Virus record (IMG/VR): IMGVR_UViG_3300025000_000064
Coordinates: 32,001-96,000 of that record
Length of the DNA: 64,000 nucleotides
Reading direction: 5' to 3' (one strand)
Source of the DNA: a virus
Shown: positions 1-64,000 of the stretch, in pieces
How positions within the stretch are numbered: the first letter of the stretch is position 1
How the letters are laid out: each line of letters starts with the position of its first letter
The notes under the pieces: generated by a model
What the model was told of the DNA's origin: nothing
What the model saw: the letters and a program-made list of their open reading frames with translations, nothing else
Database searches by the model: none
Position numbers and translations under genes: made by a program

Positions 1-359
1 TTAATTTATTTACATAATCAATAAATATCTTTTTAGCTTCTTTTTCACTTTCTGCAATACATGACTTTTTATATATTGCTTTGCTTAATTTTGTTTGAAA
101 TTCGCAACTATAAAATTTTTGCTTTTCTTTTGGTAAATCTGAAAATAAAACCATGATTACTCCTTAAAATTTTATATTATTTTTTGTTAATAGCTTTCTA
201 TAATAAACACAATCTTTATTTAAATCGTTTATTCTTAATTTTAATCTTACTAACTCTTTGTCTTGAGTTTCAAGAGTGTTTAAATTATATCTTTGTTGAT
301 TTAAATATATATTTTTTAAATTTTCTATTGCTTCAATCATGTTTGTTTCTCTTTCTTAA

Positions 360-548
360 TTAATTTTTATTGTTTATTTCTTCTATAAGATTTAAAATAA
401 AATAACCTTGTTCGATGCTGTAATTATCTGATTTTTTTAAATTTTCATCAAATAAAATACAATCCTCGTTTTTACGTTTATCATATACGGTTAAAATATC
501 TTCTATGTATTCGACTTGATATTTTTTATTTTCGTAAATAATAGCCAT
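360..548 (-). CDS. hypothetical protein
   Basis: 62-aa ORF in a co-oriented run; no recognised motif. Confidence 0.6.
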   Translation of the reverse strand: MAIIYENKKYQVEYIEDILTVYDKRKNEDCILFDENLKKSDNYSIEQGYFILNLIEEINNKN

Positions 549-553
549 CTTGT

Positions 554-985
554 TTAGTCCTCTTCAGATTCTTTTAATATTAACATTATATAATTAAATT
601 GTTCATAAAGAATATTTAAACATTCTTTGATAGCTTCTTTTATTTCTTCTTTTTTTATTTGCTCAATACAATCGTAATATATAGCATTAGTTAAAATATT
701 TATTATTTTATCAATACATGGAATACTTGAATTTTTCAAAATATATTTAACTGTCTTTTTATCATTCTGAAAATCTTTTGTGTTGCCATAACTTCCCGAT
801 AAATATAAATCAAGTAATTGCATGAATTTATAATCATGTCCATTAAAACCATGATTTAAGTCTTTTAAATTCATTAAAAATATTATATCTTCTTTTATTG
901 TCTTTGATAAACAGTTATTTTTATAATCTCTATTATAGCCGTAATTGTCAAGTGTTTGCAATTCTGTTAAATTCTTTTTTGTCAT
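554..985 (-). CDS. hypothetical protein
   Basis: 143-aa ORF with GGAG upstream; no recognised motif. Confidence 0.7.
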   Translation of the reverse strand: MTKKNLTELQTLDNYGYNRDYKNNCLSKTIKEDIIFLMNLKDLNHGFNGHDYKFMQLLDLYLSGSYGNTKDFQNDKKTVKYILKNSSIPCIDKIINILTNAIYYDCIEQIKKEEIKEAIKECLNILYEQFNYIMLILKESEED

Positions 986-1010
986 TGTTTTAAACTCCTA
1001 TTGATTAATT

Positions 1011-1289
1011 TTAATATTTATTAGCTATGTTGTTTTTGCAATAGTTCAATATTCTTTCTTTATAACATGCGTCTATTTCTTCTATTTTTATACCCTTAAC
1101 TAATTCTTTCTTTTGTGTTTGTTCTAGCCATATTTGCCATCTTTTTGATTTATTATTTTCTGTCGTATCAATATTAATAGTAATACATGGGTGAAATGAC
1201 ATTTCTATATCTTTTAAAGATTTAATATAGTTATATTCATCTTTACTTATAAAGCCCCATGTTGTATTATGCAATTTATTCATAACCAT
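1011..1289 (-). CDS. hypothetical protein
   Basis: 92-aa ORF downstream of the promoter at 1328-1355. Confidence 0.65.
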   Translation of the reverse strand: MVMNKLHNTTWGFISKDEYNYIKSLKDIEMSFHPCITINIDTTENNKSKRWQIWLEQTQKKELVKGIKIEEIDACYKERILNYCKNNIANKY

Positions 1290-1327
1290 TTTTCAAACTC
1301 CATTTATTAACTAACTTTTATATAATC

Positions 1328-1355
1328 ATGATAACATCTTATAATAAATTGTCAA
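1328..1355 (-). promoter_or_regulatory. sigma70/sigmaA-type promoter
   Basis: AAAAGG-TTGACA-N16-TATCAT with TG extended -10. Confidence 0.7.
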
Positions 1356-1363
1356 CCTTTTTA

Positions 1364-1609
1364 TTAACTTATTTTAAAAGTATATTCTGATTTATTATTT
1401 AATAAGCCTTTTTGTTTTAACTCTTTTGTTTTCCATTTTAAACTTTGTATTTCTTCATTGCTTAACTGTTTTATATCTAATATTTCTAAAAATATATTAA
1501 AGCTTTTATATTCTTCTAACTCTTTAAAATCAACATATTTATTATATATATTTTCAGAATTTAAGTATTTATAAGTTATATAATACACACTATAAATATA
1601 ATTAATCAT
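1364..1609 (-). CDS. hypothetical protein
   Basis: 81-aa ORF coupled (ATGA overlap) to the upstream ORF. Confidence 0.6.
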   Translation of the reverse strand: MINYIYSVYYITYKYLNSENIYNKYVDFKELEEYKSFNIFLEILDIKQLSNEEIQSLKWKTKELKQKGLLNNKSEYTFKIS

Positions 1610-2121
1610 CTTAAGTCAATCCTTATATCAAATTTATCATTAATAGCATAGTTTATTTTTTCGTTAAATTCTTTTATTTTCTTTTTTAACTCTTCAGATT
1701 CCTCAATTAATCCATCAATAATATCTATTTTATTTTGCTCCCTTGTTTTTATCGCTTGCTCTTTCCTGTAATTCATATTTTTATTTAAATCAGCGATAGC
1801 AACATCGGCAATTATAACGCCATTTTGTTCTACTCCATCCCCATAAGAAGAGGATATAGAGGCATGAACAATATTAATATCATAGCTTACATGCTCAATT
1901 ATCCATGAATTATATTGTGTTTTAAATCTTAAATTTTTGTCAATATTTTTCAAGGCTGTGTCAAGTCTTTTATTGCTTTGTTTACCATCAAATTTTTTAA
2001 TTACTTCTATTATTGCAGGGCAAAGCTTAAAAACTTCCTCTTTCCTCAGCAATTCCTTTTCTATTGAATTAATTTTATTAAGTTTTTCTTCTACTTGTAT
2101 CTTGTCGTCTAATTCTTTCAT
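1606..2121 (-). CDS. hypothetical protein (coiled-coil rich)
   Basis: 171-aa ORF; no recognised motif. Confidence 0.7.
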   Translation of the reverse strand: MKELDDKIQVEEKLNKINSIEKELLRKEEVFKLCPAIIEVIKKFDGKQSNKRLDTALKNIDKNLRFKTQYNSWIIEHVSYDINIVHASISSSYGDGVEQNGVIIADVAIADLNKNMNYRKEQAIKTREQNKIDIIDGLIEESEELKKKIKEFNEKINYAINDKFDIRIDLR

Positions 2122-2302
2122 TTTTGTTAAAATATCGGTTTTTTAGCTTCTTCAAAACTCATGCTTCTTAATTGGCTTGTTAATCCTTTTCTTTGTTCTT
2201 GTAAATTTGTCATTGTTTTATTTTCCTTTTCTTGTTTTAATTAACTACAATATTTTTATAAAATTATACCATTATTTAAATATATTTTAATTGTCAACTA
2301 TT

Positions 2303-2527
2303 TTAATAAATATTTTTATCTTCTTTTATATTTTTTAATTCAATAAATAAATTTAAATTATTATCAATATATTCAAGTATATTAATATATTTGCAATCTG
2401 TTTTAATTATATCATTAGCTATTTTACATATTAAATTACCATATTCTTTTTCAAGATGTTTTTGAGCATTTTCTATTGTTTCATGCTCTTTATCGTCTAA
2501 AGTTTTATATTTTAATATTTCTATCAT
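2303..2527 (-). CDS. hypothetical protein
   Basis: 74-aa ORF, TAATG-coupled. Confidence 0.6.
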   Translation of the reverse strand: MIEILKYKTLDDKEHETIENAQKHLEKEYGNLICKIANDIIKTDCKYINILEYIDNNLNLFIELKNIKEDKNIY

Positions 2528-2889
2528 TATAAAATTATCCTTTCAATTTCTCTTAAATAATCATGAAAATTATATTTTTTATATACTGTTTTTTGTTCCT
2601 CTTCGTTTAATTTTAATTCTGTTAAACTGCTTTTTGCTGATTCGTTTATATAATAAATATCTTGAATTTGATAATACTCTGTGTCAAATTCACAATCAAT
2701 ATTTTTGCATATTATTTTAAAATACTCATTGTTTTTTGTTTCATAATCATAAGATACAGGAATTTTAAAAACAATTTCTTTTGATATTTCAATATTGTTT
2801 AAAAACTCTTCTTTGTCTTCTTCTGTTTTTAATTCGTCATCAAATAAACTTGTATTTAAATTGACTTTTAATAACTCTGTAATTTGCAT
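2527..2889 (-). CDS. hypothetical protein
   Basis: 120-aa acidic ORF. Confidence 0.65.
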   Translation of the reverse strand: MQITELLKVNLNTSLFDDELKTEEDKEEFLNNIEISKEIVFKIPVSYDYETKNNEYFKIICKNIDCEFDTEYYQIQDIYYINESAKSSLTELKLNEEEQKTVYKKYNFHDYLREIERIIL

Positions 2890-3073
2890 TTTATTAACCC
2901 TTTCTTTTTACTCTGTTAATTTTTTTGTGTTCATTTAAAATTAAATCTGTTATTAAATCCGATTCACTTCTTTTATGTTTTTCCTCTTTTATTTCCTCCA
3001 GTTTTTCTATGACTTCAGAATCAAATTTCCAATTTTTTCTTTTTGTTCCCATGCTTGTTCCCTTTATATAATA

Positions 3074-3616
3074 TTAATAACCATATATTCCTTTTATATA
3101 ATGTCCCATAGGCTTAGTGTAATAGTTTAATAATGAACGGCTTATTTCTTCATTATTATAAATCTTATTACATAAATTATCTATATTATCAGAGTTTCTT
3201 ATTTCTCTAAATTCTATATAGTTTGTGCCGTCATGGTGATAACCTTCAAATTTTATATTATAGTTATCGGTATATATTTTATATTCGTCACAGCTAAAAG
3301 AGGCTATAACATCATTTAAATTATTACCTATTATTTTATAGCCTGATTTTTTGCCGTTCCATAACCCCATTGAAGCGATACATATAATATTATTATCAAG
3401 AGTTTTATTTAAATTTTCTTTTTCATCATTATAAAATAAATTAATATCTTCGCATATACAATCTGATAAACTTTCTATTGTATCTTTTTCCTCACCTTCC
3501 ATGCGATTTTCATTTTCTGCATTTACAAAATCTTGCAATTCTTCATCCGTATAAAAACCATAAGTTTTAAAAATTAGATGTTCTTTAACTTGGTATTTTC
3601 TTTTTGTTTTAATCAT
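3074..3616 (-). CDS. hypothetical protein
   Basis: ORF track gives 3670; start moved to the ATG (MIKTK) preceded by GGAG. Confidence 0.7.
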   Translation of the reverse strand: MIKTKRKYQVKEHLIFKTYGFYTDEELQDFVNAENENRMEGEEKDTIESLSDCICEDINLFYNDEKENLNKTLDNNIICIASMGLWNGKKSGYKIIGNNLNDVIASFSCDEYKIYTDNYNIKFEGYHHDGTNYIEFREIRNSDNIDNLCNKIYNNEEISRSLLNYYTKPMGHYIKGIYGY

Positions 3617-3960
3617 TTTATAAACTCCGTTTACTTCCAACAAAATTAAATATAAACGATTCAATTTCAAAAGTCAACCTTTTATTTTAAATGTAAATAT
3701 TTTGTTACAATTCAGCTATATTCAATCTATATTTAAAATTTTAAAAAACTTATATGTATAAATAACTTTACAAAAACTTCTAAAAGCGTTATTTTCAATC
3801 TATGACTAGATTTAAGGCAATTTATAAAATATAATTGTTTTATTCCAGTAAAAAATATTTTATTTAAATTCCTATAACATATTTTATATGTATAAAGAAA
3901 ATAAATAAAATAACACAAAAGTTTTATTTGTCAATATTAATTTTTGACATTAATTTTATA

Positions 3961-3982
3961 TTTTAGAAATGCATTTCTAAAA
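3961..3982. repeat. perfect 22-bp palindrome TTTTAGAAATGCATTTCTAAAA
   Basis: read directly; intergenic. Confidence 0.9.
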
Positions 3983-4062
3983 CTTTGTATTTTTGCATGC
4001 TTTTAGAAGTAGAATTTAAAAACCTTTATAGTTGCAAAAATATATTTCTTGAATATGAGCAA

Positions 4063-4203
4063 AAAATGAAAGTAGTTCGAGCCTTCAAAATGAAAAAGTG
4101 CTTGAGTGGATAATTGCACATGCACATGCAATTGCGACAGCATGAGCTGTGCTAAGTAAAATCAAAAGTGGTTCGAGTCGATAAAATGAAAAGGTGTTCG
4201 AGC
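4063..4203 (+). repeat. four ~21-nt degenerate direct repeats (AAAAT[G/C]AAA...GTTCGAG) flanking an inverted repeat
   Basis: copies at 4063, 4087, 4158, 4183; AATTGCA/TGCAATT at 4112-4133. Confidence 0.7.
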
Positions 4204-4211
4204 TGAAAATT

Positions 4212-4439
4212 TTATCTTGTTCGTTTAGGCTTAGGTTTATTTTTAATATGTTCTCTTGTAGAAAGAATAGCTTTAACGTCATCTGCATAAATCTCAGATG
4301 CAAAATCGTTTCCGCAACAATTATTATTTAATTCCCAACACTCATCATAAATTCCACCATGTTGCCTACATAGTTGCAATATAGCCAATAATCTTTTTGT
4401 GGATTTCCTTTGAAGTTCTTCTATTGGAAATTTAGCCAT
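4212..4439 (-). CDS. hypothetical protein
   Basis: 75-aa ORF. Confidence 0.6.
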   Translation of the reverse strand: MAKFPIEELQRKSTKRLLAILQLCRQHGGIYDECWELNNNCCGNDFASEIYADDVKAILSTREHIKNKPKPKRTR

Positions 4440-4598
4440 TTTATTTTATACTCCAATATGTTCTTTTTTATAAATCTTTTAATTATCTTGAAACATAAAT
4501 TTCAGCTTCTGGATATTCTTTGCATTTTTCTAAATATCTATCAACAAATTTTAACAAACCTTCATAATTACCCCATCCATTTATTAACCTCTTTATCC

Positions 4599-4952
4599 TT
4601 ATATTGCTTCTTCCATTAACTTTTTTAATTCTAAAGGTATTGCTTCGTTGCTGAATAGTTTATAATAATATTCCCTTTTTGGAATAAATTCATTGATAGC
4701 AATTATATTATTTATTATATTGCAAATATCAATTTTCTTTATGTATTCTTTTAATTTGGAATTATTCTTTTTCATATTGCATGATTTGCATGAGATAAAA
4801 TAATTATCCAATCTGTTTTCACCGCCTCTAAATTTTGCTTTTATATGGTCAACAGTTACGGTATGCATATTTACTTCTTCGCCACAATAAGCACAGGGAA
4901 TCTTATGAGCTACAGCTATATTTTTTATTCTCTTTTGTGTTACATTGCACAT
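4599..4952 (-). CDS. HNH endonuclease (McrA-like, Zn-binding)
   Basis: CAYCG...TVDHIKAK..GG.N...CKSCNMKK. Confidence 0.85.
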   Translation of the reverse strand: MCNVTQKRIKNIAVAHKIPCAYCGEEVNMHTVTVDHIKAKFRGGENRLDNYFISCKSCNMKKNNSKLKEYIKKIDICNIINNIIAINEFIPKREYYYKLFSNEAIPLELKKLMEEAI

Positions 4953-5382
4953 ATCAATCTCTTTTTCTGGCGAATATTGTTATTCTCACATTAATACCCT
5001 TAATTTTTTTTACAATATTTAAATCTTTATAAGTGTTTTCAAATCTGCAATAAGACATGTTTGACATTATTGCTTCTCCTTATTTATAATTTGTAACCGA
5101 AGGACACATAAGCTAAAATCTTCACATTTTTCCTTATTTAATAAACTTTCTTCTCTTTTTTTATCACCATTAACTTTGCAACTAAATCTTCTATCATTTT
5201 CACATATATCACATTGAGTTATCATTTTGTAAAACCTTTCTCAATTATACAATTTGCAGTTTCTTGTTCTACTTCCATGAACATCAAATTGCAATTTTTA
5301 CATATAATCACATCCACATAATTGGGCAGATATATTCTGCTTTTTATAAAGCCCTTATTGCCACATAGACAAGTTCTTTCCA

Positions 5383-5757
5383 TTATTTAATTACCTCTTT
5401 TAATTTTTCCTGTATTAAATTAAATCCTATTTCGTTTCTGTCTACATTTAATATCTTAGAGCATTTATCAATATGTTCTTCAATCATATTTCTGCTATTT
5501 TCATAATAAGAAATAAACTTGCCGAGTTCTAAAACAAAATACTGAAGGTCTTCTTTATCTATGTCTTCTATACTTATTGTTTGCCATTCATCCTGTCCAC
5601 ACCATTCTCTTCTTTCAATAGTAAATTTATTTATAGCATAACTTCCGTTTTCATTTAGTTCAACATCTTTATTTTTTATTACTCTATAACTATAATAACC
5701 TCTTATTCTTGATATTACATTATTGCTATGCCATTTTGTTGATTCAATTCTATTCAT
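5383..5757 (-). CDS. hypothetical protein
   Basis: 124-aa ORF with GGAG RBS. Confidence 0.65.
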   Translation of the reverse strand: MNRIESTKWHSNNVISRIRGYYSYRVIKNKDVELNENGSYAINKFTIERREWCGQDEWQTISIEDIDKEDLQYFVLELGKFISYYENSRNMIEEHIDKCSKILNVDRNEIGFNLIQEKLKEVIK

Positions 5758-5770
5758 TTTTTTATTCTCC

Positions 5771-6535
5771 TTAACGATTTATTACCAAAATACAAGTTTC
5801 AACCAATGTTCCTGATTCTTTAAATGCTCCTTTATCTAATTTAATAATCTCTGCATTATTATCTTCAACAAATTGCTTAAATAATTTATCCTTTTTTGAA
5901 GAATTAAACTGCCATGATGGTGGGCAAATTGCAACCATATTTCCACCTTTATTTAAAAGACTATATGCTTTCATTATATGGTCAATATAGGCATTTTTTG
6001 AGAAAGGAGGATTCATTATAATACAATCGTATTTAATGTCCTCATTTGCCTTCAGAAAGTCCTCTCCTAGATAGTTGATATTGCTGCTTAAATTATCCTG
6101 TAAATATTTTACATTAACATTGAAAGCTTCATAGCAATCAATTTTAATATCATTATGATAATTTTTCAACGCTTTTATCAAAGCACCCTTTCCAGCAGAG
6201 GGTTCTAATATTCTTGACTTTAAAGTTTTTGATGGAGTTTCATGCCAATTATAACATGCTAAATCTGCAACCATATTTGCTACTTCTTCTGGGGTTTCAA
6301 AAAATTGGTATTCTTTTTTTAAATTAATCGAGTCTCCGTTGCATATATCTTCAAAATAATCAAGGCAACCTTCTTCAAAAACAAATCCTTGTACTTTCTT
6401 TGTCCATTTGCCTGATATTAATTCAATCTTTTTTGCAACATCTTGATATAATTTTCTTTCCATTTTAATATCTGGAAGCTTCAATACATTATCTTCAATT
6501 GTGCATTGTTTTAATATTTCTAATACTTGACTCAT
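5771..6535 (-). CDS. amino (probably N6-adenine) DNA methyltransferase
   Basis: FFETP, ILEPSAGKG (motif I), MNPPF (motif IV). Confidence 0.85.
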   Translation of the reverse strand: MSQVLEILKQCTIEDNVLKLPDIKMERKLYQDVAKKIELISGKWTKKVQGFVFEEGCLDYFEDICNGDSINLKKEYQFFETPEEVANMVADLACYNWHETPSKTLKSRILEPSAGKGALIKALKNYHNDIKIDCYEAFNVNVKYLQDNLSSNINYLGEDFLKANEDIKYDCIIMNPPFSKNAYIDHIMKAYSLLNKGGNMVAICPPSWQFNSSKKDKLFKQFVEDNNAEIIKLDKGAFKESGTLVETCILVINR

Positions 6536-6660
6536 TTTTACAGTTCCTCTATTAATTCTTTAAACTCAGGCAATATAGCTTTTCTTTTTATCCATTCTTT
6601 AAAAGCTATTTCTAATACTTCTTTATGGTTTTGTTTTTCTTTCTCGCTCATATATTCCTC

Positions 6661-6894
6661 TTAAAAATTTAATATTGGTTGCTCTACATATCCCTTTATC
6701 GGATTAATCTTATGAACAATAACCCAATCATTTTCTGACAATCTAAACCCATGAACATCTTCAAGTCTTATGTTATTTGATTTAGCATATTCTCTCATTT
6801 GCCAATCTCCTAGCATTTTTGTTTCGTAATGTTTTTTAGAATAGATATTAAATCCATTGTTTTCTATTTCTTTCCAGCTCCAATTTATTGACAT
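6661..6894 (-). CDS. hypothetical protein
   Basis: 77-aa ORF downstream of the promoter at 6925-6952. Confidence 0.6.
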   Translation of the reverse strand: MSINWSWKEIENNGFNIYSKKHYETKMLGDWQMREYAKSNNIRLEDVHGFRLSENDWVIVHKINPIKGYVEQPILNF

Positions 6895-6924
6895 ATATCG
6901 TTTCCTTTAGTTTGTTACATATTC

Positions 6925-6952
6925 ATGATATCACAGATGATGTTTTTGTCAA
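6925..6952 (-). promoter_or_regulatory. sigma70/sigmaA-type promoter
   Basis: AAAAGG-TTGACA-N16-TATCAT with TG. Confidence 0.7.
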
Positions 6953-6983
6953 CCTTTTATTCAATACCTATTGTTTTAGATAT

Positions 6984-7187
6984 TTATTTTACCTCACAAT
7001 GTTCTATTGTTATTAAAATCACATATTGAAGTGCATCTTTGAATCCTTGCTCGTGGTAATAATCTTCCGTTGATTCTTGGTTTTCGCACATTGAATTGCT
7101 TTCCTTATAATCATTAATAATTTTTTCAGCCAATTCAGTATCAATAAAACATTTTCTAAATTTATTTAAAGCTTCTTCGGTTAACAT
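6984..7187 (-). CDS. hypothetical protein
   Basis: 67-aa ORF with AGGAG RBS. Confidence 0.6.
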   Translation of the reverse strand: MLTEEALNKFRKCFIDTELAEKIINDYKESNSMCENQESTEDYYHEQGFKDALQYVILITIEHCEVK

Positions 7188-7198
7188 ATTATTTCTCC

Positions 7199-7618
7199 TT
7201 ATTTAATACCAATTATTGCTTTAATTTGATACATTTTATTTAATGATTCAGGGAAACCATATTTTGCCTCTATATAAGAATATAAAAATGATAATACAAT
7301 TTCCAAATTTATGATACTATTTGTGTCGTTTATTTCTTTCTTTTCATGGTTAATATAAAAATCATCAAACCATTTTCCAAAAGATTCTTCTGTTGGCTCT
7401 ACTGTCTGTAAAGCCTCTAATCTTCTTTTATATAAATCCAATAAAGACACTTTCTTATTAATATCTTGGACAAGTGAAGCCTCTTTATATAACAAAAAAC
7501 CTATTTTGAATGAGTCCTCATTAATGTCTTTTTGCAAATCTTCTTTATTGTATTTAATTGCATCAGTTAATCTTTCTGTTGTTTCTTCTAACTTTTGTGC
7601 ATTGCTTTTTCTACCCAT
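7199..7618 (-). CDS. hypothetical protein
   Basis: 139-aa ORF. Confidence 0.65.
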   Translation of the reverse strand: MGRKSNAQKLEETTERLTDAIKYNKEDLQKDINEDSFKIGFLLYKEASLVQDINKKVSLLDLYKRRLEALQTVEPTEESFGKWFDDFYINHEKKEINDTNSIINLEIVLSFLYSYIEAKYGFPESLNKMYQIKAIIGIK

Positions 7619-7630
7619 TGTTTTGTCCTT

Positions 7631-7870
7631 TTATTTCAAATAACAATCATTTAAATAAACAATATCTATTCTTCTGGCAAGCATTTTGCATTGTATTGTA
7701 TGTATATCTTCTTTTGTTCCAGATATTGTTATTTTTGTTTCTTCGTTTGTATTGATATTATTTTCCAACATCATCATGCTTATTTCCTCATCAAAGCATG
7801 GATAATCTTGCTTGAATACTTCTAGTTCTGCTTTATTCTCAAACGCTATTTCTAAAGATGTTCTAATCAT
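7631..7870 (-). CDS. hypothetical protein
   Basis: 79-aa ORF. Confidence 0.6.
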   Translation of the reverse strand: MIRTSLEIAFENKAELEVFKQDYPCFDEEISMMMLENNINTNEETKITISGTKEDIHTIQCKMLARRIDIVYLNDCYLK

Positions 7871-8087
7871 GACAATCCCCTAATTATTTAAACCTAATAC
7901 ATCTGAAGCGAAAGTACCAAAATCATAATATGTATCTGTTAGTTTGTTTGATTTGCAGAAAAACATAAATGATGTAAAGTCTTTGGCTAAGCTTTTACCA
8001 ATGCAAAAGTTATCAAACCAATATCTGATGTTTTCTATTTCTTCGTTGTACGTCATAGATTCTCCTTACCTTTGCTTCCACTCTATT

Positions 8088-8116
8088 ATCTTAATCTGTA
8101 ATATATATTTTGTCAA
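8088..8116 (-). promoter_or_regulatory. sigma70/sigmaA-type promoter
   Basis: AAAGG-TTGACA-N17-TAAGAT. Confidence 0.65.
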
Positions 8117-8125
8117 CCTTTATTT

Positions 8126-8350
8126 TTATTTGTTACAATAAATTAATCTTTTCAAGTATTTATTCAATAATACCCAATCATATCCTATCTTCTCAAAGTT
8201 ATATGTTTTGCCAAATATTTTTAAAGAAGGTATTCCGTCATTATATATTAATTTCCTTCTTCCTGCAAATGGCACTGTGATATATCCACCCTGAATATAG
8301 TTACTGGATAAAACTAAATCTTTCCCTTTTATAATTTCAGATATGTGCAT
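8126..8350 (-). CDS. hypothetical protein
   Basis: 74-aa ORF. Confidence 0.6.
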   Translation of the reverse strand: MHISEIIKGKDLVLSSNYIQGGYITVPFAGRRKLIYNDGIPSLKIFGKTYNFEKIGYDWVLLNKYLKRLIYCNK

Positions 8351-8388
8351 TTAAATTATTCCCCTATTTAATTTGTTTTATCTTTTAG

Positions 8389-8664
8389 TTATGTATAAAA
8401 GAACCACATTGTTGCTCTAGGATTAAATCTTGCTAATTCTTCTATCTCGTAATCAGTTAAACCAATATCTTTCATATCTTCTTTAGAAGCATAATCTTTT
8501 ATATCAAAACTTCTGAGTATTTGTTGTTCTTCTTCAATTAATTTTCTTAAAAAAGTTATTTCTACTATACGACCATCTGAATGGATAACCTCAGATTGAA
8601 TTCGTGCTTTATTATCTATCTTATATATTGTATTAATTATTGTTTTAAATTTTTTAATGTCCAT
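8389..8664 (-). CDS. hypothetical protein
   Basis: 91-aa ORF. Confidence 0.6.
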   Translation of the reverse strand: MDIKKFKTIINTIYKIDNKARIQSEVIHSDGRIVEITFLRKLIEEEQQILRSFDIKDYASKEDMKDIGLTDYEIEELARFNPRATMWFFYT

Positions 8665-8959
8665 TTATAACTTCTTTCTTTTTACTTGGATAAACATTAT
8701 AAGCTGATGTTAGAACAGTAACTTTCTTGCCTGTTTGATTTGCTAAAGACTGAGCTTCTTTCAATGCAGAATCTAAGCCAGAACAGACAGGAGTTTCTTT
8801 GTGTTTAAAATTAAAATATGGTATTAGATTTAATAATTGTTCTAATTTACCTTTTTTGAGTTTTGCTTTTCTTTTTGAATCCAAATGTTTATAGTGATTA
8901 TCTTTTGGGCTTCCTGATACAATACAGATTGAATACTTTCTTTTGTCTTCTTTAATCAT
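8654..8959 (-). CDS. hypothetical protein
   Basis: 101-aa basic ORF. Confidence 0.6.
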   Translation of the reverse strand: MIKEDKRKYSICIVSGSPKDNHYKHLDSKRKAKLKKGKLEQLLNLIPYFNFKHKETPVCSGLDSALKEAQSLANQTGKKVTVLTSAYNVYPSKKKEVINGH

Positions 8960-8960
8960 T

Positions 8961-9146
8961 CTAATTCTCCTTATTTATTTTTTCCATATATTCATTAACT
9001 TTTCTTAATTTAATCTTGCTTTTTGCGATGTTTGCCAATGTTGACAATATCTTTATTTTTTTGCCTTCCAATTCTTCTATATTATTCTTTGCTTCCGTTG
9101 TTAGCCTAAACATCTTTCTTTCTGTTTTTATTTCTTTTTTAATCAT
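8961..9146 (-). CDS. hypothetical protein
   Basis: 61-aa basic ORF with GGAG RBS. Confidence 0.55.
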   Translation of the reverse strand: MIKKEIKTERKMFRLTTEAKNNIEELEGKKIKILSTLANIAKSKIKLRKVNEYMEKINKEN

Positions 9147-9156
9147 TTATTTCTCC

Positions 9157-9450
9157 TTATATAAACAGTTCGCTCCATTCATAATCTAACTCTACAATGT
9201 TTTTTAAAGCTATATCATTATATCTTTTATTATAGTTTAAATTATTTAATCTCAAACAAAATAAAAAATAAAACAATTGAGATATTGCACTATGCTCTTT
9301 TATGCTGAATTTTACCATTAGAAACTTAACGGCATTATAGAATATATCTAAATTAAAACAATGCCTTACTCCTGTTCCTGAGATAACATATCCTGTTTTA
9401 CTATTTAATTTGTTTGTAACTAATTTTCTCGCAAAATTATAGCCTTTCAT
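9157..9450 (-). CDS. hypothetical protein
   Basis: 97-aa ORF with AGGAG RBS. Confidence 0.6.
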   Translation of the reverse strand: MKGYNFARKLVTNKLNSKTGYVISGTGVRHCFNLDIFYNAVKFLMVKFSIKEHSAISQLFYFLFCLRLNNLNYNKRYNDIALKNIVELDYEWSELFI

Positions 9451-9463
9451 ATTTTCTCCTTTG

Positions 9464-10123
9464 TTAATTGCCTTCTAACTGTGAATTATTTGTTCTGTAA
9501 ATAGCATCTTTTTTTATTTTATCCAAAAAAACGTATTGTTCAGCGGTCATATTGTCATGATAAAAAATAGTATTATTCTGTACTTTAACCCATATTTTTT
9601 CTAAATCGCATTCCTTTTGTTTTAAAATATGTTCCACTAAACTTCTATGACTGCCAGAACCAACACCAATAATAGAGCCATCTGGTAGCAACCAAAAATT
9701 ATTATAGTTTTTGTAAATTTCCATATCATAAAAGAAATAAACCAACGCTCTTGTTTCTTTTGCTTTTATTTTGTTAAATAAAATATCAAATGCTTGGTTA
9801 TATCTTCCCACTTTTTCTGTTAAGTGAGATAGTATAAAATGATACAAATATTTTCCATCTTTGCAGGAATTTTCGTCAATAGGAACACAGGCAAAAGTCC
9901 AATCATATTTTTCTAGATTTAATTGTTTTGCTTTGTCGGCAATAAGCCTTTCTGCTTGGTCTATAAAGCTAGCATGGTTGCCTTTTCTCCAATTAAATTC
10001 TGGCAAGCAAATCAGCTCTTCGTACTCAATTCCAGAATGGAGATATATTAATTTTAAACAATTTCTACTGTCTGTATCTTTGTTCATTTTCTTTCCTACG
10101 AATGTCTTAATTTTATTACTCAA
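9464..10123 (-). CDS. hypothetical protein
   Basis: 219-aa ORF with TTG start, downstream of the promoter at 10148. Confidence 0.7.
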   Translation of the reverse strand: MSNKIKTFVGKKMNKDTDSRNCLKLIYLHSGIEYEELICLPEFNWRKGNHASFIDQAERLIADKAKQLNLEKYDWTFACVPIDENSCKDGKYLYHFILSHLTEKVGRYNQAFDILFNKIKAKETRALVYFFYDMEIYKNYNNFWLLPDGSIIGVGSGSHRSLVEHILKQKECDLEKIWVKVQNNTIFYHDNMTAEQYVFLDKIKKDAIYRTNNSQLEGN

Positions 10124-10147
10124 CGATATTGCTTTATCATGATTATC

Positions 10148-10176
10148 ATCTTAAACCATAACAAAATAAATGTCAA
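10148..10176 (-). promoter_or_regulatory. sigma70/sigmaA-type promoter
   Basis: AGG-TTGACA-N17-TAAGAT. Confidence 0.65.
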
Positions 10177-10211
10177 CCTATTTCATAAAATAAAATAATA
10201 CTTAATAAAAA

Positions 10212-10229
10212 TAGTGCATTTCTGCACTA
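10212..10229 (-). terminator. intrinsic terminator closing the MII-array operon
   Basis: TAGTGCA-GAAA-TGCACTA followed by a U-tract on the minus strand. Confidence 0.75.
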
Positions 10230-10255
10230 ATTAAAATATCTACATAAATAAGGGA

Positions 10256-10594
10256 TTATAACGAACTTACACGCACATTGTTTATTGTTAAACTTACCAT
10301 TGCTGGCAAAATATTTCTTAATCGTTTATGTAAAAAGAATAATTCTACATTTGATATATTGTCTAAATAAAGTTTTAAATAATGATTATTTATGACAATA
10401 CCAATATTGTCATATCCAATTCTATATAGGATATCTCTTAAATTTTGCTCTGAGGATATACAATACATACCAGAGGTATAAGAATCATTCAAGATATTAT
10501 TTAATCTATCAAGATTTATTTCTTCAAATTGAAAATCACGAAATCCTCGTTCTATTATTCTCGTATTTTTAAAATCAATATCTTTAATAATCAT
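10256..10594 (-). CDS. MII-family small protein (MIIKDIDF, 112 aa)
   Basis: 11-nt overlap with the upstream ORF. Confidence 0.7.
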   Translation of the reverse strand: MIIKDIDFKNTRIIERGFRDFQFEEINLDRLNNILNDSYTSGMYCISSEQNLRDILYRIGYDNIGIVINNHYLKLYLDNISNVELFFLHKRLRNILPAMVSLTINNVRVSSL

Positions 10595-10781
10595 AAAAAT
10601 TCTCTATCTTTAATTTAGTTTGAGCCTCTATCCAATGTTTAAATCTTGAAAAACACTGTTTTTTATAACAATATGTCATGAGTGGCTTTAAAGATGAAAA
10701 TTCCTGCAAATTTATCAACCCTATCATTCTTTCTATTGATATAGGCTTGTTATAATCACACATAATTGTTTTGATAATCAT
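10584..10781 (-). CDS. MII-family small protein (MIIKTIMC, 65 aa)
   Basis: TAATG-coupled to the HNH gene; ends YDY*. Confidence 0.7.
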   Translation of the reverse strand: MIIKTIMCDYNKPISIERMIGLINLQEFSSLKPLMTYCYKKQCFSRFKHWIEAQTKLKIENFYDY

Positions 10782-11620
10782 TATGCAACCTTGTTTAATT
10801 TACTATCAACTTTATCTTTTATCCATTGTGGAATATCTGATTGATTGATATCTTTTACCAAATAAGAATTAGGGAAAATATATTTTAAGGCATATTTTGC
10901 TATTGCAATAGCCTCATTCCTGTCTTTATAAAATCCAAAATCTATATTTTTCTTATTTTTTATAAAACTTATTCTATATCCCCATTTAGTTTCAATAACT
11001 CCTCGAAACAAACCATTAAATTTAGTTATATTTTGATTATTTTCTACCATTGTACATATTCTCAAATTTTCACGTCTATTATCTAATGGGTTTCCGTTTA
11101 TATGGTCAACAACCATGCCTTTTGGACAATTCATTATAAATCTATGTAGGGATATAGAATCTTTCTTGGTAATCATTACATAATTATTTTTTTTAACATA
11201 CCATCTGTTTCTAATTACCCTTCCTAAGTCTTCTAAAGAAATTAGAAATTCTTTTGTTTCTGCGTTGTCTTTATGTACATAAATAATTACATAATTATTA
11301 CATATTTTATAATTATTGTTTGTATTTAGTTTGTATTTTCTTAAATTATGCAATTTTCTTCTGTTGTCCACACATGAAACTTTACATCCAATAAGTTTCG
11401 CAAGTTCTTTATCGGGCAAGCTTGCATTGTTTTTTAATATTTCTGTGTGTTCATTCGTCCAGATAAAAAAATTACTTTTGCGCAATTTTAATTTTTTGGC
11501 TTTTGCCGAAATAGATTTTTTAGACCTGTTTGGCAGCAACATTAAGAGATTATCAATGTCCAGTTTTGAATAATTATCTTTTAGCAATTTTTCTTCTTTT
11601 TCTGTCCACAATTCTGCCAT
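10781..11620 (-). CDS. HNH homing endonuclease with N-terminal Myb/HTH-like repeats and AP2-like C-terminus
   Basis: SLHRFIM..PKGMVVDHINGNPLDNRRENLR; WTEKEE and WTNEH repeats. Confidence 0.85.
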   Translation of the reverse strand: MAELWTEKEEKLLKDNYSKLDIDNLLMLLPNRSKKSISAKAKKLKLRKSNFFIWTNEHTEILKNNASLPDKELAKLIGCKVSCVDNRRKLHNLRKYKLNTNNNYKICNNYVIIYVHKDNAETKEFLISLEDLGRVIRNRWYVKKNNYVMITKKDSISLHRFIMNCPKGMVVDHINGNPLDNRRENLRICTMVENNQNITKFNGLFRGVIETKWGYRISFIKNKKNIDFGFYKDRNEAIAIAKYALKYIFPNSYLVKDINQSDIPQWIKDKVDSKLNKVA

Positions 11621-12177
11621 TAGTCAATCTGCTTCCTAATATATCCACTAATATCGACACTGTTTTGTTGTCTCACTTCATAGAAACCTCTGCATAGCAC
11701 TCTCTGACCATGTTCTTGGTGGGCTAAGAACGTACCCTCGCCTAGTTCTATATACATATTTCCAACTGTTGTGCTTTTCATCCAATCAGAAACAGGCAAT
11801 CCCATTTTTGAATAAGCTTCGTGTTGGTTTATGCCTTTTGATTCATAAATTTTAAATGCGCTATTGGCACTTACTAACCTGTGAGTATTCCCATTTAAAG
11901 TGGACTGGGTGAGAATATCTGTATTGGATATTTTTAATTCTAAATCAAATTTTTTAGGGTCAACGAAATGCCTTGAAGAATTTCTTAAAATCAAACAATC
12001 TCCCTGTCTTGCAATTGGAGTCTTTTCATTAATGGTAATATCTGACCAGTCTTCTTTATTTCTTCCTAATAAGTCGCATATGTCTTGAACTGTCCAGTCT
12101 TCTGTAACTGGGGCTATTTTTTGAATGTTTTCTGTTGATAGCTCAATGGCTTCTCTTGTTAAAATTTTTGTTTCCAT
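11620..12177 (-). CDS. conserved hypothetical protein (RQGD...H...HxEH family)
   Basis: ARQGDCLI, GNTHRL, LAHQEHG, RGFYEVRQQ motifs. Confidence 0.6.
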   Translation of the reverse strand: METKILTREAIELSTENIQKIAPVTEDWTVQDICDLLGRNKEDWSDITINEKTPIARQGDCLILRNSSRHFVDPKKFDLELKISNTDILTQSTLNGNTHRLVSANSAFKIYESKGINQHEAYSKMGLPVSDWMKSTTVGNMYIELGEGTFLAHQEHGQRVLCRGFYEVRQQNSVDISGYIRKQID

Positions 12178-12207
12178 TTTGTTCTCTCTTTCTTTTGTTT
12201 GTAAATT

Positions 12208-12363
12208 CTAATTAAATACTAAATATTTTGTTCTTATCAATTCTTTTATTGTTCTTTCAAACCTACCATTAATTAAACTTTGAGTCGCACAAAATCCTCT
12301 GTTTTTATACCATCCAAAATCCACATTATTGACTTTGATTATTTTAACTTCTTTTATTATCAT
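12208..12363 (-). CDS. MII-family microprotein (51 aa, MIIKEVKII)
   Basis: hand-translated; below the ORF-track cutoff. Confidence 0.65.
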   Translation of the reverse strand: MIIKEVKIIKVNNVDFGWYKNRGFCATQSLINGRFERTIKELIRTKYLVFN

Positions 12364-12366
12364 AAT

Positions 12367-12414
12367 CTAATATCTGTCCTTTGTCAATCTGTTGAACATT
12401 TGCTTAATAATCAT
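12367..12414 (-). CDS. MII-family minigene (15 aa, MIIKQMFNRLTKDRY)
   Basis: hand-translated; 11-nt overlap with the upstream ORF. Confidence 0.45.
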   Translation of the reverse strand: MIIKQMFNRLTKDRY

Positions 12415-12616
12415 AACTTCTACCAAAAATATTATAGCTATCATATAGCCTCGTACATCTTTCTCCAATTTGCAAGCCTATATTTTTCATTGGAACAGAA
12501 ATACGATAATGCTCATTGTCAAATATCTTTATTAATGTTTCTTCCAAAGTCACTTCCGTGAACATATTTATCTCAAATGTTCCAGTGTCTATGATTCTGA
12601 AAGTCTTAATTATCAT
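12404..12616 (-). CDS. MII-family microprotein (70 aa, MIIKTFRII)
   Basis: 11-nt overlap; ends YDY*. Confidence 0.7.
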   Translation of the reverse strand: MIIKTFRIIDTGTFEINMFTEVTLEETLIKIFDNEHYRISVPMKNIGLQIGERCTRLYDSYNIFGRSYDY

Positions 12617-12779
12617 AGTATCTCCACCTTAATCGATATAAGGAAGAGGCATAATCCTTATAATCTAAAGGGTCTGTTATAAGAAACTCTGGGTAAATAT
12701 ATTTTTCATGATACTTATATCCCATAGTTAAGAAATAATTTTCTTTTAATTTACTCTTTGTGGCTTTTATTATTATCAT
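12606..12779 (-). CDS. MII-family microprotein (57 aa, MIIIKATKS, IYPEFL)
   Basis: hand-translated; ATGA overlap; ends YDN*. Confidence 0.65.
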   Translation of the reverse strand: MIIIKATKSKLKENYFLTMGYKYHEKYIYPEFLITDPLDYKDYASSLYRLRWRYYDN

Positions 12780-12931
12780 TGCAATCTATACTCATAACAT
12801 GCCCACATACAACATTTTTTATCATTAAACGTAAATGATTTATTCTTAACAAAGCCTCTACATATATGCCAAACTAATCCATTGCATGGAACATATAATA
12901 TTTCAAAATCCTTTATTGCTTTAATTATCAT
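12776..12931 (-). CDS. MII-family microprotein (51 aa, MIIKAIKDF, Cys/Trp-rich)
   Basis: hand-translated; AAGGAG RBS. Confidence 0.65.
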   Translation of the reverse strand: MIIKAIKDFEILYVPCNGLVWHICRGFVKNKSFTFNDKKCCMWACYEYRLQ

Positions 12932-12956
12932 TTATTATTTCTCCTTATGCAGTTTG

Positions 12957-13106
12957 CTAAAAATCGCAATGATTCCAGAACCTATTAGTATAACGCTCTT
13001 TAGTATATTCGTTATATTCAGGATACATAAATAAATACACAGTATCTGTCAACAAATAATCTCCATCATCAAATATAGGAATACGGATTGCGTTCTTAAT
13101 TATCAT
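12957..13106 (-). CDS. MII-family microprotein (49 aa, MIIKNAIRI, MYPEY)
   Basis: start moved from 13142 to the coupled ATG. Confidence 0.65.
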   Translation of the reverse strand: MIIKNAIRIPIFDDGDYLLTDTVYLFMYPEYNEYTKERYTNRFWNHCDF

Positions 13107-13407
13107 ATAAATATTCCTCCAAGCTATTATTCCATGAGCCATAATTGGGTTCTCTACTACTTGTATAATAATTCTTAATCATAACCTCTTTGCATGACTT
13201 TGAATATTTTACCAAAAACTCTGGGTATAAATGCTTATTATATACAGCTTGATATGATTTAAATACTTCTTTATTTATATCTAAATAATACAAATTATTA
13301 TTGTCATTTTTATTATAAAATTTATAACATGGTATTCTATAAAAATATTTTCTGAGTCTCCCAGATTGACTTGCAAAGTTTTTACTGTAAGCATCTTTTA
13401 TTATCAT
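13096..13407 (-). CDS. MII-family small protein (103 aa, MIIKDAYSK, LYPEFL)
   Basis: start moved from 13419 to the ATGA-coupled ATG; ends YDN*. Confidence 0.7.
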   Translation of the reverse strand: MIIKDAYSKNFASQSGRLRKYFYRIPCYKFYNKNDNNNLYYLDINKEVFKSYQAVYNKHLYPEFLVKYSKSCKEVMIKNYYTSSREPNYGSWNNSLEEYLYDN

Positions 13408-13577
13408 ACTGCAACCCATTCTATCAAATAACCATTTTCATTCTTGCTTCTTTTGGCTCGTTTAACATCTCCGCTAATAAATGGATAACAGACAATTCCT
13501 TTATCAAATGTTCTGTTCCAGATAAAAATTTCTACTTCATAATATTTTTTGTTAATTCTGATTTCTCTAATTATCAT
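13404..13577 (-). CDS. MII-family microprotein (57 aa, MIIREIRIN)
   Basis: hand-translated; AGGA upstream. Confidence 0.65.
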   Translation of the reverse strand: MIIREIRINKKYYEVEIFIWNRTFDKGIVCYPFISGDVKRAKRSKNENGYLIEWVAV

Positions 13578-13584
13578 AATAAAA

Positions 13585-13755
13585 TCATCCTATTAATTTC
13601 CAGTTAAAGTCAGTTGTATTCATTTGAGGTTTTCCATATGCTATTAAGCCAGTATTGTGATGATAATAACAATCCTCTATATAATTCAAAAGGGTTCTGC
13701 TATTGTAAAATGGCTTGTCTATTCCTGTTATTATCCTAAATTGTTTAATAATCAC
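13585..13755 (-). CDS. MII-family microprotein (56 aa, GTG start, MIIKQFRII)
   Basis: hand-translated; GTGA overlap. Confidence 0.65.
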   Translation of the reverse strand: MIIKQFRIITGIDKPFYNSRTLLNYIEDCYYHHNTGLIAYGKPQMNTTDFNWKLIG

Positions 13756-13928
13756 AATATATCACTCAATTTTAATCCGTATAAATAATAGTATTTTTCG
13801 ATATATTCATCTAAGTCGTTGTATTGGGCTGGATAATATATCTTAAACCAATAATCTTTAAACATAGAGCATAATTGACCATGTTTATTTGTTGCAGATT
13901 TTATTAATTTTATTGTTTTGATAATCAT
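13752..13928 (-). CDS. MII-family microprotein (58 aa, MIIKTIKLI)
   Basis: hand-translated; TAATG coupling. Confidence 0.65.
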   Translation of the reverse strand: MIIKTIKLIKSATNKHGQLCSMFKDYWFKIYYPAQYNDLDEYIEKYYYLYGLKLSDIL

Positions 13929-14086
13929 TATATCTCTTTTCTGAAGCTATAAAATGCGTTTGTATTATACCCAATCAAAGCTCTCTTACAAATAATAAAC
14001 TCTGGATATATTTTTATTCTATCTTGGCTATTTGTATGCAATATAAAAACTTCATGGTAATGCTTATAGGCATCCAATATAATCAT
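13928..14086 (-). CDS. MII-family microprotein (52 aa, MIILDAYKH, IYPEFI)
   Basis: hand-translated; ATGA overlap. Confidence 0.65.
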   Translation of the reverse strand: MIILDAYKHYHEVFILHTNSQDRIKIYPEFIICKRALIGYNTNAFYSFRKEI

Positions 14087-14235
14087 AGTAATTCCTTTAT
14101 CATATCATCAAATATGAAATCCTCCTTTGATAAATATTCATAAAAGCATGCATCAAATTCTTTTAAAAATATTCTATTTGATATATAGTTTCTCTGAAAA
14201 TATTTTCTTAAAAATGATTTATCTATTATTATCAT
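14083..14235 (-). CDS. MII-family microprotein (50 aa, MIIIDKSFL)
   Basis: hand-translated. Confidence 0.6.
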   Translation of the reverse strand: MIIIDKSFLRKYFQRNYISNRIFLKEFDACFYEYLSKEDFIFDDMIKELL

Positions 14236-14238
14236 TAT

Positions 14239-14514
14239 TTATCCATCTCTTCTAAAATTAAACTTGGACTCAATTAGATATTTTATTTTAAAGATATCTT
14301 TAATGTTTAAGCTTTTTATTGCTTTGTTTAACTCTAAATACAACTTCTTCCTTATATCACATTCTGGAATTAATGTTAGTTGCTTACAGTGGCTCTTATA
14401 TTCAATTCCACCTATCTCTGGGCAAAATTTGTTCCCAAAATAGTCTGTTTCAAATCTTAAGAATGCATCATCTGGCAAGTCTTTTATTAATTCTCTAAAT
14501 TCTTTTAAATACAT
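14239..14514 (-). CDS. hypothetical protein
   Basis: 91-aa ORF with GGAAGG RBS. Confidence 0.65.
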   Translation of the reverse strand: MYLKEFRELIKDLPDDAFLRFETDYFGNKFCPEIGGIEYKSHCKQLTLIPECDIRKKLYLELNKAIKSLNIKDIFKIKYLIESKFNFRRDG

Positions 14515-14674
14515 TGCTTTCCTTCCATTTGCTATTTTTAAAAAAATAAGCCATATCGAATTTATGATAATCTTCTGCCATCTTTACAATATCATCCTTG
14601 TCGGAAATATCACTAAATAATGCAGAAATTAATAAATAGTTAAATTTATAAGATATAACTCTTCTTAATATCAT
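14495..14674 (-). CDS. MII-like microprotein (59 aa, MILRRVISY)
   Basis: hand-translated; ATGA overlap with the 14671 ORF. Confidence 0.5.
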   Translation of the reverse strand: MILRRVISYKFNYLLISALFSDISDKDDIVKMAEDYHKFDMAYFFKNSKWKESNVFKRI

Positions 14675-15336
14675 ATCTGAAAAGCAATTCCTTCTTCTGC
14701 AAAATCAATACCAGCATTCATGCAACACAGATGCTCTTTGACTGTATTAAATGTTGAAGGTTGAATATAATGTCTATTAGATGTCGGACACCAGTATTCT
14801 ATAAAAGATATGCCCCTTATTGCATTATCTCTTCTGCTGAATCCGTTTCTGTTATCAAACAATGAATCATCTTTTAATCTATATAAATTATATAAAGAAC
14901 CTTTAACTTCGCAAGAATCTATTTTGTTGAATAAATCAGGACTCATAATTTTTGCTAAATCAACTCTTTCCATAAACCATGCAATCAAATCTGCATTTGT
15001 TATTGATAGAATATCTTGAATTGTGATATTCTTTAAATCAACAAGTTTTTCTTCTATTGGCGTGAATGGAGATGATGTTTCAAACACTGCTTGCTCAACA
15101 TAATTAAAACTTGATTCGTCTTTGGCATGTGTTTTAATTTCACCTTTTGGCACTTCTGTTAATACAAAGAATTGGTATTTGTCTTCAACGATATCATAGC
15201 AACACATGAAGTCCAAGCCAATATCTCTCAGGTCATGTGTGATGATTCTTTTGTTGACGTTAATCTCTGAATTGAAATAGTTCAATGATTGTTCTTTAAC
15301 AAAACTCTTGATTTCTTTTAAGTCTTTTGCTGTCAT
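14671..15336 (-). CDS. DUF6745-like conserved hypothetical protein
   Basis: C-terminal YNLYR...IEYWCPTSNRHY resembles the CPSTGR.Y motif family. Confidence 0.5.
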   Translation of the reverse strand: MTAKDLKEIKSFVKEQSLNYFNSEINVNKRIITHDLRDIGLDFMCCYDIVEDKYQFFVLTEVPKGEIKTHAKDESSFNYVEQAVFETSSPFTPIEEKLVDLKNITIQDILSITNADLIAWFMERVDLAKIMSPDLFNKIDSCEVKGSLYNLYRLKDDSLFDNRNGFSRRDNAIRGISFIEYWCPTSNRHYIQPSTFNTVKEHLCCMNAGIDFAEEGIAFQI

Positions 15337-15351
15337 TGTTTTCTCCTTTTT

Positions 15352-15609
15352 CTATTTACTGTATACTTTTACTGGTAACCCTTTATTATATATAAATCTG
15401 TATAATTCTGCAACGTATGTTTTTGCCCATTTTGATTTTTCTAAATTGTATGTATTCAGTTTGGCAATTATTAAATCTTCTGGTATATATCTCATCAAGA
15501 AAGAGCCTAAATTATACATTCTGAATCTTCTACTTTCTATATTGTTAGAAATATAGGCAATATCATGAGATGGAGCGAAAGCATATATTTTATTTTTCAT
15601 GATTATCAT
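15352..15609 (-). CDS. MII-family small protein (85 aa, MIIMKNKIY)
   Basis: ORF track; YIPEDL motif variant. Confidence 0.65.
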   Translation of the reverse strand: MIIMKNKIYAFAPSHDIAYISNNIESRRFRMYNLGSFLMRYIPEDLIIAKLNTYNLEKSKWAKTYVAELYRFIYNKGLPVKVYSK

Positions 15610-15679
15610 TATATCATACCATTATATTTATCTGCAATATGTTCATTAAAATATTCACGTCCATGCCTTAGAGAGGCTT

Positions 15680-15790
15680 TCATATATCCAGCCACCCATA
15701 TCTTAAGCCTTCTGGATAAAGGACAAACTCATTATTTGCATAATTATAAACAATGGCATTTCTTATATATTTGTCTCTCAATATTATCAT
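15680..15790 (-). CDS. MII-family microprotein (36 aa, MIILRDKYI, LYPEG), possibly a frameshifted gene
   Basis: hand-translated; followed by a 24-aa ORF (15609-15683) in another frame. Confidence 0.5.
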   Translation of the reverse strand: MIILRDKYIRNAIVYNYANNEFVLYPEGLRYGWLDI

Positions 15791-15800
15791 ACATTTATTC

Positions 15801-16016
15801 CTATGTCTTTTTTAAAATATTTACATTTTCATAAGGGACTTTTAGTTTATCTTCAAATTGTTTTCTTAATTTAGCATGAAGATTATAAGAATTATAATAT
15901 TCTATCGCCCCTAATAAACAGTATTCTGGAAGAACATATTCTAAAACACATGAGTTTATGAATTGCACTTTAAGGTTTTTGTTAGGAGATTTATCTAAGA
16001 AATTTACTATTATCAT
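15801..16016 (-). CDS. MII-family microprotein (71 aa, MIIVNFLDK)
   Basis: ORF track; VLPEY motif variant. Confidence 0.65.
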   Translation of the reverse strand: MIIVNFLDKSPNKNLKVQFINSCVLEYVLPEYCLLGAIEYYNSYNLHAKLRKQFEDKLKVPYENVNILKKT

Positions 16017-16274
16017 TCTTCCCTTTCTAAAAATTTTTTATTTGGTAACAATATACTTGCGCATTTTTGAGGTATTCCTAATTATAAACTTTGATAATAC
16101 TTCTTTGCCTCTTTTAAAAGAGAAAGTAGTTCTATATATTTTTTTTTATCCTCTATTGCTTTCTCTATTCTGGGGACAAGTACTGGACAATCTTTTTTAA
16201 AATAATCCCTTCTTTGTTCCAATTCTCTTAATGTTTGAGCATGTATATATGTATATTTCATTTGATATTTTCTC

Positions 16275-16712
16275 CTATTTTATTTCTATTGCCTCTTTAT
16301 TTTTATGTTTTGTGTGCCAATAATAATCATAGCATGGAATATCATTTGGAAATATGTCTTTATAAAATTCATAATTCTTAAATAATAAAGCTTGCCTATG
16401 ACTTCTATGAAATTCTTCTAAGCCAATGAATTCTGGCAATGAAAAATTATCATTAATATTGACATCATATAATTTCATTGTGTTTTTATATCCTCGTCTT
16501 ATCCATTCTAAAATCATACAATTGCAATAATATTTTAATGCTTCTATATTATCTTTCCACATCAATGTTGCAGGGTGATTCTTCCAGCCTTTTGATTTAT
16601 TTTCTAATGTATTTATAATCTGAAAAGCCTCCACTCTTTGCTTTCCGAGCCTTCTATAGTCTAAAGCTTTTGCTGATTCATTAAAGTCAGGAAACGGTAA
16701 AAATGTTTGCAT
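16275..16712 (-). CDS. pyrimidine dimer DNA glycosylase family protein (MSMEG_6728/DenV-like)
   Basis: MQTFLP...LDYRRLGKQRVE, HPATLMW, FHRSHRQALL. Confidence 0.85.
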   Translation of the reverse strand: MQTFLPFPDFNESAKALDYRRLGKQRVEAFQIINTLENKSKGWKNHPATLMWKDNIEALKYYCNCMILEWIRRGYKNTMKLYDVNINDNFSLPEFIGLEEFHRSHRQALLFKNYEFYKDIFPNDIPCYDYYWHTKHKNKEAIEIK

Positions 16713-16765
16713 ATATTTCTCCTATATATAATGTATAAACTTTGCCTTATTTATTAATTAATCTC

Positions 16766-16794
16766 ATAATATATCCACTTGGGGGATTTGTCAA
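16766..16794 (-). promoter_or_regulatory. sigma70/sigmaA-type promoter heading the 16.7-10.2 kb operon
   Basis: AGG-TTGACA-N17-TATTAT. Confidence 0.7.
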
Positions 16795-16909
16795 CCTAAA
16801 TTTATATTATTATATAATTATGTTACAAAATAAATAAAAGAAAGGATATTTGAATATCATTATAATCTATATCTATAAAAAGTAAAGCATTAATTACAAA
16901 GGAGAAATC

Positions 16910-17365
16910 ATGAACAAGCTAACACTATTAAGACAAGTCATTGAAAGAGAAGACATTTTGGATGAAAGATTCATTGAGAAATCTTATTTTAAAAATGAAG
17001 AAGATTATTTGTCAATTCTAACAAACACAATTAAAACATTAAAAAAACATGGAATCAATTCACTCATCGGAAACAAAGATTTAAAGATACTTTATTCGCA
17101 AAGAAAAAATGTTTTATTTATATCTCAGCATGCCATCATGGATATTGAAGAAATAATCTCCGTAACAGACGATATGAAGAAAGCAGGAATAAAAGGAGAA
17201 ACGATAACACAAAAATATTCTTTGGAAGATGAGTTCATACTGCACACAATTAGAAATCCTAAAAATGAACTTCTATCAGACTTATCAATTAAGAAATTAC
17301 CAAAACCAAAAATTGACAACAGACAAGTTATAAACACAGTTAAAGATATCAAGAAAGCAAGCTGA
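16910..17365 (+). CDS. hypothetical protein
   Basis: 151-aa ORF with AAGGAG RBS. Confidence 0.7.
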   Translation: MNKLTLLRQVIEREDILDERFIEKSYFKNEEDYLSILTNTIKTLKKHGINSLIGNKDLKILYSQRKNVLFISQHAIMDIEEIISVTDDMKKAGIKGETITQKYSLEDEFILHTIRNPKNELLSDLSIKKLPKPKIDNRQVINTVKDIKKAS

Positions 17366-17444
17366 TACAAATATATCTAAAACATATTTAAGATGTTTTT
17401 ATCACAGTAACTATGCAGAGAATTAATTTAAAGAAAGGCAAATT

Positions 17445-17849
17445 ATGAATACTAAATTAGATAAAGAAATAAATGAATACCAAACAATAATAGAAGATGC
17501 TCAAAAAATTATAGAAAAGTTAAAAGCAAAAAGTGAAGTTATAAAAAATATAGAAAATGAAAAAATAAAGACAGAACATAAGAAGCCAAAACTCTCAGAC
17601 TTTAAAAGATTATATTTCAAAGGTGATAAAATATTAGAAGAGAATCATGACAACATAGAACTAACAGTTAATGATGAAGACTTCACTAAAACAACGCAAA
17701 AAAGATTCTCTGAATATTCTAAAACTTATGACATACCTTTGGATATTCATGGAATAAAAGTTGATGATAAAGTTCAATGGTGCAAAGAGATAACATATAA
17801 GGGCATAAATAAAGAGTTTAAAAATAATAGATTATTATTAGCTAAATAA
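17445..17849 (+). CDS. hypothetical protein
   Basis: 134-aa ORF with AAAGG RBS. Confidence 0.7.
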   Translation: MNTKLDKEINEYQTIIEDAQKIIEKLKAKSEVIKNIENEKIKTEHKKPKLSDFKRLYFKGDKILEENHDNIELTVNDEDFTKTTQKRFSEYSKTYDIPLDIHGIKVDDKVQWCKEITYKGINKEFKNNRLLLAK

Positions 17850-17872
17850 AATGTAAAGAAACATTGCAAAAT

Positions 17873-17899
17873 AAAAGAGCCTATTGACTAGGCTCTTTT
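17873..17899 (+). terminator. intrinsic terminator (potentially bidirectional)
   Basis: AAAAGAGCCTA-TTGAC-TAGGCTCTTTT. Confidence 0.8.
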
Positions 17900-17944
17900 T
17901 GTCGTTTATAATAAAGATTGAGTAAGTAATATTTAGGAGGTTGT

Positions 17945-18163
17945 ATGCGTTGTATTGATTGTTTTAAATACGAAAAAGAAATTGTTTCTATCAAGATGGA
18001 TTTGGAAACACTAATAGAAGAGTTATTAGATATTGATACAAATAATATCAAAGCAAATTCCATATTAAGTAAATATTTTGATTTATCAATGAATAGAAAA
18101 AAAGATATTGATAAATTTTATATTGATAAGTTACCAGTTAGGAAAGTAGTGAGTATAAGATAG
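17945..18163 (+). CDS. hypothetical protein
   Basis: 72-aa ORF with AGGAGG RBS. Confidence 0.65.
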   Translation: MRCIDCFKYEKEIVSIKMDLETLIEELLDIDTNNIKANSILSKYFDLSMNRKKDIDKFYIDKLPVRKVVSIR

Positions 18164-18170
18164 GAGCATC

Positions 18171-18929
18171 ATGGGATATTTAGCTTTAACAAAACCAAAA
18201 ATAAATAAAATGTTCAAACTTATTTTATTGTTGGATTCAGACAAATTGGTTGCCAATAGGTTGAATATTGGGCTTCTTTGCTTTAGAAGATATATTTCTG
18301 AAGGGAAAGAGATAGAAACAAAGTTTGAAAAGCTGCTTGAGCTTCATGGTTTTTATTCTTACGATATATCTGATAAGTTAGATGATTTTGAAAACTTAAA
18401 ATTTGAATATGAAAGACAGTTCATGGAAGAAAATGACTTGGAAAAATTGGATTATTATTCAAGAAGACAGTTCAAGCATTACTTAAAATATCAAGAGGCT
18501 GTATATTTAGAAGAAATTGTTTCTGATATTGAATGGAACATATTGAAAAATATAACTTTTTCTAAAAATAACGATGTCCTGAATAGCAATATAAAAATAT
18601 ATATTCATTTTTACAGAACCTATATGAGAGCCAAATGCGCATTAGAAGAAGATTATTTAGCTAAACTTAAAGAAGTTATAACAGATGCCAAGAATATCAG
18701 AAGCTTAGAGAAGAGGCTTGCCAAATTAGACAAAGAGGAATTTCAAGACGAAGTTCCAGATAAAACCGTTAATAATAATTACAACTTTACAATTCTGGAT
18801 GGCTTATTGCAATATGAAAAAAATAAAACTTTGCCAAATCCAAATGTTCCAAGATTGACAGATGAATCAAATATCATTGATGTAGAATACGAAGTTGATA
18901 AAAACAAAGACGAGGAGTATGATTTATAA
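18171..18929 (+). CDS. hypothetical protein, possible terminase small subunit
   Basis: N-terminal HTH-like segment (VANRLNIGLLCFRRYISEG), helical core and C-terminal IIDVEY, an architecture common in TerS proteins; function not confirmed. Confidence 0.4.
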   Translation: MGYLALTKPKINKMFKLILLLDSDKLVANRLNIGLLCFRRYISEGKEIETKFEKLLELHGFYSYDISDKLDDFENLKFEYERQFMEENDLEKLDYYSRRQFKHYLKYQEAVYLEEIVSDIEWNILKNITFSKNNDVLNSNIKIYIHFYRTYMRAKCALEEDYLAKLKEVITDAKNIRSLEKRLAKLDKEEFQDEVPDKTVNNNYNFTILDGLLQYEKNKTLPNPNVPRLTDESNIIDVEYEVDKNKDEEYDL

Positions 18930-19339
18930 TGGACAGAATGGAAGAAGGTTGTGAATTTTTTGTTAAAGATACAAAAGGTTGCATGCTTGCAAATAATGTT
19001 AGCAAAGGTTGGAAAACAATAACCAATTTTAAATGCGAATATAATGATTGTTATTATAAACAATTTAAAGAGAAAAGCAAAAGGCTTAATGATTTATACA
19101 ATAACAGTTTAAAATTTAAGACCAATATATTTGATGCTTTAGAATTAGACGTTGATGGAAAACCCATTAGTGAAATAAAGACATTAAAAGATAGGGTTAG
19201 TGATTCTGAAAAAATATTGCATGATATAATAAGTAGAAAGAAGGGTTGTGATTGCGAATTACAATCTTGGGGATGTTCTGGTTTGGAACTATGTACTGTT
19301 ATTAGCCTAGTGGAAGATTATCTGAGAGGAATAAAATGA
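18929..19339 (+). CDS. hypothetical protein (Cys-rich)
   Basis: 136-aa ORF, TAATG-coupled. Confidence 0.65.
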   Translation: MDRMEEGCEFFVKDTKGCMLANNVSKGWKTITNFKCEYNDCYYKQFKEKSKRLNDLYNNSLKFKTNIFDALELDVDGKPISEIKTLKDRVSDSEKILHDIISRKKGCDCELQSWGCSGLELCTVISLVEDYLRGIK

Positions 19340-19481
19340 GTTTAACATTAAAACAAATTAGAGAAGTATTAAAGAGCTGTGCAGATGACGATGATTATAT
19401 TTTCGTAAAAGTAGAAGACTTAATGGAAGAATTAGAAAAAGCAGAACAATATCCTTAAATAATAAACAATAAGCAAACTAA

Positions 19482-19501
19482 AAGCCCTCTTTCGAGGGCT
19501 T
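19482..19501. terminator. terminator between convergent genes
   Basis: AAGCCCTC-TTTC-GAGGGCTT. Confidence 0.8.
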
Positions 19502-19529
19502 GTTTATGTCTAATTAGTTTACAATAATG

Positions 19530-19775
19530 TCAAACAACCTTTTCTGTTTCATAAACATTTTTAATATTTGTATTAAAGTATTTACCAATGCTTTCTGCTG
19601 CAATCAATTCATTAAAGACAACTTCTGGAACTTTATAGTAATTGTAAAGATTGCCTCTTGTAAATTCCACAACCAATGTTTGTGTTTTTGCCGAATATTC
19701 AACTGAAGCTATCATGCTTGAGTCAACTATTTGCTTCTTAATAACCCATACTTTGTTTTCTAAATTGTTTTCCAT
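19530..19775 (-). CDS. KTSC domain protein
   Basis: VDSSMIASVEY...LVVEF..G.LYNY..VP...F..L..AESIGKYFNTNIK. Confidence 0.9.
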   Translation of the reverse strand: MENNLENKVWVIKKQIVDSSMIASVEYSAKTQTLVVEFTRGNLYNYYKVPEVVFNELIAAESIGKYFNTNIKNVYETEKVV

Positions 19776-20219
19776 TTACATCTCCTTAATATATTCTTTT
19801 ATAACATTAAACAAAAATGAATATTGCTGATATGTGAATTCTTGTCTTTCAAATAAATCATTTCTTATTTTTTCATTGTTGAATGTTAATTTTATTATCT
19901 TATTATATCTCATGTCATTTATAAATGCAATGATATATTTTGTTGATTTATTTAAATATAACATTTTTAATATTTCAAAAACTTCTAATTGAGATATGTC
20001 ATATTCTCTGCCAGTCTTATTTTCAGGTCTATATTCGTCCAAATATATTTCCAATATCATTCTAGCGTCTTCAATGGTCATATATCTTAGACATTTTAAG
20101 TTTGGAATTAATTTATGTCTTAACATACAGGGAGGAGATTTAACATGTTTTTCTCCCTGTTCATACAATGAATCCGCAACGGAGAATGAATCATCAATAA
20201 CATCTTTAACACATAACAT
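19776..20219 (-). CDS. hypothetical protein
   Basis: 147-aa ORF. Confidence 0.65.
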   Translation of the reverse strand: MLCVKDVIDDSFSVADSLYEQGEKHVKSPPCMLRHKLIPNLKCLRYMTIEDARMILEIYLDEYRPENKTGREYDISQLEVFEILKMLYLNKSTKYIIAFINDMRYNKIIKLTFNNEKIRNDLFERQEFTYQQYSFLFNVIKEYIKEM

Positions 20220-20298
20220 ATATACTTCCCTTTCTTATCTTTCTACTATTTAATTATATACCATTGGGCAATATAAATAAACATATATTTAGAGGATG

Positions 20299-20571
20299 TT
20301 ATATATTTGTTACAATATTAAAAGGCTGTACATTTGTCATGCTCTTTGTTAATTCTATGGTAAAACAAAGCTTTCTCTCTTTTTTATATTTCTTCTTCAG
20401 TTTCCTTGGAAGTTTTGTTCTCTTTACCTTGTATCTGATTATATTATTTTTAGCACACATATTATCAAGATAAAGAGATATATTATTTTTATATAATTTT
20501 TGCTTGTCTATAATAGGTGTGACTAAATAATGTTTTAAATACTCACATAATTCATTCTTTATATTTTCCAT
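20299..20571 (-). CDS. hypothetical protein
   Basis: 90-aa basic ORF. Confidence 0.55.
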   Translation of the reverse strand: MENIKNELCEYLKHYLVTPIIDKQKLYKNNISLYLDNMCAKNNIIRYKVKRTKLPRKLKKKYKKERKLCFTIELTKSMTNVQPFNIVTNI

Positions 20572-22418
20572 GAATATTTACCTTTATGATTTATCATATT
20601 GATTAGAGTTCTGCTTCCATTTGGATATATAATTCCCATGCAGTGAATCCATGCACTTGGACCTTTAACATATGTTAATTTTAGTTTAGACAATGTTCCT
20701 GTCTGATAAACTCCTCTATGGATGCATGGAGAATGAGAGTGACATATAAATGATTTTTCATAGCATCTTTCTATATTTTTAGCAGAACCCTTACTTCCAT
20801 TTGGACCAAGATGTCCATGATTATTCATCTGAATACCACTTATTTTATAATCTTCATCATAATCTAGCCATTTTACTTCTATATCTTTAGATATTCCGAT
20901 TTGTTCTTCCATCATAAATTTTAAAGGATTTTTGCCATCTATCAAAGCTTTGCATAAATCTAAAGAATATCTTAAATTACATGGGTCATTTATGAATCTT
21001 CCCTCTTCCAAATATCTATCAAGAAAAGCATCATGGTTTGACCGAACAATAAATATTTTGCCATCAATCCAACTCCCAACATCTTCAAGATATGCTTTTA
21101 TTATGTTGCCTTCTTTTTCTATTGAGCTTATCCCCTGCAAGTTATTTATGGCTCTTATTGCTGGTTTATTTTGTATATGGTGACTTATGCATTCCCCATC
21201 AAATATATCGTGTAAAAATATGTCTTTTATATTATTAAAATAAACAATTTTTTTTACTTCTTTGTGAATATTATCATCTTTTACTGATATGTGAGAATCA
21301 CCAAAGACAGCCGTTGAGCCAAATATATCCTGTATGCTTCCATCTGAGAAATATTCTGTATTTAAATCGGCTATACTATTATTGTCGCTTATTTGTATTT
21401 GCCTGAAATGAAATATTTCATCACTCTCTATTTCTACAACTATAGCTCCTATTATATGGTCATTTTCTGCTATTTTAGATAATCTCTTACTCATATAATA
21501 GTCATTAGAATTATAATCATTCTCCGTTATTGCACCTGTACTCATTATAGCTAAAGGTAGCTTATAATTAGAAGTGGGAATGAACTCTAAGAATTGCTTT
21601 GTTGAGGCTAAAATCATGCTTCCATTTTTTTGAGCTAAACGAGATAAGCCAGTTAAAGGCAATATTTGTTTGGCTGATACTTTTATGTCGGACAGAAATA
21701 TATTATTATTAAGATAAGTATCATCATGAATAACACAAAAATCTTTTAATTTAGGAGGAAGTTGCCATTGGTATTCGCTAATTCTGCTTGCTATATCTTC
21801 ACATGGCAATATTAAAACTAAGGCATCGTTATTTTCTGAATAATTCTTTAAAGCTTTATAAAAACCTTCATGTATTTTCTTTCCAGAAACTGCGGTTGTT
21901 ATTACGAATCTTTTATATCTCTTTATTTTTTCATTTACTTTGTCATCGTATTCTTTTGTTAGCATACTTTCGTTTAATATATTTTCATTCAATTCTGGAT
22001 AATCTAATAATGTTTGATTATATAGTTCCATCATATTAGAATATTCTTCTTTAAAATTTAATTTTGTTTTAAAGAAACTTTCATAGTCTTTTTTTGTTGG
22101 AACAAAATTATTTAATTCTATATATTTTTTTAAATTATCTTTAATTACTTTAAATGTCAAATCTTCGCTTTTTATATTTAGCTTAAGTTGAGGCTGAGTA
22201 ATCGGCACTGGAAAAAATAAATTTCTTGCAACTGCAAAGCCACCAAGTTCTGTTAAGTTGTCTTTATGGATACGAGGACTAAAATTATTATCAATAACAC
22301 AACGTATATATTCATCTCTTTTTATTTCATTAACGGGAATGTTTAATAAAACAGAAACTTCTTTCATTGAAGATTTAAATAATTCAATTAAATCTTTATT
22401 GGGAATATTCTTAACCAT
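20559..22418 (-). CDS. T5 A1-like calcineurin-type metallophosphoesterase/nuclease
   Basis: RFVITTA, GAIVVEIE..FRQ, GDSH, HDIFDG, SNHD, HGHLGPNGSKGS, CHSHSP, GPSAW follow the A1-family motif order as recalled. Confidence 0.7.
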   Translation of the reverse strand: MVKNIPNKDLIELFKSSMKEVSVLLNIPVNEIKRDEYIRCVIDNNFSPRIHKDNLTELGGFAVARNLFFPVPITQPQLKLNIKSEDLTFKVIKDNLKKYIELNNFVPTKKDYESFFKTKLNFKEEYSNMMELYNQTLLDYPELNENILNESMLTKEYDDKVNEKIKRYKRFVITTAVSGKKIHEGFYKALKNYSENNDALVLILPCEDIASRISEYQWQLPPKLKDFCVIHDDTYLNNNIFLSDIKVSAKQILPLTGLSRLAQKNGSMILASTKQFLEFIPTSNYKLPLAIMSTGAITENDYNSNDYYMSKRLSKIAENDHIIGAIVVEIESDEIFHFRQIQISDNNSIADLNTEYFSDGSIQDIFGSTAVFGDSHISVKDDNIHKEVKKIVYFNNIKDIFLHDIFDGECISHHIQNKPAIRAINNLQGISSIEKEGNIIKAYLEDVGSWIDGKIFIVRSNHDAFLDRYLEEGRFINDPCNLRYSLDLCKALIDGKNPLKFMMEEQIGISKDIEVKWLDYDEDYKISGIQMNNHGHLGPNGSKGSAKNIERCYEKSFICHSHSPCIHRGVYQTGTLSKLKLTYVKGPSAWIHCMGIIYPNGSRTLINMINHKGKYSWKI

Positions 22419-22536
22419 GATTCTCTCTTTCTATTTTACTAAAGCTTCTAACAAATGAATATTATATCCTATTGTAAATCCTATTAAGCAGAAAAATATT
22501 GCTACTGCAAACATAAATTCTATGATGTATTTATTT

Positions 22537-23031
22537 TTATTCATAGCTATTCACATATTTCGTATAATGCCAAGTATCAATGCCATATTTTTTAAACATA
22601 TCACAATTTTTTTTAGAATCGTCTATTGCTAATATTGGATTGTAATCAGGCAATATCATTTTAGTTAATATTTCTTCTTTTACAATATCTGAATGGTTAT
22701 AATCATTATATTTTCTCATTAATAATTTATGAGGAGATTGTATTGGAGCAAAGCCGTTGAATGCCAAATCTAATTGATTTAAAGTTATATTCAAAGTATT
22801 ATGTCCAACTAAAGACAGTTCTCTGCTCGTGACAAAGAATATGGGATATTTTTGAGATAGATATTTGATATAGTCAATCATAAAATAATTAGGCTTGCAT
22901 AGATGATACATTGTATTGAATCTATCCCATCCTTTTCTGTCTGTTTTAATCAAGGGAACTTCTTTTTCTAGTTCTCTTGAATCAAAAATGCAATTGTCAA
23001 TATCTGCTATTATTATCTTTACTTTGTCCAT
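22537..23031 (-). CDS. HAD-family phosphatase (polynucleotide 3'-phosphatase-like)
   Basis: DIDNCIFD, FVTSR, IVKEE, AIDD. Confidence 0.8.
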   Translation of the reverse strand: MDKVKIIIADIDNCIFDSRELEKEVPLIKTDRKGWDRFNTMYHLCKPNYFMIDYIKYLSQKYPIFFVTSRELSLVGHNTLNITLNQLDLAFNGFAPIQSPHKLLMRKYNDYNHSDIVKEEILTKMILPDYNPILAIDDSKKNCDMFKKYGIDTWHYTKYVNSYE

Positions 23032-23646
23032 TTACGAATATTTATCCTGCTTTATCAATTCTAAATCAACTTCGATTGAATTACCAGAAATCTCATTGCC
23101 TACACAAACCCAATTACTTCGCTGTCTTCTAGCAAAAACTTCCAACATATTTCCTTCTGTTCCATAAAGTTGCTCTATTCTATTTTGTGCTTCTTCTGGT
23201 TTTTTAGAATGTATCCCTCTTGGCTCAATCATTATTTGCTTTATGTCTTTTCTTATTCTTTTTAGACCTTTTCCTCTTTTACCAATCAATAATAATTCAG
23301 CATTTCCATTAAAATAATGACCAAGCCCAGAATATATTCCACCTTTTAGCGTTATATCTTTACCTTCTTTTGTCACTTCTCCCTTTGGGTTAATTTTTAC
23401 CCATACCAAACCACAAGTTATATATTTAAATCCATTTCTTTCTATAAATTCAATACCTTCTTTGAGCTTTGGCATTGTTGACCACGAGAATAATAATGAA
23501 TCATTTTCTGCAACATCTGACAAGTTTAAATTATATAGGTCTTCATTTACCATGCTTTTATATGTTAGTCCACCCATAGCTGGGTCATTATTTTTTTTAT
23601 CGTTATAATCCCAAGGACAATCCGCAACTATTTTTGAAAATTTCAT
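23032..23646 (-). CDS. MT-A70 family adenine methyltransferase
   Basis: IVADCPWDY, LFSWST, WVK, HSKKPE, LEVFARR. Confidence 0.85.
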   Translation of the reverse strand: MKFSKIVADCPWDYNDKKNNDPAMGGLTYKSMVNEDLYNLNLSDVAENDSLLFSWSTMPKLKEGIEFIERNGFKYITCGLVWVKINPKGEVTKEGKDITLKGGIYSGLGHYFNGNAELLLIGKRGKGLKRIRKDIKQIMIEPRGIHSKKPEEAQNRIEQLYGTEGNMLEVFARRQRSNWVCVGNEISGNSIEVDLELIKQDKYS

Positions 23647-23882
23647 ACGCTCTCACTTAATCATAAATTAAAACTTAAAATAAAAATATTTGGGGAAATA
23701 GATATATTAAAAATTATTTACCCAAATATAAACAAAATCACGCTTATCCCACAATATCTAACAGCCTACCTGTTTTGTTATTTCTTCTATCTGGCAACAG
23801 AGAAGTTTCAACTGGTCTGAATTCTAAACTGCTTTTATGTATTTTAGAATCATAATTTGGATTATAAATTTCTGTTGGTATT

Positions 23883-24209
23883 TTATTGATTTCCACTCTC
23901 TTCATCTTTTAACAAATCTCTTAATTTTTGACTGAATAATTTTGCCTTTGGAATTGATGTTAAAACAAATCTTGTTTTTTCTTCTAAGGAGTTAATCTTT
24001 GTTTCAAATTGAGAAATGATTTCATGCATTTTTTCTTTTAACAAAATTGTTTCTTCGCTGAATTCACTCACTTCTAAGTAAGCTTTGTCGATTGATTTAT
24101 CAATAACATCTGCTAATAAATTTGTTACTTTGTTGATTAAATCAACTGTTTTTGATAACTTTGGAATAAACATATTCACCTCTTTATTCTTAAAACTAAA
24201 ACCAAACAT
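23883..24209 (-). CDS. hypothetical protein (coiled coil)
   Basis: 108-aa ORF. Confidence 0.6.
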   Translation of the reverse strand: MFGFSFKNKEVNMFIPKLSKTVDLINKVTNLLADVIDKSIDKAYLEVSEFSEETILLKEKMHEIISQFETKINSLEEKTRFVLTSIPKAKLFSQKLRDLLKDEESGNQ

Positions 24210-24398
24210 TTATTTCTCTCCCTTGCAGCGTTCTATAAAATCTCCAATCCACTCTGGGGTATCTATTGTCCTGCTTTTTTGATGATAATATCTATAACAT
24301 CTTTGGCATTGCACATATCTCATCTCTGGCTTTGCAAAATACATAACTTTGCAATTTGGACATATTATTTGTTTTAAACTATTTATTAATGCACTCAT
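24210..24398 (-). CDS. hypothetical zinc-ribbon protein
   Basis: CPNC...CQRC. Confidence 0.6.
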   Translation of the reverse strand: MSALINSLKQIICPNCKVMYFAKPEMRYVQCQRCYRYYHQKSRTIDTPEWIGDFIERCKGEK

Positions 24399-24432
24399 GT
24401 TATATCCATCTTTATATCTCTTACACTTATAA

Positions 24433-24461
24433 ATTATGTATCATCTTATATATTTTGTCAA
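24433..24461 (-). promoter_or_regulatory. sigma70/sigmaA-type promoter
   Basis: TTGACA-N17-CATAAT. Confidence 0.6.
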
Positions 24462-24646
24462 GACACCTTTGATTTCCATTTTGATTTAGAAGATGTTATA
24501 TGGAATCCATTACAGGACCTGCAATAATAAACAGACAACTTAACTTTCTTGTTCTTTGCTGCCTTCATAGCTTTATCTGCTGTGTCAAATCTTTTCTTTC
24601 TTAAACATCCATTTAAGAAACTCTTAACAAATTTATCATTGCTCAT
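24458..24646 (-). CDS. hypothetical Zn-binding protein
   Basis: C.RKKRF...YYCRSCNGFHITS. Confidence 0.6.
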   Translation of the reverse strand: MSNDKFVKSFLNGCLRKKRFDTADKAMKAAKNKKVKLSVYYCRSCNGFHITSSKSKWKSKVS

Positions 24647-24654
24647 CTTAGCAC

Positions 24655-24894
24655 CTAATTCGACATATACTCTTTTCTTGCTTTTCTGATAAAGTTTAAA
24701 GCATCAATTTTACTAACTCTGTGTTTTTTCCACTTACCATAAGTTGTGCAATCTTCAACAATAGTAAAGCCTTTATCATATCCTAAGCCATAATCATTTG
24801 AATATACTAACTTGTTATTGTTTGAATTTATATATCCATAATAATGAGGATTGCTTCTTTTATTATAGTTTATATTCTCATAAAAGTTTTTCAT
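24655..24894 (-). CDS. hypothetical protein
   Basis: 79-aa ORF. Confidence 0.55.
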   Translation of the reverse strand: MKNFYENINYNKRSNPHYYGYINSNNNKLVYSNDYGLGYDKGFTIVEDCTTYGKWKKHRVSKIDALNFIRKARKEYMSN

Positions 24895-25018
24895 TTAAAA
24901 GATAGCTTTACATGCTAGAAAAATAATAACAGCAGACAATAAGAGAAATGTTAACTGCGACACTACGATGGCTATTATTTGCTCAACTTTATTCATCATA
25001 TTTCCTTTCATGAAGTTA

Positions 25019-25855
25019 TCATAAATACCTATTTAATTCATCTCTTATAATTACATTATCGTCTATAAGCTTATCTTTGTCAATATGTGTTATTTTTGAA
25101 TATTCTTCTTTAAATAAATTTTCTGATTGCAAATATATGTTATATAATAGTCTCCAGTGACTACCAATATTTTTATTAAATTCTTTATTATTATTATAAG
25201 CAGTTCCACCCTGAATTATCTTGTTTTTAAATCTATCATAACTTAATATTGGATAGTGTCTAATTATCATCTCTTTAGATATTAAAGGATAACAATCTAA
25301 AGACAGGTCAACACCATGATTCCCCTGCCAATTTGAAACGAAATTAGATAAAGAATATATGGCTTTATATTTATTTGCTTCGCAAGAATTTACAGCATTG
25401 AATAAGTTATATATCTTGCTTAATAATTCAGATGAATATTCTTTGCCTGTTGTTCTGTACTTAAATTCAGTAAAGTGTTTATTTACCTCTGGGAAATAAT
25501 TATGGAAAGGTATTTTTATTATATCCGAAACCAAAAATCCTGATTCTAATTGTTCTCTGTCAATATCCCAGAACTCATCAGCATCGCAACAAAAACAATG
25601 AGTGCAATTATATTTATGTTTAGCCAACAAGGACATTCTGTTATTCCAAACATATTGATTATAGTTATTGTCTTTTTCTATAATCAACTCATCAATAACC
25701 TGTTTTTGATATAGACTTTCCAATATCTCCCTTGTTTTATCATCAGAGTTATTATCGGTTACAATAATAACATCTGCAATATTTTTATGATAAGAGATAT
25801 TGTATTTTATTATATCTTCTTCGTTTTTTACCAACAAGCATTGTGCTAATTTCAT
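25019..25855 (-). CDS. GT-A glycosyltransferase (family 2-like)
   Basis: LVKNEEDII, VTDNNSDD, CDADEFW (DxD), RHYP. Confidence 0.85.
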   Translation of the reverse strand: MKLAQCLLVKNEEDIIKYNISYHKNIADVIIVTDNNSDDKTREILESLYQKQVIDELIIEKDNNYNQYVWNNRMSLLAKHKYNCTHCFCCDADEFWDIDREQLESGFLVSDIIKIPFHNYFPEVNKHFTEFKYRTTGKEYSSELLSKIYNLFNAVNSCEANKYKAIYSLSNFVSNWQGNHGVDLSLDCYPLISKEMIIRHYPILSYDRFKNKIIQGGTAYNNNKEFNKNIGSHWRLLYNIYLQSENLFKEEYSKITHIDKDKLIDDNVIIRDELNRYL

Positions 25856-25862
25856 AATTTAC

Positions 25863-26546
25863 CTATTCAAGTATTTCTACGTCTAATTGTTTTACAGGGC
25901 ACACTTCTCCATCTCCTAATGCCTCATAAAGAGTTTTGTTAATAAACTTCTTGCCAGTCACTTGCTCCAAACTCCATCTTAAGAACTCTTCTTGTGTGTC
26001 GAATTGATAAATATTTTCATCTAAAAATATTTCTATAAACTTCTTTATGTCTTTCATACATCCTTGTCCACTACGAATGTTACCCCTATTATGTGAAAGT
26101 TCTTTAAAAATATAAGAGAGGTTTTGTTCTTTGGTTAAAATATTTATTTCGCCATCGATATATGATGCATATATCTTATACTTGTCAATATCGTTAATAC
26201 TAACTTCGTCAGGATGCCAAACTAATTCTTCTTCAGTTTTTATTTCTTCAACTTTAGGAAACTCTCTACAACCCATTATGAATCTTGCTAAGTCTTGTTG
26301 GTTGTCTAGGATGTAGATAGGTGTTGCCACACAAGTTAACACATTTAAAAAGCCTTCAAATTCACTTACTAATTTACTTGAATTTAGCTCTCTTATTTCA
26401 AAACTATGATTAAAGTTTCTAGTTATTTGTCTTAATGTTTCAGGTTTACCAAGTGTTTCATAGACATAAATCTTAGAGCTATCAAACTCAGGAAACTTCT
26501 TAACTGTCTGTGTTTTTGGTTTATTTACTACTATTTTAATTGCCAT
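25863..26546 (-). CDS. hypothetical protein
   Basis: 227-aa ORF. Confidence 0.7.
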   Translation of the reverse strand: MAIKIVVNKPKTQTVKKFPEFDSSKIYVYETLGKPETLRQITRNFNHSFEIRELNSSKLVSEFEGFLNVLTCVATPIYILDNQQDLARFIMGCREFPKVEEIKTEEELVWHPDEVSINDIDKYKIYASYIDGEINILTKEQNLSYIFKELSHNRGNIRSGQGCMKDIKKFIEIFLDENIYQFDTQEEFLRWSLEQVTGKKFINKTLYEALGDGEVCPVKQLDVEILE

Positions 26547-26690
26547 TATTTATCATCTCCATCTTTAACATCTAAAAACATTGATTCCCATGAACCCTTA
26601 CCAACTTCTCCAAAGTTGTCCCCATAAATAATACTGCTTTCTTCTTTTTCTAATTCTTTATAAATATCATAAGCTGTTCTTGCTGACATA

Positions 26691-27080
26691 TTAATATTCC
26701 TTTATGTTTAAGTTATATCTTCCATTTAACATTTTGCTGACTAAGTGTCTATGGCAGAAATCATTTTTATTCTCATAACATAATAGAAATATATTTTCTT
26801 CATTTATTGATTCAAAAAATTTACTTATTCCACCAGAAGCTTCTATTTTATATAATTTATAAAACAATGATTCATTGAATGATTTGACATACTCTTCTTC
26901 GTCAATTAATCTATTTTTATATAAAGATAAAAGTTCTTTACTTGGCATAAATTCATATATTGCTTCATCGATATATTCTCTAAATTTAGCATAATATCTT
27001 GCAATTGTGCAAAAATAAGGATTATTAATTTCTTTTTTTATTCTCTTTATGTTTCCAAAATATGATGTATAAATATTCAT
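26691..27080 (-). CDS. DUF488-like protein
   Basis: IYTSYF...LLCYE....CHRHLV. Confidence 0.65.
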   Translation of the reverse strand: MNIYTSYFGNIKRIKKEINNPYFCTIARYYAKFREYIDEAIYEFMPSKELLSLYKNRLIDEEEYVKSFNESLFYKLYKIEASGGISKFFESINEENIFLLCYENKNDFCHRHLVSKMLNGRYNLNIKEY

Positions 27081-27109
27081 TTCATGCGTATTCCTTTATT
27101 ACTTCATAT

Positions 27110-27138
27110 ATTATGAATTATTTTATTATTTTTGTCAA
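27110..27138 (-). promoter_or_regulatory. sigma70/sigmaA-type promoter
   Basis: TTGACA-N17-CATAAT. Confidence 0.6.
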
Positions 27139-27935
27139 GCAATTATATCATTTACATTAATTATATTATATTTTTGTGATATGTTATATGTTAAAAGCTT
27201 TTCATTCAATATAGATAAGCATTTCATCTTAAAGAATTCATATGTTTCTTTTGTTACTTTAAATTTAGAATGCCATTTATTTTCAATCCAATTACCAATA
27301 TTTCTTTGCAAATCAATACTTATTTTATTCATAAAGGGGTTATTTATATTATCTGAAATATAATTGCTCGTATCTTCTTTTTTTATAGAAACAAATGATA
27401 TTTCATTAACAATGCTCTTTGGCATATAAAAAATATTTGTTCTCATCCATGAATGAATATCTTTATAGTCGTTATTATATTCTATCGTAAATAATTTGCA
27501 ATTATTTTCTTTTCTATTATATAAATTGTCTACTTTCCCAACAACTACATTGTCTTCAATGCATTTATCAATACATGTTTTATCAAATAATTTCTTGTTA
27601 AGAAAATAATCATTTGTAATAAAACTATCATTAATAAGCAGAACTGAATCATATGAATATTCATATCTTATTATATAGTTTCTAGCCTTTTGCCATCCGC
27701 TAAATTCCCATTCATGATTATTACCTTTTATTTTTATTGTCTTAAATTTAGAAAAAATTTCATCAGCACAAATCCAATCATCTGGATAATAACATTCTTC
27801 ACATTTATTATCTATTTTTACAATTTCAATATTATAAAAGGGTTTTAATTTATTTAGATATATTTGTAATATATCCCATGAATAAGGATATTTATTATTA
27901 TCATATTCAACATATAAAACACATATATTTTTCAT
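27135..27935 (-). CDS. putative glycosyltransferase-like protein, WEFSG paralogue 3
   Basis: DN...N..WEFSGW, LINDSF, WMRTNIFY, WHSKF. Confidence 0.55.
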   Translation of the reverse strand: MKNICVLYVEYDNNKYPYSWDILQIYLNKLKPFYNIEIVKIDNKCEECYYPDDWICADEIFSKFKTIKIKGNNHEWEFSGWQKARNYIIRYEYSYDSVLLINDSFITNDYFLNKKLFDKTCIDKCIEDNVVVGKVDNLYNRKENNCKLFTIEYNNDYKDIHSWMRTNIFYMPKSIVNEISFVSIKKEDTSNYISDNINNPFMNKISIDLQRNIGNWIENKWHSKFKVTKETYEFFKMKCLSILNEKLLTYNISQKYNIINVNDIIA

Positions 27936-27936
27936 A

Positions 27937-28662
27937 TTATCCTATGTCCTCTGTTATTCTTGTATATAAAGATAATTCATTTAGCAACATCAAACTTTTC
28001 ATCCTGAAGAAATCCCACTCTTTTTCTATATTTATAGGGCTATGCCAATGCAATTGTAAGTTTCTTACAATATTGTTTTTTGCAACTGAATTAATAGGAG
28101 CGCCTAATAATATGTATGGATAACTTGCATTTGAAGAGATGCATTTATCTATGAAATCAATATTGAGAGTTACCAGTGTTTTTATTTTATTTATAATATT
28201 TTTGGACAACATGAAACAATGCGTTCTCATGTATTTTTTTATATTATACTTATCAATTATTAGTTCATATGGTTCTGCATCTAATATATTACCAATAATT
28301 TTATCATTTTTTCTGCATTCATAAACACAGTTGTCGTTAATAATAACCGAAGGGCTATCATTTCCACCTGGGGCTAAAAATGAATCATTAACAAATAATA
28401 TAGAACTATAATCATCGTTAATGGATTTTAAATATTCGATAACCTTTGTGTGACCAGAAAACTCCCAACAAGTATTATCTCCATCAATATATGTTATATT
28501 ATCTTTAATTATTGGATTGAATAAATTGCTAGACCTTTTATTGTCCACAACAATTATTTCAACATAATGATTTTTAATTTTTTTAAGATATTTTATAAGA
28601 TATAATAATGAGCTTGGATATTTTTCAGTATTATATTGTACAAAAGAAACAATTAATTTCAT
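27937..28662 (-). CDS. putative glycosyltransferase-like protein, WEFSG paralogue 2
   Basis: GDNTCWEFSGH, FVNDSF, YMRTHCF, WHSPI. Confidence 0.55.
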   Translation of the reverse strand: MKLIVSFVQYNTEKYPSSLLYLIKYLKKIKNHYVEIIVVDNKRSSNLFNPIIKDNITYIDGDNTCWEFSGHTKVIEYLKSINDDYSSILFVNDSFLAPGGNDSPSVIINDNCVYECRKNDKIIGNILDAEPYELIIDKYNIKKYMRTHCFMLSKNIINKIKTLVTLNIDFIDKCISSNASYPYILLGAPINSVAKNNIVRNLQLHWHSPINIEKEWDFFRMKSLMLLNELSLYTRITEDIG

Positions 28663-28672
28663 ATAATTTCCT

Positions 28673-29713
28673 TTAGTTATATAAAGATTCTATAGTTTTT
28701 ATTTTTAGTAATTCTATTTGGCTCTTTATTGTATTGGGTTCAAATAGTGTATAAATAGCAAAATCATATTCTATATTTTTCTCAATAAATTCTTCTGGCG
28801 TATAAATATTAATATCGTTTAATTTGCCTTTTGCTTTATTGTCCAGAAAAGCCACTATGTTTTTAGATAATAAATTACTTTCAATAAACATTTTTTTGAC
28901 GCATGTTGATGCTCCAATGCATACTATTTTTTTATTATCTGGAATGCTGTTTATAATATCTTTTAATTCATATTCTGCTCTATTATATCCCAATATTCTC
29001 ATTATTCTGGTATATAGGGTTAATTCATTTAATAGCATTAAACTTTTCATTCTAAATAATTCCCAATTTTTTGATATGTCAAAAGAACTGTGCCAATTAG
29101 TTGTTAAATTATTAACAAGATTTCTTTTGACATTAATGCAAATTGGAGCGTCTTTCAAAAAATACATGTTATCTTTTTTATATAAATCAATGCATTTATC
29201 TACAAAATCAGCATCCACCGTAACTAATGAGCCTATTTTATCAACTACTAATTTAGATAACATAAAGCAATGAGTTCTCGTATATTTATTTACTAAATAT
29301 TTACCTATTTTAAAATTTATTGCGGTATTGCAAAAATTACCAATAATACTATTATTTTCTACACAATTAAATACATTATTATCATTTATTATTGTAAGTG
29401 GTGAATCATAACCGCTTGGGGCTAAAAATGAATCATTTGCGAATAAGATAGCATCATAATCAATATTTTTTTCTTTAAGATATTGTAAGCCTTTATCCCA
29501 ACCGCTAAATTCCCAAACTGAATTATCTCCCGATATTGTAGTAACACCATTAAGATAACCACTCTCAGAACCTTCTTCATCTTTATTGTCTATGACAATT
29601 ATTTTCACACTATTTTCTTTTATCTTGTTCAAATATTTCTGTAAATAAAATAAAGAATTTGGGTATTTTTTAGTATCATACTGCACAAAAAGAACAACTA
29701 ATTTATAATACAT
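28673..29713 (-). CDS. putative glycosyltransferase-like protein, WEFSG paralogue 1, with C-terminal Rossmann-like domain
   Basis: GDNSVWEFSGW, FANDSF, YTRTHCF; C-terminal IVCIGAS...AFLDN. Confidence 0.55.
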   Translation of the reverse strand: MYYKLVVLFVQYDTKKYPNSLFYLQKYLNKIKENSVKIIVIDNKDEEGSESGYLNGVTTISGDNSVWEFSGWDKGLQYLKEKNIDYDAILFANDSFLAPSGYDSPLTIINDNNVFNCVENNSIIGNFCNTAINFKIGKYLVNKYTRTHCFMLSKLVVDKIGSLVTVDADFVDKCIDLYKKDNMYFLKDAPICINVKRNLVNNLTTNWHSSFDISKNWELFRMKSLMLLNELTLYTRIMRILGYNRAEYELKDIINSIPDNKKIVCIGASTCVKKMFIESNLLSKNIVAFLDNKAKGKLNDINIYTPEEFIEKNIEYDFAIYTLFEPNTIKSQIELLKIKTIESLYN

Positions 29714-29715
29714 GC

Positions 29716-30648
29716 TTATTTATTTCCTTCTTTGTTTAATAATTCATTCCAAAATTTTAATATATCATTCTCTTCTATTTCTTTTGTATAATTTTGTTTT
29801 ATGAAATTGATATCCTCTTCTTCAATATAAAGTTCACACTTTATTACATGCTCTATTCTTTTAACGAAGTCTATTATATCTCCATGTTCAACAATATGAC
29901 ATAAATCAAAATATTCTCTGCAACCCATACCTGTATATCCAATAACTGTACATCCGCAAGCCATAGCTTCAAGTGGAGGAGCTGCACATCCTTCATTTTT
30001 GCTGAATGACAAGAATATCTCAGATTCTTGATATGTTTTTATTAACTCCTCTTCTGTCATATTTTCTATGGCAATAAATTTATAATCTTTTAATCTCCCC
30101 CTAAGTTTTAAAATAGATATTACTTGGTCAACATCCTGTTTGTTTTTTCTTGGCATATAACAGCATTGCTTTTTCTTTTCTACTATTGGAAAAAACTTGT
30201 TAAAATCAATTGAGATATGCACTCTATGGATTTTTCTATCTAAAAACATTTCTAAATATTGTTTACTATCTTCCGAAACGACCATTATGCCAATAACGTC
30301 AGGATTGTTATAGTTAAAAATAGTATTTTCGTTTATTGTTCCATATGGGGCAAATGTATTATAACAACTCTGATTGAAAATAACTTTTTTACATTTTGGT
30401 ACAGTGTTAAATGCATGATGATTATATATTTCAGGAAAAACTACAATATCATCTTCTTTAATTACAGTTTTGTCATAGGTTATCTTCGTATTGTTTGGGA
30501 ACCAGTTGCATCTAAATGCTTCTGTATCATCAAAATGTAAAACATATGCTTCTATGCCATTTTTATTAAGAATATCCACATGGTCATACAACTTTTTTAT
30601 TCCTCCACATGGAACACTATTTTCAGGACATCTAAAGTAAACTACCAT
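29716..30648 (-). CDS. GT-B glycosyltransferase (family 4-like)
   Basis: GGIKKLYDHV, VFPEI, EGCAAPPLEAMACGC. Confidence 0.85.
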   Translation of the reverse strand: MVVYFRCPENSVPCGGIKKLYDHVDILNKNGIEAYVLHFDDTEAFRCNWFPNNTKITYDKTVIKEDDIVVFPEIYNHHAFNTVPKCKKVIFNQSCYNTFAPYGTINENTIFNYNNPDVIGIMVVSEDSKQYLEMFLDRKIHRVHISIDFNKFFPIVEKKKQCCYMPRKNKQDVDQVISILKLRGRLKDYKFIAIENMTEEELIKTYQESEIFLSFSKNEGCAAPPLEAMACGCTVIGYTGMGCREYFDLCHIVEHGDIIDFVKRIEHVIKCELYIEEEDINFIKQNYTKEIEENDILKFWNELLNKEGNK

Positions 30649-31224
30649 CTATTTATCACCTATCACTATTATATAAAATATATTACCTTGAATCCATTCT
30701 TCTATTATGCACTTGTTTGGGAAATTTTGCAACGCTTCTTCATAATATTGTTTAATTTCTTCTTTATTCAATGCAAACTTATGGAAGAGCGAAGGTTTAT
30801 TTATAGGGACAGATATAATTGCCAAATCACTTTTCTCAATAATTTTATTTAATATTTTTTTTGATAAATCAATATCAATATGTTCTAAAAACTCAAAAGA
30901 AACAATTGCATCATAATGTTCTGTTAAAAAATCAGGATTGGAACAATCATTTGTAAAATAATTTATATTATCTCTTTTATAATATTTATTAGCAAAACAA
31001 ATTGCTTCTTCTGAAATATCATATGAATTAATAAAGTAATTAAGTTCAGACAATATAAATGACCCATAACCAATACCGCATCCAATGTCAGCTATTTTTA
31101 AATTATTCTTTGGCAATAATTCTTTTATTTTATTTCTAGCAAAAGAATATCTTTCTAAATGTTTTTGTTCAACACCATCCAGTGTTTTACTTACTTGTCT
31201 TTCGCCTGTAAATTCTAAATCCAT
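30649..31224 (-). CDS. class I SAM-dependent methyltransferase
   Basis: HLERY.FA, DIGCGIGYG, SFEFLEH; start moved to MDLEF. Confidence 0.85.
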   Translation of the reverse strand: MDLEFTGERQVSKTLDGVEQKHLERYSFARNKIKELLPKNNLKIADIGCGIGYGSFILSELNYFINSYDISEEAICFANKYYKRDNINYFTNDCSNPDFLTEHYDAIVSFEFLEHIDIDLSKKILNKIIEKSDLAIISVPINKPSLFHKFALNKEEIKQYYEEALQNFPNKCIIEEWIQGNIFYIIVIGDK

Positions 31225-31901
31225 TATATAGCCCTCTTTTGAATAATACATATTCCGCTAGGGTCTTTATAGCTTGTTCTATTTTGTTCTAATGTATTTT
31301 TATTGCTTACATAATCGTTTATATTTATCATGCTTACTTCAGTATTTTTCTCTTTAAATTCTTCCAATGCTCTTTTTACACCACCTTGACCAGAAGCGTC
31401 ACATCTCTTTGCTAGCTCAGAAGAATCATGTAGTATAATAAATCCACCATGCTGTAACATATCATAATAGATGTTTAATTCCTTTATTGTTTGTTCATAC
31501 TCATGAGAGCTATCTATTACTATAAGATTAGGTCTGTTATTTTTACAAATATCTACAAATGATTCATCGGTAGAACTATATGTATATGTTTTTACATAAT
31601 CTATTAGACCAAACTTCTTTACAAAGTTATCCGTTATTTCTGTATGAAATGGATTTATGTCTACTGATATGAATGAATTTTTTGTTTCACTTTGTCTTAA
31701 AATCATTGCTATTATGATTGACGAATATCCTAAAAAGTGTCCTAATTGAACAATATTAGTTATATTGTTTGCCGATATTAGAGAAGCAATAAAGGATATA
31801 AATGGATAGCCACACTCCCCCATCCAGCTTTTTTCTTTCATTACTTTGAAAAATTCATCTATATTTTTCTTTTCTTCTATTGATAAATAATTATATTTCA
31901 T
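31224..31901 (-). CDS. class I SAM-dependent methyltransferase (Methyltransf_24-like)
   Basis: VQLGHFLGYS, SVDI, IDSSHEYEQT, GGFIILHD. Confidence 0.8.
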   Translation of the reverse strand: MKYNYLSIEEKKNIDEFFKVMKEKSWMGECGYPFISFIASLISANNITNIVQLGHFLGYSSIIIAMILRQSETKNSFISVDINPFHTEITDNFVKKFGLIDYVKTYTYSSTDESFVDICKNNRPNLIVIDSSHEYEQTIKELNIYYDMLQHGGFIILHDSSELAKRCDASGQGGVKRALEEFKEKNTEVSMININDYVSNKNTLEQNRTSYKDPSGICIIQKRAI

Positions 31902-33090
31902 TTCTTCCCTCCGCTTTATCATTTTTAAAAGAAGATATTATGTCTTCTTTAATCCTTCTTCCTGCATTTCCATCAAAAAATGGAATATATTTCTTTATTG
32001 CACTCAACCTTTCTTGCTTTTTTATATCTTCACCTCTTTTAAACATTTCTATAAAATTTATCATATCTTCACAAGTGCTACCAGTATAATATGTATTTAT
32101 TAATCCAGATATAGCATCTGTCATAGCCTCTATATTTTTCTTATTATACATATACAATATTGGCTTTTCTGTAACCGCCACCTCTACCATTATTGCAGAC
32201 CTACTAACAATTATACAGTCTACATTTAAAATTCCTGGTCTATAGTCATCTTCTAAATACATATATAAATTATCAAAACTATTTATTTTTTTCTTTATTT
32301 CTTCAATTTCTTGTTCGTTTAAAATATTATATTCTAAAATAATTTCAAAGAATTTTGGATGAGGCATAAATATAAAGAATAAATCTTTATGATTTTCTAT
32401 TTCATTTAAAAACTTTTTATATTCTTCAAAGTCTGGTGTCACATAATGAATTTTATCTGTATTTGGTATTGAAAATATCTTTGGAAAATGAACTTTCCAT
32501 AATACAATTTTTCTCCCATTTGCTTTTTGTTTAATATTTTCTGGCAATGGAAAATTATTTTTATTATATAGTCCATCAAACTTTGGATGACCTAATGCCC
32601 TTGTTATTTCTGGCGATATATATTTATCATAATCTTTTTTAATTAATGGTGAAAATGTATATATTCTCCATGCATTCTGCGGAACACCTTTTAAAAAATG
32701 TGCGTTCACTGATTCAACTGTATTGGATATTTCTATTCCATAAGTTATGTATACAATTTTTATACCTTTGTTTTTTATGTAATCAGACCTTAGCTCTAGT
32801 GGTCTATGTCCTTCATCATAAGGTGTTTGCATTATCCAAATATCAGGACAATCTTTATCTATATTATAATCCTTATATTCTATAAACGAAATATTATTTT
32901 TTTCTAAAAACACTCTTGCTGTTTTCATTTGACTTTTTTCACAAATTTCTTCATCAAATAAAACAATTTTTACATCAAGTCTATCATCTTTTATACACTC
33001 ATTATAGAATGAGTCCCATGATGCCCAGAACGAAGCAACCTGAAACAAAAATACAACTTTTATTTTTTTCTTATTATTTTGAAATAACAT
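31891..33090 (-). CDS. CDP-glycerol glycerophosphotransferase (TagF)-like GT-B polymer transferase
   Basis: YITYG, GHPKFD, MPHP, SRSAIMVE...KPILY, FDGNAGRRI. Confidence 0.65.
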   Translation of the reverse strand: MLFQNNKKKIKVVFLFQVASFWASWDSFYNECIKDDRLDVKIVLFDEEICEKSQMKTARVFLEKNNISFIEYKDYNIDKDCPDIWIMQTPYDEGHRPLELRSDYIKNKGIKIVYITYGIEISNTVESVNAHFLKGVPQNAWRIYTFSPLIKKDYDKYISPEITRALGHPKFDGLYNKNNFPLPENIKQKANGRKIVLWKVHFPKIFSIPNTDKIHYVTPDFEEYKKFLNEIENHKDLFFIFMPHPKFFEIILEYNILNEQEIEEIKKKINSFDNLYMYLEDDYRPGILNVDCIIVSRSAIMVEVAVTEKPILYMYNKKNIEAMTDAISGLINTYYTGSTCEDMINFIEMFKRGEDIKKQERLSAIKKYIPFFDGNAGRRIKEDIISSFKNDKAEGRNEI

Positions 33091-33130
33091 TTATTTTACA
33101 GTTCCTTATCGTATAAATAATATAATCAAT

Positions 33131-33691
33131 TTATGATTTTACATTTAATATGGCTTTCATTATTACATGAACCAATATCATATGTATGTCTTCCGAAATC
33201 TGCATATCGTCTATGTTTGCATTGACGGAGTGTTTACTAATTTGTTTTAATATTCCACCACCATATCCTGTTATTCCTATTGTTATGGCTCGCTTGAGAT
33301 TAGCGTATTCAATTGCCTTTATTATATTCTCTGAATTACCGCTTCCAGAAATACCTATTACAACATCACCTTTATTTAAAAAATTCTTTAATTGGTCTTC
33401 AAATATAGATTCATAACCAACATCATTTGCATAAGCTAACATAGTGGGAATATTATCATTTAAACAGATAACCTTAAACATTTTTTTATCTTTTTGTTTT
33501 GTACCTTTATTTATATCACAAGCAAAATGAGAAGCCGTTGAGGCACTTCCCCCATTCCCCATGATAAATATTTGTTTTTCATTATCTCTTGCTTCTAATA
33601 ATATATTTACAACTTTTTTTATTTCATTTTTATCAATATTATCTATTGTTTTCTTTAGTCTGTCAAAATAATTATCTATTGTTGTCATCAT
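33131..33691 (-). CDS. gmhA: sedoheptulose 7-phosphate isomerase
   Basis: GNGGSASTASHF, YAND.G...F, ISGSGNSENI, EDIHMIL. Confidence 0.9.
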   Translation of the reverse strand: MMTTIDNYFDRLKKTIDNIDKNEIKKVVNILLEARDNEKQIFIMGNGGSASTASHFACDINKGTKQKDKKMFKVICLNDNIPTMLAYANDVGYESIFEDQLKNFLNKGDVVIGISGSGNSENIIKAIEYANLKRAITIGITGYGGGILKQISKHSVNANIDDMQISEDIHMILVHVIMKAILNVKS

Positions 33692-34637
33692 AAATTATAC
33701 TTGCTCCTTTGTCTTCAAACTTAAAATCTACTTCTTTTAAATCTATTAAGCTTCTTCTCAATTGTTCTTGATTTTCCTCTTTTACATAAAGTAATAAGAA
33801 TCCACCTCCACCTGCACCTAGCAACTTGCCACCGTCTGCTCCATTTTTAATAGATAAATTATAATAATAATCTATCTCTGTATTGCTTATCTCTGAAGAT
33901 AGTTCTTTTTTATACATCCAGCCTGTATGTAATACATCTCCAATTGAATCAATGTTTCCTACGCTCAATGCAGAATTTAACATTTTAGCTAAGTCAACCA
34001 TTTTACTTAAATTATTATGATTAATCTCATAGCCTTCTAACACTTTATTTGCAGACCTAACATTTCCCAAATAAAATAAAAGCAAGTTGTTTTCAAGTTT
34101 ATTTTTATTTCTTTTATCAAGCTTTATACTATTTACAGTAACAGAATCATCTTGGTTAAATATTATATAGTTTAACCCTCCGTAAGCAGAGGCGTATTGG
34201 TCTTGTTTGCCAATGGGACACTTTAATTTATCTATTTCAATATCACAGGCTTTATCTGCTAAATATTCTTTATTACAGTGTTTTTTATTATATGTACTAC
34301 AGAGGTTTGTTAACCCTACTGTGAATGCAGAAGAAGAACCCAATCCTGTGCCTGATGGAATATCTGCACTTGAATTAAAGTCGACGCCTTTTATATTGTA
34401 TTCCTTAAAGGTTTCTCTGATTATATTGTGTTTTATTTTATCAACAGAACTTACTTTTTCAATTTCAGAATACTTAAGAAAATAATTATCCTTTTCAAAA
34501 TAAGGATGCATGGAAAGGTAAATGTATTTATTTATAGTAACAGATAAAACAGCTCCACCATATTCCTTATAGTGTTCTCTTAAATCACTACCGCCACCCG
34601 CAAAACTTATTCTAAATGGAGTTCTTGAAATAATCAT
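33672..34637 (-). CDS. hddA: D-glycero-alpha-D-manno-heptose 7-phosphate kinase (GHMP)
   Basis: MIISRTPFRISFAGGGSD, PSGTGLGSSS, GKQDQY, GGKLLGAGGGGF. Confidence 0.9.
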   Translation of the reverse strand: MIISRTPFRISFAGGGSDLREHYKEYGGAVLSVTINKYIYLSMHPYFEKDNYFLKYSEIEKVSSVDKIKHNIIRETFKEYNIKGVDFNSSADIPSGTGLGSSSAFTVGLTNLCSTYNKKHCNKEYLADKACDIEIDKLKCPIGKQDQYASAYGGLNYIIFNQDDSVTVNSIKLDKRNKNKLENNLLLFYLGNVRSANKVLEGYEINHNNLSKMVDLAKMLNSALSVGNIDSIGDVLHTGWMYKKELSSEISNTEIDYYYNLSIKNGADGGKLLGAGGGGFLLLYVKEENQEQLRRSLIDLKEVDFKFEDKGASIIYDDNNR

Positions 34638-35319
34638 GCCTGACTCCCTCTAATTTTTCTAAAGTTCCCAAATCTTTTAATATTTCGTCTGTTTGATAAG
34701 CTATAATTGAAACACCATTATTCAACATTCTTGGAAACACATCTTTGCCAAAATCTTGTGGCTCTGTAGAATCTATAAAATGAAGTATTTTATCTGATAA
34801 TATATAAACCGCTGCATTATTTAATAAATTACAATAATTTACCGCATGATTTCTTGGTTTTGGATAAAATGCTGTTACTTTATTATTATAAACCCGCAAT
34901 ACGTCTTCTTCTTCTGGACAAATAGGTTGTTGAACAATTATTGTAGCAAACGCTCTAATATGTTCATAAAACTCAATAAATTTATTAATATCAAAATTTA
35001 AATATAAATCACCGTAAAATACCATAAATCTATCTTGTAATATTGATTTAGCAGAATATAAAGCTCCTGCTGTTCCCATTGGTTTTAATTCTTGTATGAT
35101 AGTTAAATCTATACCATTTGGCATATTATCTTTAAAATAATCAACAATAACTTCGGATAAATGCCCTGCAATTATTACAATATCTGTTATTCCATGTCTT
35201 ATAGCCAAGTCTATTTGATGATGTATAATGGGCTTATCACCCAATAACACCATAGGTTTTGGAATATCTTTCAAGCCAAGTCTTGTGCCTTTGCCACCAG
35301 CTATAATTACAAGTTGCAT
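34612..35319 (-). CDS. hddC: sugar-1-phosphate nucleotidyltransferase (heptose 1-P guanylyltransferase by context)
   Basis: IAGGKGTRL...PKPMV, GTAGAL, YGD, DLGT; adjacent to hddA and gmhA. Confidence 0.75.
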   Translation of the reverse strand: MQLVIIAGGKGTRLGLKDIPKPMVLLGDKPIIHHQIDLAIRHGITDIVIIAGHLSEVIVDYFKDNMPNGIDLTIIQELKPMGTAGALYSAKSILQDRFMVFYGDLYLNFDINKFIEFYEHIRAFATIIVQQPICPEEEDVLRVYNNKVTAFYPKPRNHAVNYCNLLNNAAVYILSDKILHFIDSTEPQDFGKDVFPRMLNNGVSIIAYQTDEILKDLGTLEKLEGVRHDYFKNSI

Positions 35320-36251
35320 TTGATTGCCTCCATTATTGCCTGATTAGATGTCATACTTGCTCTCCAACCCAGATTATGTATTTTATCTAAGCAATAATCA
35401 AATTCTGATACATCTCCAATCCAACCTTTATTTCCACCTGTGTATTGTACCTTTGTTATATTTTGTAGATTCATTGCCTTTATAACCATTTCTGCAATCT
35501 CTTTTACATAAGTTCTTGTATTATTTCCTATATTATATAAATTTATCTTTTCATTTGTATTATTACAAACATATAATATTGCATCTATAAGTTCATCAAC
35601 ATATAAATATGGCTTATGTTGATTTCCATCTCCTAAAACCGTTAATGTATTTGGGTTTTCTTTTAATTTATTTATAAAATCATATATGATTCCATGTGTT
35701 GCTCTTGGTCCAACGACATTTGGAAATCTAAATATCCACGCTTGCATATCGTAGTTCTCAACAAAGCTTGATATAAATGCCTCTGAGGCTAATTTGGAAG
35801 CACCGTAATGTGAAACTGGAAGTAATGGTCCAGAATCTTCAGACAGTTTGCCTTTTAATTCTCCATAAACCGCTGAAGTAGATGCAAATACAATCTTTTT
35901 TACATTGTATTCCCTCATGGTATTTAATATATTAAATGTTGTATCAAATGTATTACATAAATCAATATTCGGGTTTTCATTGCTTTTAGAAATATCAGAA
36001 TTGGCAACCAAATGAAACACAGTATCTATATTTTCTTTTTCAAATATTTGATTAAGTATTTCCGAATAAGTAATGTTTGATTCATAAAATGAAAAATTAG
36101 GATTATCAAAATTATGTTCAATATTATTTATTCTTCCATTTGATAAATTATCAACGACAATTACTCTATTGTCTTGAGCTAATAGGACATCAACTAAATG
36201 GCTTCCTATAAAACCTGCACCGCCTGTTATTAATATGTTTTTAGTTTTCAT
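35307..36251 (-). CDS. NAD-dependent sugar epimerase/dehydratase (extended SDR)
   Basis: TGGAGFIGSHL, ASTSAVYG, YGASK, RFPNVVGP. Confidence 0.9.
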   Translation of the reverse strand: MKTKNILITGGAGFIGSHLVDVLLAQDNRVIVVDNLSNGRINNIEHNFDNPNFSFYESNITYSEILNQIFEKENIDTVFHLVANSDISKSNENPNIDLCNTFDTTFNILNTMREYNVKKIVFASTSAVYGELKGKLSEDSGPLLPVSHYGASKLASEAFISSFVENYDMQAWIFRFPNVVGPRATHGIIYDFINKLKENPNTLTVLGDGNQHKPYLYVDELIDAILYVCNNTNEKINLYNIGNNTRTYVKEIAEMVIKAMNLQNITKVQYTGGNKGWIGDVSEFDYCLDKIHNLGWRASMTSNQAIMEAIKCNL

Positions 36252-36272
36252 TTTGCTCCTTTATATATAAAG

Positions 36273-36399
36273 GATGGCTTGCGGTGAGATTTGCACTCAC
36301 TCCTCCCTGAACTAAATCAAAGATTCTATTCAGATATACGTTATCCACATATCATCCTTTGGACATGTCGAAGATGTCACTTAAACTACGCCAGCCATC
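36273..36399 (-). ncRNA. tRNA-like structured RNA with a D-loop insertion (degenerate tRNA or novel RNA)
   Basis: GCUGGCG/CGCAAGC acceptor-like stem extended by 4 more pairs, UA-GUUU...GAAU D-stem, T-arm GUGAG-UGCAAAU-CUCAC; anticodon arm non-canonical. Confidence 0.5.
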
Positions 36400-36409
36400 T
36401 ATTTATATT

Positions 36410-36760
36410 CTATATTATTTTTGTATGATTGTCAATATATGCTTTATAATCAATCTTGGGATTATTTTTTTTAATATCTATTTTATTTAATATAACCATG
36501 ATAGGAATGCTTATTGGGAATACTGCAATAATTAAAATTAATAATATTATTTCAGAGATAATCTGAAACATCTCTTTTATGGCTCTGAATATATTAGGAA
36601 TATTGCCAATTGTTAATCGTTTTAATTCATTCAAACACAACAATATAAAATAATTATTATATTTATTATAATTACAGTTGCTTAATTTGCTATCTTCGTA
36701 ATATAATTTTCTTTTACCTTTTCTCACTTTAATCATCATCTTTCTCCCATGCAACTGCAA
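36410..36760 (-). CDS. hypothetical membrane protein
   Basis: hydrophobic stretch IILLILIIAVFPISIPIMVIL. Confidence 0.6.
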   Translation of the reverse strand: MQLHGRKMMIKVRKGKRKLYYEDSKLSNCNYNKYNNYFILLCLNELKRLTIGNIPNIFRAIKEMFQIISEIILLILIIAVFPISIPIMVILNKIDIKKNNPKIDYKAYIDNHTKII

Positions 36761-37040
36761 CTTTTATTTTTTTATATTTAATTGGAATGCCAAGAAATCT
36801 TTTATCAACAATTGTTTTTTCATAATATCTTTGCTCAAAATCTTTGCAATTATTATCTTTATTTCTAAAATTGCATGAATCCATTGTCTTGTCTATTCTT
36901 AAAGCAGAATTTGATACTTTGACAGAATTAGGATGATGACAGTCGGCATCCTCTCCAGTATAAATGTGCCTTTCGTCTCCAATATTAAAACTCTGGATAT
37001 GCTCACAATTCATGCAATATCTTTTTTTATTTTTGTTCAT
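36729..37040 (-). CDS. hypothetical Cys-containing protein
   Basis: CMNCEH...C...C. Confidence 0.6.
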   Translation of the reverse strand: MNKNKKRYCMNCEHIQSFNIGDERHIYTGEDADCHHPNSVKVSNSALRIDKTMDSCNFRNKDNNCKDFEQRYYEKTIVDKRFLGIPIKYKKIKVAVAWEKDDD

Positions 37041-37249
37041 TTATTATCTCCTATAATCCTTGATTCTGGCATAATATCTGGAATAATATCTCCTTTTTTA
37101 AATAAGTGTCTTACGTCATGACAAGCCAAATCGTCTTCTGAAAATGTTGCCTCTGGATTATAATTGACACTTTTACATGTTTTACATGGACCATCTATAA
37201 ATGGACAATTTGTTAAACGGTATCTGCATTTATGTGATTTGTTATTCAT
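37037..37249 (-). CDS. hypothetical Cys-rich protein
   Basis: 70-aa ORF. Confidence 0.55.
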   Translation of the reverse strand: MNNKSHKCRYRLTNCPFIDGPCKTCKSVNYNPEATFSEDDLACHDVRHLFKKGDIIPDIMPESRIIGDNK

Positions 37250-37760
37250 TGATTTCGTCCAATTCTTTTAATAATAATATATTTTCTAACCTTTTGACTT
37301 CTTCAAAATTAGTACAATGTTTTAGTTTGCTATTTTCATCAATGCAATCTTTTACCCAATTAAATCTGGTCAAATCACCTATATCTTGATAATTATTTTG
37401 CACATGAAAAAGAATGTCTTCATAATTCCTTATCACCTGTTTTTTCCTATTTAACTCTTCTTTTAATTGAACAATATATTTTTTATAGTATATATAGGCA
37501 TAATCTTTTAAATTTTCTAAAAATAATTCTCTGCCCTCATGAAATAAATCATTATAATTAGGCAAGGTGTATTCTTCTGCAAGCATAACTGTTATTCTCT
37601 TAAATAAAGATTCTTTTAACCCAATTTGTGTTATAAATTCCAATAATTTATCATCTTCTAAATTTTCAACAATTGACTCTAGGAAATCAATCAATGGTAA
37701 TTGTAATATATTTTTATCTGTTAATTGTATTTTGCAATTTCCTATTATATTATCTTTCAT
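37242..37760 (-). CDS. hypothetical protein
   Basis: 172-aa ORF. Confidence 0.65.
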   Translation of the reverse strand: MKDNIIGNCKIQLTDKNILQLPLIDFLESIVENLEDDKLLEFITQIGLKESLFKRITVMLAEEYTLPNYNDLFHEGRELFLENLKDYAYIYYKKYIVQLKEELNRKKQVIRNYEDILFHVQNNYQDIGDLTRFNWVKDCIDENSKLKHCTNFEEVKRLENILLLKELDEINE

Positions 37761-37761
37761 A

Positions 37762-38517
37762 TTAAACCTCGATAATTAAATCTTTATTATATTTACTGTC
37801 TCCTCTTTCATATGGGGGAGGATACCCAACCTGGTTAGATATAAAATTTATCCCATGTTTTTTCTTTTTCATTGATTCATGCGTGTGTCCAGAAAACCAA
37901 TACAACGGCTTATTTTTACATGCTTCTATCTCTTTAGATAAATCTACTTCGTAAGCATATTTTAAATCATTATATTCATCTGTCAATATGCCTAAATGAT
38001 GCGTTATGACGATTGATTTGCCATCATATTTATCCAATTCTTTGAATATATATTCTTTTGATTTCTCATGAATATTATTTATAAAATATGGAGTTATTCT
38101 CCCAATTTCACAATTTATATAATTATAATCATTCATTGATTTCCATGCTCTTTGGATGTCATTTGGATTCATATTGTTGAAATTTGTCCAAAAGCATGAA
38201 CCTATGAATTTAACACCATCAATGATAACAAAATCATCTTCCAAGAAATGATAATGGGAATACAATTGAGATAGTTGTCTCAGTTTAAGAATTGTTGCTT
38301 CCATTGTTGATTTTTCATTATAGAATGTATGATTTCCAGCAACTTCAATGATATGCAGATTGGGATTCATGTCTAATAGATTTAATAGCCATAAAGCATG
38401 CTTTAAGCCTTCTGCTGTATCTCCAGCCAATATCAAAACATCAATATCCTCTAAATCAATATCGAATTTATAATTTCTAAAATCTAAATGCAAATCGGAT
38501 ATTGTTTTAATTTTCAT
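37762..38517 (-). CDS. calcineurin-like metallophosphoesterase
   Basis: SDLHLD, LAGD, AGNH, THH, SGHTH; start moved to MKIKT. Confidence 0.85.
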   Translation of the reverse strand: MKIKTISDLHLDFRNYKFDIDLEDIDVLILAGDTAEGLKHALWLLNLLDMNPNLHIIEVAGNHTFYNEKSTMEATILKLRQLSQLYSHYHFLEDDFVIIDGVKFIGSCFWTNFNNMNPNDIQRAWKSMNDYNYINCEIGRITPYFINNIHEKSKEYIFKELDKYDGKSIVITHHLGILTDEYNDLKYAYEVDLSKEIEACKNKPLYWFSGHTHESMKKKKHGINFISNQVGYPPPYERGDSKYNKDLIIEV

Positions 38518-38519
38518 TA

Positions 38520-38912
38520 TTAATCTCCAATCAACGCAATCAAGCAATCTTTTTCAAATTTTAAATCATTAATATCATGTGTATTCAAACTCAGGTTATC
38601 ATTATTTATTTTTAATCTATCTTGAACGGTTTTAATAATTGATAATTGCTCTTCATTTTCTTTCTTAAACTTAGCCTCTCTTATTGATTCGTTAGAGCCG
38701 TATTCTTTAAGTTCATCTTTATCCATATCGCTCAATTTCATGAGCCAAATGTTTCTGGTCATGGATAGCTCAAAATTAGCATTATCTAAACTATTCTTTA
38801 GCTCTGTATTTCTAATCATGCTCTGTCTTATTTCCGCATTTATTGTTTTTGCTTGTTCCATGACTTCTTTTAATCTTTTCTTCATATTATCTTCCTTCTC
38901 ATGTATAAACAT
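38520..38912 (-). CDS. hypothetical coiled-coil protein
   Basis: 130-aa ORF. Confidence 0.6.
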   Translation of the reverse strand: MFIHEKEDNMKKRLKEVMEQAKTINAEIRQSMIRNTELKNSLDNANFELSMTRNIWLMKLSDMDKDELKEYGSNESIREAKFKKENEEQLSIIKTVQDRLKINNDNLSLNTHDINDLKFEKDCLIALIGD

Positions 38913-39195
38913 GTAAATATCAATTCTCAGTGTAAATCTCTCACGTTGTAGTTCAATAACTTTGTGTTAAATATATTTCGGATACAAACATATCATATTA
39001 AATTAATTACTCTGCTATCTCTACATATTTACTTTTGAATATTCTTAATAGTGTTCCATTTGTTGATTTCATTATCACTTTACCGTCTTCTGTCTCCAAA
39101 ATAACTCCGAAAGTAAACATATTGCTCTCTCTGCAACTTTTAATACATGACTCAAATTCCTTTAAGTCTCTAATTATTATTTTCATTAATACCTC

Positions 39196-39639
39196 CTAAG
39201 TCCATAGATGATGCAGAAAACAATCAAATAATTGCAACATTGCATATTCTGAATTATTTCCAGTCATTTTTATTGCTTTATACATTATCTTATAATATCC
39301 ACTATGCTTTTCATCATATAATGCTTGCAAGAAATCTTTTATGTCTTTCATTCTGCTATTATAATTATCTACTTCTTCCACAGAAGGACGATTATCTTTC
39401 CAATCAAGTCCAACACAAATATCCATCAGTCTACTAATTTCTTTAGATAATAGAAAAGCATTATAGTCATAAGATGTTTTTATAATTGGATATTTTTTAT
39501 AATCTTTGCCAAGATTGTCTTCTAATTTTTCATATTCTTCTTCGGATATATCAGATTTTAATTCCCATTTATCAACCAATTCCGAATAGCTAAATCCTTT
39601 AAATTTAAATTCTTTTTTATTCATAATTTTTAGCTCCAT
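39196..39639 (-). CDS. hypothetical protein
   Basis: 147-aa ORF. Confidence 0.65.
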   Translation of the reverse strand: MELKIMNKKEFKFKGFSYSELVDKWELKSDISEEEYEKLEDNLGKDYKKYPIIKTSYDYNAFLLSKEISRLMDICVGLDWKDNRPSVEEVDNYNSRMKDIKDFLQALYDEKHSGYYKIMYKAIKMTGNNSEYAMLQLFDCFLHHLWT

Positions 39640-40198
39640 CTATACTAAACATTTTCTCACCTGTTTTTGCATTATAAAAATATTTATTATCTCTATATTT
39701 TAATTTATTTATTGCATCATCTAATAATATTGGAGTATAGTTTATTGCATCAACGGATACATCCATACTTCTTCCTTTCGTATATGGCAAAGAGCCATGA
39801 ACGTGTCCATAAAAGTGATAAGAACCATGAAAAGCCCTATCCCATGATAACATTGGAAAATGAATTAAAAATACGTAATCGTTATTGTGCATAAACCCTT
39901 TATAGTAATGCCAATTGGCTATATAGTTGGATGATTTTGCCCTTTGTAAGTTTTCTTTAGAGTCATGATTACCCTTTATGACAATCTTTTGACCATTTAA
40001 TTCGTTGAATATTTCATATTTTCTATCCCAAAAACAGTCTCCAAGTATATAAACAAGGTCTTCTTTAGAAACAGCATTATTCCAATTTGTTTTTATGAAA
40101 GAGTCATGTTCTTCGCAATCTTTGAATCGACTTCTCACTCCTCGCAAAATCAGATTATTATGCTTCATGTGTAAATCACTAATTAGAAATATCTTCAT
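39617..40198 (-). CDS. calcineurin-like metallophosphoesterase
   Basis: SDLH, LGD, KGNHD, HFP, YGHVH, DVSVD. Confidence 0.85.
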   Translation of the reverse strand: MKIFLISDLHMKHNNLILRGVRSRFKDCEEHDSFIKTNWNNAVSKEDLVYILGDCFWDRKYEIFNELNGQKIVIKGNHDSKENLQRAKSSNYIANWHYYKGFMHNNDYVFLIHFPMLSWDRAFHGSYHFYGHVHGSLPYTKGRSMDVSVDAINYTPILLDDAINKLKYRDNKYFYNAKTGEKMFSIDGAKNYE

Positions 40199-40204
40199 TG
40201 ATAT

Positions 40205-41062
40205 TTATTCCTTTATATAAAATAAATCTGCTTCATTATTTATATCTAATATAAATTCTTTTGTTTTGCTTATTATATTTTCATATATTTCTTTATGTTG
40301 TTTGGCATCGTTTATTAAATTAGCATCTCTGTCTGGATGATTGCCATGCTTGTTATTTCCGTAATCTATAACATTAAACTGCAATGAGCAATTTCCACAT
40401 TTCCAATATCTCAAATCTATTCCCTTGTATCTATCTCCGAATGTTTTTATTTTAAAATCATCTTCAACTAATCTTTTACCGCAAGAAGGACAAAATAATT
40501 CAGTCTCGTCACAATAATTATACTGTGCAACTTCTGATACAAAGTCAATTAAATCTTTTTTATTATTAATCTCTTCCAGTTCTTTAGATAAATTTTTTAT
40601 TGTTAATAAATCCTTTTCTCTCGCTTCCCCTAACTGTGTTCTATTTATTTTCTCTAACTTATAAATTTTATTATATAAATCATTTTTAGAATCAACATCA
40701 TTTACTTTTTTATATGAAAGCTCAATCAAATTTTTAATACATTGTTCTTTTTGCCATAAAAAATAAGCAAATTCTTTACTAAATACTTCTTTAACAATAA
40801 ATTCATTTGTAGCAAACACTGGAGCTTTACAACAACAGCCATCTTCAACAACGTCTCCAATTGTTTCTATTAAGGCTATTTCGTATTCTCTGTCCTTATA
40901 TACAGATTGTTTCCAATACCACATGCCATCAGTTATAGTCTGATATAACTTAAAGCCCACACCGTATATAGTTGGGTCATCATATAGTTTAACATGTTCT
41001 CCCAATTCATACTTAATGCCATTATCTATCAGTCCTTTTCTAAATATTTTGTAACCTATCAT
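40205..41062 (-). CDS. hypothetical protein with C-terminal zinc ribbon
   Basis: GYKIF...YELG N-terminus; CPSCG...CGNC. Confidence 0.65.
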   Translation of the reverse strand: MIGYKIFRKGLIDNGIKYELGEHVKLYDDPTIYGVGFKLYQTITDGMWYWKQSVYKDREYEIALIETIGDVVEDGCCCKAPVFATNEFIVKEVFSKEFAYFLWQKEQCIKNLIELSYKKVNDVDSKNDLYNKIYKLEKINRTQLGEAREKDLLTIKNLSKELEEINNKKDLIDFVSEVAQYNYCDETELFCPSCGKRLVEDDFKIKTFGDRYKGIDLRYWKCGNCSLQFNVIDYGNNKHGNHPDRDANLINDAKQHKEIYENIISKTKEFILDINNEADLFYIKE

Positions 41063-41089
41063 TTTATTATCCTTAATTTCTATATAAAT

Positions 41090-41118
41090 ATATTAAACGA
41101 TAAAATAACATCTGTCAA
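41090..41118 (-). promoter_or_regulatory. sigma70/sigmaA-type promoter
   Basis: TTGACA-N17-TAATAT. Confidence 0.6.
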
Positions 41119-41130
41119 TATATAATAAAA

Positions 41131-41148
41131 AGATGTCTTTCGACATCT
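41131..41148 (-). terminator. intrinsic terminator closing the candidate large ncRNA
   Basis: AGATGTC-GAAA-GACATCT followed by TTTT on the minus strand. Confidence 0.8.
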
Positions 41149-41149
41149 C

Positions 41150-41682
41150 TTACAAAGGAGCAATTATTTATTATAAACAACCAATAAATAATAAATTATA
41201 AAACATAGACAAGGTTTATTTTTTACTTGCAAGCTTTCACCATACAGCCATTTACCATTATTCAGACACATACTAGGTTAATTGTACTTTTTAACCCTTA
41301 ACATATGAAGAGATTGGTTACTCTTAGCTTTCACATCCAATATCATATTTTATATAGCCGTTATTTTCAAGCGACATTTGCTACTCGCACTCCGTACATA
41401 GTCTTTCGTATCTGATATTAACCAGATACCAATCGCAGTTTATCACGTTTCTTTGTTCAAATGTATCCTCACTTCACTAAGGTAACATAAAAATTCAGAT
41501 AGCTTACACAAGACTTACAGATTCCTTATGGTTTTATAGTTACTTACAGTTATTAACAATTCGTCTTTGACAAAACTATGAAGGGCATTCCAACCCTCTT
41601 ATTAATACACTTTTGAGAACTTGGCATTCTCTTCAGTCACTATATTTTACAATTTATTATTTAATTATCATGGTTCGATTAT
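41150..41682 (-). ncRNA. candidate large structured ncRNA (~530-550 nt)
   Basis: no ORF of 60 aa or more on either strand, visibly higher GC, many hairpins and long-range pairings, own promoter and terminator. Confidence 0.6.
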
Positions 41683-41688
41683 ATTTTT

Positions 41689-41717
41689 ATTATGTATTAT
41701 AACATCTTACTTGTCAA
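41689..41717 (-). promoter_or_regulatory. sigma70/sigmaA-type promoter for the candidate ncRNA
   Basis: TTGACA-N17-CATAAT, with an overlapping TG-N-TATAAT. Confidence 0.7.
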
Positions 41718-41756
41718 GTAGTGAATTATTTTTTTAATTATCGCATTTGTTATTGA

Positions 41757-42089
41757 CTATAATTTATATATGTTTTCTTTGTTTAATGCGCTTTTATACA
41801 CAGATATAATTTCTCTAAACCCACTGCATGTGAATTCTAAAGACTCGCTATATACAATATTGTTAACACACATTCCAACTATTGATAAACAGTCAAAATT
41901 ATCTGGGTCTATAAGCTTTACCCTAATGTCTATTAATGGGCTAATATAACTGAAGCAACTTTCCCTTTCGGATATTTTTATATTAGCAAATTTAGTAAGT
42001 AAATATTTTAATAAAAAATATATATATCCATCTTGGTTTTTGTCTATCAGAACACATAAAGAAAACCTATTGTTTTTCATAATAATCAT
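41757..42089 (-). CDS. hypothetical protein, MII-type N-terminus (MIIMKNN)
   Basis: 110-aa ORF; N-terminus matches MIIMKN of 15352-15609. Confidence 0.65.
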   Translation of the reverse strand: MIIMKNNRFSLCVLIDKNQDGYIYFLLKYLLTKFANIKISERESCFSYISPLIDIRVKLIDPDNFDCLSIVGMCVNNIVYSESLEFTCSGFREIISVYKSALNKENIYKL

Positions 42090-42239
42090 TTATCTCTTTT
42101 TTTATTGCTTCGACCAATTTTAAGCCATTCTCTTGGCAAGTCATATTCTGGTTATGAAAGGGCATTGTGTCCCTAAAGAGAGCAACATATAATCCTGATA
42201 ATTTTGATGACAATTTATATATTCTAGATTCTTTTTTCA

Positions 42240-42818
42240 TTAATACTCCACACCTCGCCTACTTTTTACTCCGATATCTATATAATGCTTTATAGGGTTC
42301 ATTCCTGTTATCAGATGGGCAACTTCAAATAATTTTTCTCTTATCTCTGGTCTACCTATTCTTCCAGTCATTACCACTTCTAACCTTTTTGGTTTATTTT
42401 TTAGAAAATCTAAAACTTGGTCAATGTGTATTGTGTCCAAATCTAAAGCTATGTTTATTTCATCTAATACTATCATGTCATACTCTTTGGCATTATGTAT
42501 GATGTAGAACCATCCCTTTTGTGCCTCCAATTTGTCTTCGTCTGTTAAGTTGGCTTTATATACAACTTTATCAAATCCACAATTTTTATATTTTAAATTT
42601 TTTCTTATATTGTCCTTTAATGAATTTAAAGCGTTATATTCTCCGTACTTGCACCTATCTCCTCCTTTGCAGAACTGCATGATAAGAACTTTCCACCCAG
42701 AACCTAAAGCCCTTAAAGCCAAACCCATAGATGCAGTAGTCTTTCCCTTCCCTTCTGATGTGTATATTTGTATATATCCAGTTTTTCTAAACTTTGGATT
42801 TTGCAATTCTTCTGTCAT
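42240..42818 (-). CDS. cobO: cob(I)alamin adenosyltransferase (CobO/BtuR)
   Basis: GYIQIYTSEGKGKTTASMGLALRA.G.G, QFCKG, LDEINIAL, EVVMTGR, GVEY. Confidence 0.9.
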   Translation of the reverse strand: MTEELQNPKFRKTGYIQIYTSEGKGKTTASMGLALRALGSGWKVLIMQFCKGGDRCKYGEYNALNSLKDNIRKNLKYKNCGFDKVVYKANLTDEDKLEAQKGWFYIIHNAKEYDMIVLDEINIALDLDTIHIDQVLDFLKNKPKRLEVVMTGRIGRPEIREKLFEVAHLITGMNPIKHYIDIGVKSRRGVEY

Positions 42819-43175
42819 TTATTTCACTATTGGTTTTAAACTAGCATCTAAACTGTTTCTCAATAATCCCTCAAATATTCTTAGTGTTTTCATATTTTGT
42901 TTTAAATCAGGATTTATCTTTTTAAACAATCTGCTTGTATAAGAAGGAGAACATTCATTGCAAATATAAGTTTCGTCTTTTGATTTTTTATGAAATTTTA
43001 TTAGCTTTGTTGTGTTTGAACATATGTTGCATTTAATAAGTTTCTTTGTGTAATCTTTGCATTTATCAATCTGCTTTAATCTTTGCAATTCTAAAACATT
43101 GATTTCTTTAGGTTTTTCTATTTTATAAGCGGAACTTACTTCGCTTTTAACTTCACTATTTTCATCTGTTAGCAT
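42819..43175 (-). CDS. hypothetical Zn-finger protein
   Basis: CNIC...CNEC. Confidence 0.6.
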   Translation of the reverse strand: MLTDENSEVKSEVSSAYKIEKPKEINVLELQRLKQIDKCKDYTKKLIKCNICSNTTKLIKFHKKSKDETYICNECSPSYTSRLFKKINPDLKQNMKTLRIFEGLLRNSLDASLKPIVK

Positions 43176-43343
43176 ATATTTTCTCCATTACAGAACTATA
43201 TCTTTCGTACCATAGATTAGATATAAATTTATGATGCTCTATCATCTTATCTTTATAATAAATCTTTTGTTCTAAATCTATTCTTTTATTTAATTCATAA
43301 AAATAACCTATTATAAATATAAATAAAAATACATATGTCATGA

Positions 43344-43685
43344 TTAATCCCTTTTATTGTCCAGTCTTTCTTTTAAGATGATTCCCAAAATTGATAAAGA
43401 TGTCAATATAGAATCAATCTCTTCTTTGTCTTTATTGTCATAGATAACTTTATAACCTACAATTATCTTATTTGCTAATTGAGAATCAGTTTCTTTTTCT
43501 AATTCTTTTTTCATAGCCATTGCTTTATTGTATAGCTCAATACCTACATTTTTTAATTCATTAATATCATTATTTTCTGTCATTACTTGTTCCTTTATTA
43601 AAACAATCACACTTAACAGCAAGTCCAGTTTCATATAACTTTGTGCCGTCTTTATCGCAAATGGGTTTTGCTTTATTTGTTTCAT
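43344..43685 (-). CDS. hypothetical protein
   Basis: 113-aa ORF. Confidence 0.6.
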   Translation of the reverse strand: MKQIKQNPFAIKTAQSYMKLDLLLSVIVLIKEQVMTENNDINELKNVGIELYNKAMAMKKELEKETDSQLANKIIVGYKVIYDNKDKEEIDSILTSLSILGIILKERLDNKRD

Positions 43686-43735
43686 TAATATTTAAACAAC
43701 TTGGACATTTTTTCTCTTTTCCGCAAAGTCTATCA

Positions 43736-44431
43736 TTAATCATCATATGCCTCCATTTCTTTTTTAATTTTATCTAAGATTTTATCTCTTTTTGAATAAA
43801 TAGCTTTCTTTGAAATATTTAATTTTGAAACCAAATCATCAATAGATAGTCTTTTGTTATTGAACAATCCATAATAATCTATCAAAAATTCTTTATCAAA
43901 AACATTTATGTTGGACAAATCAAATATTTTTATTATATCTAAATTAATATCTACATCGGAAAATGATTTGTCATTATATAATGTTGTAGCCCCTTTTGTT
44001 ACAATTGACTTTTTATTTTTCTTATTCTCCTCATTTTCACGCACAAGATAATTCTTATTGTTATCAAATTTATCTCTTACTTCTCCAACGAGCAAGTTAT
44101 TATTATAGAATTTATCTTCCGCTAAAAAAAATCTTGTTGAATAATAATTTATATTATTTTTTAAATATGTTGAGAATTTCATTTTTTTGGAATATTTAAA
44201 GTTCTCAACACTTTTCATAAAGGTTATCATACAATGAGATTGAACATCTTCAAAATCTATAAGATTGTTTTTGTTTTTGCAAATAACGTTAGCCTCTTTG
44301 TTTATTAAACCAATCACCTTGTAAAGTATTTTGTTTAAGGTTTCCTTGTCTTTTTTCTCTTGATATAGCAAAACTAAATCTTCTGTGTCTTCTCTGACAT
44401 CTTTAAACTTACTAACTATGTTGTTATACAT
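43736..44431 (-). CDS. phage RNA polymerase sigma factor (sigma70 family)
   Basis: region 2-like DFEDVQS...FMKSVENF...KFSTY; region 4 HTH YYGL...SIDDLVSKLNISKKAI. Confidence 0.8.
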   Translation of the reverse strand: MYNNIVSKFKDVREDTEDLVLLYQEKKDKETLNKILYKVIGLINKEANVICKNKNNLIDFEDVQSHCMITFMKSVENFKYSKKMKFSTYLKNNINYYSTRFFLAEDKFYNNNLLVGEVRDKFDNNKNYLVRENEENKKNKKSIVTKGATTLYNDKSFSDVDINLDIIKIFDLSNINVFDKEFLIDYYGLFNNKRLSIDDLVSKLNISKKAIYSKRDKILDKIKKEMEAYDD

Positions 44432-47400
44432 GTCTTCTCAATTCCCGCATAATACATTTCTTTATTAACATATTTCTTATCATCAACCCAACAGGTTGAC
44501 TGCATTATTTTAGTTTTGCCATCTTTCTTTCTTTTTAAAGCAGTGATATATTTTATTTCCTTGTTATTATTGTAGCATTCGTTACTGCAATTTGTCAAGA
44601 TGTTTGATAATTTTTTAACATCTGTATTATCATCAATATCGAAATATATTATTTCTGGGTCATTTATAAAGGACAATATGGATATATTTTCTCCAGCATA
44701 ATCATAATTACCAAAGTTTTTATTATAAGCATCCAATACCTTTAGCTTTATAATGCATAATTTATTTTTATTTACCTTTCTTCCATTTATTTTTTCCCAC
44801 ATCCAAGGTGCAAATTTAACAGTTATTGACTCTCCTAAAAATTCTATTTCGACTCTAGCAGCTCCTTTTTCTGTAACATCTTTACTTCTTATCAACCCTA
44901 TAACATTAATATATTGTTCATTATTTTTATATTGCTCTGCAATATCATCATTCTTTAAATCTGCAATTGGAACTGTGTCAAAATATTTTTCATATGTAGA
45001 AAATAATATCATTGGATTATTTGAAACAGAGAATCCCAATAGTTCTTCTTCAAAATCTTTATATTCTTCAGAAGTAAAATCTTCACCATAATCGTTATTC
45101 AGGGTTAAAGAATTAAGTTCCTCTTTTATTATTCCTTCCAATTCCAATTTAAGATTAGCTTTTTTTTCTTTGTCTTCTTTCTTTGTGCTTTTTATTTCTT
45201 TTACCCTTGCTTCTATTTCTTTATATTCTTCTAATGATTTAGCTTTAGATATTGCTATTGTTTCCAACACAGCATCTTTTAATGTTGTTTTACCTTCTTT
45301 GTATCTCGATAAAGTTTTAGCCTTTTGAATGAACTCCACATAGCTTAATAGCATTTTAGAATTAGATTCAATTGATTTAAGAGAACCTGTTTTTATTAAA
45401 CCTTCTAATGCGGTCTTATTAACAGAAGAACACCTTTCTATCAAGTCCCAAAAACTTTTATATTCTCCATTGTTTTTTCTCTCTTCTAAAAGCTTATTCA
45501 AAGCACTCTCTCCAATGCCTTTAATTGCAGCCAACCCAAATACAATATTATTATCATTATTTATTTCAAATAAATTCGTAGATACATTAATATCTGGTGG
45601 CAATACTTTTAAACCAATTCTAAAGCTTTCCGATATATATTGTTTTATCTTATCAGAACTTCCAATTTCATGATTCAATAAACATCTCATATATTCAACT
45701 GAATGATTAGCTTTTAAATATGCTGTTCTGTAAGCCAAGATAGCATAAGCAAGACTATGAGATTTATTAAAAGCATATTGTCCGAATCCTTCAATATTAT
45801 TATATAAGCCTATTGCAAAACTCTCATCAATATTGTTGTTTATGCAACCATCAACAAATATTTTTCTATGCTCGTCAATAATTTCTTTCTTCTTTTTGCC
45901 GATACCTTTTCTTAATTCATCAGCTTGAGACATTGTGTACCCCGCAAGCACTACTGCTAAACGCATTACTTGTTCTTGATAAATCATAGTTCCATATGTA
46001 TCAGACAATACATCTTCTATTTGAGGGTATCTATATTTTATGTTTTCTGAATTATGTTTATTGTTAATATAGTCCTCAATTGCTCCACACTGAATAGGAC
46101 CAGGTCGATATAATGCTATAACAGCGTCTAAATGCTTTAATTCTGAAGGATTAAGAGATTTAAGTAACCCTTGCATTCCATTGCTTTCTAATTGAAACAC
46201 GCCAGAAGAAAATCCCTGAGATAACATATTATACGTTTTTTTATCATCATATTCTATGTTGTCAAAACTTACTTCTGTTTCTTGTCTTGCTTTTATTAAA
46301 TCAGTTGTATTTTTTATAATTGTCAAGTTTTTTAAGCCCAATATATCATATTTTACCAATCCAACTTTCTCAGCATTATCCATAGAATAAGCAGTTGCTA
46401 TTGTTCCCTCTTTTGTTCTAACCAAAGGGCAAATATCTGAAATATCTCTATCTGAAATCATATATCCACTAGCATGACAGCCTGAGTTTTGTATTCTTCC
46501 TTCTATTTTTTTAGCCATATCTATTATGTTTGCTATTTCTTCATCGTTGTCATATAGTATCTTGAAAGCAGGACTATCCTCTAATTCACTATCTATTGTA
46601 GAATCTGGCTTGCCACTCATAGCCTTTGTTATTTCATTGGCTTTCTTAAAATCTAAACCATAAGTGCTTGCAACTGATTTGACAGCAGCTTTAGCCTTTA
46701 ATTCTCCAAAGGTAATGATTCCAGCAACAGAATATTTTCCATATTTTTCTTTTAAATATTCTATTATTTCTCCTCTTCTTTCAATACATATATCTGAGTC
46801 GATGTCTGGAATGCCTATCCTGTCTGGGTTTAAGAACCTTTCAAATGGCAAATTATATTTTATAGGGTCAATTTCTGTGATTCCTAATAAGTAACAAACA
46901 ATACTTGCACCAGCAGAACCTCTCCCTGGACCAGTTGGAATTCCTTGTTTTCTTGCCCAATTTGTGTAATCTTGAACTATCAAAAAATATCCCTCAAAAT
47001 TCATTTGAGAAATAATAGATATTTCATAATTTATTCTACTAAAAACTTCTGTACTTATATTTGTTTTATAGATTCTTTTTATGCCTTTTAATATTTCATT
47101 TTTAAATATTTCTTTTTCATTGTCTGCAAATTTAGGCATGATTGGTTTTCCAATTTCCAATTCTAAATTGCATTTATCAATTATTTCATAAGTATTATCT
47201 ATACAATTATCTATGAAGTCTTGACCGTATTCTTTATGAGATTCACATATTTCTTCATAACTTTTATAATAGAATTCATTGTTTGAGAATTTAAACCTTT
47301 TCTCGTCAGTTAATTTAGCATTTGTGTTTTTGCATAATAATACATCATGAGTGACAGAATCCTCTTTATTTAAATAATGCACATCGTTTGCGATTATATT

Positions 47401-48084
47401 TTTAATATTATGCTTTTTAGACAACTCTATCAATATTTTATTAATTATTGTTTCTTCTTCTAAGTCATGACTGTGAATTTCTATATAAAAATCATCATTG
47501 AAAATATCTTTATAAAACAATATTAAATTTTCTGCTTTTTCAATATCGTTATTTAATATGGCTTGGTTTATGTCTGACATTATACATGCAGATGTACATA
47601 TTAAATCAGAAGAATATTTTTTTAATACCTCATAGTCGATTCTTGGTTTGTAATAAAAATTTTCCAAATTAGCATACGTTATTAGTTTGCACAGATTTTT
47701 ATAGCCTTTATTGTTTTTAGCATATAAGCATAAATGCCTTCTGTTTTCATGATGTTTTAGCTCTTCTGTTAAGCTTTTTAAATTTGTTTTATCTTCACTT
47801 TCTTGAATTAGTTTCATATTATCTTTTAATTCTTTTATTTTAATTTTTAATTCATCGCCCTTTAAGCTTGATTCGCTAAGATATGCTTCAAATCCTACGA
47901 TTGGTTTGATTTCATTCTTTTTGCATTCATTATAAAACTCTATTGCCCCAGACATGACCATGTGGTCAGAAATAAACAAAGCAGAAAGTTCTCTTTGTTT
48001 GCCAAATGCTACATATTCTTTAATTGTTGCCAATCCATCCAGTACAGAATAGTTGGTATGGACATGGTTATCTATATATTTCAT
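44416..48084 (-). CDS. dnaE: DNA polymerase III alpha subunit
   Basis: PHP HVHTNYSVLDG, GPGRGSAGAS, FERFLNPDR..PDIDSD, HASG, VKYDILGL, GVFQLES, YQEQVM, YAFNKSH. Confidence 0.95.
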   Translation of the reverse strand: MKYIDNHVHTNYSVLDGLATIKEYVAFGKQRELSALFISDHMVMSGAIEFYNECKKNEIKPIVGFEAYLSESSLKGDELKIKIKELKDNMKLIQESEDKTNLKSLTEELKHHENRRHLCLYAKNNKGYKNLCKLITYANLENFYYKPRIDYEVLKKYSSDLICTSACIMSDINQAILNNDIEKAENLILFYKDIFNDDFYIEIHSHDLEEETIINKILIELSKKHNIKNIIANDVHYLNKEDSVTHDVLLCKNTNAKLTDEKRFKFSNNEFYYKSYEEICESHKEYGQDFIDNCIDNTYEIIDKCNLELEIGKPIMPKFADNEKEIFKNEILKGIKRIYKTNISTEVFSRINYEISIISQMNFEGYFLIVQDYTNWARKQGIPTGPGRGSAGASIVCYLLGITEIDPIKYNLPFERFLNPDRIGIPDIDSDICIERRGEIIEYLKEKYGKYSVAGIITFGELKAKAAVKSVASTYGLDFKKANEITKAMSGKPDSTIDSELEDSPAFKILYDNDEEIANIIDMAKKIEGRIQNSGCHASGYMISDRDISDICPLVRTKEGTIATAYSMDNAEKVGLVKYDILGLKNLTIIKNTTDLIKARQETEVSFDNIEYDDKKTYNMLSQGFSSGVFQLESNGMQGLLKSLNPSELKHLDAVIALYRPGPIQCGAIEDYINNKHNSENIKYRYPQIEDVLSDTYGTMIYQEQVMRLAVVLAGYTMSQADELRKGIGKKKKEIIDEHRKIFVDGCINNNIDESFAIGLYNNIEGFGQYAFNKSHSLAYAILAYRTAYLKANHSVEYMRCLLNHEIGSSDKIKQYISESFRIGLKVLPPDINVSTNLFEINNDNNIVFGLAAIKGIGESALNKLLEERKNNGEYKSFWDLIERCSSVNKTALEGLIKTGSLKSIESNSKMLLSYVEFIQKAKTLSRYKEGKTTLKDAVLETIAISKAKSLEEYKEIEARVKEIKSTKKEDKEKKANLKLELEGIIKEELNSLTLNNDYGEDFTSEEYKDFEEELLGFSVSNNPMILFSTYEKYFDTVPIADLKNDDIAEQYKNNEQYINVIGLIRSKDVTEKGAARVEIEFLGESITVKFAPWMWEKINGRKVNKNKLCIIKLKVLDAYNKNFGNYDYAGENISILSFINDPEIIYFDIDDNTDVKKLSNILTNCSNECYNNNKEIKYITALKRKKDGKTKIMQSTCWVDDKKYVNKEMYYAGIEKTCITT

Positions 48085-48272
48085 TATAGTGCTATATCTC
48101 CATCGTTATCATCATAATTAGCTCCATGCTGAAGAACAAAAATAATATTGTTTTCTCTGTCTTTTTTAATGTCAATAATTTCAAATTCTGCACATGGTAT
48201 TTGACATATTATTTTTTGACCATCTTTTATATTTAATTTATTTAAAATAGATATTAGCGTTTTATATTCCAT
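48084..48272 (-). CDS. hypothetical protein
   Basis: 62-aa ORF. Confidence 0.55.
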   Translation of the reverse strand: MEYKTLISILNKLNIKDGQKIICQIPCAEFEIIDIKKDRENNIIFVLQHGANYDDNDGDIAL

Positions 48273-48603
48273 TTTTAACCTCTAATGTCAATAAATAATC
48301 ATATAATTTTTCATCCGTATCTAACAGCAAATCAGTTCCATCTTCTTCGTAAATGACTTTATTCCATCCACCGTAAATATAATCATAGAATAAATCTGTT
48401 TGAATATCATTCAAACTTTTATCAATAAATATGTCTATTATTGAAAGATAATCTTCTGAAAATTCATCAATATTTATTCCTAATTTATATAATTGGTTTT
48501 CTTTGTTTTTAATATTTTTAAATGTTTTAATAATTTCTAAAAACTTATCTTTATTATTCAGCATTTTTATTATCCTCACATTGACAGAGAGGGAAAAATT
48601 CAC
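48262..48603 (-). CDS. hypothetical protein
   Basis: 113-aa ORF (true start probably downstream). Confidence 0.6.
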   Translation of the reverse strand: MNFSLSVNVRIIKMLNNKDKFLEIIKTFKNIKNKENQLYKLGINIDEFSEDYLSIIDIFIDKSLNDIQTDLFYDYIYGGWNKVIYEEDGTDLLLDTDEKLYDYLLTLEVKNGI

Positions 48604-48964
48604 AACATGAAACTTCGCTTATGTCATCAATATCCTCACAATCCTCTTCAAAGCTTTTTATTGCATTCTCTAGTGCTTCCCTTATTGATTTACCTTCTCC
48701 GAACAAATAATACTCAAACATTTCTTCTTCGTCATCTTCTTCAAATATGTCGTTTCCTATCAAAATATTATAAATTGGAATGACGTTATTATCTTCGTTA
48801 AAAATATTAGAAATTGTAACAGATGTTATTAAACCCTCAATGGCAATATCTTTTAATATTTCCATGGTATCTTCGTTATTGTTTAATTTTTCTTTTACGC
48901 CAGAGATTAGTTCTTCAATATCTAATTCGTAAATTTCGTCTTCATTGTTGTTATCTTCTGTCAT
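48554..48964 (-). CDS. highly acidic hypothetical protein
   Basis: about 41 D/E versus 7 K/R in 136 aa (hand count). Confidence 0.65.
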   Translation of the reverse strand: MTEDNNNEDEIYELDIEELISGVKEKLNNNEDTMEILKDIAIEGLITSVTISNIFNEDNNVIPIYNILIGNDIFEEDDEEEMFEYYLFGEGKSIREALENAIKSFEEDCEDIDDISEVSCCEFFPLCQCEDNKNAE

Positions 48965-49224
48965 ATTATCACCTGCATTTTACTTATTATATCGTCTTTT
49001 AATTTTTCTGCATTTTTAACTTCTGAAAATTTTATATGTTTACATAAATTATTTTTGTATCTTAAGCTAAATAAATATCCACTAAATATTGACGCTCTTT
49101 CTCTGCCTATAGAAATATCTAATATATTATTAATATCTATAGATATTGAACCAGAATCTATTAAATCCGAATAGTAAAATGTTTTAAACATCTTTATTGA
49201 TTCCCAATATGTTATTAACTTCAA
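48961..49224 (-). CDS. hypothetical protein
   Basis: 87-aa ORF. Confidence 0.55.
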   Translation of the reverse strand: MKLITYWESIKMFKTFYYSDLIDSGSISIDINNILDISIGRERASIFSGYLFSLRYKNNLCKHIKFSEVKNAEKLKDDIISKMQVII

Positions 49225-49364
49225 TTAGTGAATTTTTATCTATATTTAGTATAACAGTATTATAGTTTCTTTTCAAGCACTTAGAACATAAGCAATATAT
49301 AGGATATATTGTAGATTTTATTTCTAAGCAATCTTTTTTGATATTGCAACATGCACAATGTTTT

Positions 49365-49625
49365 TTAATCATTATTGTCATCTGATTCGATAAATGGGAT
49401 TTGAACATCAGAACAAAACGCATCAGACATTTCACATGCCAACATATAGGGTAAGTTTAAATGTCTGTCTTCGTCTTTAGAATGCAAATCAGTATATTCA
49501 TCAATTATTCTTATAAAATGTTCTGCTTCTTCTATTGTTTCTAACATTAAATTAATAGGCTGATAGCTAAGAATTTTTTGCAATAATCTCATTTTATTCT
49601 CCATTCTGAGCGTAAATCTCTCCAC
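49365..49625 (-). CDS. hypothetical protein
   Basis: 86-aa ORF. Confidence 0.55.
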   Translation of the reverse strand: MERFTLRMENKMRLLQKILSYQPINLMLETIEEAEHFIRIIDEYTDLHSKDEDRHLNLPYMLACEMSDAFCSDVQIPFIESDDNND

Positions 49626-49653
49626 AAGATAGGCTGTAAAATCATGTTAAATA

Positions 49654-50013
49654 TTATTTAGGTATGTTTATATTACTGACAAATTCAACATCATTATTTT
49701 GTGGTTTGTCATATACTAAAAACTCTGTTAGTACCAACAAGTTCCATATACAAGCTGTCATGTGTGGCAATCCACTTTCTTTATCTATAAACTCACCTTT
49801 GAACCAAGCAAATAGATGCCTAAGCAGTGCTTTTCTATATCTACTAACTGGATTTTTTACTTTTGACCAATTCATGATTTCTACAGATTCGTTATATTTT
49901 TCTGCTCCATAATTGCACCATCTTGCAACACCTTCTAGGGAATTGGGGAAATGAAGCATCAATATCTCTAAATTAAGTTTTCCATCGTCTGCCTTTATGC
50001 CTTCCTTATTCAT
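49654..50013 (-). CDS. dATP/dGTP diphosphohydrolase domain protein (DUF5664-like)
   Basis: GIKADDGK, YGAEKY...NW, YRKALLRHLFAW..GE..D.ESGLPH. Confidence 0.8.
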   Translation of the reverse strand: MNKEGIKADDGKLNLEILMLHFPNSLEGVARWCNYGAEKYNESVEIMNWSKVKNPVSRYRKALLRHLFAWFKGEFIDKESGLPHMTACIWNLLVLTEFLVYDKPQNNDVEFVSNINIPK

Positions 50014-50021
50014 TATAACCC

Positions 50022-50252
50022 CTATAATCCCAACTTCTCATTAACAAATGGAACTAATACAGCCATCATTTTGCTTTTTATTTCTTGAGATTGAATCACT
50101 TCTGTTGTTAGACCTTTAATTCTACCTTTGAATGATTCTTCAAACAGTTTAATCAAGAACTCATCATCTTCTAATACGGAATCAACATATTTAATGTACT
50201 TTTTATCTAGTAATTCATTTTGCTGTTTTGTTAATTGTAAACTAATATACAT
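50022..50252 (-). CDS. hypothetical protein
   Basis: 76-aa ORF. Confidence 0.55.
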   Translation of the reverse strand: MYISLQLTKQQNELLDKKYIKYVDSVLEDDEFLIKLFEESFKGRIKGLTTEVIQSQEIKSKMMAVLVPFVNEKLGL

Positions 50253-50253
50253 A

Positions 50254-50619
50254 TTATTCTCCTTCTTTATTCTCTTTTATTTCTTTAATTTGTTTTTCTA
50301 AATAAGTGTTGGTAAGAGACATTATATTGTCTGGTAATTTATTTAATTCTTTATTCTGAGCTACTTGAGACACGCCATTTTTTAAATAAGGATAAGCCCA
50401 AATAAGAGCCAAATCTTGTTTACTTGGAATAAATATAGTCATAAACAGAAAGAAAAAAGCCACTATCCAAGTACATAGCCACCATTTTGAAATTTCATTA
50501 GAAAAAGCTCCAATGGTTAAACAAATACTGCCTATTCCTAAAACAATAGAACTTACTCCAAATGCGATAGATGCATTCTCGCTAATTGACCATAAGTAAA
50601 TAATTAATTGTTCATTCAT
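50254..50619 (-). CDS. hypothetical membrane protein
   Basis: two hydrophobic segments; IFIPSKQDL. Confidence 0.65.
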   Translation of the reverse strand: MNEQLIIYLWSISENASIAFGVSSIVLGIGSICLTIGAFSNEISKWWLCTWIVAFFFLFMTIFIPSKQDLALIWAYPYLKNGVSQVAQNKELNKLPDNIMSLTNTYLEKQIKEIKENKEGE

Positions 50620-50757
50620 TATACATTATCCTTTCAAAAAGTGTTATATTGTATCGTTTATTCAAGCCTATTTGTGTAAAATTATGTAATTTATGATGCC
50701 TATTTGTGTTATATTAATCATCTATCACTGCAATTTGTTATTCGCATATATTTCTCC

Positions 50758-51393
50758 TTATAATTTTAAATTAGCTAATAAACTACTCTCACAAATGTTA
50801 TCGTTTATAACCCTGCAACCTTTAGGAATCCAAAATTTATCTATGTCTTTTATTAATTCTCCAGATATTCTTATGCTCTCGCTTTTAACAAATTTCTTTC
50901 TATCTGAACTGCTTAGTTTCTTTGGTGTTTCCTTGTAGTCATAATGCTTTCTCCATTCTTGAATTGGAATCACTTTATATTTTATTCCAACAATATCTAA
51001 ACATGTTTGGCATATTCCAAAATATTCAGCAAGCTTCATGAAACTCTTAACACTTGAAGCATCGTTGGTCTGATAAATTAATCCTTCAATATAACATATT
51101 GTAATTGATTCCTTATATTTTGTCAACCACTCCAAAACTCTTGAAATATCTTTTGGGTCAGAATCATTCAAACTTATGATTCTTCTTTTTAATATCTTTA
51201 TTTTTTCTTCTGTTTTGCCCTTTTGTCCTTTGATGCACAAAAATGGTTCAAGTTCTTTTATCTCTTTGTTTATTATTTTTATTTCTTCCTTGTACATATT
51301 TAAAGGTTGTGGGACTTTGCATAAATCTATCACTTTATCATTATCTGACAAAACAAAATATCCTATTGACGAATTGTCCAATCCTAACTGCAT
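50758..51393 (-). CDS. RuvC-like Holliday junction resolvase
   Basis: LGLDNS, CYIEG, VIPIQEWRK, NICESSLLA. Confidence 0.7.
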   Translation of the reverse strand: MQLGLDNSSIGYFVLSDNDKVIDLCKVPQPLNMYKEEIKIINKEIKELEPFLCIKGQKGKTEEKIKILKRRIISLNDSDPKDISRVLEWLTKYKESITICYIEGLIYQTNDASSVKSFMKLAEYFGICQTCLDIVGIKYKVIPIQEWRKHYDYKETPKKLSSSDRKKFVKSESIRISGELIKDIDKFWIPKGCRVINDNICESSLLANLKL

Positions 51394-51518
51394 TAATCAT
51401 CATCCTCCTCCTCATAATATATTTCGTTCTCTTCGTCATAATCTGATTCGTTTTCAAAGCCATAAATATAATCACTTGGAACACTATAATCTTCGTATAA
51501 AATCCATTTATCCATCAT
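51393..51518 (-). CDS. acidic 41-aa microprotein
   Basis: hand-translated MMDKWILYEDYSVPSDYIYGFENESDYDEENEIYYEEEDDD; coupled at both ends. Confidence 0.55.
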   Translation of the reverse strand: MMDKWILYEDYSVPSDYIYGFENESDYDEENEIYYEEEDDD

Positions 51519-51589
51519 TCAGCTCCATATTTAGATTCTAAAAAATTAACTCCAGTGAAAATCATTTGTTGCGGTTTTCTTTTTTTTTC
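51515..51589 (-). pseudogene. orphaned duplicate of the dnaB 3' end
   Basis: EKKRKPQQMIFTGVNFLESKYGAE* aligns 10/20 identical with the DnaB C-terminus EQRDPLSMLFNGTNFHESKF. Confidence 0.7.
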
Positions 51590-52300
51590 TTAAATTAATA
51601 ATTCAAACCTCCATCCTTTGTGAGAGTTATGTCCGATTCTTTTATTTATACATTTATTCATATGTGAACAATTTAGATTATGAACTTTTGAAAATTTAGA
51701 ACAATTATTATCAATGTATTCTACTCCCTCTGGCGATATTGCTTTAAATAATTTTTGTGACGGTAGGTCTCTTCTATTGTTCATCTGTTCTGAATTTGTT
51801 GCCCATCTACAATTATCTTTACAATAATTTCCATCAACATCTATTCTGTCTATGCTTGTATTCTTTTTTCCGTATTCTTCAACATGGTCAAGATAAGACT
51901 TATACATATCGTCTCTAAAATTCTCAAAGGATTCTAGCCATCTATCGCAAACAGTAATTCCCCTTCCTCCATAGTCATTATAGTTACAAATGTTATTGTT
52001 GTAACATCTTTCTTTTATGTGACACCACGCTTTATAAATTTTACTATTAGACATATTGTGTTTTTTAAACATATTAGAAGTTTTTTCTCTTCTGAGGCAT
52101 CCGCAAGATTTAGTTGTTCCAGTAGTTAATGCAGAACCTCTAACATATACTGGCTCAATATTGCCACAATCACATTTGCATTCCCAAACCCATTCATTCT
52201 GATTATTTTTACCATACTCTTTTATGACTTTAAGCCTATTGAATTTTTTATCTTTTAGGTCTCTAAAATTATGTGCCTTATTGGTAATTATATTGTTCAT
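51590..52300 (-). CDS. free-standing HNH homing endonuclease
   Basis: WECKCDCG, TKSCGC, KERCYN, YGGRGITVCDRW, SIDRIDVDGNYCKDNCRWAT; start moved to MNNII. Confidence 0.9.
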   Translation of the reverse strand: MNNIITNKAHNFRDLKDKKFNRLKVIKEYGKNNQNEWVWECKCDCGNIEPVYVRGSALTTGTTKSCGCLRREKTSNMFKKHNMSNSKIYKAWCHIKERCYNNNICNYNDYGGRGITVCDRWLESFENFRDDMYKSYLDHVEEYGKKNTSIDRIDVDGNYCKDNCRWATNSEQMNNRRDLPSQKLFKAISPEGVEYIDNNCSKFSKVHNLNCSHMNKCINKRIGHNSHKGWRFELLI

Positions 52301-52301
52301 A

Positions 52302-53714
52302 TTAAAACTTACTCTCATGAAAATTTGTGCCATTAAAAAGCATACTCAGCGGGTCTCTTTGTTCTCCGTCTCTTATCTTTTCAAATATTATTTCGCAAAC
52401 ATCTTTTAAGTCTGGTCTTTTAATTATTAAATCATTATAAATTGACGGTCTGTACAATAACATCACAGCGTCACAGTTTTCTATTATTCCACCCCATTTT
52501 AAATTGAATTCGCTTGGTCTTCTGTCCTCTGATTCTTTAATAGAATTATTCATTTGATGTAATGGAACAATTGGAACATTTAAGTCTTTTGCTAAAGCTT
52601 TTAATCTCATATAAATTTCTGGGACTCTTTGTATGTCATTAGCTCCAGCAACCCTAACTATATTGGTATGGTCTACAAATATAGAGTCTATTTTCCCATA
52701 TTGTAGTTTGGTTTTTTTAGCTTTGGCTATCAAAGATGATAGTTCTATACATGGGGATTCGTCAATTAGAATATTTAGCCCTTTAACTAACTCTGAATGA
52801 TATTTAATATCATTTAAAAACTTATATATATTTTCCGTTGTTTGCTCTATGCCATTTTCAATAAAATAAAGTTTTGGCTGAATAATATATTTTCTTGATA
52901 TATTCATTGATTGTGAAATCAAATATATGTCCATTTTTTGCTTTGTTTCTTCTGAAGAAAAACACAGAACTGGAGAATCTTCTATTTTTTTTAAATTATT
53001 CTCTTTCGCCCTATATAGCATACATTGTCTTTGCCAAGTGCTTTTACCAGACCTGCTTGGTCCTGTAAAATTATAAACACAACCAGGGTGTAATCCATCC
53101 AATGCTATATCTATAGCATGCCATCCTGTTTTCTTTCCACTTACTTCTATTGTGTCAATATTTAGTTTATAATTTATATCTGTTAATAGCTGTTTTGTAT
53201 CCAGCCCTATTTTTTGAATAGTATTGTTTTTGTTTTCTGTGATGCTTGAAATTTCCAGTGCTGTATTTTGAGATATTTCGTCCACTAAAGATTCGTCATT
53301 ACAGACATAAATTTTTTCAATAGCTTCTTTATGCTTATTAATCCCATACCTTATTTTATATCTTTTCTTTATATGTTTTGCATATTCTGCTATTTTTATA
53401 GCTGTCACTTCTGCATTTTTTAATGTATTGTATACATATTCTTTTATGTCTCCAGTTGATATATTGGGAGTCTTGGCTAAAAATCCTTCCTGTTCCAATT
53501 TGTCAAATAGTATAATTTCATCAAACATACATTTATTTTCAAACAAAGAAATCATGCAATGATATATATTAGAATTAACATTTGACTCAAACATATCTAC
53601 CGAAATAATATCTATAATATCAAGTATTGCATCATTTCTGCACAATATAGAAGCTAAAAATCTTTCTTCTAAATGAGATGACTTCCAGTTATTTATATAA
53701 TCATGGTTTTTCAT
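52302..53714 (-). CDS. dnaB: replicative DNA helicase (DnaB-like)
   Basis: N-terminal EERFLASIL, Walker A GPSRSGKST, FSSEE, FVDH, LKALAKDLNVPIV.LHQ, DAVMLLYR. Confidence 0.9.
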   Translation of the reverse strand: MKNHDYINNWKSSHLEERFLASILCRNDAILDIIDIISVDMFESNVNSNIYHCMISLFENKCMFDEIILFDKLEQEGFLAKTPNISTGDIKEYVYNTLKNAEVTAIKIAEYAKHIKKRYKIRYGINKHKEAIEKIYVCNDESLVDEISQNTALEISSITENKNNTIQKIGLDTKQLLTDINYKLNIDTIEVSGKKTGWHAIDIALDGLHPGCVYNFTGPSRSGKSTWQRQCMLYRAKENNLKKIEDSPVLCFSSEETKQKMDIYLISQSMNISRKYIIQPKLYFIENGIEQTTENIYKFLNDIKYHSELVKGLNILIDESPCIELSSLIAKAKKTKLQYGKIDSIFVDHTNIVRVAGANDIQRVPEIYMRLKALAKDLNVPIVPLHQMNNSIKESEDRRPSEFNLKWGGIIENCDAVMLLYRPSIYNDLIIKRPDLKDVCEIIFEKIRDGEQRDPLSMLFNGTNFHESKF

Positions 53715-54491
53715 TTAATAATTTTTCCATAAACTTTCAACTGCATTAGAACCACTATTGGGAGATTTAAAATCAATTCTATTATATTTTAAGGATAACT
53801 CATCATATATTTTATGATTATAGCCACTTAATAAGAATTTCCCTTTTAAATTTAATAATATATTAACTAATTTATAATGCTCTTCATCTGTCATTTCTAC
53901 TTCGTAATTTTGATTACTTTTTCTTGTACTGCGAACATAAGGAGGGTCTAAATAAAAGAAAACATCTTCTCTGTCATACTTATCTATCAAATCAAAAATA
54001 TTTAAATTGTCAATCAAAACAGTAGATAATCTTTCATGGAAAGACGGCAATGCTTCTATTGATGATAAATAATCACTTGTGGAACGACACATTTTTCTTC
54101 TGACTAATAGTGTTCTACTAAAGCCACCAACTCCATTAAAAGAACTCCTTGATACATAGAAAAAATAATATGCTCTATCTTCAATAGATAAATCGTTTCT
54201 TTTTAATAATTCTTTAAATTCTTCCCTTATTGTTTTTGAATAATAAGTTAACTCTAACCTATGTTTTAAATTTTTAAATTTATTTTTATTTGATAATACT
54301 TTAAATAAACTATAAACATTATTGCCTAAATCGTTATATATTTCTATGCCAGATTGTTCTTTTTTAAATAAAACAGAAGCTCCTCCGCCAAAACCTTCAA
54401 TATATGTGATGAATTCTTTTGGAAAATTATTTATTATAATATCTGACATAAAATTTTTCCCGCCATAATATTTTATAAGTTTAGAAACCAT
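53715..54491 (-). CDS. dam: DNA adenine methyltransferase (Dam/D12 class)
   Basis: KYYGGK, YIEGFGGGASV, YNDL, YLDPPY, LSGY; start moved to MVSKL. Confidence 0.85.
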   Translation of the reverse strand: MVSKLIKYYGGKNFMSDIIINNFPKEFITYIEGFGGGASVLFKKEQSGIEIYNDLGNNVYSLFKVLSNKNKFKNLKHRLELTYYSKTIREEFKELLKRNDLSIEDRAYYFFYVSRSSFNGVGGFSRTLLVRRKMCRSTSDYLSSIEALPSFHERLSTVLIDNLNIFDLIDKYDREDVFFYLDPPYVRSTRKSNQNYEVEMTDEEHYKLVNILLNLKGKFLLSGYNHKIYDELSLKYNRIDFKSPNSGSNAVESLWKNY

Positions 54492-54581
54492 TTTGTTATT
54501 TCCTATAATAAAATAAAAAGGGATATACAATTGGCGAGCATATCCCCATAACTAAAGGAGAAAGTCAATATATTGCCAATA

Positions 54582-55109
54582 TTATTTCTTTGTTTTTGTT
54601 TTCTTCTCTGTTGTTACCTCTTCTTTAACATCTGGAGCTTGATAGAGTTTAAATTGTCTTCCCAAAGTTGCAGCGATTCTGTTTTTAATATGTATCATAT
54701 CTTCTTTCGCAATATCTGATTCATTAACCAGTACATAATTATCAATTGCATCAGAAACAAAGTCTATTGTTTTAAACTCGGATAAAATAAACTCTAAGGC
54801 TAACTCTTGTGTTATCTCTGTTCTTGAATCGTTCTTTAATCTTTTAATTGTTTTCTTTCTGTTATTTCTTAGCTTATTAAAGTTTGGTTTATCTTCTGGG
54901 TTGGGAATTAAATTCCACCACTTGCCATTTTTAACAACATTTATTTCGTCTCCAACATCTTTTTTAGAGAATAGATAATCAACATTCGCATCTTGGAATA
55001 TCATTATTGGCTCAGATGTTAATTCCATATCATCTACCCAAATTAAAGCATATTCGTTACCATTTTGGGATTCATCAAAAAATAACTCTTTTATTTGCAT
55101 TATTCCCAT
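54582..55109 (-). CDS. hypothetical protein
   Basis: 175-aa ORF in the replication cluster. Confidence 0.65.
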   Translation of the reverse strand: MGIMQIKELFFDESQNGNEYALIWVDDMELTSEPIMIFQDANVDYLFSKKDVGDEINVVKNGKWWNLIPNPEDKPNFNKLRNNRKKTIKRLKNDSRTEITQELALEFILSEFKTIDFVSDAIDNYVLVNESDIAKEDMIHIKNRIAATLGRQFKLYQAPDVKEEVTTEKKTKTKK

Positions 55110-55996
55110 CCTTCGTTGCTTGCCAACATATTGTCAATATCTGATTGAGATATTTGTGATGATGTTGCATTACTTGGAGCAGATGTTGCTTGTTGCTTTA
55201 CTTCTTCCTGTTTTGGCTTGATTGCTTTTCCTTGCATTGTTGGTATTTCAATGTTTGATAAATCAATAACTTTCTCTGGGTCAATGCCAAAATCACTATT
55301 TCCACCAAAATTATTATTTGATTTTTGGACAATCTCAATTGAAATAATTTTACATCTCAAGAATAATTTACTTTCTTCGCCTTCTTTTCTTGATGGAGAA
55401 CATATAATATCTGTATCAATATTTACAATATCTCCAGTGCTTACCCACAAAGGAACAGTTGTTCCATCTTTTTTAACAATCTCTGTCTGTTTGACTCCAT
55501 CAACAACTTGATATATGTCAATCTTGTCTTCGAGAGTATAAATAGCATTTAGTTTGTATCCTGTTTCCAATAAATCTGTTACTGCTTGTTTTTGTACTGT
55601 GTCAGTTCCTTGAATAGCAGAAGCTTCTTTAAATAATTTCATTCTTCCTGTTTGTTTTACAATTTTACCATTTTCTTCAATTTCTTCTTCTTTCACCATA
55701 AAGGCTTTAGAGTCTTTATATGGGAATGTTAATGTTAAATGGTTCTTTGATTTCTTTGATTCTTTCAACGGAGAAACAACAGATTGAGGAGCAATACCAT
55801 TTTTTGCTTCATATGCTGATTCAACTGCTGACTTAAGTGCTTTAAAAACTTCATTAACATAAACAGCTTGAGGAGTTCCTTTTTCAAATAAAACAGATAA
55901 AGATTTTCCGTTAATTTTCGGGAAAGCCTTCAAAGAAACTCTTGTGTTTAAATTACAGAACCCAACTTCCAAATTTTCAAATTTTACTCTTTTCAA
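55100..55996 (-). CDS. putative single-stranded DNA-binding protein
   Basis: position in the replication cluster, beta-rich core, low-complexity linker and acidic/aromatic C-terminus (NEGWE); inference. Confidence 0.4.
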   Translation of the reverse strand: MKRVKFENLEVGFCNLNTRVSLKAFPKINGKSLSVLFEKGTPQAVYVNEVFKALKSAVESAYEAKNGIAPQSVVSPLKESKKSKNHLTLTFPYKDSKAFMVKEEEIEENGKIVKQTGRMKLFKEASAIQGTDTVQKQAVTDLLETGYKLNAIYTLEDKIDIYQVVDGVKQTEIVKKDGTTVPLWVSTGDIVNIDTDIICSPSRKEGEESKLFLRCKIISIEIVQKSNNNFGGNSDFGIDPEKVIDLSNIEIPTMQGKAIKPKQEEVKQQATSAPSNATSSQISQSDIDNMLASNEGWE

Positions 55997-56038
55997 AATT
56001 TACCTCTTTTTTCTAAACTTACTAAACTCGATATATTA

Positions 56039-56067
56039 AACTTACCACTTGGATTTATTTTTGTCAA
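56039..56067 (-). promoter_or_regulatory. sigma70/sigmaA-type promoter
   Basis: TTGACA-N17-TAAGTT with TG. Confidence 0.6.
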
Positions 56068-56127
56068 TATATGTTATTTTCCAGTCATTTGTTATAAAAA
56101 TCTCAACAAAATATATCAACTATTTTT

Positions 56128-56156
56128 AGTATAGCATTATGGTTTTTATTTGTCAA
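56128..56156 (-). promoter_or_regulatory. sigma70/sigmaA-type promoter
   Basis: TTGACA-N17-TATACT with TG. Confidence 0.75.
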
Positions 56157-56230
56157 CATATTAAAAATATCATCAATAAAATAGCCAATAATATATATTA
56201 TACTTATAAGAATTATTCTAAGCGGTTAGT

Positions 56231-56597
56231 CTAATTAGAATAACACTAATTTAGAATAAAATATATAGATTAATACTTAACTTACAACATAACTTAATAC
56301 ATAGAATAATACTTAACTATATTCTTAACTAAATAATAACTTAATATTTAACTATATTCTAATTAACTTACTACATATTAACTTACTTCTATTAACTGAC
56401 TACAATTTAACTTACTTCAATTAACTTATATCTAATTAGAATATTACAATATAACTTAATACATATTAACTAAATACAATAACTTATTACTTAACTTACT
56501 ACTAACTAAATACTTATTAGACTAATATATTAACTTAATACTAATTAGAATAATACTATATAGTATTATATATAAATGTTACCTATACAGGTAACAT
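56231..56597. repeat. AT-rich repeat tract, candidate replication origin
   Basis: 17 TAACT copies (56278-56535), 3 CTAATTAGAAT, a 20-bp palindrome (56550-56569) and a hairpin (56576-56597). Confidence 0.75.
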
Positions 56598-56790
56598 ATA
56601 ATTATAGCATGTTTTTAGAAAAAGTTCCTAAAATTTTATTTATTTTAAAATAATCAAATTAACCCAATCCAAAAATAATTAAAATATGAGAATATTCCAA
56701 GGAGCGTAGCCCTCTTACTTAAAATTAGTAAGGGTTATGGAGGATAGTTGTTGTAACAATTATTAGTATAACAATTTAATTAAATATATA

Positions 56791-56819
56791 TTGACAAAGA
56801 TTATGCGATGATATATACT
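56791..56819 (+). promoter_or_regulatory. sigma70/sigmaA-type promoter
   Basis: TTGACA-N17-TATACT. Confidence 0.8.
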
Positions 56820-56844
56820 TAAAATATAGTGAGTTGAGGTAAAT

Positions 56845-57417
56845 ATGATAATAACAATTGCAGGACCAGTCCATTCAGACAAGACAAGTATAATATGCGA
56901 GAGAATAAACGACTATCTTTGTTCTGGGCATGATGTTAAACTTTTTTATCCAATCTTCTTAGAAAAAGAAGAAAAATATGTTATCAAGGGCAATGATTAT
57001 AAAACAAAGATTATTCCAATATCTGACTTAAAAGATATATTATCTCACATAACAAATTCAAATAAATTAATCATATTTATTGATGAATTTCAATTCTTTG
57101 ATATAAAAAATTCTGATTATATCTTACAGGAATTGAGCGAAAGAGATGTCGAAGTTATAATATCTGGATTGGATATTAATTATTATGGAACAACATTTGC
57201 AAATATGGAATTGGCTTTATCCTATTCTGACAAAGTTATAAAATTGAAAAATAACTGTGAAATATGTTCTTCAACAGAAGGCAGAAGAAGCATAAAATAT
57301 GTTGATGGCAAGCCCCAATTTGATGGAGATTTAATATCTTTGGAATCTGATAATGTTTCGTATATTTGTGCATGCAAAAGATGCTTTTATGAGAAATTAA
57401 ATGATGAACAAATATAA
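56845..57417 (+). CDS. tdk: thymidine kinase (TK1 type, degenerate P-loop)
   Basis: GPVHSDKTS, FIDEFQF, SGLD, CEIC...Y...CKRCF. Confidence 0.85.
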   Translation: MIITIAGPVHSDKTSIICERINDYLCSGHDVKLFYPIFLEKEEKYVIKGNDYKTKIIPISDLKDILSHITNSNKLIIFIDEFQFFDIKNSDYILQELSERDVEVIISGLDINYYGTTFANMELALSYSDKVIKLKNNCEICSSTEGRRSIKYVDGKPQFDGDLISLESDNVSYICACKRCFYEKLNDEQI

Positions 57418-57811
57418 CAATACAATTTATAACGATTGCTTATTTGTTAAAGATGAGTTAATATATATCAATGAACAGCTTGATTCTTATGAAATATATT
57501 GCGATAATCAAACAGAATTCTTTAAACATAATTTAAGAAGATTTGAGACCTCTTTTATCAGTAAAATAAGATATGAAATATGCGAAGATATTAATTATTT
57601 ATATCGTTTTGAGAAACAATTAATTTATTGGATTTCTTACTTTGATTTCTTAAAACAACAAGACCAAGAAACAATTGATTCAAGTATATATATGATTTTA
57701 TTTGGAAATTATATAAATTTAAACGAAGCTCTTAAAAAGACAAATCAATATCTTGTTCAAGTTAAAGAAATATTAAACATCTTAAACGAGTATCTAAAAT
57801 ATAAAATATAG
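57401..57811 (+). CDS. hypothetical protein
   Basis: 136-aa ORF. Confidence 0.6.
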   Translation: MMNKYNNTIYNDCLFVKDELIYINEQLDSYEIYCDNQTEFFKHNLRRFETSFISKIRYEICEDINYLYRFEKQLIYWISYFDFLKQQDQETIDSSIYMILFGNYINLNEALKKTNQYLVQVKEILNILNEYLKYKI

Positions 57812-57929
57812 GAGAAGATATGTTTAATAATATAACAGATTTGGTATCTAAATGCAATTAAAAATAATGAAATAACAATTGAAGAAATAGTTTAATGTTT
57901 TGATATAGAATTGAGAAAGGACTTATAAG

Positions 57930-58454
57930 ATGTTTAATATATTTAAAAAAAAGAAAAACAAGAATATTGTCCAAGAAATAAAAGAACCAAGCATTGAAGA
58001 AAAAGTTTACGATAGATTAACAGACTTGTGTTTAAAAATAAATGGATGTAATAGTTTTCATATGAAAGTGAAAACAAAATTAGGTAGTAGATTTTTAAAA
58101 TACGACAGTATAAAGGACTTCCATTCCAACTATCAAATATTAAGTTTCTTTGAAAATAAATTTGATAAAAATTATTTATTTGAAATTGCTTTTTATAAAA
58201 AAATCTCAGGAGATATTTTTGAAGAACCTATAATCTCTTATCATATTGATATTAAGCCAAACTTGGCGAGTAATCACAAAATGACAGAAGGAGAAATATT
58301 TAATTGCATATTAGAGTTAGAAGAAATAGCAGAAATAGAAAATAAAAAACTAAATATTTATTTAGAAACAATAAAAAAACTAGATGAACAACACAATAAA
58401 TTAGTAAATAATTTTAAAAATAGATTTAATTATGGAATTAACAAGGAGAATTAA
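57930..58454 (+). CDS. hypothetical protein
   Basis: 174-aa ORF with AAGGA RBS. Confidence 0.65.
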   Translation: MFNIFKKKKNKNIVQEIKEPSIEEKVYDRLTDLCLKINGCNSFHMKVKTKLGSRFLKYDSIKDFHSNYQILSFFENKFDKNYLFEIAFYKKISGDIFEEPIISYHIDIKPNLASNHKMTEGEIFNCILELEEIAEIENKKLNIYLETIKKLDEQHNKLVNNFKNRFNYGINKEN

Positions 58455-58475
58455 ATAGAGAATAAAGCAAATTTT

Positions 58476-58784
58476 ATGAATAAATGCGAAGACAGCTATG
58501 TGCAAGAATATAATTGTGTTATAGAATTAAAGTCCCTTTGGGCGGATAAAAATATCTGTATAGATAGTTGCCTTTTAAAAGAAATAGAATATTTGTGGGG
58601 CAAAGGAATAGTTACAACAGGATGTTGTTGTGGAAAACATATTAATAGTCCAGAAAACAGTTCTTTTATAGGAGTAGAAGAAGATTTTATACCTTTAATG
58701 AAACAATTGGGTTATCAAGTTAGATTTAACCCATGTAGAATAAATGACGAAGATAGTTTTGTGCCTAAATTTAGTTTGGAATAA
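58476..58784 (+). CDS. conserved phage hypothetical protein (CCCGxH motif)
   Basis: IDSCL..EI..LW..GIVT.GCCCGKH. Confidence 0.65.
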   Translation: MNKCEDSYVQEYNCVIELKSLWADKNICIDSCLLKEIEYLWGKGIVTTGCCCGKHINSPENSSFIGVEEDFIPLMKQLGYQVRFNPCRINDEDSFVPKFSLE

Positions 58785-58789
58785 ATATA

Positions 58790-60472
58790 ATGCAAAAAAT
58801 AGAAATAAATAAATCTGAGATTATAAAATTAAAATCAAATATTGACAACTTGGCTTTCTACTCTAAATATTTAAAGTTAAAAAAGATTGGAAAGAATTAC
58901 TTTGCGAATTGTCCATTTCACCAAGAAAGAACTGCTTCATTCCAAATAAATATGGAAACAGGTTTTTATCGTTGCTATGGGTGTGGCGAGTCTTCTGATG
59001 TTATTGATTTCTATAAAAACATTGAAAATAAAACCTTTATTCAGTCTGTTTTGGATTTGGCAGAAGAATACAATATAAAACTAGAAATTGACGAGAAAGT
59101 AAAGGAATATATATCTTATAGAAAGAAACTATTCAATGCAAACAGATTGGTTTATAACATCTACAATAAAAATTTAAAAGAAAATAAAAATGTCTTGAAA
59201 TATTTGTACAAAGATAGAAATTTATCTTTAACATCAATAAATAAATTTAAGCTTTGTGCTTCATCTTCTAATCAACTATCTAATATTGACCATTTGTATA
59301 AGCAGTATTTCAAAGATTTAAATCTGGTTATGGAGGGAGAAAACGGAAACGAGTTTGACTATTTTAGAACAGAGAGAGCTATATTTCCATTTGTTAATGA
59401 ATATGGGCAGATAATAGGATTCTCGTCAAGAGCTTTGAATGACAAAGAAATGCCCAAATATCTTCACACAAAAGACTCTGAAATATTTTTAAAATCAGAT
59501 GAAATATATGGTATACATCAAGCATTGGATTCAATAAAGAAAAAAGATTCTGTCATAATTGTTGAAGGATATATGGATTGCATAAGGTCGCATGAAAATG
59601 GATTTACAAATACAGTTGCTTTGGCTGGGTTGAATATGTCAGAGAATGTTGCTAAAAAATTAGGCAAACTAACAAAAAACTTTTATATATGTTTAGACAA
59701 TGATGAAGCAGGGCAGAATGCTTTAAAGAACATATATGATGCCCTAAAGAAGAATGCTACTTATCCAAACATAATGATTATAAAACTGCCAAAACCAAAC
59801 AATGTAAAGAAGATGGACTTGGATGAATTTTTATCATATAACTCCTCAGATATGTTTAAATCTCTCATTAAAGGAGCTTTGTCTTATAATGAATTTATAA
59901 TAAATGAAACACTTAAAACATTTAACTATAAAACAATAGAAGATAAAAAGACATTAATTTATATGTTGAGAGAACACATAAGATGTATTCCAAACATAAT
60001 TGATAGAAACCAATATATAACTTTAATAGCAAATAAGCTGTCAATTCCAGAAAATGATGTTTTCTTAATCATGAAAGATAGAACAAATTTAAAAGAAGTA
60101 AGTCATGGCTCAAAAGAGAAGCAATATGTAACTGCACAAAAGCTATTATTAGCACTATTGTTTTCCTCTCATGATAAGCATTTTATATCAATATTATTTG
60201 ACGAATATGATATAAAAAATAATTTGAATAAAAACTATCGAGCTTTATATGGAGTAATATCTGAAAAAGTTTTCAATATGTTGACAGAGGATAAGATAAC
60301 TGATACAATTAATATTATATATTCGATGTTTAATGAGAACGAAACAGTAAAAAATATATTAGCAGATATAGTGTTTAAAGTCGAAGAAGTTGATGCTTAT
60401 TCTCAAGAAGAACTAAAATTATTTGTGGAAGATTTGCAAATATGTTTAAAGAGACAAATAAAGAAAGATTGA
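58790..60472 (+). CDS. dnaG: DNA primase
   Basis: CPFHQERTASF...CYGC, FPF...GFSSR, PKYLHT, TOPRIM VEGYMD, LDNDEAG, DLDEF. Confidence 0.95.
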   Translation: MQKIEINKSEIIKLKSNIDNLAFYSKYLKLKKIGKNYFANCPFHQERTASFQINMETGFYRCYGCGESSDVIDFYKNIENKTFIQSVLDLAEEYNIKLEIDEKVKEYISYRKKLFNANRLVYNIYNKNLKENKNVLKYLYKDRNLSLTSINKFKLCASSSNQLSNIDHLYKQYFKDLNLVMEGENGNEFDYFRTERAIFPFVNEYGQIIGFSSRALNDKEMPKYLHTKDSEIFLKSDEIYGIHQALDSIKKKDSVIIVEGYMDCIRSHENGFTNTVALAGLNMSENVAKKLGKLTKNFYICLDNDEAGQNALKNIYDALKKNATYPNIMIIKLPKPNNVKKMDLDEFLSYNSSDMFKSLIKGALSYNEFIINETLKTFNYKTIEDKKTLIYMLREHIRCIPNIIDRNQYITLIANKLSIPENDVFLIMKDRTNLKEVSHGSKEKQYVTAQKLLLALLFSSHDKHFISILFDEYDIKNNLNKNYRALYGVISEKVFNMLTEDKITDTINIIYSMFNENETVKNILADIVFKVEEVDAYSQEELKLFVEDLQICLKRQIKKD

Positions 60473-60473
60473 T

Positions 60474-63209
60474 ATGATAACAATGGATAAAAATGAAATA
60501 ATATTAACAAAGGAACAAAATAATATCTTGAAAACATTAAATAATGACCAAGAATATATTGTCATAAACGCTTTTGCTGGAGCATCAAAAGCACAACCAC
60601 TATATTCTAAAATATTAACCCCTAGTGGTTGGACAACAATGGGCAAAATAAAAATTAATGATGATATAATAGGCTCAGACGGCAATATATATCAAGTAGT
60701 TGGAGTTTATCCGCAGGGTGTAAAAAAAATAAATAGAGTAACATTCTCTGATGATTTTTATACTGATTGTTGTGATGAACACCTATGGTCTACCAAAACA
60801 GATAAAGAAAGATTCTACAAGAAACAACCAACCGTTAAAACAACTTTAGATTTAAAAAATACTCTATATGAGTCTAATAAAAATAAAACAAGAATTGTTA
60901 AAAACCATTCTATAGAATGGTGTAAGCCTATTAATTTTCCAAAAAGGGAATTAAATATACATCCTTATGTATTGGGTATTATAATAGGAGATGGCTCTAT
61001 TGATTCTAATGGCAATGTAATAATAACAAATCCAGAGATAGATGTAATGGATAAAGTTAAAAGATATTTACCAGAAAATATTTATTTGAAAACAAGAGAT
61101 TATAAAGATAGATGTATAGCATATGGTATTAATTGTAATACCAGATACAACGTATTCAGTAAATATATAAAAGAATATGGGCTAAATGGTAAAAAAAGTT
61201 GGGAAAAATATATACCTGATGATTACATGCTATCCTCTGTAGAAGACAGACTTAATTTATTACAAGGATTAATAGATTCAGACGGATGCGTAAATAAAAA
61301 TACTTCTAATGTTACATATACCACTACTTCTAAAAAATTAGCAGAAAATATTATAGATTTGGTTCAATCACTAGGGGGAAGAATAACAATTTCTGAAAAA
61401 ATGGGGAAATATACTAAAAATAATATCACTAAAGAAACAAGAGTTTTTTATTCACTTAATATATTATTTTATAATAATATAATCCCTGTTTCATCAGAAA
61501 AACACTTAAGTAGATTTGTAAAAGCAAAAAGACAATATGAAAGATATATTAAAAATATAGAACAAATAGGAGAAGAGGAGTGTCAATGTATAAGAGTAAA
61601 CGCTCCAAATAGTCTATACATAACAGATAATTATATATTAACACATAACACCACTATTTGTATAGAATTAATTAAAGAAATGCTAAAAAATAATAACAGT
61701 AGTAAAATTCTTTACACATGCTTTAATAAGCTTATAATGGAAGAAGCCAAAAGTAAATTCAAAAGGTTAGGTCTGAATATAGAATGCAGGACTGCTCACT
61801 CTTTGGCCTTAAAAGAATTACAAAAAATAAAAAAAGTAGAATTAATATTTTATTTAGATTATGATTTCTTTAAGAAAAAGAAAAAAGATAAGAAATCAAC
61901 CTTTATTGGAGTAAAATATTTAATAGATAAATATACCTCATGCGATTTTAATATGGAAGAGTTCAAAACTATATCTTCAGATAATTTATACAAAGACAAT
62001 AAGATAACAGCATATGAAAATAGAGATATTGACGAATTTGAAAATATATATAATTTATTAATAAAAGAAAATAAATATATGCACAATATGTATTTAAAAG
62101 AATTTGCTTTATTAAATACTTCCATAGAAGAATTCGACTATGTGCTAGTTGATGAGTCTCAAGATTTGGACACAGCAATGCTTTCTATTCTTAAAAACAT
62201 GAAGTGTAAGAAAAAATACATAGTTGGAGATTCTTTTCAAACAATATATGCTTCATTTAGAGATACGGTAAACGCTTTAGATATTTTAGCAGAAGAAGAC
62301 AAGTCCAATGTTTATCCATTATCTAAAAGCTTTAGGTTTCATGACGATATAGCAGAATTGGCAAATGTCATTTTAGAAGGAAGTGGCTCTGTATTAAAAT
62401 TAAAAGGTAATGGCAAAAATAAAAATAAAAACGTATGTGATAAAAATATAACTGTCTTATTTAGAAGTAATTTTGGGATATTAAATTGGGCATGCAAACG
62501 GCTAAAATTAGAAAAAAATATAAAGTTTAATTTCAATGGGATAAGTGATGGCAAATCCGCAAAAGATTTTAATGAATTGTATTACGATTTTATTAGCTTG
62601 CTAAAATTAATGTCACAAGACAAGAAAGACAAATATTTTGAATCAGAGCTAGATAGGTTTTTTCCAGTTCTAAAACTGTCTCCCAGAGTTCTTAAAATGA
62701 AAAAGATAGCTTCTGAAGAAAAGAAATCATTATCTGGATACCTTAGAGAACAATGCGAAAAGAATGTAATGCTAGACCAAGACTTAGTAAATTATTGGAA
62801 GTTTGCAGAGGTAACATGGGTAGATTTAATAAACAAACTAAGGAGTTTAGAAAATTCCCAATATGTAAAAAATCCAGATAAGATTTATACTCTTTATACA
62901 ACACATAAGGCAAAAGGGTGTGAGTGGGATAATGTGATAATAGCTGAAGATTGTTGGTATAGCCATGAATATGGTGTTGATGATGAAGATTACAAACAGG
63001 AAGCTATGAATATTATATATGTGGCATTGACTAGGAGCAAAGAGAAATTAACTATAGAATCAGAAATAATTAATGATTTATTAAACATAGAAGGCGAAAC
63101 AGAGCTGAATGACTTCTTTTCTTCGGGAGATTCTTTTACATCTGTTGAATTAGAAGATGGAACAATTGAAGATGATTATTTAGAAACAGAAGAAACATGG
63201 GGAGAATAA
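60474..63209 (+). CDS. SF1 (UvrD/Rep-like) helicase containing an intein
   Basis: spliced Walker A AFAGASK/TT, LVDESQD, VGDSFQTIY, SFRF, FRSN, THKAKGCEWDNV, YVALTRSK. Confidence 0.9.
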   Translation: MITMDKNEIILTKEQNNILKTLNNDQEYIVINAFAGASKAQPLYSKILTPSGWTTMGKIKINDDIIGSDGNIYQVVGVYPQGVKKINRVTFSDDFYTDCCDEHLWSTKTDKERFYKKQPTVKTTLDLKNTLYESNKNKTRIVKNHSIEWCKPINFPKRELNIHPYVLGIIIGDGSIDSNGNVIITNPEIDVMDKVKRYLPENIYLKTRDYKDRCIAYGINCNTRYNVFSKYIKEYGLNGKKSWEKYIPDDYMLSSVEDRLNLLQGLIDSDGCVNKNTSNVTYTTTSKKLAENIIDLVQSLGGRITISEKMGKYTKNNITKETRVFYSLNILFYNNIIPVSSEKHLSRFVKAKRQYERYIKNIEQIGEEECQCIRVNAPNSLYITDNYILTHNTTICIELIKEMLKNNNSSKILYTCFNKLIMEEAKSKFKRLGLNIECRTAHSLALKELQKIKKVELIFYLDYDFFKKKKKDKKSTFIGVKYLIDKYTSCDFNMEEFKTISSDNLYKDNKITAYENRDIDEFENIYNLLIKENKYMHNMYLKEFALLNTSIEEFDYVLVDESQDLDTAMLSILKNMKCKKKYIVGDSFQTIYASFRDTVNALDILAEEDKSNVYPLSKSFRFHDDIAELANVILEGSGSVLKLKGNGKNKNKNVCDKNITVLFRSNFGILNWACKRLKLEKNIKFNFNGISDGKSAKDFNELYYDFISLLKLMSQDKKDKYFESELDRFFPVLKLSPRVLKMKKIASEEKKSLSGYLREQCEKNVMLDQDLVNYWKFAEVTWVDLINKLRSLENSQYVKNPDKIYTLYTTHKAKGCEWDNVIIAEDCWYSHEYGVDDEDYKQEAMNIIYVALTRSKEKLTIESEIINDLLNIEGETELNDFFSSGDSFTSVELEDGTIEDDYLETEETWGE
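60591..61649 (+). mobile_element. class 3 intein (353 aa) with LAGLIDADG homing endonuclease
   Basis: starts AQPLYSKI, block B DEHLW, VLGIIIGDG and LQGLIDSDG, block F CQCIRV, ends ILTHN before Thr. Confidence 0.9.
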
Positions 63210-63210
63210 A

Positions 63211-63417
63211 ATGAATTATATTAAAAAAATATTATTGATAGCTAAAATATTCACACCCAATAAAAATATAGAATTAAAAGAGCTTTTTATGACAACGCTG
63301 ATAACATCTTTAACAAAACAAAATCCAAATATTGCTAAAATAGAAGCACATATAACTGTTGCAATTTTAGATGAAGTTTTTGAGCAAGTATTAGAATATG
63401 CAGAAGGCAAACAATAA
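63211..63417 (+). CDS. hypothetical protein
   Basis: 68-aa ORF. Confidence 0.55.
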   Translation: MNYIKKILLIAKIFTPNKNIELKELFMTTLITSLTKQNPNIAKIEAHITVAILDEVFEQVLEYAEGKQ

Positions 63418-64000
63418 TGAATAATAAAATTAATGCAATGCTTTTGTTTGATGGAATATCATGTTCCCAAGTTTCTTTTAAGAAACTTGGGATAGTTACC
63501 GACAAATGCTATGCTTCCGAAATAAAGAAACATGCTATAACTGTAACACAACATCATTTTCCTGATACTATTCAGATAGGAGATATAAATAATATTGATT
63601 TTAATTTATATAAAAATATATTTATATTAATGGGAGGAAGCCCATGTCAAGACTTAAGTAGATTAAAAGTCGGAGAAGATAGAAAAGGATTACAGGGCGA
63701 AAAATCCTCTTTGTTTTTTAAATACATAGAGGCCTTACATACAATAAAGCCAAAATACTTTTTATTAGAAAATGTTATAATGGATAAAGACAATGAAGAC
63801 ATCATTAGTGATTTACTAGGCGTTAAACCCATAAGGATAAATTCAAATTTAGTAAGTTTCCAAAATAGAGACAGGTTATATTGGACAAATATTCCAAATG
63901 TTACAATTCCAAAAGATAAAAATATATCATTTCAAGATTTTAAAGATACCGATTATGAGTATTGTAAAAAATTTAAAGTCAACAAAACTCCAAGTAGAAT
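63417..64000 (+). CDS. C5-cytosine DNA methyltransferase (partial, runs off the window)
   Basis: hand-translated: LFDGISC, ASEI, GGSPCQD, LLENV, QNRDRLYW. Confidence 0.9.
   Translation, partial: MNNKINAMLLFDGISCSQVSFKKLGIVTDKCYASEIKKHAITVTQHHFPDTIQIGDINNIDFNLYKNIFILMGGSPCQDLSRLKVGEDRKGLQGEKSSLFFKYIEALHTIKPKYFLLENVIMDKDNEDIISDLLGVKPIRINSNLVSFQNRDRLYWTNIPNVTIPKDKNISFQDFKDTDYEYCKKFKVNKTPSR

Follow-up and report, generated by a model that had tools for sequence, protein, structure and literature searches.

A tandem array of small, fast-evolving phage genes with a common Met-Ile-Ile start

The window analysed here (64,000 nt, positions 32,001 to 96,000 of IMG/VR record IMGVR_UViG_3300025000_000064) comes from the 123,605 bp, low-GC (28% GC DNA) genome of an uncultured phage, and carries on its minus strand a unit of 24 genes, 17 of which begin with Met-Ile-Ile (MII). 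As judged from its sequence and from close relatives, this MII array is real and fast-evolving, with whole genes gained, lost and swapped at the shared start. On balance, it is probably a lineage-specific tandem array of small early accessory genes under birth-and-death evolution. Other phage arrays of small ORFan early genes suggest, by analogy, that its products may act in early host take-over or in counter-defence. Functions of these kinds reside mainly in small early proteins of phages, most of which escape detection because of length cut-offs and lack relatives. The locus represents a compact natural library, in which at least 18 different bodies stand behind one invariant start.

Organisation of the unit

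The unit is flanked upstream by a promoter-like sequence (TTGACA-17-TATTAT, 16794–16766) that agrees with the consensus at 11 of 12 positions and is a consensus match only, and downstream by a terminator-like hairpin followed by a T run (10229–10212). Both were found where an earlier sequence-only reading had placed them, and the MII genes that it had listed, twelve of them back-to-back, together with five more and one MIL ORF, are all present on the minus strand. The promoter scan yielded only three matches at the 11/12 level. A terminator scan of the coding strand returned only the unit-end hairpin and one match (13365–13351) within gene 13096–13407, and Rfam gave no match within 9800–17200. 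The first gene of the unit (16275–16712) lacks an MII start and encodes a predicted pyrimidine-dimer DNA glycosylase (DenV-like; Pfam PF03013, E = 2.3e-26). The operon is of the early type, has a DNA-repair gene in first place and does not lie among the head genes. We infer that the array sits in a hyperplastic part of the genome promoted by the host RNA polymerase, and infer the timing of its expression likewise.

The MII genes span 10256–16016 and encode 15–112 aa each, the higher coordinate of every gene being its start. Three of them precede the main run. Gene 15801–16016 (71 aa, MIIVNF...) has its own SD site, a 65-nt upstream gap and an LPEY variant of a YPEF motif; gene 15680–15790 (36 aa, MIILRD...) carries YPEG; and gene 15352–15609 encodes 85 aa (MIIMKN...). 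A near-member at 14495–14674 (59 aa, ATGATATTAAGA) begins with MIL. The run of 12 consecutive MII ORFs (14235–12208) opens with 14083–14235 (50 aa, MIIIDK...), followed by 13928–14086 (52 aa, MIILDAY..., YPEF motif), which has an ATGA overlap with the gene upstream, and by 13752–13928 (58 aa, MIIKTIK...), which has a TAATG overlap. Gene 13585–13755 (56 aa, IIKQFR...) begins with GTG in a GTGA overlap, and gene calls in public collections give it the identical start. Next come 13404–13577 (57 aa, MIIREIR...), 13096–13407 (103 aa, MIIKDAY..., YPEF motif), which ends in YDN-stop via an 11-nt overlap, and 12957–13106 (49 aa, MIIKNAI..., YPEY motif). The product of 12776–12931 (51 aa, MIIKAIK...) has six Cys residues, and the gene is preceded by its own strong SD site (AAGGAG) and a 25-nt gap. 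The run closes with 12606–12779 (57 aa, MIIIKAT..., YPEF motif), 12404–12616 (70 aa, MIIKTFR...), which ends in YDY-stop via an 11-nt overlap, a 15-aa mini-ORF at 12367–12414, and 12208–12363 (51 aa, MIIKEVK...). Further downstream, an HNH endonuclease gene (10781–11620; PHROG 99, E = 1.6e-20) lies within the array. Gene 10584–10781 (65 aa, MIIKTIM...) shares a TAATG overlap with it and ends in YDY-stop, and gene 10256–10594 (112 aa, MIIKDID...) is the last of the unit.

Clustering and coding character

MII starts are not equally frequent across the genome: 17 of the 24 genes in the unit have one, versus 3 of 222 crude gene calls elsewhere (Fisher p = 5e-18), and the adjoining 18 kb contains 49 small genes, none with such a start. 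In a codon-usage test that omitted stop codons and the first four codons, the annotated frame was the best of six in 14 of the 17 members, and SD-like purine runs are found upstream of most starts. Point differences between strains comprise 7 synonymous versus 6 non-synonymous sites, and indels within the ORFs (9, 21 and 42 nt) are all in frame. Strain variant P0004 of gene 15801–16016 has an in-frame 3-aa deletion, and P0034, a variant of gene 13096–13407, one of 14 aa; in a sister strain, gene 12957–13106 has an MIV start and an in-frame insertion of 21 nt by which YPEF is restored. These proteins, with these starts, have been called independently on 5–12 public contigs, among them the product of 15680–15790 (P0005, on 12 contigs), and 103-aa forms of the 13096–13407 product (P0032 and P0033) have been called elsewhere. 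Taken together, codon usage, SD-like sites, in-frame indels and independent calls make the MII ORFs look like real genes, with predicted products of 36–112 aa that are soluble and rich in Tyr. The 15-aa ORF at 12367–12414, which overlaps a promoter-like site (12387–12359), is without coding support and may be a truncated remnant.

A compositional or ORF-calling artefact would be conceivable in 28% GC DNA, where [AGT]TG-ATH-ATH is common (97 occurrences over the two strands of the window) and where "MI" is the commonest gene start genome-wide. However, the motif clusters at real starts, and the in-frame indels and the excess of synonymous differences also argue against this explanation, which is refuted by the coding-frame test and the clustering statistics and has a negligible probability.

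The start motif

The start module reads ATG-ATH-ATH-(AAR) in DNA and MIIKxh[KR] as peptide, and fades after about seven residues. Information amounts to 3.3 bits at each of residues 2 and 3, 1.8 at residue 4 and 1.1–1.4 at residues 5–7, and is then noise. Conservation begins exactly at the start codon; upstream of the ATG it was looked for across members and none was found. The Ile codons at positions 2–3 (ATA 18, ATT 13, ATC 3) follow genome-wide usage (57/37/7%), so that the constraint looks peptide-level (or acts on ATnATn) rather than being on one fixed DNA word. The variation of the Ile and Lys codons had already been read as a sign of selection on the peptide, and it is what genome-wide usage predicts. 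The same DNA also provides stops in both other frames: TGA or TAA in +1, TAA in +2.

The start could conceivably be a signal for translation only, in which the AU-rich codons of fMet-Ile-Ile-Lys provide efficient initiation and early elongation and so suit short, coupled cistrons. Many members rely on coupling and have weak SD sites, and in E. coli reporter libraries K, N, Y or I at codons 3–5 together with A/U-rich positions +7 to +15 raise yield strongly (PMC6920384). Yet the 49 neighbouring small genes use other AU-rich starts and never MII, only 3 of 222 genes elsewhere in the genome have it, and other phage genes begin with MNK, MIK, MKL and the like. A generic preference for early codons that are AU-rich or K/N/I/Y-rich would give weaker conservation than the invariant Ile-Ile seen here, whose synonymous sites are free. 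This explanation would leave the strictness of this one unit unaccounted for, and is very unlikely.

Gene bodies and relatives

The bodies had been described as highly divergent, and most of them are: outside the YPEF subgroup, similarity is that of shuffles (protein z about 1; DNA z about 0). The description does not extend to the 5–7 members that share YPE[FYG]-type sequences. Five members carry the motif itself and three others a variant of it (LPEY, IPED or YPAQY), and in most carriers it lies about 25–29 residues from the start; among 241 crude gene calls (about 37,850 residues), YPE[FYG] is absent from all other genes. This subgroup of 5–7 members is, by its sequence, homologous, which points to partial common descent. 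Common descent of all 17 is not demonstrated, because the remaining bodies are no more alike than shuffles, and unrelated ORFs may alternatively have acquired one start. An exact 20-nt repeat is common to the starts at 13928 and 10781, which are 3.1 kb apart. Diversification by frameshift, with the same DNA read in shifted frames behind a fixed start, was rejected, as no body DNA similarity exceeded that of codon-shuffled controls. AlphaFold2 gave no confident model either for a YPEF member with a paralogue alignment (pLDDT 52.6) or for the 112-aa member alone (pLDDT 40).

A HMMER profile searched against 1.84 billion (1.84e9) representative proteins found matches only from this phage's own lineage, and a word-based search of 5.8e9 proteins likewise found none outside it. 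No member matched a Pfam or PHROG profile at E <= 0.01, and the ESM Atlas gave no usable match. Phages whose polymerase is 35–38% identical have no array member. At the DNA level, a near-identity search of 10000–17000 against 50,697 phage records returned no match, and exact 30–34-mers of the array are absent from IMG/VR and GTDB genome contigs. The two larger genes of the unit, searched in IMG/VR, revealed no related loci, and for the 221-aa gene a search of 5.8e9 proteins gave no homologue beyond its own cluster. Within the reach of these searches, the array is lineage-specific.

Gene junctions and variation between strains

Among the 17 MII junctions, four are ATGA/GTGA overlaps, two are TAATG overlaps and four are 11-nt overlaps, which make the upstream gene end in YDN-stop or YDY-stop; gaps of 3–10 nt are found at four others and gaps of 25–70 nt at three. 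The MII start thereby overlaps the upstream stop in 10 of 17 cases and lies within 10 nt of it in 14 of 17. The other frames of the same 8–11 nt hold TGA, TAA and TAA; an upstream gene that is read in either of them therefore terminates at this point, where ribosomes can start again.

Strain comparison drew on one 2.4-kb metagenome contig (L001) and on protein-level variants. Contig L001 is 98.4% identical to the window over 1.9 kb, with zero substitutions along 1.5 kb (13172–14654) and 125 nt (12095–12220). It is without exactly one cassette, the 163 nt at 12779–12617 that run from ATG to ATG between two ATGATAAT starts and make up most of gene 12606–12779. In its last cassette (12208–12363), the body (about 12221–12353) has been replaced by an unrelated 50-aa ORF, which likewise has an MII start; one breakpoint directly follows ATGATAATAA and the other lies just short of the stop region. 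The deletion and the replacement both leave the upstream stop and the downstream start intact. A BLASTP search with the replacement ORF found nothing, and the alternative cassette has no copy elsewhere in this genome. Both forms circulate, on 8 versus 4–5 contigs. The content of the array differs from strain to strain between constant flanks, a point that the sequence-only reading had named as a check of its proposal.

These observations could also be explained by a selected cassette-exchange joint, with ATGATWATW(AA) kept as a frame-independent stop/restart and recombination site. Any ORF carrying the motif would then slot into the operon, and unrelated bodies would be recruited behind it, comparable to the PeSLs of T4 and the attC of integrons. 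The frequent overlaps, the stops in both other frames and the unrelated bodies are in keeping with this, as is the finding that each of the two cassette-level differences separating L001 from the window has a breakpoint within the motif, with the operon left intact. On the other hand, 7 of the 17 starts do not overlap the upstream gene, and three with their own SD sites and 25–70-nt spacers still keep Ile-Ile. Because third positions are free, exact shared DNA extends to only about 8 nt, with no sign of homogenisation; microhomology-mediated deletion would hit the longest local repeat anyway, and only two events were seen. A selected joint is unlikely. The proposal of a universal stop/restart junction stands in part: cassettes are lost and swapped at the starts with the upstream stop and downstream start kept, but stop/restart cannot explain everything, because of the seven starts without overlap.

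Alternatively, Met-Ile-Ile(-Lys) could be a common address tag, read by one partner (the packaging or ejection apparatus, a chaperone, a protease or a host target) and attached to variable payloads, in the manner of the T4 capsid-targeting sequence. The constraint is at the peptide level with synonymous sites free, the unrelated replacement cassette of the sister strain keeps MII, and the sole between-strain change at residues 2–3 is a conservative Ile-to-Val (P0006). However, the information is limited to about seven residues, and a processing site of the T4 type ([LI]xE) at a fixed position is missing: 7 of 17 members have one anywhere among their first 30 residues (positions 3–25), versus 69 of 222 other genes. 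The operon is of the early type, with a DNA-repair gene, and is not a head module. With Ile at position 2, moreover, the initiator Met is normally retained, given the specificity of MetAP, and fMet/Met would need to be part of the tag; no partner could be identified. The earlier suggestion of a targeting, packaging or docking tag gained no support, and a tag of this kind is distinctly unlikely.

Origin and significance

Under the favoured birth-and-death reading, members would arise, presumably by duplication, diverge fast and be lost or exchanged as whole cassettes. The MII start would be an inherited family signature under purifying selection on the first residues, acting through the efficiency of (re)initiation and early elongation, through a common first structural element, or through both, and would not be maintained by the copying of one DNA word. 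Crossovers would fall on the shared start because it is the longest direct repeat between neighbouring cassettes, and deletion, insertion or replacement of a cassette at that point would leave the operon unbroken. The role of the start as a joint is regarded as a useful by-product and not as its selected purpose.

That the MII(-Lys) start is purpose-built, whether as an address for about 18 payload microproteins or as a coding-embedded, frame-independent plug for trading microgenes, is possible but rather doubtful. In the plug version, it would combine a start, stops in both other frames and a crossover site, and would be a translational counterpart of integron or PeSL cassettes. Should the start prove to be a tag or a joint dedicated to exchange, phage accessory genes would have a new organising principle, and the motif would become a handle for finding them. 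If it is an inherited family signature only, the locus is one more fast-evolving phage microgene array, of value mainly as a source of screening candidates.

Comparison with known systems

The T4 capsid-targeting sequence has about 10 or more residues, with a prohead-protease site at its end, and is carried by proteins that are virion components. The MII array resembles the T4 internal proteins in that a short N-terminus is common to otherwise unrelated small proteins. It differs in that its common N-terminus comprises about 4–7 residues without a processing site and is encoded in an early operon.

The arrangement had not been recognised as a described system, but tandem arrays of small lineage-specific phage genes have already been described (PMC5646251, PMC2839356). 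The jumbo phages G and 121Q contain arrays of >30 similar genes, the origin of which has been attributed to duplication in tandem (Hua et al. 2017, PMC5646251). As in those phages, the MII genes form a head-to-tail run of small genes, at least partly paralogous, on one strand at one locus. The copies in G and 121Q are described as "very similar", whereas here homology is seen among the 5–7 members of the YPE[FYG] subgroup; the other bodies do not rise above shuffles, and would have diverged beyond detection and left the first residues as the common feature.

T4-type phages have hyperplastic regions whose small ORFan early genes undergo shuffling, with repeated PeSLs as the joints (Arbiol et al. 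2010, PMC2839356; Comeau et al. 2014, PMC4122927). The likeness to the MII array lies in small, non-conserved early genes, in close strains that differ by whole-gene insertion, deletion or replacement, and in breakpoints on a short motif repeated between genes, as seen between L001 and the window. PeSLs, however, are intergenic promoter and stem-loop modules that give each gene its own transcription signals, while most MII genes overlap or abut and are not individually flanked by an early sigma-70 promoter and a stem-loop terminator. In the MII array, the repeat is the first 8–11 nt of the coding sequence within one operon, is conserved as peptide, and couples translation, not transcription.

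Genomic setting and clustering of the MII array

The virus record is a single sequence of 123,605 bp with 28% GC, and the window covers its bases 32001–96000. The 1222-aa DNA polymerase (window 44416–48084, minus strand) has best phage matches of 35–39% identity, with no phage or IMG/VR record exceeding ~39%. Also encoded are a DnaB-like helicase, a primase and a T5-type "DNA transfer protein" (PHROG 1745). No close relative was found in phage records, IMG/VR or GTDB genome contigs, and no tRNA genes were found in the window. Small minus-strand genes crowd a region of ~24 kb (genome 24000–48000, window −8000 to 16000), with some 64 genes of at most 110 aa, nearly all on one strand. Starts encoding Met-Ile-Ile (MII) are confined to the last 6 kb of this region, the remainder beginning with MIK, MNK, MIN and similar.

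The array lies in a 24-gene unit bounded by a promoter-like site (16794–16766) and a terminator-like hairpin (10229–10212), and its first gene, a DenV-like glycosylase gene, heads an early-type operon. All of the ORFs listed in the sequence-only reading were recovered on the minus strand: twelve consecutive MII ORFs (starts 14235 to 12363), five additional ones (starts 16016, 15790, 15609, 10781 and 10594) and one near-member beginning with MIL (start 14674). In a crude whole-genome call of 241 genes, with starts curated for the 24 genes of the unit, MII starts were found in 17/24 genes of the unit vs. 3/222 elsewhere in the genome (Fisher p = 5e-18) and in none of 49 small genes across the neighbouring 18 kb. 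MII starts are therefore not equally frequent genome-wide, and neither base composition nor a general preference among the phage's small genes accounts for them. The array is real and statistically overwhelming.

Coding evidence and divergence of the members

The MII ORFs are genes. Codon usage was learned on 85 long genes lying beyond the unit, and scoring ignored stop codons as well as codons 1–4; the annotated frame was the best of six in 14/17 members (~3 expected by chance). The 15-aa ORF at 12367–12414 fails this test and is probably a remnant. SD-like purine runs precede most MII starts, and identical proteins with identical starts, the GTG start included, occur on 5–12 public contigs. 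The 13 sites that differ between the window and a sister-strain contig comprise seven synonymous and six non-synonymous changes, and strain-variant indels within the ORFs (9, 21 and 42 nt) are all in frame. Tyrosine makes up 10.4% of member residues vs. 5.2% in the proteome, and a hydrophobic stretch of membrane-helix length is absent from every member. The 51-aa member at 12776–12931 (minus strand) contains six cysteines (C-x7-C ... CC-x3-C), which may bind metal, and three of the six non-synonymous strain differences fall within it.

Searches returned only the phage's own lineage, both for a profile of the members sharing a YPEF-type motif (HMMER, 1.84 billion representative proteins) and for a word-indexed search of 5.8 billion proteins. 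No member matched Pfam or PHROG, none occurred in the five phage records carrying the nearest polymerases, and predicted structures were of low confidence (pLDDT 52.6 and 40). The ESM Atlas yielded no match either. The phage itself is isolated in the databases: several of the unit's genes, the 221-aa gene included, are ORFans when compared with 5.8e9 proteins.

The bodies had been described as highly divergent, which holds for most but not for one subgroup. From residue 5 (or 10) to the end, local alignment scores do not exceed those of shuffled sequences (z about 1). Past codon 5, DNA similarity between cassettes does not rise above that of codon-shuffled controls (z about 0), which rules out an origin from the same DNA in a shifted frame. 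The motif YPE[FYG] is present in five members, with the variants LPEY, IPED and YPAQY in three more; it lies 25–29 residues from the start in most carriers and is absent from every other gene of the genome. The MII starts at 10781 and 13928, 3.1 kb apart, are both covered by an exact 20-nt direct repeat (ATAATGATTATCAAAACAAT, coding strand; 10765–10784 and 13912–13931), the unit's one long exact repeat. Given this subgroup and repeat, at least part of the array is paralogous, although the demonstration stops short of common descent of all members. Within the array there is also an HNH endonuclease gene (10781–11620, minus strand), whose product in another strain (P0041) carries a 19-aa C-terminal extension beginning with YPDF. 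A strain form of the next MII protein (P0026) has a 7-aa N-terminal extension, and together these extensions hint that the HNH gene inserted into a YPEF-type cassette or became fused with one.

The shared start and the gene junctions

Conservation sets in exactly at the start codon, with none across the 30 nt upstream. Residues 2 and 3 each carry 3.3 bits of information, residue 4 (Lys in 10/17 members) carries 1.8 and residues 5–7 carry 1.1–1.4, and information is at the level of sampling noise beyond residue 7, giving the consensus M-I-I-K-x-[IAF]-[KR]. As the sequence-only reading had noted, codons vary: the 34 Ile codons at positions 2–3 (ATA 18, ATT 13, ATC 3) match genome usage (1742:1128:206), and Lys is encoded by both AAA and AAG, so synonymous sites are free. 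By this codon evidence, the starts were not recently copied from a single DNA word, and constraint appears to act on Ile-Ile, or at minimum on ATnATn. In E. coli, early codons that are AU-rich or encode K/N/I/Y have a documented general benefit (PMC6920384), which does not explain why this unit alone is so strict; a shared first structural element, or a shared binding partner, would account for it.

Most junctions had been read as translationally coupled. Overlaps of ATGA/GTGA (n = 4), TAATG (n = 2) and 11 nt (TATGATWATTAA; n = 4, the upstream protein then ending in YDN or YDY) do occur at MII starts, but 7/17 starts lack any overlap, following gaps of 3–10 nt (n = 4) or 25–70 nt (n = 3, each with its own SD site), and yet retain Ile-Ile. 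In frame +1 the word ATGATWATTAA contains TGA and TAA, and in frame +2 it contains TAA; therefore, a gene arriving in either frame stops within it. A promoter-like site (TTGACA-17-TATGAT, 11 of 12; 12359–12387, minus strand) lies within the 15-aa MII mini-ORF, and its −10 box includes the start codon (ATG) of the MII gene that follows. The site is identical in the sister contig and may be the promoter for the 185-aa and HNH genes downstream of it.

Strain variation within the array

The most informative result is the strain variation. The sole sister contig compared as DNA, the 2422-bp JGI metagenome contig L001, aligns to window 14654–12772 at 98.4% and 12616–12095 at 88%. Point differences number 0 over 14654–13172, 13 over 13171–12404 and 0 over 12220–12095. 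This mosaic (0 over 1.5 kb, ~2% over 0.8 kb, an unrelated cassette, then 0) indicates recombination between diverged strains inside the array.

Window 12779–12617 is missing from L001, a loss of 163 nt running from the ATG of an MII gene to the base before the next ATG, and the upstream gene there terminates within a TAATG shared with the following MII start. In addition, the last cassette body (about 12353–12221) is swapped for sequence encoding a 50-aa protein that likewise begins with MII, has no similarity by BLASTP to the 51-aa protein of the window and has no copy elsewhere in this genome. Divergence starts directly after ATGATAATAA and stops just before a shared AGTATTTAATTAG, which provides stops in two frames. 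In the gene at 13106, L001 carries an in-frame 21-nt insertion that restores a full YPEF, and Ile3 is replaced by Val. The deleted cassette is found on eight contigs and the deletion-type upstream form on four, while the last cassette is of the window type on eight and of the alternative type on five; these counts suggest that both haplotypes circulate.

Comparison with known systems

The sequence-only reading had proposed a modular cassette system with MII(K) as a tag, by analogy with the T4 capsid-targeting sequence. The modular array is partly supported, and a possible tag function is unsupported. The T4 analogy fails on its one testable feature, a positioned [LI]xE site, which was not found in the members, and the genes lie in an early-type context headed by the DenV-like glycosylase gene.

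The data fit a reading in which the array would be a birth-and-death set of early accessory microgenes. The principle is already known from two other systems: T4-type hyperplastic regions, in which whole genes are exchanged at repeated joints (PMC2839356), and the jumbo phages G and 121Q, with their tandem duplication arrays (PMC5646251). Unlike in these, the joint that repeats in the MII array consists of the opening codons of the genes. Its conservation is at the peptide level, it also stops the upstream gene whatever that gene's frame, and in L001 cassettes were seen to be lost and replaced at it. Its role in recombination would be a by-product of being the longest local repeat, since synonymous sites show no homogenisation and an overlap is lacking at seven starts. 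The locus is thus a database-orphan form of a phage locus type that is already known.

What the first reader, a model, noticed from the sequence alone, without database searches (positions are those of the whole stretch)
41131..41717. Candidate ~550-nt structured non-coding RNA with its own promoter and terminator
Seen (minus strand): TTGACA-N17-CATAAT at 41717-41689, a GAAA-loop terminator at 41148-41131, and no ORF of 60 aa or more between them in an otherwise tightly packed genome. GC is visibly higher than the flanks. Hairpins include GAGAA-N7-UUCUC, GAGGG-N8-CCCUU, GUAUCUG-N8-CAGAUAC, AUGUUACCUUA/UGAGGAUACAU and GGUUAA-N9-UUAACC. Possible long-range pairs are UGAAGAGA (41635-41628) with UCUCUUCA (41313-41306), and AGUCUU with AAGACU. 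GUGAAAGCU occurs twice. Established: large ornate RNAs such as ROOL and GOLLD occur in phages, and ROOL is of similar length. I see no tmRNA, RNase P or intron hallmarks. Inference: a ROOL-like or new large phage RNA.
Basis: partly seen in the sequence, partly recalled or inferred. Interest (0 to 1): 0.8.

Follow-up and report, generated by a model that had tools for sequence, protein, structure and literature searches.

The report
Orphan phage noncoding RNA candidate
A gene-free 690-base stretch of an uncultured 124-kb phage looks like a self-contained unit for a roughly 560-base non-coding RNA whose two ends pair in a long helix, but it matches no known RNA family, has no relatives to compare with, and its interior folds no better than random sequence, so it remains an untested candidate.

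Summary
There is a near-consensus promoter (41717-41689, minus strand), a GAAA-loop terminator (41151-41128), and no coding signal in any of the six frames between them. The GC content of this stretch is unusually high for non-coding DNA of this phage.

A 24-bp helix (41663-41640 with 41208-41185) joins the two ends of the predicted transcript. It is the only inverted repeat of that quality in the 123.6-kb genome. Its two imperfections are G·U pairs only on the minus-strand RNA.

The "ornate structure" claim is weak. The 431-nt core folds no better than dinucleotide shuffles (z about -1). The 8-nt long-range pair and the repeated 9-mer are at chance level.

No Rfam family matches, including ROOL and GOLLD. 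The genome has no tRNA genes.

No homologue turned up in any phage, viral, metagenome, genome or plasmid collection I could search. The phage lineage is isolated: its next polymerase relative is 46% identical. Covariation therefore cannot be tested.

This scan has reported architecturally similar large phage RNAs in other genomes, but none that resembles this sequence.

Verdict: a plausible orphan non-coding RNA unit that is not ROOL and is unproven.

The parts
41689..41717 (-). Sigma-70-type promoter TTGACA-N17-CATAAT. An overlapping extended -10 (TGTTATAAT) lies at 41704-41696. The predicted start is near 41682-41689.
   Evidence: 11 of 12 matches; one of 13 intergenic sites with at least 11 of 12 matches; the genome has 29 such sites against 13.9 +/- 3.2 in shuffles. 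The extended -10 was read.
41671..41683 (-). Outer 5' extension of the closing helix (UAUAA, C, AACCA), pairing with 41172-41183.
   Evidence: pair probabilities 0.67-0.77.
41640..41663 (-). 5' arm of the 24-bp closing helix.
   Evidence: I3; p=0.97; 0.01 matches expected by chance; the only such inverted repeat in the genome.
41209..41639 (-). 431-nt GC-enriched non-coding core. Confident local hairpins lie at 41631-41615, 41598-41581, 41488-41461, 41429-41408 and 41297-41275.
   Evidence: As a whole, its fold is no better than shuffles.
41185..41208 (-). 3' arm of the 24-bp closing helix: 22 Watson-Crick pairs and 2 G.U pairs on the minus-strand RNA.
   Evidence: The pairing was read base by base. 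The plus-strand fold shows the helix interrupted.
41172..41183 (-). Outer 3' extension of the closing helix.
41128..41151 (-). Intrinsic terminator hairpin with a 10-bp stem and a GAAA loop, followed by a U-run.
   Evidence: (p=0.98; such hairpins are rare: about 18 distinct in 123.6 kb).
41090..41118 (-). Context: the next promoter-like site, TTGACA-N17-TAATAT, which serves the downstream DUF7666 gene (40205-41062).
   Evidence: (10 of 12 matches).

Best explanation
An independent non-coding transcription unit of an isolated, low-GC, 124-kb phage.

Inferred mechanism:
- The host's primary-sigma RNA polymerase starts at the near-consensus promoter, around 41682-41689, and stops at the GAAA-loop terminator around 41124. 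This gives a minus-strand RNA of about 560 nt.
- The first and last bases before the terminator pair in a helix of 24 bp, about 35 bp with its interrupted extensions. This helix encloses a 431-nt GC-enriched core.
- A helix of this kind would either shield both ends from exonucleases or serve as a double-strand RNase (RNase III) processing stalk, in the way the stalks flanking ribosomal RNA precursors do. Processing would release a stable RNA of about 440-480 nt.
- The core would then act through bound partners or its tertiary shape, as a scaffold or decoy, rather than as an antisense regulator.

What is shown: the sequence signals, the absence of coding signal, the uniqueness of the helix and the GC enrichment.

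What is inferred: transcription, the transcript ends, processing and any function.
For: - The promoter matches 11 of 12 positions. Such sites are twofold enriched over shuffles, and 13 of 29 lie in the 10% of the genome that is non-coding.
- The terminator has a 10-bp stem, a GAAA loop and a T-run. Long-stem terminator hairpins are rare in this genome.
- The order of elements is gene stop, promoter, 560 nt, terminator, next promoter, next gene. That is the order expected of a separate unit, not of a plain intergenic spacer.
- There is no ORF over 38 aa and coding log-odds are negative in all six frames. No translated similarity to the phage's own or related DNA was found.
- The 24-bp helix is the only inverted repeat with at most 2 mismatches, 50-700 nt apart, in 123.6 kb. 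About 0.01 would be expected by chance in the window.
- Both imperfections in the helix are G.U pairs on the minus-strand RNA and A.C mismatches on the plus strand.
- The helix starts within a few bases of the predicted transcript start and ends 20 nt before the terminator.
- Core GC of 0.334 is the highest of any internal non-coding stretch; the non-coding mean is 0.226-0.242. In AT-rich genomes, raised GC in non-coding DNA is an established indicator of structural RNA genes.
Against: - The core alone has an MFE z-score of -1.0, and 18 of 100 shuffles fold at least as well. Its positional entropy, number of confident pairs and ensemble diversity are within 1 sd of shuffles.
- Against native windows of this genome the whole unit is only 1.5 sd better.
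- No homologue exists in any collection searched, so there is no covariation or conservation evidence.
- No terminator separates the upstream gene from the unit, so the region could simply be read through as a 3' untranslated tail.
- Two G.U pairs falling on the sense strand has about a 1 in 4 chance.
Confidence: 0.45

Rival explanations
1. Non-functional spacer: either the long untranslated tail of the upstream operon, or the eroded remains of an inserted promoter-gene-terminator cassette (a 'moron') whose reading frame has decayed. On this reading the long inverted repeat has no RNA-level role.
For: The core folds like shuffled sequence. There are no homologues or conservation data. The genome has five other gaps over 500 nt. 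No terminator follows the upstream gene. The neighbouring genes are lineage-specific orphans, which suggests a fast-turnover region.
Against: There is no residual coding signal in any frame and no translated similarity to anything held. GC is well above the level of other non-coding DNA in this phage, which neutral decay in a 28% GC genome should erode. A unique 24-bp helix placed exactly between the transcript start and the terminator is hard to get by chance.
Confidence: 0.25
2. Cis-acting RNA element rather than a stand-alone RNA. One version is a long leader with an attenuator controlling the downstream DUF7666 gene. The other is an RNase III processing stalk that cuts a read-through operon transcript.
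For: The terminator lies 66 nt upstream of the DUF7666 start codon. A helix of 24 bp reaches the length that RNase III is known to need (established knowledge). Read-through from upstream genes is possible because no terminator precedes the unit.
Against: No riboswitch, T-box or leader family matches. 560 nt is far longer than known leaders. A separate promoter-like site lies between the terminator and the gene. No alternative pairing that would disrupt the terminator stands out in the fold.
Confidence: 0.13
3. A DNA-level element bounded by terminal inverted repeats: a miniature transposable element or an invertible segment.
For: A 479-bp segment is bounded by 24-bp inverted repeats matching at 22 of 24 positions.
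Against: There is a single copy in the genome. There is no clear target-site duplication; the flanks are only low-complexity A/T. The phage has no serine or tyrosine recombinase. The strong promoter and the terminator lie outside the repeats, so inversion would switch nothing. Both mismatches are G.U on the transcribed strand.
Confidence: 0.08
4. A divergent member of ROOL, GOLLD or another catalogued large RNA family.
For: Its length of about 560 nt is close to the 574 positions of the ROOL model, and it sits in a phage, as ROOL and GOLLD do (PMC12286853).
Against: No Rfam family reaches its gathering score. At E up to 10 on the locus alone, only two noise hits to unrelated small families appear. 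The ROOL model finds nothing in the whole genome. The genome has no tRNA genes. The core is not unusually stable.
Confidence: 0.02
5. A replication origin or primer-transcript region of the replication module.
For: The unit lies among replication genes: the DnaE-type polymerase at 44416-48084 and phosphoesterases.
Against: There are no iterons or tandem repeats here. The cumulative GC-skew minimum and the 14-nt repeat arrays lie at genome position 88,000-88,850, which is window 56,000-56,850. The skew runs smoothly through this locus.
Confidence: 0.03

Closest known systems
ROOL RNA (Rfam RF03087)
   Same: A phage-borne, promoter-to-terminator non-coding unit of similar length: about 560 nt against a 574-position model. 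ROOL is encoded in phages and prophages and has no known protein partner (PMC12286853).
   Different: There is no covariance-model match, even at E up to 10. There is no neighbouring tRNA island, since the genome has no tRNA genes. No evidence exists for the many pseudoknots and kissing loops that define ROOL. The interior is not more stable than shuffled sequence.
GOLLD RNA (Rfam RF01998)
   Same: A large non-coding RNA of phages and prophages with unknown function (PMC12286853).
   Different: GOLLD often exceeds 800 nt and lies near tRNA islands (PMC12286853). There is no model match here and there are no tRNAs.
RNase III processing stalks that flank ribosomal RNA precursors and phage early transcripts (established knowledge)
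   Same: A long, nearly perfect helix forms between sequences several hundred nucleotides apart and encloses the RNA to be released. At 24 bp it is long enough for RNase III.
   Different: The enclosed RNA is not ribosomal or any other known RNA. No cleavage has been shown. The phage has no RNase III gene of its own, so the host enzyme would be needed.
Other uncatalogued large phage RNAs closed by a long helix, reported earlier in this scan (e1-5665167, e1-5524974; AI notes, unchecked)
   Same: The architecture is the same: an ORF-free gap in a large uncultured phage, with its own promoter and terminator and a long-range closing helix of about 22-24 bp.
   Different: No sequence look-alike of this locus is on file. 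Those cases had related phages with compensatory changes, and this one has none available.

Membership tests
ROOL (RF03087) | A match to the family covariance model at or above its gathering score of 99.1 bits. | tested here: not met
   Searches gave no match, even at E up to 10.
ROOL (RF03087) | Usual location near tRNA islands in phages or prophages (PMC12286853). | tested here: not met
   ARAGORN found 0 tRNA genes in the window and in the whole 123.6-kb genome.
ROOL (RF03087) | A conserved multi-pseudoknot secondary structure supported by covariation. | not testable with these tools
   No homologues could be retrieved.
GOLLD (RF01998) | A match to the family covariance model; a length often above 800 nt. 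| tested here: not met
   Searches gave no match. The unit is about 560 nt.
Other catalogued RNAs (group I/II introns, RNase P, tmRNA, 6S, OLE, HEARO, raiA, riboswitches, T-box) | A match to any of the 4227 Rfam 15 models. | tested here: not met
   (gathering score, whole window) found none. One search (E up to 10, locus only) gave only tpke11 at 15 bits and CLRN1-AS1 at 11 bits, both far below their cut-offs.
Independent bacterial-type RNA gene (generic) | Its own promoter, an intrinsic terminator and no coding capacity. | tested here: met
   for the signals and their rarity; for the lack of coding signal.
Independent bacterial-type RNA gene (generic) | A discrete transcript is observed. | not testable with these tools
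Structured RNA (generic) | A fold more stable or better defined than dinucleotide shuffles. | tested here: inconclusive
   The whole unit gives z=-3.96. The core gives z=-1.0 and about -1 on entropy and diversity. Against native genome windows, z=-1.5.
Miniature inverted-repeat transposable element | Terminal inverted repeats, a target-site duplication and multiple copies. | tested here: not met
   Inverted repeats are present. The element is single-copy and no clear duplication flanks it.
Invertible DNA segment | Flanking inverted repeats, a site-specific recombinase and a switched promoter inside the segment. | tested here: not met
   No resolvase or integrase family gene is in the genome. 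The strong promoter lies outside the repeats.

The most novel reading that the evidence does not exclude
The unit encodes the founding, so far single-lineage, member of a new class of large phage RNA. It would be a stable RNA of about 450-560 nt, clamped or excised by a 24-35-bp terminal helix, made early by host polymerase, and acting as a scaffold or decoy during infection.
Probability: 0.35. Interest if true: 0.55.

Novelty: new variant of a known kind. Interest (0 to 1): 0.3.

Why it matters
Large non-coding RNAs of phages such as ROOL and GOLLD form striking RNA-only cages, yet their function is still unknown (PMC12286853). Each further, unrelated large phage RNA widens the set in which that function can be sought. 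This scan has already flagged several similarly built RNAs in other large phages.

If this locus is real, it would show that even an isolated phage lineage without tRNA islands carries such a unit. Here it sits in the early/replication module, next to a phage sigma factor and a corrinoid adenosyltransferase.

As it stands, the locus has no homologues, no expression data and an interior that folds like random sequence. Its present value is as a well-delimited candidate for a Northern blot or RNA-seq check, not as a discovery.

Tried and rejected
Homologue searches, all empty:
- blastn against 50,697 phage records and 72,556 plasmids.
- nhmmer and blastn against 45 loci around polymerase relatives, and BLAST over the five nearest whole viral records (only 14-40-nt noise).
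- Exact 19-23-mers from the core in viral contigs and in genome contigs.
- A 20-mer in metagenome contigs. The single hit, L047, shares 24 nt that lie at the 3' end of an unrelated leucine-rich-repeat ORF in DNA of about 50% GC, with no further similarity. I judged it chance.

Synteny route, also empty:
- The flanking 285-aa, 110-aa and 192-aa proteins found no relatives in viral contigs.
- The 285-aa protein has only copies at 99% identity or more among 5.8 billion proteins.
- The polymerase's next relative is 46% identical.

Ideas rejected:
- Recoded ORFs under TGA=W or TAG=Q.
- A decayed paralogue of the downstream gene: local alignment scored 20 against 17.9 +/- 2.5 in shuffles.
- Small-protein genes: no ribosome-binding site before the 35-aa ORF, and coding scores are negative.
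- An antisense regulator of phage genes: the longest complementarity elsewhere in the genome is 15 nt.
- A tRNA-like core, a lead from note e1-3279162: no tRNA model match at E up to 10 and nothing from ARAGORN.
- A cobalamin riboswitch, suggested by the nearby CobO gene: no Rfam match.
- A replication origin.

Full report
SETTING

The window is bases 32001-96000 of a 123,605-base IMG/VR virus record that CheckV rates 100% complete. The record has 28% GC. Most genes lie on the minus strand: 143 of the 181 ORFs I kept.

The finding sits in an early/replication-type neighbourhood. Upstream on the minus strand are:
- a DnaE-type DNA polymerase (44416-48084);
- a sigma-70-region-2 protein (43736-44431);
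- small orphan genes;
- an ATP:corrinoid adenosyltransferase of the CobO/BtuR family (42240-42818, Pfam E=3.7e-50);
- two small ORFs, of which the 110-aa one ends at 41757.

Downstream are a 285-aa DUF7666 protein with a zinc-ribbon-like C-terminus (40205-41062) and two metallophosphoesterases.

CHECKING THE OBSERVATION

- The promoter TTGACA-N17-CATAAT (41717-41689) scores 11 of 12, and the terminator at 41151-41128 has a 10-bp stem, a GAAA loop and a T-run. An overlapping extended -10 (TGTTATAAT, 41704-41696) is also visible.
- No ORF exceeds 38 aa. Reading TGA or TAG as sense opens nothing.
- A codon-usage log-odds profile trained on the phage's long genes is positive in one frame over each flanking gene. 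It is negative in all six frames across 41080-41760.
- Translated fragments match nothing in the phage's own genome or in 45 related loci.

The stretch is therefore truly non-coding.

The signals are more than decoration.
- Sites matching at least 11 of 12 promoter positions number 29 in the genome, against 13.9 +/- 3.2 in shuffles. Thirteen of them lie in the 10% of the genome that is non-coding.
- Terminator-like hairpins with stems of 8 bp or more number about 18 distinct sites in 123.6 kb, several times the shuffled count.
- The order here is gene stop, promoter, 560 nt, terminator, a second promoter-like site (41118-41090), next gene. That is the layout of a separate unit, not the usual stop-terminator-promoter spacer.
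- Core GC of 0.334 exceeds both the coding average (0.285) and the non-coding average (0.242). It is the highest of any internal non-coding stretch.

Bases 41663-41640 pair with 41208-41185 over 24 consecutive positions (pair probability 0.97). Interrupted extensions carry the pairing out to 41683 and 41172.
- A scan of the whole genome for 24-nt inverted repeats with at most two mismatches, 50-700 nt apart, returns this pair and no other.
- Shuffles of the window give 0.01 such matches.
- Read base by base, the helix has 22 Watson-Crick pairs and two G.U pairs on the minus-strand RNA. On the plus strand the same two positions are A.C mismatches, and the plus-strand fold shows the helix broken there.
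- The helix begins at the predicted transcript start and ends 20 nt before the terminator. It therefore clamps the two ends of the predicted RNA around a 431-nt core.

- The whole unit folds at -124.7 kcal/mol, z=-3.96 against dinucleotide shuffles. The core alone gives z=-1.0, with 18 of 100 shuffles folding at least as well.
- The core's positional entropy, number of confidently paired bases and ensemble diversity all lie within one standard deviation of shuffles.
- I folded 411 native 560-nt windows of the same strand and regressed energy on composition. The unit is only 1.5 sd better than expected. Native phage sequence folds somewhat better than shuffles everywhere.
- The stability signal is thus the closing helix plus the terminator, not an ornate interior.
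- The 8-nt long-range pair and the twice-occurring GUGAAAGCU are each expected about once by chance in 560 nt.
- The genome is not uniformly packed. Five other gaps exceed 500 nt.

KNOWN FAMILIES

Rfam 15 gives nothing at gathering score over the whole window. At E up to 10 on the locus alone, with lax filters, it gives only two noise hits to unrelated small families. The ROOL model finds nothing anywhere in the genome. ARAGORN finds no tRNA or tmRNA in the window or the genome. ROOL and GOLLD are typically near tRNA islands (PMC12286853). Membership of ROOL, GOLLD or any other catalogued family is therefore tested and not met.

HOMOLOGUES

This is the decisive gap in the evidence. Nothing similar exists in:
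- GenBank phages or plasmids;
- the 45 viral loci that share the polymerase at 24-38% identity;
- the five nearest whole viral records;
- exact-word scans of viral contigs and genome contigs.

The exact-word scan of metagenome contigs gave one hit. It is a 24-nt identity inside the end of an unrelated ORF in GC-rich DNA, which I take as chance.

The adjacent 285-aa protein has only relatives at 99% identity or more among 5.8 billion proteins. The polymerase's next relative is 46% identical. The lineage is isolated, although it has been sampled repeatedly as near-identical contigs.

Neither covariation nor expression could be tested.

RIVAL EXPLANATIONS

- Replication origin: unlikely. The cumulative GC-skew minimum (genome position 88,718) and the arrays of 14-nt repeats lie in another gap.
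- Invertible or transposable DNA element: disfavoured. The element is single-copy. The phage has no serine or tyrosine recombinase. The promoter and terminator lie outside the repeats. The mismatches are oriented as G.U on the transcribed strand.
- Antisense regulator of phage genes: no target; the longest complementarity elsewhere is 15 nt.
- Decayed copy of the downstream gene: not supported.
- Non-functional spacer or read-through tail: this remains the main rival. The interior shows no structural signal and no terminator precedes the unit. It explains the raised GC and the unique, exactly placed helix poorly.
- Cis-acting leader or processing site: possible but unsupported by any family match.

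MOST LIKELY MECHANISM (inference)

Host polymerase transcribes a minus-strand RNA of about 560 nt from 41682-41689 to about 41124. Its ends pair into a helix of 24-35 bp. That helix either protects both ends or is cut by host RNase III, since the phage has none of its own. Cutting would release a stable core of about 440-480 nt, which then acts as a scaffold or decoy. I put this at 0.45. A ROOL-type ornate, self-assembling RNA is a small fraction of that.

EARLIER NOTES OF THIS SCAN

- The same stretch was read a second time as a 'self-contained ~480-nt' RNA (e1-5968485). That length matches the helix-bounded segment.
- Other windows hold architecturally similar large phage RNAs with long closing helices that follow-up agents judged real (for example e1-5665167 and e1-5524974).
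- No sequence look-alike of this locus is on file. These are unchecked AI notes. They raised my prior slightly, and one of them (e1-3279162) prompted the negative tRNA-like-core check.

VERDICT

The locus is a cleanly delimited, plausible orphan non-coding RNA unit. Interest is modest until a transcript or a relative is found.

Noticed in passing
window 56346-56597 (genome 88346-88597) and genome 26057-26444 (outside the window, at window -5943 to -5556): There are two arrays of 14-15-nt repeats of the ATTAACTTACTAC type, about 62 kb apart. Each is followed by the same palindromic hairpin, ATGTTACCT(A/G)TATAGGTAACAT. The array inside the window coincides with the genome's cumulative GC-skew minimum (genome position 88,718) and with a switch in gene direction. 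It is a likely replication origin or iteron region, and it appears to be duplicated.
   Followed up: partly
window 42240-42818 (minus strand): The phage encodes a full-length ATP:corrinoid adenosyltransferase of the CobO/BtuR family (Pfam PF02572, E=3.7e-50). This is an unusual auxiliary gene in a replication-module neighbourhood. No cobalamin riboswitch was found nearby.
   Followed up: no
window 43736-44431 (minus strand): A 231-aa protein with sigma-70 region 2 (PF04542, E=8e-6) lies directly downstream of the polymerase gene. It is probably a phage-encoded sigma factor for later transcription.
   Followed up: no
window 44416-48084 (minus strand): The DnaE-type DNA polymerase III alpha of 1222 aa has, apart from copies at 99% identity, a best relative at only 46% identity among 5.8 billion proteins. 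The phage lineage is very isolated.
   Followed up: partly
window 40205-41062 (minus strand): The 285-aa DUF7666 protein has a C-terminal CxxC...CxxC motif. The window's copy differs from the commonest public variant by one residue (V for G at position 209). One JGI contig carries the gene split into pieces of 209 and 69 aa.
   Followed up: partly
L047 301-324, compared with window 41398-41375: A 24-nt exact identity links the candidate RNA to the last codons (CTECE, then stop) of an unrelated leucine-rich-repeat ORF on a metagenome contig of about 50% GC. There is no similarity beyond those 24 nt, so I judged it chance.
   Followed up: yes
window 17873-17899 and genome 30305-30331 (window -1695 to -1669): Nearly the same terminator-type hairpin, AAAAGAGCCTA...TAGGCTCTTTT, occurs twice in the genome on opposite strands. 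A further GAAA-loop hairpin, AAGCCCTCGAAAGAGGGCTT, lies at window 19482-19501.
   Followed up: no
genome 25779-28184 (outside the window): This is the largest ORF-free gap of the genome, at 2.4 kb and 22% GC. Its 560-nt windows are the most stably folding in the genome, 3-4 sd beyond the composition-based expectation. Much of this comes from the repeat arrays.
   Followed up: partly
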